Source: Promethearchaeota archaeon
GTDB taxonomy: Archaea > Asgardarchaeota > Lokiarchaeia > Sigyniarchaeales > SOKP01
Reading direction: 5' to 3'
DNA: 42,094 nucleotides
Assembly: GCA_048938895.1 (NCBI GenBank)
Contig: JBHLLU010000034.1
Location: forward strand, 1-42,094
Shown here: piece by piece, positions 1 to 42,094 of the stretch
Layout of the letters: each line of letters opens with the position of its first letter
Position numbering within the stretch: position 1 is the stretch's first letter
Translations under genes and position numbers: made by a program
The notes under the pieces: model-generated
What the model saw: the letters and a program-made list of their open reading frames with translations, nothing else
The model's database searches: none
What the model was told of the DNA's origin: nothing

Positions 1-41
1 GCCCAAGCCAAGATATCCACCAAATAGCGGAGGCGTATTGG
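1..41 (-). rRNA. rrl: 23S rRNA, 5' end only (runs off the left edge; 5' boundary approximate)
   Basis: Minus strand reads ...CCGCTATTTGGTGGATATCTTGGCTTGGGC, matching the conserved archaeal 23S opening (…TGGTGGATnnCTYGGCTYnGG…). GC-richer than its surroundings and preceded by a structured non-coding leader. Confidence 0.7.
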
Positions 42-355
42 CGTCTAATTGAGGAAAGATTCAGATTGCTTGCCTAAGGGTTTGCGTATTCTGAATTGGT
101 AAAAAATTCTTAAATCGAGACGATTAATAAAGTAGACTTTAATAATATAGGGAGTATGTTCTTATGAGCACGATTTTTCATGCTTGGCTCTGGTAAGCTT
201 AAACAAACCAATGTGGTGGTCAGTTTAAGTACCCACGTCCTGTGGCACCAATTACTTGACCGAAGTCTTTTGATGGTGTACTTCAGTGGGACCTAAGCCA
301 GCTATTGGCTCTACATCATCATATAAGATGAGGTATTTTTCTAACCAATAACTTG
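42..355 (-). other. Structured pre-23S leader / external transcribed spacer
   Basis: No ORF. Nested complementary segments: 343-352/301-310, 296-300/185-189, 286-290/232-236, 223-229/198-204, 90-96/59-65. Confidence 0.5.
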
Positions 356-638
356 TCGATGGATGAAATAATACTCCTCTTGTTCTATTATAAACATCAA
401 CGACGAAATATAAGAGTAAATATTTGGTTAAAAATTTTACGGTCAGAATACATAAACTTTAAAAACCAAATTTAGGAGTCTGATATAAAATAATTAAAGA
501 GTTAATAATAATCTGAATAAGAAAATACATTAATAAAATTAGAAAATTACCTCAATTTTAAAGTTTAAATAGGAATAAAGTTATTTATTAGCAATAGGGA
601 ATGTCGATTCGTAATGACTCTTATTTAAAGAATCAATA

Positions 639-1508
639 ATGACACAAAAGATTTTGATTGGCACTTCTGGATGGGGTTATGATGAATGGATCGGGCCATT
701 CTATCCAAAGAGCCTAAAAAAGGAAGATTTTCTACTATACTATTCTGAGATTTTCTTTACTAATGAGATAAATACTACGTTTTATAATACTCCTTCAAGG
801 TGGGTGGTACAGAATTGGGTAAATAAAACGCCTAAAAACTTCTTGTTTTCAGCAAAAATCCCTCAGACTATTACACATGAGAACTTCTTAGACATTGATT
901 TATGTTTGAGAGATTTAAATTATTTTTTAGATTCGATGGAGCCATTAGTGAAATCTAAAAAGTTGTTATCCTTTTTGATCCAATTACCTCCGACGTTTAA
1001 AAAAAATAAGCATTTTGGAAACTTAAAAGAATTTTTTGATAATTGGCCTGGTAATTATGACAAGAATGGATATAAATTAGTAGTGGAGTTTAGACATAAA
1101 TCATGGATGGATGATGAGGTATTTAACTATCTAAAGGATGAATCAATTACATATTGTGCTGTTATTGAGCCTTTACTACCTCCTAGAATGGATATAACTA
1201 CTTCGGAATTGCTATACATTCGATTTCATGGTTATGGGGAGAAAATATGGTTTGATTATTTTTTCAAAGAGGAAGAAATAAAGAAATGGGCGCAATCAAT
1301 AGGAGAAATAGCTCCAAAAGTAGAAAAGATTGGGATATATTTTAATAACCATTTTTCCGGTTATGCTGCGAAGAACTCAATTATGCTGATGAAAGAATTG
1401 GGAGTTCATCCAAGGAATCCTCCCAATAAGGTCAATATTTTAGAGATTAAAAAGAAAACAGGAGAATATTCTAAGGGGCAAACAGACTTGGATAAATTTT
1501 TAAAATAA
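639..1508 (+). CDS. DUF72 (YecE-like) family protein
   Basis: IGTSGWGY..W...FYP, EINTTFY, LIQLPP, VEFRH.SW, YIRFHG and YFNNH..G.A motifs. Confidence 0.9.
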   Translation: MTQKILIGTSGWGYDEWIGPFYPKSLKKEDFLLYYSEIFFTNEINTTFYNTPSRWVVQNWVNKTPKNFLFSAKIPQTITHENFLDIDLCLRDLNYFLDSMEPLVKSKKLLSFLIQLPPTFKKNKHFGNLKEFFDNWPGNYDKNGYKLVVEFRHKSWMDDEVFNYLKDESITYCAVIEPLLPPRMDITTSELLYIRFHGYGEKIWFDYFFKEEEIKKWAQSIGEIAPKVEKIGIYFNNHFSGYAAKNSIMLMKELGVHPRNPPNKVNILEIKKKTGEYSKGQTDLDKFLK

Positions 1509-1551
1509 TGCTGTAATCTTAGTTATAATTATCAGGTTTAATTGACGGAAG

Positions 1552-2559
1552 TTGAACAAAAGAACAATAAGAATTGGTATTATTGGTGCTGGATCTATAG
1601 GAAGTTTATTTGGTGGGTATTTAGCAAATATTAAATCTGATATTTATGAATTTCAAATAATCTTCTTTTGTATGAAAGACCATGCTGATGCTATTGGCAA
1701 GGATGGATTAAAGATCTATAAGGATCAAGATGTAAAGGAAATATATGGTATAAAAGCGTATGAAAACGAGAATGCTCTAAAAGATATGTCTAGAAGGGAT
1801 TCGGAATTTAGATTTAATTATATGTTTTTAACTACAAAAACGTATGATTTAGAAAGGGCTGTTTTACAATATAAAGATCTTATTGATATTAGTAATTGGT
1901 TAGTTATTTTACAGAATGGAATTGGAAATGAGGATATTGTTAGTAATTACATATCAAAATCGAAAATAATAAGGATTGTGACTTCACATGGTGCATTTTT
2001 AGAATCCCCCGGAAATTTAATTCATACTGGAGTGGGATTTACGAAAATTGGTTTCCCATATCTTGAAATATTCAATAAAAATTCTTCTAAGTTGGAAAAC
2101 GCGAAGAAAAATTTGATGCTTATAAATGATCTTCTTGAATTAGCGGGATTTGAAACTCAGATTGTTGAGGATATTAATAAAGAATCTTGGGAAAAAGTGT
2201 TTGTAAATGTAGGAATAAATGCGTTTGGGGCTTTAACAAATCTAAAAAATGGTCAGTTATTAGAATCTGAAGGCTTAAAGCATTTGATGGCCGAAGCTGT
2301 TGAAGAAGCCGTCCAAGTTGCAAAAAAGAAGGAAATCCAGCTTTCAAATAAAGACTTTGTTGCTGAAACTTATGATGTTGCGAGAAAGACTTCAAACAAC
2401 AGGAACTCGATGCTACAGGACATTTTGAATGGGACTCCAACTGAAATTGATTTTATTAACGGGAGAGTGTTGAAATATGCTCAAGAATTAGGAATTAAAA
2501 CCCCAGTTAATAAATTATTAACTCATTTGATTAAGGGATTAGAATCTTCGTTAATCTAA
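1552..2559 (+). CDS. panE: 2-dehydropantoate (ketopantoate) reductase
   Basis: Rossmann GAGSIG, TTKTYD, LQNGIGNE, WEKVFVN..IN, SMLQD...G..TEIDFING. TTG start. Confidence 0.92.
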   Translation: MNKRTIRIGIIGAGSIGSLFGGYLANIKSDIYEFQIIFFCMKDHADAIGKDGLKIYKDQDVKEIYGIKAYENENALKDMSRRDSEFRFNYMFLTTKTYDLERAVLQYKDLIDISNWLVILQNGIGNEDIVSNYISKSKIIRIVTSHGAFLESPGNLIHTGVGFTKIGFPYLEIFNKNSSKLENAKKNLMLINDLLELAGFETQIVEDINKESWEKVFVNVGINAFGALTNLKNGQLLESEGLKHLMAEAVEEAVQVAKKKEIQLSNKDFVAETYDVARKTSNNRNSMLQDILNGTPTEIDFINGRVLKYAQELGIKTPVNKLLTHLIKGLESSLI

Positions 2560-3086
2560 CTCTTTTTTGTTTTTCGGGTCATAAAATAAGCGTTTTCCCC
2601 ATCTCGATAATAATTCTTTTTGATATTCGCGATTACAAATTTGAATTGTTCGTACAGTCTAATTGCATTATGATTGGACACTCTTACTTCTAATACATAT
2701 TCATGAATCTTATGTCTCTTTATTGCTTGCATGCTATTAGTTAAAAGACTTTTAGCAATTCCCCTCTTTCGGTATTCTTGAGAAACAGCAATTGAAACAA
2801 GGTGTCCTTTATTGATATATCGTAGGCTATCGAAGGATGGACTCTTTTCTACCCTCCACATTATATAGCCAACAATATCTCCTTGGCTGTTTTGAGCAAT
2901 AAGAAATGATTCTGGATAATTATCAAGAATACTTTTATAAAAGAAGTAAGGGTAATCTTCTGGAAGTTCTTCTTCATTTACTTTTATTACGCCATCTAAA
3001 TCGTCTAAACTACATCTTTTTATAGTAATTCTTTCGTTGCTGGAGGCGTTAAATGGATCGACTTTTAAGTCTTTATTAGTTGTCAT
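2556..3086 (-). CDS. GNAT N-terminal acetyltransferase, Ard1/Naa10/RimI family
   Basis: LPEDY, GHLVSIAV...YRKRGIA, LEVRVSN..AIRLYE, YYRDGENAY. Confidence 0.9.
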   Translation of the reverse strand: MTTNKDLKVDPFNASSNERITIKRCSLDDLDGVIKVNEEELPEDYPYFFYKSILDNYPESFLIAQNSQGDIVGYIMWRVEKSPSFDSLRYINKGHLVSIAVSQEYRKRGIAKSLLTNSMQAIKRHKIHEYVLEVRVSNHNAIRLYEQFKFVIANIKKNYYRDGENAYFMTRKTKKS

Positions 3087-3180
3087 TGTAATACATGCTT
3101 AAAAGATTAACAAAAGAACAGCATTATTAATATATAAGTTATAATATTTGAAACTTTTAAGTTTTTACGTCTCAAAATTT

Positions 3181-3978
3181 TCATTTCCCGAGGATTTTGA
3201 AAGCATCCTTTTTTTGTTGTTCAATATAATGAATGATTAGATCGAGGGTATCTTGAATATTTTTTTTATTATCAAATTCATCGATAATCTTGTTTAATGA
3301 ACTGCGATTTAATTTTTTTAGTTCGTTTGTTACTTTTATCATTTCGGGTATTACTCTGATTATGTTATCAATTATGGTTATATCTGCCCATAATGCAGTT
3401 CTACTTAAAGGATTTAAATCCACGGCTATAACTTTCTTGTTTAGTTTTTTCAAGGCTTCTGTACGATCTCCATCTTCTAACGGAACCATTACAACATCAG
3501 CTTTTCCAATGAAGTCTACTTTTCTCCTATTACTTTCAAGTCCTTCAAGCTCAACCATAGCATCTTCATTTATTCCTTTGATATCAGTAGCTCCAGCTTT
3601 GGTTAAAACATTCTTGATAGCTTCAATTCGACCTTCTTTTGGATAAAACAAATTAATTTCAAGTGGTATACCCAATAATTTTGAGAGAGTTACAAGTTCT
3701 TCGGGTACTAGAGCAGCAACATTTCCATTTACGCTAATTACAGGTTTTTTCGCTATTAATAACATAGCCACAGCGACTTTGATTGCATTTTTCGCGGATT
3801 GAGACGTTTTTTCACCTAAAATATAATCAAAACATTCACCTCTACCATGGGCTATTAATCCTGCTTCTGCAACCACTAAACTTTTCATACCTTCGATAAT
3901 TCTGTGCCTAAATTTAAGGCTTTGATATCGAGGATGGGATATAGGAACATTATTGTTTTCATTTTCATTCAAAGCCAT
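3181..3978 (-). CDS. Phosphopantothenate synthetase (4-phosphopantoate--beta-alanine ligase), archaeal CoA pathway
   Basis: SHPRY.SL..R, GLIAHGRGECFDYILGE, SVNGN.AAL, VPLEDGDR, DLNPLSRT. Confidence 0.93.
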   Translation of the reverse strand: MALNENENNNVPISHPRYQSLKFRHRIIEGMKSLVVAEAGLIAHGRGECFDYILGEKTSQSAKNAIKVAVAMLLIAKKPVISVNGNVAALVPEELVTLSKLLGIPLEINLFYPKEGRIEAIKNVLTKAGATDIKGINEDAMVELEGLESNRRKVDFIGKADVVMVPLEDGDRTEALKKLNKKVIAVDLNPLSRTALWADITIIDNIIRVIPEMIKVTNELKKLNRSSLNKIIDEFDNKKNIQDTLDLIIHYIEQQKKDAFKILGK

Positions 3979-4063
3979 TTAATTTCACTTCTGTTAAATA
4001 AAGATCTTTATATAGATTGGTATAAAGAAAAAATATTAATTTTTTGTATAATTTTAATCTATA

Positions 4064-5347
4064 TTGATGAATATGTGTGCAGCAGTAAAAAAAAAAGCTA
4101 ATGATTTAAGCATTTATAGAACTAAACAAAAATTAGATGACCTTAGGCAAAAAAAAGGATTTCATACAGAATTAATTTCATTATATATTCCTCACGATAG
4201 AAAGATTTCAGATGTAACTAATTATTTAAAGAACGAAATTAGTGAAAGCCAAAATATTAAATCGAAATTAACCAGAAAAAATGTATTAGATAGTATTAAT
4301 AGTTTGTTAGGACAGTTAAGAAATATAAATGAAGTACCTGACAATGGGTTAGTCATGTTTTCAGGAGCAATCCCTCAAAATAACACTCCAGGTACTGAAA
4401 GAAATGAATTGACAATTGTAGAACCCCCTGACAGAATTACAACGTTTAGATATCATTGTGCAAACGAATTTTTATTATGGCCCTTAGAAGAGATGCTGAT
4501 TCCTAGCGAAACATATGGATTATTGGTAATTGGACGAAAAGAGGCAGCAGTAGGCTATATAAAAGGGAGTACTGTCGAAGTTATAAAGGAATTTACTTCT
4601 GGAATTCATTCAAAACATAGAGCTGGGGGTCAGTCACAGAGGAGATTTGAAAGATTAAATGAAGAAGCAGAAATTGCTTTCTATCGACGAATTTCTGAAA
4701 CTGTAAATGAGGCATTTTTAGAATTTGAAGATTTACAGGGTATTTTTGTTGGAGGACCCGGACCTTCAAAAGAGAAATTTGTGAAAGATGATAGTCTAGA
4801 TTATAGATTACGGGACAAAATTCTTGATGTTGTAGATATTGGCTATGGTGGTTTTGAAGGAATAAGGGCTTTAATAGAAAAAGTAAAAGAACAAATGGAA
4901 AACATTAAATATATTCGTGAAAAAGAAGCTATGCAAAGTTTTATGAAAGAAATTTCTAGTGAAACAGGTTTGGCGACTTATGGTTTAGAAGAGATACGAA
5001 GAGCGTTAAATTTTGGGGCTGTGGACACGCTACTATTATCTGAAAAGTTGGATACTCACAATGTCAAACTAAAATGCTCAAACTGTGATTATAGTGAAAG
5101 TAAAATAGTAAAGGAAAGTGACTTAGAGAACTTTAAAGGGTTAGTTCAAGAAGATATTTGTCCTAAGTGTAGTTCAAACTCATTCAAGATTAATGAAATT
5201 GATTCTATAATTGAGGAACTTGGAGAAATAGCCGAATCAACAGGCTCGAATATTGAAATTTTAAGTACTGAAACAGAAGAGGGTGAAATGTTATATAGTA
5301 CTTTTGGGGGAATTGCTGCGATTCTTCGTTATAAAATTGATTATTAA
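4064..5347 (+). CDS. prf1: Peptide chain release factor aRF1 (true start probably ATG 4067 or 4073)
   Basis: TELISLYIP, NIKS, HRAGGQSQRRFER and C-terminal FGGIAAILRY; Zn-ribbon insert (CSNC...CPKC). Confidence 0.97.
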   Translation: MMNMCAAVKKKANDLSIYRTKQKLDDLRQKKGFHTELISLYIPHDRKISDVTNYLKNEISESQNIKSKLTRKNVLDSINSLLGQLRNINEVPDNGLVMFSGAIPQNNTPGTERNELTIVEPPDRITTFRYHCANEFLLWPLEEMLIPSETYGLLVIGRKEAAVGYIKGSTVEVIKEFTSGIHSKHRAGGQSQRRFERLNEEAEIAFYRRISETVNEAFLEFEDLQGIFVGGPGPSKEKFVKDDSLDYRLRDKILDVVDIGYGGFEGIRALIEKVKEQMENIKYIREKEAMQSFMKEISSETGLATYGLEEIRRALNFGAVDTLLLSEKLDTHNVKLKCSNCDYSESKIVKESDLENFKGLVQEDICPKCSSNSFKINEIDSIIEELGEIAESTGSNIEILSTETEEGEMLYSTFGGIAAILRYKIDY

Positions 5348-5413
5348 TTTCAGAAGAAATAGATTGTAAAGTTTTTTAATTCTTAAAGTAATACAAAAGG
5401 AGCAATTTCAAAG

Positions 5414-6403
5414 ATGGAATTGAAGGATCTTTTATTAAACTTAAAAATGATTATGTTTGGAGGAAAGGGAGGTGTAGGTAAAACCAGTTGTGCTGCGAGT
5501 TCAGCAATTTGGGCCGCAGAACATGGTCGTAATACATTGATAATAAGTACAGATCCCGCTCATTCGTTAGGAGATAGTTTGGGTGTTGAATTACAACCTG
5601 GAATCCCTACTCCCATTGAAGGAATAGGTAATTTAACTGCGTTAGAAATTAACCCAAAAACAAATATGGCAGAGCTTCAGGGATTAACTAATATAAATCC
5701 AATGGAAGAAATGGGTATGTCTGGATTAATGGATAATTTTCCTCTATTTGGGGATATGGAAGAATTAACTTCGATGACCCCTCCAGGGATAGATGAAGCT
5801 TTAGCTTTTGGGAAAATCTTAGAATTTGTCGAGACTGAACATGATTATGATTTAATAATATTTGATACAGCTCCTACGGGACATACTCTAAGGTTTTTAA
5901 GCTTACCAGAAACACTATCAGGATGGATTGGAAAGCTTATAAAAATGAGAGTTAAAATCGGGAATATGTTTGGGGCTTTTAAGCGATTATTTACAAGGGA
6001 AGAAAGAAAAGAGGATAATACATTAGAAGTATTAGAGCGATTGAATGATTCAATCATAAATGCCAGAGAAGATCTTACTAATCCCGTTAGGAACTCCTTT
6101 ATTATTGTGATGATACCTGAAGAAATGGCTATAACAGAAACTGGAAGATTGTTAAATGAATTGATTAAGAATAATATTCCTGTGTCCAATATTGTTGTGA
6201 ATCAATTGTATCAAGATTCAACTGAACTGTGTGATTTCTGTAAAGCTAGGAGACAGATGCAAAATAGAAATTTGTTAAAGATAAGAGAAATTTTTGGAGA
6301 GAATTTACATAAGAATTTAATTGAAGTGCCATTGTTTAAAGAAGAAGTAAGAGAATACGACAGATTAAAAGAAATGGGACACTATTTAATTGAGGAATCT
6401 TAA
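5414..6403 (+). CDS. ArsA/Get3 (TRC40)-family ATPase
   Basis: GKGGVGKT, STDPAHSL, PGIDE, FDTAPTGHTLRFL, C-terminal CDFC. Single ATPase domain. Confidence 0.92.
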   Translation: MELKDLLLNLKMIMFGGKGGVGKTSCAASSAIWAAEHGRNTLIISTDPAHSLGDSLGVELQPGIPTPIEGIGNLTALEINPKTNMAELQGLTNINPMEEMGMSGLMDNFPLFGDMEELTSMTPPGIDEALAFGKILEFVETEHDYDLIIFDTAPTGHTLRFLSLPETLSGWIGKLIKMRVKIGNMFGAFKRLFTREERKEDNTLEVLERLNDSIINAREDLTNPVRNSFIIVMIPEEMAITETGRLLNELIKNNIPVSNIVVNQLYQDSTELCDFCKARRQMQNRNLLKIREIFGENLHKNLIEVPLFKEEVREYDRLKEMGHYLIEES

Positions 6404-7377
6404 TTTTTAAACTCTTTTACATAATTACAATAAGAACAGAATTGATCATTTGTAGTTGGATAACCACAAGATTGACAGGTGTAATAATTTGTTTTTTCAA
6501 TATTATTATAAAGTAGATGGGATAATTCAAGAAATCCATTGAGGAGATTGAATTCGATTTCTGCGCTGGATTTTTTACAATTTTGAATAAATTCTAATAC
6601 CCTTTTTCTCAATATAGGGTCAACTTCTCTATAAGGACAGTGTGAAGGGTAATAATTGAACTTCTTGATGTTTACATAAAGGAAGATTTCTTCTTCTGGG
6701 ATTCTCATTAAAGGCGTAATTTTCTTAATAAAGAATTTACTTAATTTTGGATCCCGTTCCTTAAATATGTATTGATTGGCTATTAAATGAAACCTTTTGT
6801 AGAGAATATTCATAAGAAATGTCTCTGCTATGTCTGTGAGATTATGTCCCATGGCTAAGATAGTTCCCCCTAATCTTTTTGCCTCATCATTCAAAAGTCT
6901 TCTTCTTATAATAGCACAATAATTACATGCATATTTATAATCTGGAAGTTTCTTTCTGATTTCAATGATCTCATCCAAAGTATGGCCAACTTGCTCTTTA
7001 AAAGAGATTATATGATGTTCGACGTTTAACTCTTCACAAAAGTCAATTGCATTTTTGATACTATTCTCTCTATAATCTTTTATACCTTCATCTATTGTTA
7101 AAGCTATTATTTCTCTAGGATGGTATAGCTTTTTTTGAATTAGTGCTAGATTATACAGAAGAGTAAATGAATCTTTTCCACCAGAAAGAGCAACAAGAAT
7201 CTTATCATCAGGTTGTAGCATCTTATATTTTGAAATAGTGTTAGAAATAGATTTTTCAATGTTCGTTTCAAAGCAATTTGGACATAAATTTTCACCCGAA
7301 TACTTTCTTTGAATTACAATTGAGTTATTGCAATACGAGCATTTCCCTGTTTTTAAGAAAATATTATAGTTAGTCAT
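6400..7377 (-). CDS. tRNA 2-thiolation protein, TtuA/Ncs6 family
   Basis: PP-loop SGGKDS, N- and C-terminal CxxC Zn fingers, ACNYCAIIRR, GHN..D, CPY. Confidence 0.9.
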   Translation of the reverse strand: MTNYNIFLKTGKCSYCNNSIVIQRKYSGENLCPNCFETNIEKSISNTISKYKMLQPDDKILVALSGGKDSFTLLYNLALIQKKLYHPREIIALTIDEGIKDYRENSIKNAIDFCEELNVEHHIISFKEQVGHTLDEIIEIRKKLPDYKYACNYCAIIRRRLLNDEAKRLGGTILAMGHNLTDIAETFLMNILYKRFHLIANQYIFKERDPKLSKFFIKKITPLMRIPEEEIFLYVNIKKFNYYPSHCPYREVDPILRKRVLEFIQNCKKSSAEIEFNLLNGFLELSHLLYNNIEKTNYYTCQSCGYPTTNDQFCSYCNYVKEFKN

Positions 7378-7407
7378 TTATATCATTTGAGAGACGAAAA
7401 TCTATAA

Positions 7408-9231
7408 TTAAATCCAAAAGAGTAAGCCACCAAACTTAATAAAAGATAGGACAAAATTACCAATGAGGATAAATAAAGTTATAGCTCGTAATGAATTGAG
7501 AAGAGTTCTCTTTATTTTAGCCTTTTCATCATAATAATGATTATATGTGATTTCAATTACAGTATCTTCAGTTAATTGAGTCTGTTCAGGAAGGTTTAAT
7601 ACAACGGTGTCTTTATATCCATCTCTAATCTTATCAATTAGTTCATACTTATCTTCTGAAAGTTCAATGGTACTTGATTCATTTAATCTTGATTTATCTT
7701 TCATTACTATTTTTATTGAATTTATACTTTCAACTCGATATTCTGATAACGCATAAAATTTCTCTTTTTTATTGAAATAAAATTTTTCTTTTTTCTTTTT
7801 TGGTGATGATGAGTAGTTTTCACCAAATCCCCAATTAATTAATTCCTTGACAACCCTATCTCCATCAAATACTGGCAGAGGTAACATATTAAAGAGAGTA
7901 ATACTAAAGGCTATTAAAAAGAGCCAAGATATCTCCCTTAAGACAAATTCTGGAAAAAAACTTGTGAAGAATTTCCCAACATCATTTTTATACATAAAGT
8001 AGGAACTACTAAGAATTCCAATATAAACCCCTACCGTTTCCACATCTAAAGTCCAATTCATTGATTGCCGACTTAAAGTTAAATTGGTTAACTTATAAGT
8101 CGTTAACACTCTCTCAAGAGTATCCCCATTTGAAACGTTGATAGAAATTCCGTTTATTTGGTGGATAATTAAACCTACAGTTAAATTTTTATCATAATTA
8201 TTCCCTCCTTCATCTTCAGAAAAAATTCTTGTTATTTCCAGTCCACTTCCATTTGAAAGATATTCATAATTAATGCCTATATTATAGCGAGGGCCTAAAG
8301 TGATATTTTTTACTAAAAACTTATCTGATGAGGGTTTATATGTTTTTAGCGTTAGATTGTCTCCTACAGAGCATATTAAGGAGGTTTTATTATTTAAAAC
8401 CTTAGTTAGTGAAATCCCTTTAAATCCATCAAGTTTTATATAATCCGAATCGGGAGTTCCTTCTTTTTTAATAGCAATGATTACGTCTCCTCTTGAGATG
8501 CTTCCATAGTTAAAACCCCCTTGTTCTTCAGTTAACACTAGATTTATTTGGGGAACTTGTCTATAATATGGTGAAGTCATTAGGGGAAAACATAGAATTA
8601 AGATAAAAGCGACTCCTGCGGTAATACCATTAACATAGGTTCCAGCAGCAGCAATCCGTAATCTTGTATATCTACTGACTTTGATTGAATTTGCTTCTCT
8701 CTCATCTATTTCAACAAAAGCACCAAAACCGATGATATAAAAGAGGCCTGCACCGAGAACTCCTGTAGATTTAATATCTAGCCCATCTGAATTTGCTGCA
8801 ATTCCATGTGCAAATTCATGAGTGGTGATTATAAATAAGAGAGGAAGAATCAAGTAGACAAATACTGGGAGATCTATCGTTACTCCAGGAATGAGGGGTA
8901 GAACAGCTTGTTCTATTCTTGGTCTAAAAATGAGATTGATGAAATTTGTAAAAAAGAAATAAAAAGCATAAATAACAATTCCAAATGAAATAAAAATACC
9001 TATTGTCCAGAATATTCTCCAAAATTTTGGAGCTTTCCTTGATAACTTTTTAATGAAATTATTCAATTTTTTTGTTTTAAACATTGCTAATAATGGAAAA
9101 AAAAGATACGCTGCGCCTTCTTTCTTTCGCAGGAAATAAACTAATACTAACACTATTAACCAAAAGATTAAAGATAAAAGAAACCAAGGATTGAGGAAAA
9201 AATCAATCAATGCGGAGTTCAATAAAGTCAT
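7408..9231 (-). CDS. Site-2 protease (M50 family) intramembrane metalloprotease with PDZ-like inserts
   Basis: HEFAH, GAFVE, AAG...N, NMLPLPVFDG motifs and multiple hydrophobic helices. Confidence 0.92.
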   Translation of the reverse strand: MTLLNSALIDFFLNPWFLLSLIFWLIVLVLVYFLRKKEGAAYLFFPLLAMFKTKKLNNFIKKLSRKAPKFWRIFWTIGIFISFGIVIYAFYFFFTNFINLIFRPRIEQAVLPLIPGVTIDLPVFVYLILPLLFIITTHEFAHGIAANSDGLDIKSTGVLGAGLFYIIGFGAFVEIDEREANSIKVSRYTRLRIAAAGTYVNGITAGVAFILILCFPLMTSPYYRQVPQINLVLTEEQGGFNYGSISRGDVIIAIKKEGTPDSDYIKLDGFKGISLTKVLNNKTSLICSVGDNLTLKTYKPSSDKFLVKNITLGPRYNIGINYEYLSNGSGLEITRIFSEDEGGNNYDKNLTVGLIIHQINGISINVSNGDTLERVLTTYKLTNLTLSRQSMNWTLDVETVGVYIGILSSSYFMYKNDVGKFFTSFFPEFVLREISWLFLIAFSITLFNMLPLPVFDGDRVVKELINWGFGENYSSSPKKKKEKFYFNKKEKFYALSEYRVESINSIKIVMKDKSRLNESSTIELSEDKYELIDKIRDGYKDTVVLNLPEQTQLTEDTVIEITYNHYYDEKAKIKRTLLNSLRAITLFILIGNFVLSFIKFGGLLFWI

Positions 9232-9291
9232 AAAGCTTAGGTTATATTTATTGCAGTTTTATAGGGTAATTTAAATTTGAAGTTAAAGTTT

Positions 9292-9310
9292 ATGATGAAA
9301 AATTCATCAT
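9292..9310. promoter_or_regulatory. Perfect 8-3-8 palindrome, possible operator
   Basis: ATGATGAA-aaa-TTCATCAT in the divergent S2P / tRNA-iMet intergenic region. Confidence 0.3.
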
Positions 9311-9457
9311 TACTATAATCTAGACTTTTTAATTGTAACGAGTTCTATTTCCGTAATAGGTAATTTATAAAAAGTAAAAGATTTAATTATGGGGTTTCTA
9401 TTGCAATATATATAACTACTATATATCAAACAAAAAATACGCAAGAGATGCATTTAA

Positions 9458-9561
9458 AGCGGGGTGGGCTAGCCTGGTTTATGCCGCAGGGCTCATAAAT
9501 GGTATTTCCACTCCATAGAGAAACCCTGAGATCGTTCGTTCAAATCGAACCCCCGCTACCA
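9458..9561 (+). tRNA. Initiator tRNA-Met(CAT) with 25-nt canonical 37/38 intron (9498-9522); CCA encoded
   Basis: AGCGGGG/CCCCGCT acceptor with A1-U72, three consecutive G-C pairs in the anticodon stem, TTCAAAT T-loop, relaxed BHB. Confidence 0.93.
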
Positions 9562-9707
9562 TTTTTTATTACATTACCGTTTAAAATTCTGAAAGACTTA
9601 GATAAAAAAATAGAAAAAAGAAGGATTTTAATATTATTCCTTTAATAAATATCCCTAAATTATATGTGATGAATTTGTTTGTTATCACAATTAGGTAATG
9701 ATTCATC

Positions 9708-10415
9708 ATGAGTGAAAGACCAAGTTTTAAAAGACATCCCGCGATACATTGCTGGATAAAACATATAGAAGAGGGTAATTATGACGAAACTGAGAATAAC
9801 ATTCATACTATCTTTGGAAAAGTCAAAAGAATTCGACTAATTGCAACAATTATAGAAAAGAATGAAAAATTGATAGAGACTGACGAATTTGAAATGGGTT
9901 TGGAGGATGTTTCAGATGCAAATGTGAGATTAATTTTACATCTAGATGATTCTACAGGTTTGATAAGAGCATATAAAGATAAAGTTAATCCCGAAGATTA
10001 TATTGATTATAAGGTTGGTGACATTATTGATGTCATAGGCCGTGTAAGTAAAAAGGGAGGATATATGTCGCTTTGGATAGAAATTATTAATAAAGTAAAA
10101 GAACCTAATCTAATTCTTTTGAGAAATGCAGAAATTATAAAAAGGATCAGCATAGGAGATATTGAGGATGTTCCCTCGGTTAGTGATGTGAATAATTTAT
10201 TTGAAGAGGAATTTATTTTTAGTGAAGAGGATGATTTGAAAGAAAAAATCTTTTCAATAATCAATTCACATTCAACCAATGGGAGGGGAATAAATTTTGA
10301 TAAGTTGAGAAAAGAGATAAAAATCCCTGATATCGAACTTAGGTCTTATCTAAATGATTTAATTTTAGAATCTCGTATTTATGAGTCAGATAAGGATATT
10401 TTTGAGGCATACTAG
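9708..10415 (+). CDS. RPA2 (RPA32)-like OB-fold plus C-terminal winged helix protein
   Basis: RIRLIATII, LDDSTGLIRA, GDIIDVIGRV OB strands; acidic linker; wH-like C-terminus (GINFDKL...LNDLILESRIYE). Confidence 0.75.
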   Translation: MSERPSFKRHPAIHCWIKHIEEGNYDETENNIHTIFGKVKRIRLIATIIEKNEKLIETDEFEMGLEDVSDANVRLILHLDDSTGLIRAYKDKVNPEDYIDYKVGDIIDVIGRVSKKGGYMSLWIEIINKVKEPNLILLRNAEIIKRISIGDIEDVPSVSDVNNLFEEEFIFSEEDDLKEKIFSIINSHSTNGRGINFDKLRKEIKIPDIELRSYLNDLILESRIYESDKDIFEAY

Positions 10416-10513
10416 TTTTTGTTAAAATTATAACCTTTATTTTAAATAAGGGAAAAATATTTTTCTGAGGGATTATATAATTATTATAAAAGAGATAAAT
10501 AGATGATTAAATC

Positions 10514-10927
10514 ATGGATTTGAATAATTATGAGGATTTGTTAGAAAATGCGTATGAAAAAATACCAGAAAATGTAAAAAAATCGTCTAGATTCGAGACA
10601 CCCAGAGTAGAAATTAGAATAGAGAGTAGAAATACATTTATTACAAATTTTAATAAGATAATCAGTACCCTTAATAGGGATAGAAAGCATTTTCTTGGGA
10701 TTTTCTTAAAGAGTGCAGGAACTATGGGTGAAGTCAGAGGACAGCAATTATTTTTAAAAGGTCAATATAAAGAACAAGTTCTAAATAAATTAATTGAAAA
10801 CTACACGAAAACATACGTATTATGTAATATTTGTAATAAACCCGATACTCAAATTCAAAGGGAAGGTAAAAAGTATTATTTAAAATGCACTGCCTGCGGA
10901 GCTAGAGAAGAAATAAAAGAAAAATAA
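10514..10927 (+). CDS. eif2b: Translation initiation factor aIF2 beta subunit
   Basis: YEDLLE.AY..IP, RFE.P, T.I.NF..I...LNRD, YVLC..C.KPDT, LKC.ACGA. Confidence 0.95.
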   Translation: MDLNNYEDLLENAYEKIPENVKKSSRFETPRVEIRIESRNTFITNFNKIISTLNRDRKHFLGIFLKSAGTMGEVRGQQLFLKGQYKEQVLNKLIENYTKTYVLCNICNKPDTQIQREGKKYYLKCTACGAREEIKEK

Positions 10928-10948
10928 GAAAATATAAACTGAATTCCT

Positions 10949-11245
10949 ATGAAAGTATATCTTAAAATTCACGATAGAGATGATTGTGAGACTATTGCAT
11001 GTTGTGATGAAGAACTTCTTAATCAGGTTTTTAAAGAAGGAAATTTAAGAATTGAGATTTCAAACCACTTTTATGGGGGAGAATTAATTAATATAGAAAA
11101 TGCAATAGTTATTTTAAAACAAGCTTCTTTTTTTAATATAGTTGGAGAAAAAATAATTCAAAAGGCTATTGATTGCCAATTAGTGCCGAAAGAAGGAGTG
11201 AGATTTATAAACGGAATTCCAATGGCCTTAAAGATGATGTTTTAA
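10949..11245 (+). CDS. DUF424 family protein
   Basis: IACCDEELL...F.EG.L.I.IS..FYGG, NIVGE..I..A, INGIP. Usual neighbour of aIF2-beta and NMD3. Confidence 0.88.
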   Translation: MKVYLKIHDRDDCETIACCDEELLNQVFKEGNLRIEISNHFYGGELINIENAIVILKQASFFNIVGEKIIQKAIDCQLVPKEGVRFINGIPMALKMMF

Positions 11246-12168
11246 TGCCAAACCGATTTTGTGCAATTTGTGGAAAAAGTATAAATGAAGAATCTCCGCA
11301 TTTTGGGATGTGTCTTAAGTGCTATTTAGAAGAAAATCCCTTATTTGAATTACCAGAGTCCTTTTTAGTAAATATTTGTATTGATTGTGGAAGCTATTCG
11401 AAAAAAGATGCTTGGTATGAACCTAATTATGATGATTTAGAATCTATCATACAGGAGATAATTCAGAAATTTATTTTAAAAACTCAAATTAAAAACGAAC
11501 AAATTGAATTTTCAATTGAAATTAATAATGAAAGTATCGTGTATTCATCCAAAGATTTAATAAAATCGATTGAAGTATTAGTTAAGGGGAGATTAAAGGA
11601 TTCTAAGGAAATTTGTCATCAACAAACAATAAAATTAAATTTTAATCATATATTGTGTAGGAATTGTTCTAACCTACGAGGTGGTACGTATTTTGTATCA
11701 ATTCTTCAATTACGAGTTAAAGATGAGACTCAATTTGAGTTGATAGAACAAATTCTAAATGAAATAGAGAAATATATTAAGACCTTATATGATAAGGATC
11801 ATCGACATTTTATTTCCAAAATTGAAGATCAACGATATGGAGTAGATTTATACCTGAGTACAAACGAGGTAATGAACCATATCATAAAATTTCTAAAAAC
11901 AAATCATCATTTTCTATTAAAAAGATCAAAAAAGCTTGTAGGAAGGGATAATCAGAGAGGTAAAAATCTTTACAGATTAAAGGCTTCAATAAAATTTTTA
12001 CCTATAACTTATAATGATAAAATTGTCATAGAGAGTGAAGAATATACTATAGAAAATATTACTGGAAACAAAATTATTCTTAAGGGAGAGAATAATAAAA
12101 AGTTGATTAAGGATTATTCTTACTTTTTTAATGAGAATATTATTATGAAAAATAAAGAGGAAAATTAA
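11245..12168 (+). CDS. nmd3: NMD3-family large-subunit maturation protein (start revised to ATG 11245, overlapping the upstream stop as TAATG)
   Basis: FCAICG, MCLKC, CIDCG, LCRNC..LRGG.YF..ILQLR, GVDLYL, KLVGRD..RG. Confidence 0.88.
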   Translation: MPNRFCAICGKSINEESPHFGMCLKCYLEENPLFELPESFLVNICIDCGSYSKKDAWYEPNYDDLESIIQEIIQKFILKTQIKNEQIEFSIEINNESIVYSSKDLIKSIEVLVKGRLKDSKEICHQQTIKLNFNHILCRNCSNLRGGTYFVSILQLRVKDETQFELIEQILNEIEKYIKTLYDKDHRHFISKIEDQRYGVDLYLSTNEVMNHIIKFLKTNHHFLLKRSKKLVGRDNQRGKNLYRLKASIKFLPITYNDKIVIESEEYTIENITGNKIILKGENNKKLIKDYSYFFNENIIMKNKEEN

Positions 12169-13011
12169 TTGAACGAACGCGAAGAAGAATTATATGAGGA
12201 TGAACTCTTAGATAACGCCTCCGAAAAAAAGTTCAATAACGATATTGACGAACTTGAGAAAAAAAAGATTGATTATAGACGAATAAAAGACATAGATCAG
12301 TCGAAAAAAAGAGCGGCTATTGAGTCTGTATTTGATGAGCGTACGATTTTTCAACTGAATAAAATATTGGTAAATGGTCCATTGAAAAGGGTTGAAGGTG
12401 TAATTTCTGCTGGTAAAGAAGCAAATGTTTATTTAGCGTATAATACTGAAGAAAAGGAGGTGGCTATTAAAATTTACAAAATTGATAGTAACACTTCAAG
12501 ATGGATGAGAAAATATATCATTGGAGATCCAAGATTTAAGAAGATTCCTAATAATATCTCAAAAATTATTTTTCTTTGGGCAAGTAAAGAATTCAAAAAC
12601 CTGAAGAGAGCATACAAAGTAGGTTTGAGAGTACCTGAACCTTTATTCATAAAGAATAATATTCTAATTATGGAATATATAGGATTTGAATCAATTCCAG
12701 CACCAGTATTAAAAGATATCAAAAAACCAAAAGACCCCATAAGTTTATTTAATGAAATCTTAGATTTTATTAAGCTATTATATCAAAAAGCTAAATTAGT
12801 CCATGGAGATTTAAGTGAGTTTAATATTTTATATCATAACCAAAGCCCTGTGGTTATAGATATCTCTCAGGCAGTATCTATTCAACATCCTAAAGCAGAA
12901 GAATATTTAGTAAGAGATATTAAAAACATTTTCCAGTTTTTTGAGAAATTAGGAGTAGAAACCCCAGATCCAACAGATTTTTATTATGATGTTATCAATA
13001 AAAATCATTAA
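12169..13011 (+). CDS. rio1: RIO1 family serine protein kinase
   Basis: ISAGKEANVY, AIKIY, YI.GDPRF, W..KEF.NL, LVHGDLSEFNIL, IDISQAV...HP. TTG start. Confidence 0.95.
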   Translation: MNEREEELYEDELLDNASEKKFNNDIDELEKKKIDYRRIKDIDQSKKRAAIESVFDERTIFQLNKILVNGPLKRVEGVISAGKEANVYLAYNTEEKEVAIKIYKIDSNTSRWMRKYIIGDPRFKKIPNNISKIIFLWASKEFKNLKRAYKVGLRVPEPLFIKNNILIMEYIGFESIPAPVLKDIKKPKDPISLFNEILDFIKLLYQKAKLVHGDLSEFNILYHNQSPVVIDISQAVSIQHPKAEEYLVRDIKNIFQFFEKLGVETPDPTDFYYDVINKNH

Positions 13012-13057
13012 AAATATAGAACCCGCATTAAAACTAATATGAAATAGTGACGATACC

Positions 13058-13615
13058 ATGAAAATAGGAAAAAATCGAATCGCAGTTCTTATAGGAACTG
13101 AAGGTAGAATTAAGAAAGATATTGAACACGAGTTGGGAGTAACAATAAATTTAGATAGTAAAACAGGAGATTGTGAAGTATTACCAAATTTAGATCACCC
13201 AAATTATAAACCTCTTAATGTTTATACTGCTCAAAAAGTAGTAATTGCAATTAATAGAGGATTTAATCCTGTTAAAGCCATGAAAGTAATTGAGGATGAT
13301 TATGACCTGGAGGTTTTTAATCTTATATCTCTTTTAGGGAAATCAGAAAAACGAATAAAGAGGATAAAAGGTCGATTAATCGGTAGAAATGGAGAGATGA
13401 GAAAATCTCTTGAGAGGTATGCAGAATGCTATCTCTCAGTTTATGGAAAAACTGTTTCTGTAATAGCTGTATATGAGAACCTGCAAATTGCCAGAAAAGC
13501 AATAAATATGCTAATAAAAGGGTTGCCCCATCATATGGTTTTAAAATTTTTAGAGAATAAATATAATGAGAAAAAGAAAGAAGAATTTAGACAATTTTAT
13601 AAACCAGAATTCTAA
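13058..13615 (+). CDS. KH-domain rRNA-processing protein (Dim2/PNO1)
   Basis: Two KH motifs (LIGTEG, RLIGRNG), AINRGF.P..A, VYGKTVS.I. Follows RIO1. Confidence 0.92.
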   Translation: MKIGKNRIAVLIGTEGRIKKDIEHELGVTINLDSKTGDCEVLPNLDHPNYKPLNVYTAQKVVIAINRGFNPVKAMKVIEDDYDLEVFNLISLLGKSEKRIKRIKGRLIGRNGEMRKSLERYAECYLSVYGKTVSVIAVYENLQIARKAINMLIKGLPHHMVLKFLENKYNEKKKEEFRQFYKPEF

Positions 13616-13618
13616 AAT

Positions 13619-13987
13619 CTATTTTGAAAAGGTTTCATTATAAGCATGTAGTGCCTGATTTCCTAAATCTTTTCCGTAAATGATATCTTTTAGTTGCTTT
13701 ATCGCATCATTATGGTTTTTAATATTCTCGATTGAATAGATCTCTTGGTATTTTTCTTTCTTATAGTTTTGAAGATATATAGCATAACTTTTAATAGAGT
13801 AGTGGTTTTTCTTATAAGATTTGAAAATAACAATACAACGAGGATATAGATTTTTTTCTTTTAAAAAGATTGCCCATCCATCATAATAATATTCAAGTGT
13901 GATAGTAAATAGATTCTTCCAAAATTGAGCATTTTCAAGAATTATATCAATTTCTTTCTGAATATCTAGAGAAAACTTTTTACTCAT
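13619..13987 (-). CDS. Hypothetical protein
   Basis: 122-aa ATG ORF filling the gap, co-oriented just downstream of ftsZ. No family recognised. Confidence 0.65.
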   Translation of the reverse strand: MSKKFSLDIQKEIDIILENAQFWKNLFTITLEYYYDGWAIFLKEKNLYPRCIVIFKSYKKNHYSIKSYAIYLQNYKKEKYQEIYSIENIKNHNDAIKQLKDIIYGKDLGNQALHAYNETFSK

Positions 13988-14019
13988 ACATTTAATTTTA
14001 AAAATAAATATAAAAAGAA

Positions 14020-15126
14020 CTAGTCAAATGTAACTTCACTAATGTTGAAAATATCATCTGAGAGTCTTAATTTTGAAGATTTTGGCTTAGCTTGGTAGAT
14101 CGACCTATTCAATGAATACCCACTACCAAAGATTTGTGGAGATTTAATTCCTGTTATCAATAACATAACTCTTATAAAACCATCATACTCATCTGAAACT
14201 CTAGCACCCCAAATCACCATCGAATCATTCACATCCATTTTCTCAGAAATCTTTTTCGCTACTGAATTTGCTTCTGAAAGAGTCATATCATTTCCACCAC
14301 AAATATGAATAAGAGCTCCTTTTGCACCTTCAATACTCACGTCTAATAAAGGTGTGTTTAAAGCATCATTAATAGCATCGTCTACTCTACCATCTTTCTT
14401 GTTCGATTCTCCAACACCCACAATCGCTACTCCACCAGTACTTAAAATAGTTCTTACATCTGCAAAATCTAAATTAATTAATGAGGGTAATGAGATTGTT
14501 TCAGTAATACCTTTAACCATGGTTGCTAACACCTCATCTGCAACACTAAATGCTTCAATTATGGGTAGATTTGGAGCAATTTCTAATAATCGGTTGTTAT
14601 CAATTACAACCAGGGTATCAACATAGCGTTTCAATTGATTTAAACCCATTTTCGCTTTATCAATGCGACCAATTTCAGTATCGAATGGGAGAGTTACCAC
14701 TCCTACTACTATAGCACCTTCAAGTTTTGCGATTTCAGCCACTATAGGAGCACTACCTGTTCCTGTTCCGCCTCCTTCACCACAGGTAATAAACACTAAA
14801 TTAGACTCTCTTAATACTCGTGTTAGGTCCTCTCTTGATTCTTCAGCAGCAGCCCGTCCAATCTCAGGATTTCCTCCTGCACCTAAACCCTTTGTTAAGT
14901 TTTTCCCAATCAGGATCTTAACATGTGATTCGACACTATCTAGATGCTGACAATCTGTGTTGACAGCTACACAAGTAGCACCCCTTATTCCAATTTTCAT
15001 TAATCTATCGACAGTATTATTTCCCGCACCACCACATCCGATAATTTTTATGTTAGCATAACCAAAACTTTCTACTTTAGGTCTAATTATTTCTCTTTTG
15101 CGTGCCTTTTCGATAAATGATTCCAT
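14020..15126 (-). CDS. ftsZ: Cell division protein FtsZ
   Basis: GCGGAGNN, NTD, GLGAGG.PE.G, tubulin signature GGGTGTG, LINLDFADV. Confidence 0.97.
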   Translation of the reverse strand: MESFIEKARKREIIRPKVESFGYANIKIIGCGGAGNNTVDRLMKIGIRGATCVAVNTDCQHLDSVESHVKILIGKNLTKGLGAGGNPEIGRAAAEESREDLTRVLRESNLVFITCGEGGGTGTGSAPIVAEIAKLEGAIVVGVVTLPFDTEIGRIDKAKMGLNQLKRYVDTLVVIDNNRLLEIAPNLPIIEAFSVADEVLATMVKGITETISLPSLINLDFADVRTILSTGGVAIVGVGESNKKDGRVDDAINDALNTPLLDVSIEGAKGALIHICGGNDMTLSEANSVAKKISEKMDVNDSMVIWGARVSDEYDGFIRVMLLITGIKSPQIFGSGYSLNRSIYQAKPKSSKLRLSDDIFNISEVTFD

Positions 15127-15226
15127 AATTAATCAAATAACCCATTATTACTACCAAAAAAATATAATAAAAAAATTAGAATTCATGTATTATTAGGGTA
15201 TTACAAATTTTTTATCACTTCTCAGT

Positions 15227-16447
15227 TTAATTCAATGAAAAATCATTGTTCACATTAGGATCAAATATTTTTTTAACCAAATTCCCTTTAACAAGAATTA
15301 TTGAGGGTAAAGTATAAGGAAAACGATTCGAAAATGTTAGACAGTAAGCTCCTACGTTAGTAATTATAATATTATCTTCTTCTCTTAAATTTTCAGTAAA
15401 AAAATAATCCTTTACTAAAACATCTTGATCAGTGGGAACTATTCCTGCAATTGAGGTTTTATATTTATGAGGTTTATCAATCTGACTTGCATTATAGAAT
15501 CTTAAAGAACATCGTGCAAATTTAGGACAGATATGGTTTCCGATATCTAAAAAGATCCATCTATTTTCTCTAACTCTTATTATTCTTGATAAGAATATAC
15601 CAGAATCCCCAACAAAATATCTCCCTGGTTCAAAACTTATTTTTGGAGGTTTTAAACTAAACTTTTTGAAATATTTCATGAGTAATTCTGCTATCTTTAT
15701 CAATTGCTCCTTTTTCATAACAGCAGCCTCAGGAAATCCTCCTCCTAAATTAATACTCTCGATCTTTATATTATTTTCCAATAACATTTTCAATATAAAT
15801 ACCACATTTTTAATGTTTTTTTCAAATTGTTCGATACTATTCATTTGAGATCCAAAATGTGATAGTATAGATGTCAATTTAATGTTTTTATTGAGAATTA
15901 ATGATTCTTTAAGAGATATGATTTTATTTTTATCAAATTCAATCCCTAATTTACTTTGGTACTTCTGAGAATTGGCCCTAATGCAAATATTTTGAATAAT
16001 ATCATATTTCTGGGCTATAGTATTCACTCTTCTTATATCATTTATGTCATAGACAATAATTTCTTTAACTTTGTTCTTGATACTTAATTCAATAAGTTCA
16101 TTAGGTAAATAAGGTCCACCTACAATTATTTTATTGGGGGAGAATCCAATGTTTAATGCTAACTTAAGTTCTGGTAAACTTACAGCGGCTACTCCAATTC
16201 CTTCCGAATAAATGATTTTGCAAATATCAAATAAGTAATTTGCTTTTAGTGAATAATAACAGTAAAACTCCTCAAATTCGTCATTGAGAAATTTAAGGAA
16301 GGATCTAATATTCTCTCGAATTCTTTCTTCAATAAATATGAGTAAAGGTGTCTCATATTCCTTGATAATATCGTCTAAGGGAACCGAATCAATCAAAATT
16401 TTGTCATTCTTTTTTATTATGTATGGATTTCCTGAAATCTTTTTCAT
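15227..16447 (-). CDS. Fold-type III PLP enzyme, diaminopimelate/ornithine decarboxylase-like (atypical)
   Basis: YETPL, YSLKAN (PLP lysine), HFGSQ, NLGGGF, FEPGRYFV, NVGAY. Confidence 0.8.
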   Translation of the reverse strand: MKKISGNPYIIKKNDKILIDSVPLDDIIKEYETPLLIFIEERIRENIRSFLKFLNDEFEEFYCYYSLKANYLFDICKIIYSEGIGVAAVSLPELKLALNIGFSPNKIIVGGPYLPNELIELSIKNKVKEIIVYDINDIRRVNTIAQKYDIIQNICIRANSQKYQSKLGIEFDKNKIISLKESLILNKNIKLTSILSHFGSQMNSIEQFEKNIKNVVFILKMLLENNIKIESINLGGGFPEAAVMKKEQLIKIAELLMKYFKKFSLKPPKISFEPGRYFVGDSGIFLSRIIRVRENRWIFLDIGNHICPKFARCSLRFYNASQIDKPHKYKTSIAGIVPTDQDVLVKDYFFTENLREEDNIIITNVGAYCLTFSNRFPYTLPSIILVKGNLVKKIFDPNVNNDFSLN

Positions 16448-16454
16448 AATTTAC

Positions 16455-17732
16455 TCAACTATTCTTATTTAATAATTTTTGATAAGCAATATGTGTTTTT
16501 TCAGTCACAATGTCCCATGTATAATCTTGGGAAACTCTTAATTGTCCTGCTAAACCAAGTTTCTTTCTTAATTTGTTATTTTTAAGCAGTTTTATAACCT
16601 TTTGGGCAATATCAAAAGGGTTATCAAATTCAACTAAAAGTCCATCAACTTTTTCTCGGATGACTTCAGGTGTTGCTCCTATTTTTGCTCCTATAACGGG
16701 AATTCCTGCAGCCCATGCTTCTAAAAAGGCTATACCAAAAGCATCACTTCTACTCGGCATTAAATAAATATCAGCTTCTTTGAAAGCTGCTAATTTTTTA
16801 TTATCTAAATAACCAGTTAAATTATCTGGAGTTAAATTGATAATCCTTGCGTTTTTAAGTTTAGATAATTCACGATTAAAAGCGATAGTTGATGGACCTA
16901 TAAACACAAAATAAACTTTTTTAACTTTTCTTAAAATAAATGGGATTGACTTCAAAATACTTAATGAACCTTTTTCATGATTTTTATACCCACAGAATAA
17001 AATTAGGTGGTACTTTTTTTCTCTTTTATTGAAAAACTTCTCTTTGAAGTTATAAGAACTCGATTTACTGAATCTTTCATAATCAACACCCATAGGGATT
17101 ACTATGACCTTTTCAGGATTTACATTGCAATTTAAGGATAGGAATTTCTTTTCGAGATTAGTGCATGCGATAAGTAAATCAAATTTTTCTAACACAGCTG
17201 TAAGATCCGGATCTAGATATCGTGGATTTGAAAAATGGAAAAAAGGAGTGCAAATAACTGGCTTATTCAATATTTTACCTATAATTAGACTTATAATACA
17301 ATTGAAATAAGGAAAAAACGTAGTATGAATTAAATCAAAATTTAAATCTGGTTTGTTCAATAAGAAATCTAACAAATCTCCAAGATAAGGACCATTTTTA
17401 ACAAATTTTTCTAACTGGTTTTTGCTTAGATTTAATTCCTTTAAAGCGTGAATAGTGCTTAGTTTTTTAAGAATCTCTGTTAGAGTGATATCATAATTGA
17501 CTGGATATCTATTTATATTAAGATTATTTACATTATAAAAGTGCTTATCCTCTGAGGATATTATTCTACCTTTAGAATTTCTTAAGGCTTTAAAGTCAAT
17601 TGCGTTTGAAGTATAAATATCGACTCTATAGTCATATTTTGAGTTCAAATTCTCTGCAAGACGTTGAAAATAAAATTCAGCCCCAGAAATCGAAGGAAAA
17701 TATCTAGTTGGGAGGAATAAAATCTTTTTCAA
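16455..17732 (-). CDS. Glycosyltransferase family 4
   Basis: YFPSISGAE, VIPMGVD, MPSRSDAFGIAFLEAWAAG.PVIG, GLLV. TTG start. Confidence 0.92.
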   Translation of the reverse strand: MKKILFLPTRYFPSISGAEFYFQRLAENLNSKYDYRVDIYTSNAIDFKALRNSKGRIISSEDKHFYNVNNLNINRYPVNYDITLTEILKKLSTIHALKELNLSKNQLEKFVKNGPYLGDLLDFLLNKPDLNFDLIHTTFFPYFNCIISLIIGKILNKPVICTPFFHFSNPRYLDPDLTAVLEKFDLLIACTNLEKKFLSLNCNVNPEKVIVIPMGVDYERFSKSSSYNFKEKFFNKREKKYHLILFCGYKNHEKGSLSILKSIPFILRKVKKVYFVFIGPSTIAFNRELSKLKNARIINLTPDNLTGYLDNKKLAAFKEADIYLMPSRSDAFGIAFLEAWAAGIPVIGAKIGATPEVIREKVDGLLVEFDNPFDIAQKVIKLLKNNKLRKKLGLAGQLRVSQDYTWDIVTEKTHIAYQKLLNKNS

Positions 17733-17936
17733 TGACTTATTGACCCTATTTTATTATAATATATTCTATTTTATATTAAAGAAAAAATTTTTTAATCCCT
17801 AATTAAGTCGAAAAATCACTAATCGTATTTTTAAGGAATTTCAACCATGGAATTGGATGATTTTGGGAAATTTTAATTTGAATAGCATTTTTAATTTAAA
17901 AAGAAAGAATTTAAGCTTCGAAATTTTAATATTAAA

Positions 17937-18332
17937 TTGATGTCAAAAGAAATCTTATTGAGACTTTTTGAAATTTCCAAACAAAAAAAAATTATTGATG
18001 AAGACCTTATAACATTCATAGAAAAGATATTCCCCGATAAATCTATTGATGTACTAGAATCTTTGAAAAGAGGAGTCACAAAATATACCTATGAACCTTC
18101 AAATAGAATCGCATGGACGGTTATGGGTACAAACCAAGAGCATTTAATTTATCCCAAATCGTATTGTTCTTGCCAAGATTTCTATAAAAGTGTTGTAATA
18201 AATAAAAAAAGAAATTACTGTAAGCATATTTTAGCCCAAATCATTAGTGAAGGATTGAATAATTACAAAGAAGTCACTTTAGAAGAAAGTAAATTCAAAG
18301 AACTGGTAAAGGATTTGAAATTGATGATATAA
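17937..18332 (+). CDS. Stand-alone SWIM zinc-finger protein
   Basis: YCSCQDF...YCKHILA fits the CxC-xn-CxH SWIM motif. ATG at 17940 is the likelier start. Confidence 0.8.
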   Translation: MMSKEILLRLFEISKQKKIIDEDLITFIEKIFPDKSIDVLESLKRGVTKYTYEPSNRIAWTVMGTNQEHLIYPKSYCSCQDFYKSVVINKKRNYCKHILAQIISEGLNNYKEVTLEESKFKELVKDLKLMI

Positions 18333-18378
18333 GTTTATGAATTTTAAATGTATTTCTTAGATGGAGTATGAATATAAC

Positions 18379-18978
18379 TTATTTTACAGTTATTTCCTTA
18401 CGTTCCCATTGTTTTAAGTATGTACTAAATTCTTCTATACTTATTTCCTGTGGGATTTTAATTTGATTAGTTACCTCTAATTCTCTTATCTTAAACATGA
18501 GTTTTTTATTTTTTCGATAGAAGGTTTCTGCTTTAGGATATTCTTCCTTGAAAATAGTTTTTAGTCCTTCTAAATCTGCTATCTTTAAAAGATCATAATT
18601 CTTTATAACAAAATTACATAAGGGATCAATTGATATGGCAAAATTAAAAGCATCTTCACGTTTCAGTGCTAAAGGATAAGCTTGGCATGCCATGGGTTTA
18701 ACATCCTGGATTGTACAACCTTTTGACTTATTATAAAAGGGACATCCTTTTGATTCATTATCTAACCTTATTCGATATGTGAGAACTAAAATTTTCTCAT
18801 TAATAATATCTGGAAAAACTAAATCTTCAATTATCTTAAAATCAACATCTCTTTCCTTCGCTATCTCAATTAATCTATCTGCTTCATCTGGATATATAGG
18901 AATCCTTTTCACATAGTCTCCAGGAACTTCGTGGCAACATGTACCGCACAATTGACACTTATATTCTAATTTTATCAT
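18379..18978 (-). CDS. YkgJ-family cysteine-cluster protein
   Basis: YKCQLCGTCC, CPFY....GCTI..VKP.ACQAYP. Confidence 0.88.
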   Translation of the reverse strand: MIKLEYKCQLCGTCCHEVPGDYVKRIPIYPDEADRLIEIAKERDVDFKIIEDLVFPDIINEKILVLTYRIRLDNESKGCPFYNKSKGCTIQDVKPMACQAYPLALKREDAFNFAISIDPLCNFVIKNYDLLKIADLEGLKTIFKEEYPKAETFYRKNKKLMFKIRELEVTNQIKIPQEISIEEFSTYLKQWERKEITVK

Positions 18979-19006
18979 TTAATTTCTTCTTTCTTCAGAT
19001 GATATT

Positions 19007-19067
19007 TATTTTCATATTATTATAATAAGTTACAACCAAAAATTAACTTTCGGATAATATGAAAATA
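19007..19067. repeat. Inverted repeat / long hairpin between divergent genes
   Basis: TATTTTCATATTAT (19007-19020) is the exact reverse complement of ATAATATGAAAATA (19054-19067); inner AAGTTA/TAACTT stem. Confidence 0.55.
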
Positions 19068-19172
19068 TTACTTTTACACTAATTCTTGTGTCTATGAGGA
19101 TAATATATCCATTTTAAACTGATAAAAATACCCTATTATTAGACACATTTTAGTGAAAAGAAGGTTTAATTT

Positions 19173-19982
19173 ATGGAAGGAATAAGGATTATTCAGCATG
19201 ATTATCTTTCTAAAGAAAAATTTATAAAACCCTTATGTATTTTAGGAATGCCAGGAATAGCTGATGTTGGTAAATTTGCTTTAGATTCCTTAATAGGGCA
19301 ACTTGATGCCAAAAATTTAATGGATATTATATTTGACGATTATCCAGCTGGAGCTATTGTTGATGATAGCATTTTATCGGCTCCAAAAGCAGAAATATTG
19401 TATTGGAAAGATCCCAATGAGTTAAGAGATATAATTTTAATAACTGCTGATGCTCAAAGTCTGACTCCTAAGGGTATATATCGGATCTCAAACTTTTTGA
19501 CAGAAATTATTCACCAATATGGAATTAGATTGATTGTGGCGTTGGGTGCTTATCCTGTAAGTAGCCGCAAACTTAATTCCAAAATTCCGAATATTTTTGT
19601 TAGTTCTACCAATCGGGAAATTTTAGATAATTATCTTCTTGTAACTAATTGTCAAAAGATACAGAAGGGTGTAATAATAGGTGCAAATGGATTGATTCCA
19701 ACTTTAGCAAAAGCAAGATATAATATTGATGGATTGGTTTTTCTTGCAGAAACTGATAATATGGCTATGGTTAATGAAGATATAACTGATTTAAGAGCAT
19801 CAATTACGCTTTTAGAAATGCTAAAAAAATCGTTTACCTTGCCCATTAAAAAGAAATATTCATTAGAAAATATTGAAGATATAACAAAGAACCTTCAACT
19901 CAAAAAAGATCAGCTAGAAAAAGATCTCGATACGTTCCAAGTTGTAGACACTGAGGATAAAAGAAAATCGCTTTACATTTAA
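19173..19982 (+). CDS. PAC2-family (proteasome assembly chaperone-like) protein
   Basis: GMPGIADVGK.A.D.LI, IILITAD.Q, IVALGAY, IIGANGLI, LAET, C-terminal LYI (HbYX-like). Confidence 0.85.
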   Translation: MEGIRIIQHDYLSKEKFIKPLCILGMPGIADVGKFALDSLIGQLDAKNLMDIIFDDYPAGAIVDDSILSAPKAEILYWKDPNELRDIILITADAQSLTPKGIYRISNFLTEIIHQYGIRLIVALGAYPVSSRKLNSKIPNIFVSSTNREILDNYLLVTNCQKIQKGVIIGANGLIPTLAKARYNIDGLVFLAETDNMAMVNEDITDLRASITLLEMLKKSFTLPIKKKYSLENIEDITKNLQLKKDQLEKDLDTFQVVDTEDKRKSLYI

Positions 19983-20074
19983 TAAATTTAATTCTCTTTC
20001 TTTCCCATTAAGCATCCCTTATTTTACAATCCTTTAGCACAAAATATTTTAATCATGAAATATTTAAATATAAT

Positions 20075-20224
20075 ATGAAATATGTGTGTGCTAGAAAGAG
20101 TTGCGGGAAAGAAGTAAGTAAAAAAGAACTAAGCGCACTTCCAGGCATAAAATGTTCTCACTGTGGATTTCGGATTTTATATAAAAAAAGACCAGATGTA
20201 ATAAAAAGGATCAAAGTTCGATAA
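20075..20224 (+). CDS. rpo12: DNA-directed RNA polymerase subunit Rpo12 (P), 49 aa; absent from the ORF track
   Basis: Manual translation MKYVCARKSCGKEVSKKELSALPGIKCSHCGFRILYKKRPDVIKRIKVR; Zn ribbon plus IKC..CG.RILYK.RP signature. Confidence 0.92.
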   Translation: MKYVCARKSCGKEVSKKELSALPGIKCSHCGFRILYKKRPDVIKRIKVR

Positions 20225-20278
20225 TTTTTTTTTAAATTAGAAATTTTACCTAATTTAAATTCCAATTGCTTTAACTGT

Positions 20279-21217
20279 TCAAATGTTTAAATCAAACTTT
20301 AAATGGTTGACTAATTCCTTATATCTATTTCGTATAGTTGCTTCTGTTACTCCCGCCGCAATTGAAATTTCTTTTTGGGTTCTTCTTTCTCCTTCTTGAA
20401 TTGCCGCAACATATAATGCCGCACCTGCTAAACCCGTTGGTGCTTTTCCTGCTGTAATACGATGCATTTTAGCAAGTTCTAGAATAGAAGCCGCTCTATT
20501 TTGAGTTCTTCCCGATAATTTTAAATCTGCGCAAAAACGCGGAATAAAATTAATTGGAGATGATACATGGATATTTAATTTAAGTTCATTTAATATTAAT
20601 CGATAACACCTAGCAATTTTTTTCTTATCAACAGAAGCAAATTCAATAAAATCATCTAGGGTTTTAGGTACATTGTTCAATCTACAAGATAGATAAATTG
20701 AGGCAATTAGCATAGCTTCGATGGATCTTCCTCTGATTAAATTCTTGTTTGCCATTTTTCTATATATATGAGCTGCGGATTCTTTTATATCTTTAGAGAG
20801 ATTTAATTGTGAGGCAAAACGATCTAATTCATTCATGGCATATGCTAGATTTCTATCTATAGATTTGTTGGTTCTAGTTCGAACATGCCATTTCCTTAAA
20901 CGGTAGACTTCTGCCTTCATTTTTGGACTAATTGCTTTTCCAAAAGCATCTTTATTCTTCCATCCAATCATAGTACTTAGTCCTTTATCATGGAGTGTTA
21001 AAGTAGTGGGTGCTCCAACTCTCACTTTTCTGTTCGCCTCTTCAGAAGTGAATGCTCTCCATTCAGGACCAGAGTCTATGACTCTTTGATCGAGTACTAA
21101 ACCACAGTCATTACAAACGATCTCCCCACGTGTGTCGTCGCAGATCAAACTTTTGTTACCACATTCTGGGCAAGAATTTAAATTTTTTTGAGGTATTGAA
21201 AGATCCGTCAAATCCAA
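20279..21217 (-). CDS. tfb: Transcription initiation factor IIB
   Basis: CPEC...GEIVC..CG Zn ribbon, GPEWRAF, HDKGLST, cyclin repeats, TEATIRNRYKEL. TTG start. Confidence 0.97.
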   Translation of the reverse strand: MDLTDLSIPQKNLNSCPECGNKSLICDDTRGEIVCNDCGLVLDQRVIDSGPEWRAFTSEEANRKVRVGAPTTLTLHDKGLSTMIGWKNKDAFGKAISPKMKAEVYRLRKWHVRTRTNKSIDRNLAYAMNELDRFASQLNLSKDIKESAAHIYRKMANKNLIRGRSIEAMLIASIYLSCRLNNVPKTLDDFIEFASVDKKKIARCYRLILNELKLNIHVSSPINFIPRFCADLKLSGRTQNRAASILELAKMHRITAGKAPTGLAGAALYVAAIQEGERRTQKEISIAAGVTEATIRNRYKELVNHLKFDLNI

Positions 21218-21375
21218 CCCTTTAAAAAATCTCTTCTTTAATTCTCATAATTAATGTTGTACATATAAATATTTGCGTTTTGAGGATTTGTCCATTAATA
21301 ATTATCTCATATTTTTTTTTTGTATTTTATCTTAGATCGTAACATTTTAATAAGTTTGTTCTTTCTTCTAATATA

Positions 21376-21840
21376 ATGCGACATTTTTATAAATCACACG
21401 GAAAACATTGTTATCTCCGATCTTTTCAAACAAAATGCAGAAAGTGTGGTGCAGATGTATTATATTGGGAGTGCAGGCATGGAAGTAAGATTTTTTTTGA
21501 CTACCCCCCCTATGGAAAATTAATAAGACATATTTGTCGGCAGCCCACCACAAATTTACAGAGAAAGAAATTATTTCCGGTTATTGTTAAAACTCCTAAA
21601 GGCCTTTTAGAAAAAGAGTCCCCAACTTGTCCGATGTGTGGTAAATTATTTAAAACATTAGAAAGCCTTAATGATCACCTAAATAATCTGAAAAATCAAG
21701 ATTCTTTACATGAAAGTTTTAATAATAATAATATGGATATTGACTTTGGATACCAAGGAAAAAATCGAAAAAACATTGATAAATATAATGTATATTATGG
21801 CTCAAAATTTGGTAAAATAAATGTCAAAAAAAAGAAATAA
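21376..21840 (+). CDS. Hypothetical zinc-finger protein
   Basis: CRKC...C.H...H.C cluster and C2H2-like CPMCGKLFKTLESLNDHL. Confidence 0.7.
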   Translation: MRHFYKSHGKHCYLRSFQTKCRKCGADVLYWECRHGSKIFFDYPPYGKLIRHICRQPTTNLQRKKLFPVIVKTPKGLLEKESPTCPMCGKLFKTLESLNDHLNNLKNQDSLHESFNNNNMDIDFGYQGKNRKNIDKYNVYYGSKFGKINVKKKK

Positions 21841-21963
21841 AAGCTATGTTAATGTTATAGATAAATTTTTAAAAAATAAGTTTATACTTATTTTATAATA
21901 AAATGTAATTTCGCTATTTTTTTAAAAAGACTATTATATAATATCAAAATAAAGGAAAAAAAG

Positions 21964-22596
21964 ATGCCAGTAGATCCTGCGACTGCCGTATATAATTTAA
22001 TGCAAGCAGATCCTAATATTATTGCCGCAGCAGTAGTAAGAGGGAGAGATCTTGTTTATACCACAGACAATTGGGATATTAGTGGAGATATTAGTAGAAT
22101 AATATCAAGTTGGACAGGTCAAAATGCTCAATTCATCATGGTATCCGGAGTAAAATATTCAATTTTACAGATGGAATCCGAACGTTTGGTTGCTATATCA
22201 TTGAAAGGTGAAGGAAGTATATGTGCAGCAAAAGATGATGAGCACAAATTAATATGCTATCTTCAACCAGATGGTGATGCTCGTGGGGCTATTATGGACG
22301 TTCAAAGAGCTGTTGGATCTATGAGGTCACAGGGACCATATTTGGATGATGGAGCCCAATTGGGTCAAAAATCCGCTCAAATGGTGGGTGCATCATCAGT
22401 AGGAGGCTCAGTTTCGACAAGTGGGACAAATATTGATCCACAATTAATGGGGGAAGTTAAAACCTTTTTAGACTGGATTAAAGATAGTGAAGGCTTAGCA
22501 GGATACATAAGTTATTATCTTCAACAAAATAATACTCAAATTATTTCTGAATTATCCAAGATATATGCTGAATTAAGGCAAATTTTTGGTGTTTGA
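21964..22596 (+). CDS. Asgard profilin-domain protein with C-terminal extension
   Basis: Residues ~1-120 show the Loki-profilin pattern (T.NW.IS.D, I..GVKY.I.....ERL......G.G.I), followed by a G/S-rich linker and a ~55-aa helical tail. Confidence 0.75.
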   Translation: MPVDPATAVYNLMQADPNIIAAAVVRGRDLVYTTDNWDISGDISRIISSWTGQNAQFIMVSGVKYSILQMESERLVAISLKGEGSICAAKDDEHKLICYLQPDGDARGAIMDVQRAVGSMRSQGPYLDDGAQLGQKSAQMVGASSVGGSVSTSGTNIDPQLMGEVKTFLDWIKDSEGLAGYISYYLQQNNTQIISELSKIYAELRQIFGV

Positions 22597-22799
22597 ATTA
22601 GATTTCCTTCAGAAACTTTATAGATTCTAAAGATCTAAATAAATTTTTATTTAAAATTTTTTATCATTCTATATATCATATTATCTTGTTAATTAAAAAT
22701 GGTCAAAGTTTTAGAACCTAAAAACAATTCATATAGTAAAGAGAATATATAATTTAAGAAAATTAAAAATAACATCATGATCCTCAGTGATAAGAGGTT

Positions 22800-23225
22800 A
22801 TGCACGTGAAAGATGATAAGAGAGAAAAAAAACTTGCGAAGCTAAAACAAATTATTGAAGAAAAAAGTTACTCTACAAAAGAACACGAGGATCTTGATAT
22901 CCCTACTGTTCCCGAACCCCCAAAGAAAAAGAATGCATTGACAATTGATTCTCCAGATTTAGCCCCTGATGTTCTTGAACGTATTAAAAAAGCGGAGTCT
23001 CCCAATATAAAGGTGGTTTTGGTTAATTGTGAAAGATGTAAAGCAGTTATTCCCATCCCGGTCCCTAAAAAAGTTGTAATTGAATCTAAAATACCAATTG
23101 TTCCCGTAAGTTATGTTCATAAAAATTTGGAGAATAAAGATCAGCACTGTATCACGATTCATCTAGATCACGATTTTGATATTCGAAGGCAAAGACTTTC
23201 TGATGTAGTTATTGCTTCTGATTGA
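22800..23225 (+). CDS. Hypothetical protein with putative metal-binding C-terminal domain
   Basis: Charged/Pro-rich N-half; CERC...YVH...HC..IHLD..F.IRR C-half. Confidence 0.75.
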   Translation: MHVKDDKREKKLAKLKQIIEEKSYSTKEHEDLDIPTVPEPPKKKNALTIDSPDLAPDVLERIKKAESPNIKVVLVNCERCKAVIPIPVPKKVVIESKIPIVPVSYVHKNLENKDQHCITIHLDHDFDIRRQRLSDVVIASD

Positions 23226-23288
23226 ATTAATTATATAACGATTATCCCTGTATTTTATTATCAAAACAAAAGAAATTTGGTAATAGTA

Positions 23289-23651
23289 ATGAAAGTAATA
23301 GTTGAAAAAAGTTTTTCGATAGATGATTATGTTCTTTATATTAAACTTTTCAAGCTTCATAATAGTTTTTTGATGATGGTCTCTGATCAAGAGGATTTGG
23401 GAATTGGAAACGTTGCCTTAGGGACACCTCCATTAATTGATGGGATTAAAACACCCACGGCTTCTTATAATTTATTTGGTATAAATGATAAGTTAATAAG
23501 CACAATAATTGTTGAAAAAGTCTCCAAAAAATTAAATGCTCCAGTTTTACTTCTCTTATTTTTGAAAAACAGAAAGGATGAGGAAGTTGTTATTAAACCT
23601 TTAGTTCATTTCATCAATATTATATTAGATGGCCTATCTGAAAAAGAATAA
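23289..23651 (+). CDS. PAC4-like (proteasome assembly chaperone 4 family) protein
   Basis: KL.NSFLMMVS....GIGNVALG.P...T.S..LFG...S......VSKKL..PV.L pattern resembles PAC4/PSMG4. Start set at ATG 23289. Confidence 0.6.
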   Translation: MKVIVEKSFSIDDYVLYIKLFKLHNSFLMMVSDQEDLGIGNVALGTPPLIDGIKTPTASYNLFGINDKLISTIIVEKVSKKLNAPVLLLLFLKNRKDEEVVIKPLVHFINIILDGLSEKE

Positions 23652-23721
23652 GAATAGTTGAGGTAGTATTTTAACTAAAAAGAAAATATTTATAACTTTC
23701 ATGACATTATTATTTCAAAAT

Positions 23722-23870
23722 GCAGAGATAACCAAGCCCGGTCAAAGTTTGTAATATTACAAACGATTTTCGGTGATGGACTCAAGATCCATTGGCATAG
23801 GCCTACGGGGGTTCAAATAAGGTGGTTTTAACTCAGCTCTTCGCTCCTTTTGAAAATCCCTCTCTCTGCA
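23722..23870 (+). tRNA. tRNA-Leu(CAA) with two non-canonical introns: D-loop (23746-23770, 25 nt) and T-loop 59/60 (23818-23856, 39 nt)
   Basis: GCAGAGA/TCTCTGC acceptor, ATGGA-CTCAAGA-TCCAT anticodon arm, long variable arm. Both inserts fold as BHB motifs and their removal restores the cloverleaf. Confidence 0.9.
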
Positions 23871-23981
23871 TTTCCTTTAAATAAATCCTTTCATTTTAGA
23901 ATAATAGATAAATTTTCTAAGGGCTTACTAATTCAGTATAGATTTTTTCTATCTACCAAAATTAGAAATGAGATTTTATTA

Positions 23982-24221
23982 TTATTGACCGAAAAGAGGT
24001 AATACAAACATAAATATCATCATAGCTGCCATCATAACTATAAGAAATATGCATTGAAGCCTTCCTTTTTTTTTCTGCTTTCTTTCATGGTCAATCATAT
24101 TATCTTTACAAGTTTGGCTACAGAATTTCTTATCAGTAGGCATTGCTTTCCCACAGACAGGACAGTGACTATGAGGCCCCCATTTTTTTTTAATCTGGTC
24201 TTTCCATGAAGATTGAGACAT
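23982..24221 (-). CDS. DUF2116-like Zn-ribbon protein with C-terminal transmembrane helix
   Basis: PHSHCPVCGK..P.DKKFCS..C followed by a basic patch and a hydrophobic tail. Confidence 0.85.
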   Translation of the reverse strand: MSQSSWKDQIKKKWGPHSHCPVCGKAMPTDKKFCSQTCKDNMIDHERKQKKKGRLQCIFLIVMMAAMMIFMFVLPLFGQ

Positions 24222-24297
24222 TTTATTTTTTACTCATTTATCCTAATCTTTAATTAATAAGTATAAAGTTTATTGGTTAAAATATTTTATGATTTCT

Positions 24298-25023
24298 TTA
24301 TTCCTTTGAGATTTCAGTTCCAATAATGCCTTTTTCTCCATCCCAAAACCTATTAAAATTGTTTAAATCTGTTCCAGACATTATCATCACATTTATATCA
24401 CTACGTTTCAGTATTTGTAAAGATACTATATCGAAAATTCGATACTCTCCAGCAGCAGCTTGGGTTTTTTCTTTTACATTTAAAAGGATCTCCTGTAATT
24501 GGTCATAGTTAACTCTTTTTAATAATTTTGCGTCATTAAATTTCTTAGGATCCATATTATAAATTCCATCCACATCTGTAAGGATAATTAATCTTTCTGC
24601 ATGAATAAACTCTGCAACTTCTAGTGCAACAGAAGTTGTTGATTGACCTGGTTGTAGTCCACCCATTACAATTATTTTATTAAACAGTAAGGCTATAGAA
24701 AGTTCTTCAACTGATTTTGGGACTTGAGGATAGGCACACTCTTGAAAACAAGCTATAAGTAATTTAGCGTTCATGCGAGAGATTTCTATGCCAAAAATGT
24801 CACACAAGGCCTCTGATCCATTAAAAAACCTGATAACATCAATGAAATCTCTTGCAAGTAATCCTCCTCCGCAAACTATAATGATCCTGCCTTCTTCTTT
24901 CTTAGCTCCACAAATTTTACAAAATTTAGCAATTTTATTTCTATCAATTTCATTTTTCTCGTTAAAAAGTAATGATCCACCGATCTTTATAACTGTATTT
25001 CCTTTCATAACATTTTCATTCAA
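24298..25023 (-). CDS. pyrH: Uridylate kinase (archaeal type)
   Basis: VIKIGGS, VCGGG.LAR, D..GI..SR.NA, MGG.QPGQST..VA, TDVDGIY..DPK. Confidence 0.93.
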   Translation of the reverse strand: MNENVMKGNTVIKIGGSLLFNEKNEIDRNKIAKFCKICGAKKEEGRIIIVCGGGLLARDFIDVIRFFNGSEALCDIFGIEISRMNAKLLIACFQECAYPQVPKSVEELSIALLFNKIIVMGGLQPGQSTTSVALEVAEFIHAERLIILTDVDGIYNMDPKKFNDAKLLKRVNYDQLQEILLNVKEKTQAAAGEYRIFDIVSLQILKRSDINVMIMSGTDLNNFNRFWDGEKGIIGTEISKE

Positions 25024-25077
25024 AATTTCTATTTAATAATATATAGATGATTTAATAAATTAAGTTACCTACGATTT

Positions 25078-26037
25078 ATGGAGTCTTTCAAAAGAGAAGT
25101 TACTGTTGTTGTTCCTCATAGGATCTCTGGTTTTTTTGAAATTGTCGATGAATTAAATGGAAAAAAAATTGTTGATCCAGTAAAGATTGGTTCGAGAGGG
25201 GCTGGTTTTAACTTGAGTGCTGTGGGAAGAACAAGAATAAGAGTGGAAGAATTAGATAAAGATAGCGACCAAGAAATATGTATATCTATAAATGATGAAA
25301 GGGTCAATCAAAATGCGGAAACAACATATTTTATCTATAATTATGTCAAAAAATTTTTTGAAAAGCCTCTAAAAATCAACATTTATCACGATTTTGATCT
25401 TCCTGTGGGATGTGGTTACGGTGCTAGTGGTTCTGGAGCTTTAGGAACAATATACGGCCTTACTAGTGTATTGGATTTGGGTTTATCAAATGCTGAAAGG
25501 GGAAAAATTGCTCATATTGCAGAAGTTAAGAATCATACGGGATTAGGGACGGTTTGTGGGCAACTACGCGGTGGATTGTGCATTTTGAAAGAACCAGGTT
25601 ATCCTTGTGTTTCTGAAAGCATTGAATTTCCCAGGAATATAAAAATTATTGCAGGTTCCTTTGGAATAATACACACTAAATCAATTTTGACGGATCCTGT
25701 TCTAAATTTGAAGATTAAAAAAGCAGGAAAAAGGGCTCAAGTCAAATTACTACAAAAACCAAATATAAAATCATTTATAAATGCTTCGATTGAATTTGTG
25801 AAAGAAACTGATATACTTAGCATTCTCAAATTACATAAAATCGAAAATTTAATAGAAAATTTAAATAAATTAAAGATTTTGGGGGCCAGTATGAACCAAT
25901 TGGGAAGATCTGTATATACTATTTGTAAGGAGCAGCAAGTAAAAGAAGTTATAGAGATTTTAAATACATATAAACCAGAAATAGCTATATATGATTTGTC
26001 TATAAATAAAAATGGACCGAGAATAATAGATAATTAA
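25078..26037 (+). CDS. Pantoate kinase (GHMP family), archaeal CoA pathway
   Basis: VP.RISGFF, GSRGAG, LPVGCGYGASG.GAL, AH.AEV...TGLGTV, SMNQLG. Confidence 0.9.
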   Translation: MESFKREVTVVVPHRISGFFEIVDELNGKKIVDPVKIGSRGAGFNLSAVGRTRIRVEELDKDSDQEICISINDERVNQNAETTYFIYNYVKKFFEKPLKINIYHDFDLPVGCGYGASGSGALGTIYGLTSVLDLGLSNAERGKIAHIAEVKNHTGLGTVCGQLRGGLCILKEPGYPCVSESIEFPRNIKIIAGSFGIIHTKSILTDPVLNLKIKKAGKRAQVKLLQKPNIKSFINASIEFVKETDILSILKLHKIENLIENLNKLKILGASMNQLGRSVYTICKEQQVKEVIEILNTYKPEIAIYDLSINKNGPRIIDN

Positions 26038-26042
26038 AGTAT

Positions 26043-26858
26043 TTAATCCTTCTCATTCATGGATTTTGATTTTAACGTAGCAGCCTCTACAGCTCGAATA
26101 AGTGTTGCTCTGAGTTTTGCTGATTCAAGTTCATGTATTGCTGTTATAGTTGTACCTCCTGGTGTTGCAACCATATCTTTTAGCTCTCCAGGATGTTTAT
26201 TAGTTTCTAATACCAATTTTGCTGATCCTAATACCATCTGAGCCGCTAATCTTAATGCTATTTCTCTTGGGAGTCCCATTTTAACACCACCATCTGCTAA
26301 AGCTTCCATGATAATGAAAAGATAAGCAGGTCCACTTCCTGATAACCCTGTTACCGCATCTAAATGTTTTTCTTCTAATTCTACAACTAAACCGAGTTCA
26401 TTGAAAATGTTTTTTACAAATTCTAATTCAGGTTGTTTTATATATTCATTAACTGAGATTGCAGAAGCTGCTGCTTTTACCATTGCGGGAGTATTTGTCA
26501 TAATTCTGACAATCCCAATCTTCTTATCAACATATTTACTAACATGAGAAATTGAAATTCCGGCGGCAATTGTTATGATTACATGTGTAGCCGTTATTAA
26601 TGAGCTAATTTCTTCTAAGACTTTATCTATTACTTGTGGTAAAACTGCGATTAAAATGAACTTTGCTTCTTGTACAACATGTTTATTATTATCAGCAACA
26701 TCTACGTTGAATTCTTTTTTTCTTGCCAAACGGATATCTTCACTGATATCGTAAATAATAATCTTCTCTTTCTTCAAAATACCAGAATTAATCAAAACCC
26801 TTAAAAGCGTCGAACCAATTTTTCCAACACCAATAATCCCTAATTCTTTCTTAAACAT
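26043..26858 (-). CDS. proC: Pyrroline-5-carboxylate reductase
   Basis: GVGKIG, IAAGI, R.MTNTP, TGLSGSGPAY, EALADGGV.MGL, HPGELKD.V.TPGGTTI. Confidence 0.96.
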   Translation of the reverse strand: MFKKELGIIGVGKIGSTLLRVLINSGILKKEKIIIYDISEDIRLARKKEFNVDVADNNKHVVQEAKFILIAVLPQVIDKVLEEISSLITATHVIITIAAGISISHVSKYVDKKIGIVRIMTNTPAMVKAAASAISVNEYIKQPELEFVKNIFNELGLVVELEEKHLDAVTGLSGSGPAYLFIIMEALADGGVKMGLPREIALRLAAQMVLGSAKLVLETNKHPGELKDMVATPGGTTITAIHELESAKLRATLIRAVEAATLKSKSMNEKD

Positions 26859-27032
26859 ATATAATCATTTATCTCTATTCATAAAAATTCAAACAATTCT
26901 TAGATATATACTAATTAAAGTTCATTTTTAAAGTCATAACAGATGGTTTATTAAAAAGAGATAAGGGAAAATTGTTAAATTATTATGACAAAATCATGAT
27001 TAAAGAGGAAACAAACCCCTTTCATCCATTTG

Positions 27033-27764
27033 CTAAGTATACAAATTGGATTTCAAGTCTTCGATAAGATCCGATCTTATAATGCCATTATTTCTATCAA
27101 ACCCATCACATACCATACTTCGTACACCGATTATATCTGGATTTATTTTTCGAATATTAGGTAAGTCATTTTTCCTAATATTACCTGCTAAGGCGATTTT
27201 TAAATCTAATTGATGAGATTTTTCTTTAAATTCGATTAACTGTTTGACACTTAAAAAATCAAATATTCCCTGGTTATCTTTGATATATGTATCTAGCATA
27301 GCTATATCAGCACCAGACTCTGCAGTAATTATAGGAATGGATAAAAAATCTAAACAAGAATCTACTCTTATAAAGTCGGCATACCCCGCAGTTACTACTT
27401 TTGCTGTACTTTTATAATTTTTTACTGCTTTCACTACAGCTTTCATTAATTTGATACCTTCCTTAATATTTTTTGGTCCTTTTAATCCGACTTTTATTAT
27501 ATCAGCCCCAGATACTACAGCACCTAGTGCAGCTAAAGAAGCAGAACCGGGTAAATTAGGAAAATCCCCAATTGTAGCACTTAATAATTGGGAACCATAT
27601 TTAGGTAGTAAATTCTTCATTTCTTTGATAATCCAAGGAAAATTAGCCCCAAGAGAACCTTCCTCTGGATTCTTACAGTCTATAAAATCAACATTAGCGG
27701 TAACGACAATTTTAGCCTCTTCAATTGTTTTAGGGCTAACCAAAAGTTTAGTATTATTCCGCAT
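27033..27764 (-). CDS. mfnB: (5-formylfuran-3-yl)methyl phosphate synthase (4-HFC-P synthase), methanofuran biosynthesis
   Basis: LLVSP...EEA, ID.KNP.EGSLGANFPW.I, SATIGD, IKVGL, MLDT..K, ALAG, PDIIGVR. Confidence 0.92.
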   Translation of the reverse strand: MRNNTKLLVSPKTIEEAKIVVTANVDFIDCKNPEEGSLGANFPWIIKEMKNLLPKYGSQLLSATIGDFPNLPGSASLAALGAVVSGADIIKVGLKGPKNIKEGIKLMKAVVKAVKNYKSTAKVVTAGYADFIRVDSCLDFLSIPIITAESGADIAMLDTYIKDNQGIFDFLSVKQLIEFKEKSHQLDLKIALAGNIRKNDLPNIRKINPDIIGVRSMVCDGFDRNNGIIRSDLIEDLKSNLYT

Positions 27765-28088
27765 GACTTAATATATATAATTTAGAGATATTAAAAAATC
27801 TATTTACAACTTTAGTTAGGATTCCAGATTAATATCCATGACTTAAGATGTAATATAACTAACATTTTAAACTATCACTTAAATTGCGATTAATCCATAC
27901 TAAAATGAAGTGATCTTTAATCTGAGATTCTATATAATTTTAATATTTAAAAAACCATTGAGATTTCTAAATTAGAACAGCAGAAAAATAAAATCAAAAC
28001 CTTTAAAAAAATGTGTTGGTACAACTATATATAAAAATTTAAATTAAAGCATTTTTATTAAATATAAAAAAAAGAATTATAGGTTATT

Positions 28089-28616
28089 ATGTCTCCTAAA
28101 GAAATTACTAAATTAGAAATTACTGAGGAAGTATTTAAAGAGCCAAAAGAAGTGATAGATAAACTATCTTCAAATATGGACCTTAAGTATACAAAAGTAA
28201 TTCAAACTTATGTCATGGAAGATCGTAGATTAAACCTTGCTTTAGAACATGAAGGTTCGAGCTATTTTAAGGGAAAAGTCGTCTGGATTGGGAATAAAAA
28301 AGATGATACTGATGGATCAATATTTTGCGTCGATACTCGAGACGAATTAAAACAAATTAGCCCAACTGCCGAAAACACTGAAAGTGTAGTATTTGATGTA
28401 AAAAAGGATCTAATTAAAGTATCTACTGCTTCAAAAACTAAATGTTCTGTATGTGGTAAAAATATTGAAATTTTTGATGAGGTTACTGGATGTCCAATAT
28501 GTGAAGCAAAAGCACATAAAGACCATTTAACAGACTGGGTTAGAATGAAACATACATGTCCTGTTTGTAAGAAATCGCTAAATGTTTCCAGCACCGGGGT
28601 AATTTTTATTGACTGA
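28089..28616 (+). CDS. Hypothetical protein with C-terminal RING-like zinc finger
   Basis: CSVC-x11-CPIC-x4-HKDH...W......CPVC. Confidence 0.8.
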   Translation: MSPKEITKLEITEEVFKEPKEVIDKLSSNMDLKYTKVIQTYVMEDRRLNLALEHEGSSYFKGKVVWIGNKKDDTDGSIFCVDTRDELKQISPTAENTESVVFDVKKDLIKVSTASKTKCSVCGKNIEIFDEVTGCPICEAKAHKDHLTDWVRMKHTCPVCKKSLNVSSTGVIFID

Positions 28617-28622
28617 TACCTT

Positions 28623-29363
28623 TTAACCATCAATTTCTTTTACTTTTTCGATATCTATTGTGCCATCATACATTGCTGTAGCAATTAATATCCCTGCAAA
28701 GTTTTCTTGTTTATATTTTAAAATATCAGTAAAATCTTTAATTCCACCGCCTACATAAGTTTTACCATTGAAAGAGTTTCGTATATCTAAATATGTTTGT
28801 GGAATACCTCCTATTTTTTGACCCACTCTAAATAAATCTAATAATATTACTTCATCTATACCAATTCTACGAATTTTATTTACTATTTCTTTAGGAGTAA
28901 GATTTTTGATATCTTTAGCTTGTGCTAATAACTTTTCTCTATACATATCAATGCTAACAATAATTTTATTTTTTCCTATTATAGATAAAGCATTTTTCAC
29001 CTCTTTCAAGCGTTTAATTGTTTCTAATCCTATTACTAACTTTTTAATTTTAAATTTGGTATATTGATAGATATCGTCAGAAACGACTATTCCAGGATCT
29101 ATTATGAGATGAATTTCAGTTTCTGTTAATATTTTGTTTAGGAGTACTAAATTTGGTTTTTTTTTAATGATTGCGTCTAGATCTGCAATATATATTTCAG
29201 TGAATTGAAAATTATAAGCAAGAATTTTCAAGATTTCTAATGGATCAGAGGAATTGAATAGTTTTGATTTTAAGGGTTTATATTTATTCCTTTCGCCTTT
29301 AACGGCATGGACTGCTTCCGAATTTAAAATATCTAATACAGGAATAACATTAAATTTTTTCAT
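28623..29363 (-). CDS. HisA/HisF-related TIM-barrel protein (C1-cofactor-associated type)
   Basis: IPVLD.....VHAVKGER.KY.P, IYIADLDAI, GLET, SID, ILLDL.RVG...G, YVGGGI, ATA.YDG.I. Confidence 0.85.
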   Translation of the reverse strand: MKKFNVIPVLDILNSEAVHAVKGERNKYKPLKSKLFNSSDPLEILKILAYNFQFTEIYIADLDAIIKKKPNLVLLNKILTETEIHLIIDPGIVVSDDIYQYTKFKIKKLVIGLETIKRLKEVKNALSIIGKNKIIVSIDMYREKLLAQAKDIKNLTPKEIVNKIRRIGIDEVILLDLFRVGQKIGGIPQTYLDIRNSFNGKTYVGGGIKDFTDILKYKQENFAGILIATAMYDGTIDIEKVKEIDG

Positions 29364-29572
29364 AATTATCTAAAATAGACTAATTTGTTTTAATAAAAAT
29401 TCTCGAATAATTTATGATTAGACTTTTTTTATGAAAATCACGAATGGAAAAATTACCTTTGTGTAATACTCTCTGATTTTAAAAGATTATAATTTAATTA
29501 ACATCTAAATAATTTTTTTTTTAAATAATAATTGATAAAGTAATTTTAAAAAATTAGGTAAATTTTTGCATT

Positions 29573-31297
29573 ATGAGAGAAATGAAGGCAGAGGCATATA
29601 TTAATAAAATTATCGAAGGAACAGGTTTAACAAGAAAAGAAATCCAAAATATGGTTGAAGAGAAGAAAAAAGAATTAAAAGGGTTGATATCAGAAGAAGG
29701 TGCTTTATTTGTTATAGCTAGAGAATTAGGGGTTGATGTCAAAGAAGAAAATAAAGATTTGCTTAAAGATATTGATCTCAATATATCAGACATCACAGAA
29801 AATATGAAAAATATTAGTATTACGGGGAGGATAAAAGAAATTTATAATGTAAATAAGTTTAACAAAGCTGATGGCGGTACTGGGTATGTTGGGTCTTTCT
29901 TATTGCATGATAAAACAGGAGATATTCGGATTGTATTATGGGATGATAGTGTTAGCATATTTAACGAGGATAATTTTGAACCAAATGAAATAGTCAAAAT
30001 TATAAATGGAATTGCTCGAAAAGGAAGATTTCAAGATAAAGAAATTCATATTGGTAGGTATGGGAAAATTATTTTGTCCCCAGATGATGTGGACTATAAA
30101 AAGTATCCTAAAGTTAAATTTGAATTAGTAAATATAAATAATATTAATTTAAATCTTAAATCATTATCTTTAGAAGGAAAAATAATCCAAATATCGTCTA
30201 TCAAAGAATTTAACAGAAAAAATGGAGAGATTGGAAAAGTGGGTTCTTTAACACTACTAGACTCCACAGGTTCTATTAGAATAACATTTTGGAATGAGGA
30301 CACTGAAAAATTAAAAAATTTACAAATTAATGATTTTATAGCCATTTCAAACTTAAATCCAAGATTAAGTTCGTTAGATTCTAAAACTATTGATATGTAT
30401 GCGAGTAAGAATACGACTATAAAAAAAGTTCAAAAGACAATGGAAATTGAGGTAGAATTAGTCCAAAATATCAACACGGTTCAAGAAAATAACGGAGTCG
30501 TCTCGTTTAAAGGTAAAATTACTTCGCTTGATGATTTAAAAGAAATTACTACAAAATCAGGTGAAATTCTTTCTTTATTAGGATTTATTATAAGTGATAA
30601 TACTGATTGGATTAGAGTCACGCTCTGGAGAGAAATGGCAGAAGAATTTTCTAAAAAGCTTTCTGTTGGCCAAGGATTGATTTTAAGAAATGTAATGCTT
30701 AGGTTTAATAATTTTTCCCAAAGAAACGAAATAACTACAATAAATGATTCTTCAATTGAATTAATTGATTTAGATATAAAAAACCTAAAGACTTATGAAT
30801 TTACCAAGGGAAGTAGAGATTCAATTTTTTCTCGTAATTATGTAAAAATTGATACTATTAGTAGTCCTGGTGTTGTAGAAATTAAGGGATATATTGCTAG
30901 AGATCTCAATAATATAACTATCTATGAAGCCTGTACAAAATGTATGAAAAAAATAGACAATTGTAATTGTGATGTAGGAGAAGACACAGAATTTAGGATG
31001 ATCATTAATCTAACTATTGATGATGGGAATGGTTCCATTAGAACATCCTTTATGGGAGAAAAGGCAGAAAAACTCATAGGTGTGGAAACAGAAAAACTTG
31101 TCCAAATAAAGGAAACACCCGATTTTGAGAAATTCTTGGAGAATAAATCTTCTGAATTATTAGGAAAGGATATAATTATAAAAGGAAAAGCTAAGTTTAG
31201 TGATTATTCGAGTTCATTTGAGATTTCAGTTTATGATTTCAAATATCTAGATATAGATGACGAATTAGAAAGGGTTATGAAAACAATTGAGACTTAA
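29573..31297 (+). CDS. Replication protein A large subunit (RPA1-like): helical N-domain, four OB folds, Zn finger
   Basis: GLISEEGALF.IARELGV; repeated D.TG.IR...W OB motifs; YEACTKC.KK...C.C...IDDG.GSIR. Confidence 0.9.
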   Translation: MREMKAEAYINKIIEGTGLTRKEIQNMVEEKKKELKGLISEEGALFVIARELGVDVKEENKDLLKDIDLNISDITENMKNISITGRIKEIYNVNKFNKADGGTGYVGSFLLHDKTGDIRIVLWDDSVSIFNEDNFEPNEIVKIINGIARKGRFQDKEIHIGRYGKIILSPDDVDYKKYPKVKFELVNINNINLNLKSLSLEGKIIQISSIKEFNRKNGEIGKVGSLTLLDSTGSIRITFWNEDTEKLKNLQINDFIAISNLNPRLSSLDSKTIDMYASKNTTIKKVQKTMEIEVELVQNINTVQENNGVVSFKGKITSLDDLKEITTKSGEILSLLGFIISDNTDWIRVTLWREMAEEFSKKLSVGQGLILRNVMLRFNNFSQRNEITTINDSSIELIDLDIKNLKTYEFTKGSRDSIFSRNYVKIDTISSPGVVEIKGYIARDLNNITIYEACTKCMKKIDNCNCDVGEDTEFRMIINLTIDDGNGSIRTSFMGEKAEKLIGVETEKLVQIKETPDFEKFLENKSSELLGKDIIIKGKAKFSDYSSSFEISVYDFKYLDIDDELERVMKTIET

Positions 31298-31363
31298 ATA
31301 TCATAAATCTTATTTTAAAATATAACGATTTAGTAAAATTTCATAATTTATCTTGTTCTAGTT

Positions 31364-32302
31364 ATGAAAAAGGTAGATATCATAGGGATAGGTGAAGTAG
31401 TTGTTGATTGGGTTTCAAGAATTCCAAGATTTCCCAAACCAGACGAAAAAATAGATGCTCTTAGTGAAGATTATTTTTCAGGCGGTGTTACAGCAAATTA
31501 TTTAGTTGCTGTTTCTCGTTTAGGTACTAAAAGTGGTTTTATTGGTGCTGTTGGAGAGGATTATTATGGTAAGTTTTTGATAGAAGATTTTAAAAAAGAA
31601 AGAGTAGATACTTCATTTACTTTGGAGAAATCAGAATTTAAAACTCCTGTTAATTTTATTTTTATATGCAATGGGGAAAAAACAATAATTCAATCTCCTC
31701 ATATGCAAATTACTAAGATTTCTGTATCTGATTTACCAGAATCTTACATAGTTAATTCTAAGCTTTTGCATACTACAATTATTCATCAGAAAATCACAGA
31801 AAGAGCCATTTCTATTGCTAATGAACATGATGTTAAAATCAGTATTGATTTAGAATCTCAGATAGCCCAAAGAGGATGGAAAAATTTAAAGCATTTACTT
31901 TTGAATGCTGATGTTTTGATACCAAACAAGGAAGGAGCAAAAACAATAACAGGCTGTAAAACACCTGAAGACTGTGCTAATGAATTAATAAATAGAGGCA
32001 TTCCCATAGTAATTATTACACTTGGATGTGATGGTGCTTTACTTACAACCCCCAAGGTGCAAAAAATAATACCGAGTTTTAATATCAAAAATGTCGTTGA
32101 TACTACGGGCGCAGGTGATACTTTTAACGGGGCATTTTCAGTAGCTTACTGGATTAACAACTGGGATTTAGAAAAGTCTATTAAATATGCGAACGCAGCA
32201 GCTTCCTTGAAAATACAGAAATTAGGTGCTAGAACTGGAATGCCATATAAAAATGAATTAAAATCATATATTTTAGAAAGTAGCACTAACTTTATATTTT
32301 AA
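31364..32302 (+). CDS. PfkB/ribokinase-family carbohydrate kinase
   Basis: GG..AN..V..SRLG, GAVG.D..G, PN..GA, TLG..GA, VVDTTGAGDTFNG. Confidence 0.92.
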   Translation: MKKVDIIGIGEVVVDWVSRIPRFPKPDEKIDALSEDYFSGGVTANYLVAVSRLGTKSGFIGAVGEDYYGKFLIEDFKKERVDTSFTLEKSEFKTPVNFIFICNGEKTIIQSPHMQITKISVSDLPESYIVNSKLLHTTIIHQKITERAISIANEHDVKISIDLESQIAQRGWKNLKHLLLNADVLIPNKEGAKTITGCKTPEDCANELINRGIPIVIITLGCDGALLTTPKVQKIIPSFNIKNVVDTTGAGDTFNGAFSVAYWINNWDLEKSIKYANAAASLKIQKLGARTGMPYKNELKSYILESSTNFIF

Positions 32303-32306
32303 TTCA

Positions 32307-32747
32307 TTATTGGGAGATTACACAAATCTTACTATAATTCTCTGGATTGTTTAAAAGATCCTCATATTTATCACGAACATTCTCAGGAGTTAAACCAGAA
32401 ACTTGATAGTTAAACGGCCAAATACCTAATATAATATCACCAAGATTTTTAACATTTCCTATTAAATATCCTTGTTTTTCACCAGTAGAATTTAGAGTAA
32501 ATAACAAGACTAAGTAATAATTATAATCGATATCAGATATTATATTTCCAACAGTTATGACCTCTTCAATGTTTTGAAAATAAATTATCTTTTCTGATTT
32601 ATCACTTCTATCTTTTAATTTCAGTATTAGTTCAGAAGGGATAGTTAAAGGTTTTTCAAAATTTAAATCTCTGAAATTTAAAGTTAAGTTTTTATTTTCA
32701 AATTGTTGAAGCGCTTTAAATATTACTTTATATACTATCGAATCCAT
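32307..32747 (-). CDS. Hypothetical protein
   Basis: 146-aa ATG ORF filling the gap. No family recognised. Confidence 0.65.
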   Translation of the reverse strand: MDSIVYKVIFKALQQFENKNLTLNFRDLNFEKPLTIPSELILKLKDRSDKSEKIIYFQNIEEVITVGNIISDIDYNYYLVLLFTLNSTGEKQGYLIGNVKNLGDIILGIWPFNYQVSGLTPENVRDKYEDLLNNPENYSKICVISQ

Positions 32748-32841
32748 ATAATTGATTAAATTAAATTTCTTTGAAGATATATAAAAAATTTACAAAAGTA
32801 TCAACCCAAAACATTTTTTCATGCTGTTAATAAGGTATTAA

Positions 32842-33162
32842 CTATTTACTTTGAATAAGGATATTTTCTTCAGGGAATCCTAAATCAATTAATAATTTTT
32901 TCATTTTAAATCGGTGGTCTCCTTGGAGTTCAACCCCGTTATCTCTAACAGTTCCTCCAGAGGCGCATTTTTTTTTGGCTTTTGTCAGAATATTTTTCAG
33001 ATTTACATCAAAATTTCCAACAAAAGTAATTACAGTAACGATTCTGCCCCATTTCCGCGTATCATTAGAGATGACAATTTGTTGTTCATCAGCACTTAAG
33101 CTATCGCAAATACAAAGTTCTTTTGGGAAGCTACATAATGGACAAATGTCGTCGTCTTTAAT
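32842..33162 (-). CDS. sui1: Translation initiation factor aIF1 (SUI1/eIF1 homologue), 106 aa, apparent ATT start; absent from the ORF track
   Basis: Manual translation (I/M)KDDDICPLCSFPKELCICDSLSADEQQIVISNDTRKWGRIVTVITFVGNFDVNLKNILTKAKKKCASGGTVRDNGVELQGDHRFKMKKLLIDLGFPEENILIQSK: C..C..P.ELC.C knuckle, R..G..VT, KCA.GGTV, ELQGDHR. Confidence 0.92.
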   Translation of the reverse strand: MKDDDICPLCSFPKELCICDSLSADEQQIVISNDTRKWGRIVTVITFVGNFDVNLKNILTKAKKKCASGGTVRDNGVELQGDHRFKMKKLLIDLGFPEENILIQSK

Positions 33163-33411
33163 ACTCTCTTTTCACAACCTTTCTTATTTAAAACTATTTA
33201 AAATTCAGTACTAAAAAATAATAGAATAAAATCTTATAAAAATCTTTTTTATTTTACTTTATGGTTATTAAAAAGGATTATCAAATAAATTAAAAAAAAG
33301 TCCATCTTACAGGGACTTAAAATTGCTTTCGAAAAAATATATAAAGCTAAATTTTTATTATTTATCAATAAGCTTATTCTTTATTCTGTAATATTTATGT
33401 GATAAACAATA

Positions 33412-33939
33412 ATGCAGAGTTCTTGGATATTTAAAGTTATTGTGGCGGGAGCTGGAGGGGTTGGAAAAACGGCAATGATAACACGTTATTGCACCGGTAA
33501 GTTTGAAGAAGGTTATAAAATGACCATAGGCGCGGGTTTTCACACTAAATCAGAAGTTCTTGATACCCAAGAAATAGTCAAAATGCAATTATGGGATTTT
33601 GCCGGCGAAAAACGTTTCCGTGAACTATTGCCTGATTATTGTAAAGGTGCAAGTGGTGCTTTTATTTGTTTTGATATAAGTGATTATGATACTTTTAGAG
33701 AAATTCCAGAATGGCTTAAGATCATCCGTCAGAAAGCAGGATTTATACCAATAATTCTGATGGGAATGAAATGGGATTTAGAAGATCATGAAGTTGAGTT
33801 TGATGTAGCTAATGATTATGCTAAAAGAGCAAAATGTAACCAATGTGTATTCTGTTCCTCAAAAGAAGATATAAATATAAATGAATCTTTTCAAGCGATG
33901 GCAAAATGGTTAATTTATTACGCAACTCAAGGAGAATAA
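33412..33939 (+). CDS. Rab-like small GTPase (Ras superfamily)
   Basis: G1 GAGGVGKT, G2 TIG, G3 LWDFAGE, RF..L...Y..GA, degenerate G4 MKWD, G5 CSSK. Confidence 0.9.
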   Translation: MQSSWIFKVIVAGAGGVGKTAMITRYCTGKFEEGYKMTIGAGFHTKSEVLDTQEIVKMQLWDFAGEKRFRELLPDYCKGASGAFICFDISDYDTFREIPEWLKIIRQKAGFIPIILMGMKWDLEDHEVEFDVANDYAKRAKCNQCVFCSSKEDININESFQAMAKWLIYYATQGE

Positions 33940-34046
33940 GATTAATCTCATTACCACTTATTTTGATAAAATACAATATTTTCGATATAGAAAAAGCTAA
34001 ATATCATATTAAATAAAATTATATATTAAGTAAATTTACTATTGGA

Positions 34047-34154
34047 GCCTCTGTAGCTCAGTTAGGTAGAGCGCTCGGCTGTTAACCGAGTGGTCGCATG
34101 TTCGATTTCATTGTTCAATCTCTGAACAAGAAGAAAACCATGCCGGGGGCGCCA
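34047..34154 (+). tRNA. tRNA-Asn(GTT) with 31-nt T-loop 59/60 intron (34107-34137); CCA encoded
   Basis: GCCTCTG/CGGGGGC acceptor, GCTC/GAGC D-stem, CTCGG-CTGTTAA-CCGAG, GCATG/CATGC T-stem interrupted by a relaxed BHB. Confidence 0.9.
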
Positions 34155-34337
34155 TTATTTTTTTAAATCTTTTCATTTTGGAAAGAATAATTTCGGATTC
34201 TCAAAGATCAAAACTATCTATTTTAGAATAGGAAAATAGGATGTTAATATCTCTGGAGAATTCCTCAAGATATATTATATAGATGGTACGACAGGACCTC
34301 CATACATGATAATTATTTTTTTGCTAAGAATAAGTAG

Positions 34338-34440
34338 TGCTCCTACCGGGATTTGAACCCGGGTCACCAGGGTGAAAGCCTAGCATTCAAGTATTTATTC
34401 AAGGAATAATTATTGCTTGGCCGGACTACACTATAGGAGC
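34338..34440 (-). tRNA. tRNA-Glu(TTC) with 28-nt D-stem 24/25 intron (34386-34413)
   Basis: GCTCCTA/TAGGAGC acceptor, CTAGG-CTTTCAC-CCTGG, CCGGG-TTCAAAT-CCCGG; BHB with CAAG/CTTG central helix. Confidence 0.9.
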
Positions 34441-34566
34441 TTAATAAATTCATATATAGTATTAATGATAAATCATGAGTGCATTAAAATTTTTTCTTTT
34501 CTTCCTTTAAAGGGAACTAATATTGTTCTTCTCAGTATTTTAAATAAATCATTCTAAAAGGTTAAA

Positions 34567-34651
34567 TGCGGGAAGGGAGATTTGAACTCCCGAACTCCTA
34601 CGAGAATGGATTCTAAGTCCACCGCCTTTGACCAGACTTGGCAATTCCCGC
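34567..34651 (-). tRNA. tRNA-Leu(TAG), intronless
   Basis: GCGGGAA/TTCCCGC acceptor, GTGGA-CTTAGAA-TCCAT, long variable arm, GGGAG-TTCAAAT-CTCCC. Confidence 0.95.
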
Positions 34652-34818
34652 TCTTAAAAATAAAATTCTACTAATTATTATTTAAAACGATATAGAATTA
34701 AAAAATTTTTTAGAGAAAAATTCAATTTATATACGATTGAAATAAATGATAAAAATTAATTATATTATATAAGGAAAAATTAATATTATGATTAACCTAA
34801 AAAAAATCGGTCTTCTTA

Positions 34819-35817
34819 ATGAGTGTTAGAGATTCTTTAATAAAACATTTAACATCGATTTTACGTGCATCAGAAGGTACCGTTCTTGTGCTTCTTTGTG
34901 ACCAAAATGGACTTTCAATTGCAAAAATCGGGAGAAAAAGCGATATAGATTTAAATCCAAATCAAATTACAAGTTTAGCATCAGCAGCTTTTACTGCGAG
35001 TGAGGAGAATTGGGAGGATCTCAATATTAAAGATCAAGTTATTTCATTTACATATTTTGATAAAGTATGTTTAATAACTATTAGGATTAATGAAACGCTC
35101 CTAACAATTGTTCATGATTACCATAAAGAGTGGCCTTTAGATGCTGATAATTTAGCTACTTCAATGTATTACTTAAAAAAGAAGTTAGGAGAATTTTTTG
35201 GAAGTGGAGATGAACCTGAATCTGAGATAGAAGATTTTTGTGATAAAGTACGAAGTGCAATGTATCTTTTTGGAATGGGTTCTGAAGTACCTTTTGTATC
35301 TTATACACCTGAAAATCGTAAACAGAATAATTTGCTTCCTACAATTAGTACTGTTTTAGACTCTCTTCAAAATCCAATATTTATAAGATATGGGTTAGTA
35401 AGCCCATCTGGACTGACGGTTGATGCTAGGGAGGTTAGTGGTCAAAATCTTCCGATTAGTATTGAAGCTTTTTCTGCTAATGCTCATGTTGCCTTTCAAA
35501 AGATGAAGGAAGAATCTGAAGGTAGTTCACTTGGAGATTTATTATGTTATGTTGCTATTTCAGGCGAGAATGCTGAAAAATTCTATGGACTAATCGCTTG
35601 TCCCTCAGGTAAAATGAAATATTCAGACGATGAAGATTCATCAAACATTGACGAAATATCTTTTATCGGTTTGTTTTCATTAACATATGGAGGTATTCCT
35701 GTAATTTGTGAGTCGAGAAATATTATTTATTCAATAATGCAGATCCTGGGGGGTGAAAAAATTACTGAAAACTTCATTAAATCTGTTAATGTCCTTACTA
35801 GCTTCAAATATGAATAA
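34819..35817 (+). CDS. Tandem Roadblock/LC7-domain protein
   Basis: Two alpha-beta-beta-alpha-beta-beta-beta-alpha-like units: VLLCDQNGLSIA...ITSLASAAF..SE and GLVSPSGLTVD...AFSANAHVAF. Confidence 0.7.
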   Translation: MSVRDSLIKHLTSILRASEGTVLVLLCDQNGLSIAKIGRKSDIDLNPNQITSLASAAFTASEENWEDLNIKDQVISFTYFDKVCLITIRINETLLTIVHDYHKEWPLDADNLATSMYYLKKKLGEFFGSGDEPESEIEDFCDKVRSAMYLFGMGSEVPFVSYTPENRKQNNLLPTISTVLDSLQNPIFIRYGLVSPSGLTVDAREVSGQNLPISIEAFSANAHVAFQKMKEESEGSSLGDLLCYVAISGENAEKFYGLIACPSGKMKYSDDEDSSNIDEISFIGLFSLTYGGIPVICESRNIIYSIMQILGGEKITENFIKSVNVLTSFKYE

Positions 35818-35877
35818 TTTATGTAAACAATTTATCACCTGTCTCCAGTAAAATAAATATAAAATTTCATTTTAGAT

Positions 35878-36318
35878 ATGAAGGGACCAAATTTATTCTG
35901 TCTTCATTATAAGGAATGCGATCCAAAAAAATGCACGGCTCTTAAATTGAAAAGATTTAATCTTCTTAAAATAATTAATTATGCTCATGGGAGTTTAAAA
36001 AACGCTATTATTCTAAACCCCTTTGCTCGAGAAACAGTTTCAATAAAAGATAGAGAATTAATTTTAAAATATGGATTAATTGTAATTGATTGTTCTTGGA
36101 AAAAATTAATTAAGTTGTCTGACATAAGTCATGGGAATTATAGGAAATTACCATCACTAATAGCAGCTAATCCCGTAAATTATGGAAAATGGGAAAAACT
36201 AAGTTCTGCTGAAGCTTTAGCAGCAGCATTGTTTATTACTAATTTTGAAGATATTGGAAATTTAATTCTCTCAAAATTTTCTTGGGGTAACCAATTTAGA
36301 GATTTAAATAAATTTTAA
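35878..36318 (+). CDS. tsr3: Tsr3 rRNA aminocarboxypropyltransferase (DUF367)
   Basis: ECDPKKCT.LKL, LNP, IDCSW, R.LP.L.AANPVNYGK..KLS.AEALAAAL, F.WG..F..LN. Confidence 0.95.
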   Translation: MKGPNLFCLHYKECDPKKCTALKLKRFNLLKIINYAHGSLKNAIILNPFARETVSIKDRELILKYGLIVIDCSWKKLIKLSDISHGNYRKLPSLIAANPVNYGKWEKLSSAEALAAALFITNFEDIGNLILSKFSWGNQFRDLNKF

Positions 36319-36349
36319 TAAAAATAAGAAAAAATAATAAAGGATGTGG

Positions 36350-37954
36350 TTAGTCTTCACCACCTTTAGATAAGGTTGAGGCAGCAATAACATCATCAAT
36401 TTTAAGTATCATTGAAGAAACTTCTGTTGCAGATTGTATAGCTTGAGTTAAAACTGATAATGGTTCAAGAACACCTTGTTTTACCATATCATCAGGTTTC
36501 CCAGTATCGATATTTATACCATTTGATTTACCGTCCTCATTTTCGTGCTTTGATCTCAACTCAACAATCAAATCAACAGGATTGTAACCAGCATTCTCAA
36601 CGAGAGTCTTAGGGATTATTTCAAGAGCATTTGCATAAATTTCTATAGCTAATTGTTCTCTTCCCCCTATAGATCTAGCATAAGCCCTTAATTGCTTTGC
36701 TAGCTCTATTTCAGATGCCCCACCGCCAGGTAGGATATAGGGAAGTTCAATTGCTGCTTTAACAACTGATAAAGCATCGTTTAACATCCTTTCTGCTTCA
36801 TCCACAACATGCTCTATTCCAGCTCTAATTAGGATACTCACTGCTTTTGGATCAGCGCATTCTGATACAATAATCATATTATCATCTCCTATTTTCTTTT
36901 CTTCAACTTTCCCTGCTCTACCTACATCCTCAGGTGATACCTCAAAGATATTATTAATTATTTTAGCATTAGTCGCTCTTGCTAGCTTTTCCATATCAGA
37001 TCTTTTTACTCTGCGTACTGTAATTATATTTTCTTTTGCTAGAAAATTTTGTGCTTTATCATCAATACCTTTCTGGCAAAATACTACATTTGCACCAATA
37101 TCTTTTAATTTGATTACTTTATTTTTTAGCATATTTGCCTCCTCTTCTAGAAATTTGTTAATTTGATCAGGAGTTTGTACTCTTATCTCTGCATCAAATT
37201 CTGTTTTTTCAACTTCTAATGAAGAATTAATTAAGGCAATTTTTGCATTTTTCACTAGTTTTGGCATCATAGGATGTACGATTTCTTTATCAACAATAAT
37301 TCCGTCAATGATATTAGTATCTAAAAGACTTTTACCTTCTTTTTTAATAATTTGTATCTGATTAAGATCAATCATTACATTTTCTCCACGTTCTTCTTTA
37401 ATTTGGCTAACAGCTCTTACAGCTAAGTCTGCAAAGTGACTCTTTACTCCAGTAATAAGTTTGCTATTCATTGATGTTTCTGCAACTTTCATTAGAGTCT
37501 CCTTATCATTAGGATCGATTTTTGTTGCTAAAGAGTGCAGAAGTTCTTTGCTTTTGAGAAGAGCTTTTCTGTATCCTCGCCATATTATTGTTGGATGTAC
37601 TGATTGTTCCATTAACTCCTCAGCTAGATTTAATAGTTCCCCTGAGATGATAACACTAGTCGTTGTTCCATCCCCTACTTTATCATCTTGTGTTTTAGCA
37701 ACTTCAACTATCATTTTAGCTGCGGGGTGTTCAACATCAATAGTATCGAGTATAGTTGCTCCATCATTTGTTATGGTTACATCTCCTAAAGAATCAACAA
37801 GCATCTTATCCATCCCTTTTGGACCTAATGTAGTACGAACAGCTTCAGCAACTGCTTTTGCGGCAGCTATATTGTTTTTTTGAGCGTCTTTTCCTTGTTT
37901 TCTTTCCGTCCCTTCTTTCAATATGAGAATTGGGACACCAGATAATTGTGCCAT
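36350..37954 (-). CDS. ths: Thermosome (group II chaperonin) subunit
   Basis: [41 protein letters not shown]. Confidence 0.97.
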
Positions 37955-38166
37955 TTTCTTTTCACTTTTTGTTTCTTAAGTTAAAACTTTTATTTATATA
38001 GATCTCTAAGTCATAAAATTAAAAAACTTTACGAAATATCCTTAGTATTAATTTCTTATACTCTAAGTTGTTTTAAAAGGTGTTATGAAATTCATATCCA
38101 ATCTCTAAATTTTTAAGAAAATAATGTTGTTTTTAAAATTACCTTCAAAAGAAGATATAAATCATC

Positions 38167-39915
38167 ATGTTAACATTTTTGATATTTTTTATTCTAAGTC
38201 TTTTTAACTTTGGGATTAATATTATCTTCTATTTTCGCAAAGAAAACGGTTATTCACCAATAATTAATAAATTACTCCTATTCATTATATTTTCAACTTC
38301 AACTATTTTTCTTATTATAAACTTACCCTATTTTGTTATTAATGATTCTTATCTATTTTTGGAAGTAAATAATCGTGTAATTATTCCTACTGTACTATAC
38401 AATATATCATTTCTCCTTTACATTACTTCAATATTACTAATTTTGTTATTTATTTTCCAAATTGAAGAAAGTGTAGTATTTCTAGAAGCACCTTCAAGAA
38501 TAGGGTCTAAAAAAGGAAAAATCTACATAGGAAAAGTGTTAAGGGGTAGATTTAAAAAGCAAAAGTTTAATTTGTCATTGAAAGACCTTGAGAAGCATAT
38601 GTTTGTATGTGGAGCAACAGGAACAGGAAAAAGTAATTTTCTTCAGAATTTTTTAATAAATTTCACAAAAATACATAAAATTCCTTTCTTTCTTGTAGAA
38701 TTTAAGGGGGAATATCATTTCCTTCAAAATAAGATTGAAAATCTCCTTATTTTTTGGCCTGGTGAGAATTTTTCTATTAATATTTTCAATCCTGGAAAAA
38801 CCAACCCAATTATTCATGCTGAGAGGATTTTTGATATATTGAAAAGTGGAAAGTTATTAGATGAAAATACTGATTTCAGTCCCCAAATGGAGGCAGTACT
38901 GATTGAAATTCTAACAAAAACTTGTAAAGATGCAAATTATCGTAGTTGGCAGGGATTTGAGCACTATTGCGAACAATACCTTAAAAAAAACAAAACTAAT
39001 ATCCCTATGTTAAACCAAACACTTATAAGTATAAAAAATCGAATTAGAAGATTTGCTAAAGGCCCTTTAAAAGTACTATTTGAAGAGAATAATAGAGTCG
39101 GAATCGAAGAGTTGTTTAAAAACAGAGTTTTGCTTGATCTAAGTTCTATTATTCGGCTAGGAGGTGAAAAAGAAGATGCTTTATTCTTTTTAAACATGAT
39201 CCTTAAATACTTATGGGATAAAAATCTAACAACTGGTGCTTCTAATTTTAATGGAATTAAACATTTAACCATTATAGAAGATGCTCAATATTTTGCACCC
39301 CAAGATTTGGCAAGAAAGAACAAATTAACTACTTACATAGAAGATATTGCTTTATTACAGAGAGGAACAGGAGAATGTTTAATCACATTAGCCACGAGAC
39401 CAGACATAAGTAAAGAAATCCTTGCTAATAATGGGATTGTATTGACGTTTAAAAATCATTTAGAAAAAGATATTATGTGTGATCTATTAAATCTTAGTAC
39501 TGAAAACAGACAATATTTATCAATCTTAGAAGAAGGGCAATGTATAATAAGAATAAATTCAATTAAAGAGCCATTTTTATTAAAAGTACCTTTCATCAAA
39601 CATGAATCTATATCATCTAAACAAATATTCCATAACAACAAGTTGATTTTAGATAGAGTTTCTGGAAAGGTCAATTCTATTGAAAATATTAAGGAAAAAC
39701 ATTCTCATAAGTTTAGAAAATTGATAAATATGTTAAAAATGATTTTCCCGATACACATTCTAAAAGGAAAGGAAAAGCCGAAAAAAAATAATAATAAAAT
39801 TCTAAATACTGAAAATTTGACAAAAAACAATTTAGAAGATGAAGGCTTTGAGTCATTAAAGAATTATGTAAATGAGCTATATAAACTACAAATTAAAAAG
39901 GATAATAAGATATAA
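38167..39915 (+). CDS. Membrane-anchored HerA/VirB4-like (DUF87) P-loop ATPase
   Basis: Three N-terminal hydrophobic helices; KHMFVCGATGTGKS, E.KGEY, Walker B-like LTIIEDAQ, R..GE.L....TRP, L..GQCI. Confidence 0.8.
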   Translation: MLTFLIFFILSLFNFGINIIFYFRKENGYSPIINKLLLFIIFSTSTIFLIINLPYFVINDSYLFLEVNNRVIIPTVLYNISFLLYITSILLILLFIFQIEESVVFLEAPSRIGSKKGKIYIGKVLRGRFKKQKFNLSLKDLEKHMFVCGATGTGKSNFLQNFLINFTKIHKIPFFLVEFKGEYHFLQNKIENLLIFWPGENFSINIFNPGKTNPIIHAERIFDILKSGKLLDENTDFSPQMEAVLIEILTKTCKDANYRSWQGFEHYCEQYLKKNKTNIPMLNQTLISIKNRIRRFAKGPLKVLFEENNRVGIEELFKNRVLLDLSSIIRLGGEKEDALFFLNMILKYLWDKNLTTGASNFNGIKHLTIIEDAQYFAPQDLARKNKLTTYIEDIALLQRGTGECLITLATRPDISKEILANNGIVLTFKNHLEKDIMCDLLNLSTENRQYLSILEEGQCIIRINSIKEPFLLKVPFIKHESISSKQIFHNNKLILDRVSGKVNSIENIKEKHSHKFRKLINMLKMIFPIHILKGKEKPKKNNNKILNTENLTKNNLEDEGFESLKNYVNELYKLQIKKDNKI

Positions 39916-40247
39916 ATTCTAATTTCCCGAAAATTAAGATAGGAACACCAAAAATATCATTTAAAGGTTAGTTTTTAGTTATTTAATTTCTGTAGTTATT
40001 ATTATAATAGAAATAATCAAATTCACCAGTAATATCACCAAATTTCTCTACTATATGGCGTTTAAAAGCACATCTAAAGTAAAAAGTTATAAAATGTTCA
40101 TTATCTTCAGCATATAAATGAAGATAATCCCAATTGCTTGAATCCTTTATTTGTTCATGACAAATTTTACATATGAGAGATTTATCGTAATTATTGAGAT
40201 AAAATGCAAAATGAAAAGGAATAAATAGTAAGCAATAGAAATTCAAT

Positions 40248-41471
40248 ATGTATATGACCTTTAATATCGGAATTATAGGTAAACCTAGTAGTGGCAAGAC
40301 CACATTTTTAAATGCAGCTTGTTTAACAAATGCGAAGGTAAGCGAATTACCATTTACTACTATTGATCCTAATAAGGGAATTGCTTATATAAAAACTGAA
40401 TGTGTATGCAAAGAATTAAATGTTGATGATAATCCAAAAAACTCCACATGTATAGAAGGCTTTCGATTTGTCCCTATTAGCATGCTCGATGTTGCAGGTT
40501 TAGTTCCTGATGCTCATAAAGGTAAAGGTTTAGGAAATAAGTTCTTAAATGACTTAATACAAGCAGATGTGCTATTACATATTGTTGATATTTCAGGATC
40601 ACTTGATAAATCTGGAAATCTTGTTTCAACCGGAGTTAATGACCCTTATGACGATATCTTATTCCTAGAAGATGAAATAAATCTCTGGTTCAAAAATATT
40701 ATTGAAAGAGAAGATTGGAGTAAATTTACTAAGACAATTAAAACCGAAAAAAGAAAGGTACTAGAATCATTGTATGAACGACTCTCTGGGATGAAAATAA
40801 ACAAACTACAAATAATGCAATCCTTAAAAGATACTAATTTAGAGACTAAAAATCCTTCCGAATGGACCGATCTTGAGATCTTAGAATTTGCCAAAACTTT
40901 AAGAAAAATTTCAAAACCAATAGTAATTGTAGCAAATAAGATTGATAAAGAAATAAGTGTTGAGAAGCTTAAAGAATTAAAAAATAAGTATAGTGGTCCT
41001 ATTATCCCTTGTAGTGCATTAGCAGAATATATGTTGAGAAAATATCATGAGGATAAAATGATTAATTATATTCCTGGATCTGATGATTTTGAAATACTCG
41101 AAGAACAAAGTTTATCAACATCTCAATTAGAAACATTAGATAAAATCAAGCATAAAATTTTAATACCGTATAATGGAACTGGTATTCAAAATGTTCTAAA
41201 TTTTGCTACTTTTAATATTGCTAATCAATTATGCGTTTATCCTGTTTCAGATGTTAATACTCTTTCAGATAATAAGGGAAATATATTGCCTGATGCGTTC
41301 CTTGTAAAAAAAGGAACTCATTTAAGAGATTTTATAAGAGACAAAATCCACAGTGAGCTTGCAGATAACTTTATGTTTGGAATTGATGCTAGGACGAAAA
41401 AAAGGTTAGGAGAAGGATATGAACTCCAGGACAGGGATATTATTAAAATAGTAACTTCAAGTGGTAAATAA
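40248..41471 (+). CDS. ychF: YchF/Ola1-family OBG NTPase (archaeal type)
   Basis: GKPSSGKT, PFTTIDPN.G, DVAGLVPDAH.GKGLGNKFL, ANKID, C-terminal TGS domain. Confidence 0.93.
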   Translation: MYMTFNIGIIGKPSSGKTTFLNAACLTNAKVSELPFTTIDPNKGIAYIKTECVCKELNVDDNPKNSTCIEGFRFVPISMLDVAGLVPDAHKGKGLGNKFLNDLIQADVLLHIVDISGSLDKSGNLVSTGVNDPYDDILFLEDEINLWFKNIIEREDWSKFTKTIKTEKRKVLESLYERLSGMKINKLQIMQSLKDTNLETKNPSEWTDLEILEFAKTLRKISKPIVIVANKIDKEISVEKLKELKNKYSGPIIPCSALAEYMLRKYHEDKMINYIPGSDDFEILEEQSLSTSQLETLDKIKHKILIPYNGTGIQNVLNFATFNIANQLCVYPVSDVNTLSDNKGNILPDAFLVKKGTHLRDFIRDKIHSELADNFMFGIDARTKKRLGEGYELQDRDIIKIVTSSGK

Positions 41472-41480
41472 TATTATAGC

Positions 41481-41636
41481 TTATTTTTCTTGTTTTGATG
41501 TTAGGAGAATATATACTAATATTATAATTAATAGAATGATACCTAAGAAAACTACTACAAAATTAAAAAATTCCAATTCATCTGTATTTTGAAACAGAAA
41601 TAGAAATAACAATAATAGTAAAAAATAAAATTTCAT
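41481..41636 (-). CDS. Putative 51-aa small membrane protein
   Basis: ATG ORF MKFYFLLLLLFLFLFQNTDELEFFNFVVVFLGIILLIIILVYILLTSKQEK with two hydrophobic stretches and a basic tail. Could be chance in T-rich DNA. Confidence 0.4.
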   Translation of the reverse strand: MKFYFLLLLLFLFLFQNTDELEFFNFVVVFLGIILLIIILVYILLTSKQEK

Positions 41637-41754
41637 ATTAAGGTTGAATATTCAGTACAAAATTAAAAAATTTCTTTTTTTAAGACAATTTTTTTTACTT
41701 TATAATTATTTTCTGGAAAAATGGTCTAATCAGGTATTTGAAATTTTGTAATAG

Positions 41755-41856
41755 TGGACCTGACGGGAATTGAACCCGTGACCTCTTGAGTGCAAGTCAA
41801 GCGTAAGATTAAAATGTTATATGCATTTTAAGGATCTTCCACTGATCTACAGGCCC
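41755..41856 (-). tRNA. tRNA-Ala(TGC) with 30-nt 25/26 intron (41803-41832), directly downstream of 16S
   Basis: GGGCCTG/CAGGTCC acceptor with G3.U70, GATC/GATC D-stem, CTTGA-CTTGCAC-TCAAG; BHB with AAGA/TCTT helix and TTAAAATG/CATTTTAA intron stem. Confidence 0.92.
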
Positions 41857-41930
41857 ACATTTAAAAGAAAAGAGAAGAAAGTTTAAGAAGAACTTTCCTA
41901 TAAGAAATTCCTTTTTTAAAAATTAAAAAA

Positions 41931-42094
<164 letters not shown>

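Follow-up and report, generated by a model that had tools for sequence, protein, structure and literature searches.

An ATT initiation codon for the translation initiation factor aIF1 in an Asgard archaeon and in related genomes

An aIF1 gene of an Asgard archaeon, encoded in the window analysed here (the whole stretch of DNA under study, 42,094 nt), is intact and, to judge from its reading frame, must be initiated at an ATT codon, a conclusion that we regard as secure. The conservation of this start across a whole family of genomes suggests that the factor may limit its own synthesis, and such a regulatory reading of the ATT codon is plausible. Feedback through a poor start site is known for IF3 in bacteria and for eIF1 in eukaryotes, and no description of it in archaea was found. 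Near-cognate aIF1 starts (AUU, AUC, AUA or CUG) occur in the archaeal phylum closest to eukaryotes and are absent from 73 other archaeal loci sampled, and this wider Asgard pattern is the more interesting result. If the feedback reading is true, it would add a third, independently testable case and possibly an evolutionary bridge to the eIF1 circuit.

The aIF1 reading frame and its initiation codon

The aIF1 (SUI1) coding sequence occupies positions 32842..33162 on the minus strand of the window and comprises 106 codons and a TAG stop (32844-32842), as delimited by its translation and by matches to Pfam, NCBIfam and PDB. At its 5' end the minus strand reads AGG TTG TGA AAA GAG AGT ATT AAA GAC GAC GAC ATT TGT CCA TTA TGT, where the TGA at 33172..33174 closes the frame upstream, the ATT at 33160..33162 is the initiation codon inferred by comparison of homologous codons in close family loci, and the N-terminal zinc knuckle, CPLC...CIC, follows at codons 7-19 (33106..33144). 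The original prediction, that an intact aIF1 frame closed by TGA contains no ATG, GTG or TTG ahead of the knuckle, was confirmed; in the window sequence no such codon occurs in frame before codon 86. ATT is thus the only possible start, a suboptimal own start of the infC or eIF1 type. The frame is absent from a mechanical ORF list of the window with a minimum of 30 aa.

The product is a member of the SUI1 family (PF01253, 5.9e-17, 62.3 bits against a cut-off of 25.5). It also scores 111.4 bits with NCBIfam NF002096 (cut-off 98), its residues 4-103 falling on profile positions 2-101 of 102, and in the PDB it matches the aIF1 of 4mo0 (E 2.1e-25), with residues 5-103 aligned to 3-101; because the profile and the PDB alignments both place an N-terminus here, initiation at ATT would give a protein with a normal N-terminus. 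Its length of 106 aa and its CxxC...CxC motif at residues 7-19 are of the archaeal type, and the knuckle cysteines C5, C8, C15 and C17 (alignment numbering) are invariant across 20 diverse Asgard aIF1 sequences. The aIF1 proteins known from structures, namely those of S. solfataricus, P. abyssi and M. jannaschii (4mo0, 5jb3, 5jbh), share the family, the length and the zinc knuckle, and the available text of the corresponding papers reports no near-cognate start for any of the three genes. For S. solfataricus aIF1, an annotated -1 frameshift was removed by resequencing, as related in an excerpt of PMC8211752. The gene is present in a single copy in a 4.65-Mb assembly that is 98.7% complete. Adjoining it, in divergent orientation, is an ORF on the plus strand (33412-33939, 175 aa) with a small-GTPase-like motif (GAGGVGKT ... 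WDFAGEKRF).

Proteins 88-91% identical to the product carry NCBI names such as Promethearchaeota, in agreement with the predicted Asgard host. In these metagenome-assembled genomes (MAGs) the same gene is labelled 'stress response translation initiation inhibitor YciH', a name borrowed from a bacterial SUI1 homologue, with inconsistent starts (MKDDD versus MCPLC) and no regulatory meaning attached. Some NCBI products begin at the ATT (MKDDDIC; P0002-P0006, P0012, P0016, P0017, P0029), and others begin at codon 6. The aIF1 products of JGI, ENA and Logan are truncated to 84, 90, 76 or 70 aa. The expectation that gene callers would miss or truncate the gene therefore holds for JGI, ENA and Logan and fails for NCBI, where annotation already begins at ATT or at codon 6. 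Prodigal-type calling truncates a universal marker, aIF1, in a large family of Asgard MAGs. For the further near-cognate genes of these genomes, among them those for a GPN-loop GTPase, an aldehyde:ferredoxin oxidoreductase and a zf-AN1 protein, a gene caller that does not accept ATT, ATA, ATC and CTG will give wrong N-termini, and hence wrong folds and domain assignments.

The original prediction had itself named a way in which the ATT reading could fail, namely one A too many in GTGAAAAGAG, and the reading survives it. The only hint of an error of this kind is that the window has four A in a row. The relatives carry GTGATAAGAG, which has the same length as GTGAAAAGAG, so that the window has a T-to-A substitution and no insertion. 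Window positions 32800-33300 were also compared with Logan contigs from four public DNA runs: a contig of 3413 nt (run X1) covers 32800-33240 with one differing letter and no gaps, and a contig from a separate study (run X3) covers 33007-33192, likewise with no gaps, although only X3 counts as independent because X1 may be the source sample. A homopolymer error is ruled out by the equal length of the relatives, with T in place of A, and by these gap-free contigs from two studies. A pseudogene is contradicted by the intact frame, by the conserved residues and by the fact that this is the sole aIF1 of a nearly complete genome; error and pseudogenization together can for practical purposes be dismissed.

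The sole difference between the contigs and the window near the aIF1 start lies at 33171, where the window has A on the minus strand (TGA AAA) and the co-occurring strains (contigs of runs X1, X2 and X3), along with most relatives, have T (TGA TAA); on the plus strand this is a T>A change to the majority form. This strain-level polymorphism sits directly after the in-frame TGA, and the TAA form amounts to a double stop. Decoding of the TGA as selenocysteine after the in-frame TTG was also considered and was ruled out, as the next codon is TAA in 40 of 86 relatives.

Conservation of the start codon in the family and the phylum

A search for the aIF1 protein gave matches in 128 of 151 genomes from the window's GTDB order, and the 5' ends of all full-length matches were examined, at 135 loci. 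Left out of the counts were partial or fragment matches (G101:C284, G130:C133, G026:C182, G042:C91, two in G069:C390, G006:C1:1032005, G095:C70 and G071:C9) and a duplicate listing of the full-length G022:C57; three loci could not be read, owing to N-masking, truncation at a contig end or a missing knuckle. Of the 108 readable main copies in the window's GTDB family, 101 are free of ATG, GTG and TTG between the nearest in-frame stop and the first cysteine of the knuckle, a count that may reflect a single ancestral event because related genomes are not independent. In the remaining seven copies, of which four are in g13 and the others in g15, g18 and g21 (one in each), a GTG is present within the SD-like motif.

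The 86 closest loci, defined by an identity of at least 74% and by 70 nt of upstream sequence, carry ATT (83) or ATC (3) at the homologous position and never ATG. The original prediction had held that a near-cognate codon conserved here among relatives would support it, and this tabulation strongly favours ATT. Codon 2 is AAA or AAG throughout, and codons 3-5 alternate among GAC, GAT, GAA and GAG, apart from two AAC at codon 3. Upstream, codons -1 to -3 vary freely, and stops are found at codon -4 (TGA in 86/86), at codon -3 (TAA in 40/86) and at codon -2 (TAG in 4/86). The coding-type variation from codon 2 onward, together with the stops at -2, -3 and -4, indicates that coding constraint begins exactly at the ATT.

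Codon 6, a second isoleucine codon (ATT at 33147-33145 in the window), is near-cognate as well, being ATT in 77, ATA in 5 and ATC in 4 of the 86 loci, and initiation there would give a protein beginning MCPLC. Four NCBI protein clusters are annotated in this way, with MCPLC, MCAIC or MCPIC as their first residues (P0007, P0008, P0009 and P0011). Initiation at codon 6 is nevertheless very unlikely in our estimation: the SD-like box would stand 24 nt upstream, outside the 4-10 nt range of this genome, the N-terminus would be three residues shorter than that of M. jannaschii aIF1, and codons 2-5 vary in a manner that preserves Lys and Asp/Glu, and so appear to be translated. The use of codon 6 as a selection control for codon 1 was abandoned, as the difference (9 versus 3 variants of 86) is too small for use.

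Outside the family, but within the order, the 13 loci of the sister family have ATA (2, with TGA upstream), GTG (2), TTG (6) or ATG (3), so that 2/13 lack a canonical start, and both loci of a third family have ATG. A second aIF1-like gene, 61-65% identical, was seen in nine genomes (G129, G149, G137, G107, G044, G126, G052, G007 and G144; loci L099, L100, L102, L103, L108, L117, L118, L119 and L126). Most of these genes have an in-frame GAGGTGA followed 7-8 nt later by ATT or ATA; they could be paralogues or bin contamination, the bins being 4-9% contaminated.

Across the phylum, PF01253 was sought in 301 genomes, of which 282 matched, and 70 loci from 27 other Asgard families were taken from among the matches listed (30 as returned and 40 chosen, with the sequence unseen, for family coverage), a further 142 matches lying outside that listing. 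Thirteen of these 70 loci, from 7 of the 27 families, have no canonical start before the knuckle and offer ATA, ATT or CTG in its place. In f20 (3/3 loci) and f14 (1/1) the codon is ATA after AGGAGG, in f7 (2/2) it is ATA, in f19 (2/4) ATA or ATT, and in f9 (1/1) CTG; f5 contributes its single locus (1/1), and in f12 three of nine loci have CTG where other members have GTG. In these other families a classical AGGAGG or GAGGTGA stands 7-10 nt ahead of the near-cognate codon.

A scan of named genome records yielded 80 aIF1 loci, 73 of them from non-Asgard archaea, mostly Thermoplasmatota and Methanomassiliicoccales, with Thermoprotei, Methanomethylicia, Woesearchaeota, Nanoarchaeota, Methanoperedens and others also represented. 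The non-Asgard genes start with ATG in 71/73 cases and with TTG in the other two (Methanomethylicota). Only four of the 80 scanned loci lack a canonical start, and all four are Asgard (ATC, ATT, ATT and, in a Thorarchaeota record, CTG). One locus in the scan (L272) has almost the same layout as Methanomassiliicoccales loci although its record, probably a mislabelled or mixed bin, is titled 'Lachnospiraceae bacterium'.

Two control genes were followed in the same manner. The gene for aIF1A (PF01176) starts with ATG in 28 and TTG in 2 of 30 family loci, and in 15 non-family genomes with a non-canonical aIF1 it has ATG or TTG in 15/15, one of these being ambiguous, with an ATA behind an SD. The gene for the GPN-loop GTPase has a canonical start at 30/30 loci outside the family. 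The excess of non-canonical aIF1 starts outside the family (13/70, versus 0/30 for the GPN-loop GTPase and 0/15 for aIF1A) thus still points to something specific to aIF1, with the reservation that related genomes are not independent observations.

The leader sequence and other routes into the frame

The start is preceded by an SD-like box, AAAGGTTGTGA, at 33172..33182 on the minus strand (-20 to -10), 9 nt upstream of the ATT, each position of which is conserved in 91-100% of the 86 close loci. The window also contains the 3' part of the 16S rRNA gene (41932..42094, minus strand; Rfam RF01959, 144.6 bits), which ends in the anti-SD sequence GGATCACCTCCT. Both the box, with AGGTTGTGA ending 9 nt before the ATT, and the 16S tail were as first written in the original prediction, and the two pair with each other. 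The duplex between the aIF1 leader and this tail is worth -7.9 kcal/mol, a value equalled or bettered by 13% of 1042 unambiguous starts. The spacing of 9 nt between GTGA and the start codon is shared by 19 of 177 GTGA occurrences, the mode being 6-7.

In a genome with a GC content of 0.311, the frequency of G upstream of the 1042 unambiguous starts climbs from 0.09 to values of 0.19-0.28 between -14 and -8, and SD 5-mers are 11- to 26-fold enriched upstream of starts; between -20 and -4 the enrichment is 13- to 26-fold for GGTGA, GAGGT, AGGTG and AGGAG, with GGTGA at 26-fold. On account of this enrichment of G and of SD 5-mers, the genome can be said to use Shine-Dalgarno sites. The SD-like element of aIF1 is interrupted by two mismatching T that never vary, and the invariance of this TT inside GGTTGTGA is not explained by SD pairing alone. 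The start region as a whole hardly varies among relatives, and a search for stable RNA structure around the start found none (a 91-nt fold of -8.5 kcal/mol, z +0.51, with 140/200 shuffles folding as well).

Further upstream, a TATA-like stretch, TTTTAAATA, lies at 33185..33193 on the minus strand (-31 to -23 from the ATT) and is partly conserved, at 0.67-0.97 per position. This is the classical distance of a TATA box from a start, and the base at -1 is a pyrimidine, as might be expected if the mRNA were leaderless and began at the AUU itself. A different route would lead into the frame from an out-of-frame GTG (33175-33173), either by reinitiation at UAUUAA or by a +1 frameshift; GTG ATA AGA GAG TAT TAA is open in most members of the genus, and its TAA overlaps the ATT. 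However, the GTG frame runs on past the start codon in the three species with ATC, the GTG itself is missing from genus g22, where AAGGAAGGAA stands in its place, and the short frame of g12 is a different one. A tRNA-Tyr shifting from UAU to AUU would, moreover, presumably re-pair poorly. Reinitiation or frameshifting from the GTG was rejected for this lack of conservation in the ATC species, g12 and g22. Against the GTG and the leaderless routes alike stands the observation that ordinary SDs precede the other near-cognate starts, both here and in other families, and we know of no efficient leaderless initiation on a non-AUG 5' end. We accordingly give very little credence to either route, and the preferred reading remains initiation at the ATT under the direction of the SD-like box.

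Near-cognate initiation in the genome and a candidate feedback loop

The aIF1 gene is not the only one of its kind in the genome. It has 3435 stop-to-stop ORFs with 150 codons or more, and in 229 of them the first canonical start lies at least 25 codons past the upstream stop. Within the first six codons of ORFs without an early canonical start, an SD 5-mer precedes ATT, ATA or ATC in 32/224 cases (14.3%) and CTG in 4/15, versus 58/1085 (5.3%) for other codons; the comparable value for first ATG starts is 334/2844 (11.7%). In 31 long ORFs an SD and an ATT, ATA, ATC or CTG come right after the stop, with no canonical start for at least 21 codons.

A Pfam scan of the 20 candidates with the longest canonical-free N-termini gave no hit for six and nothing informative for eight; in the other six, a domain starts well ahead of the first canonical start codon. 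The products of these last six are a GPN-loop GTPase (ATP_bind_1, residues 6-250), a CoA-binding/ligase protein (CoA_binding_2, 27-161), an aldehyde:ferredoxin oxidoreductase (AFOR_N, 7-205), a zf-AN1 protein (zf-AN1, 4-40), an ABC ATPase (ABC_tran, 21-168) and an alpha/beta hydrolase (Abhydrolase_1, 24-164), and their domains begin 19-57 codons upstream of the first ATG, GTG or TTG. For each of these genes the apparent start is an ATA, ATT, ATC or CTG with an ordinary SD in front of it. Their loci in the window's genome (G000) are C140:50940-51716 (L291), C140:13058-14542 (L292), C19:41316-43157 (L300), C77:17193-18176 (L301), C144:26454-27212 (L302) and C19:38-763 (L304).

Two of these genes have kept near-cognate starts in about 30 species of the genus. 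That of the GPN-loop GTPase is ATT in 24, ATA in 4 and ATC in 1 of 29 loci, five of which also have an in-frame TTG a few codons upstream, and that of the zf-AN1 gene is CTG in 20, TTG in 4, GTG in 2, GTA in 2, ATA in 1 and ACG in 1 of 30; ATG is found in neither. A 2026 paper on Asgard tubulin independently mentions, in the portion available, a 'rare ATT start codon' and, at a plausible distance from it, an RBS (PMC13394414). Because the family keeps other genes with near-cognate starts, a conserved ATT does not by itself imply autoregulation of aIF1.

The ATT could therefore be a true start with no feedback specific to aIF1, the gene being one member of a class in which a strong SD allows AUU, AUA, AUC or CUG; such starts might keep expression at a fixed level, or they might simply be allowed to persist under A+T mutation pressure. 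The low GC content, the frequency of SD 5-mers before ATT, ATA and ATC, the six Pfam-supported candidates of 20, the two starts conserved in the genus and the tubulin gene are all in keeping with this explanation, which is a real possibility, if not a probable one. It leaves unexplained, however, the excess of non-canonical aIF1 starts in other families relative to the GPN-loop GTPase and the matched aIF1A genes, and also the absence of both ATG and ATA at codon 1 in all 86 loci, ATA being equally favoured by A+T pressure.

The alternative scenario, that aIF1 started at AUU represses its own synthesis in a negative-feedback loop, is one for which we judge the chances to be about even. According to this model, aIF1 mRNA would be translated from the AUU at 33162-33160, which the ordinary initiator tRNA (CAU) would decode as Met, with the 30S subunit placed at the AUU through pairing of the AAAGGUUGUGA box with the 16S tail. 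It is established for the family that aIF1 destabilises initiation complexes on non-AUG codons, and the window's aIF1 would do so on near-cognate ones. More free aIF1 would then mean less initiation on its own AUU, and less aIF1 would mean more, in a loop resembling that of IF3 on infC and of eIF1 on its own poor-context AUG. In S. solfataricus, the 30S complex with aIF1 binds an AUG mRNA and not an AUU model mRNA, as described in the available sections of PMC4705826 and PMC8211752. Since members of the aIF1 family reject non-AUG complexes, we infer that the window's own aIF1 discriminates against AUU, and that the loop operates by self-repression of AUU-dependent aIF1 synthesis.

The feedback exerted by IF3 through the AUU of infC has been demonstrated in bacteria, whereas for Asgard aIF1 it is a prediction. 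In both cases a fidelity factor is translated from an AUU behind an SD, and the AUU is conserved among relatives. The two factors are unrelated in fold, as stated in the accessible part of PMC4705826, and in the window's organism the use of AUU extends beyond one or two genes. With eIF1, whose autoregulation through a poor-context AUG is taken as established in the part of PMC6237735 available, aIF1 shares both the SUI1 family and the logic by which more factor leads to stricter start selection and hence to less of its own synthesis. Eukaryotes, however, weaken the context of a scanned AUG, whereas in the window it is the start codon that is near-cognate, and an SD positions the ribosome.

The original prediction was not aware of such a start having been described in Asgard archaea, and a literature search agrees with this: no paper on a non-AUG start or on autoregulation of archaeal aIF1 was found among the full texts searched. 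Among reviews of archaeal initiation, the available text of PMC6237735 presents the eIF1 loop for eukaryotes only, and that of PMC7531240 and PMC6412873 contains no matching terms.

A more speculative extension, which we hold to be rather unlikely, is that aIF1 acts as a homeostat of start-codon stringency in Asgard archaea, its self-limiting level setting the output of all SD-led genes that start at AUU, AUA, AUC or CUG. Such a circuit would be a prokaryotic forerunner of the eukaryotic eIF1/eIF5 circuit that, among the archaea sampled, is confined to Asgard lineages. By a rough scaling of ORF counts, the SD-led near-cognate class amounts to perhaps 1-5% of the genes of the family.

The window also encodes an intron-containing tRNA-Met (CAU), found with ARAGORN at 9458-9561 on the plus strand, which begins AGCGGGG and has GGG before the anticodon loop, features that we take to be of the initiator type. 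With an initiator-type tRNA-Met at hand, no unusual initiator is needed for AUU, although the tRNA census is incomplete and leaves room for a second, unusual initiator tRNA: ARAGORN found 17 tRNAs in the whole genome without and 24 with intron search, and numbers this low indicate that many tRNA genes probably carry introns that the program cannot model. ARAGORN also reports a tRNA-Sec (TCA) in this genome and, with intron search, a tRNA-Pyl (CTA).
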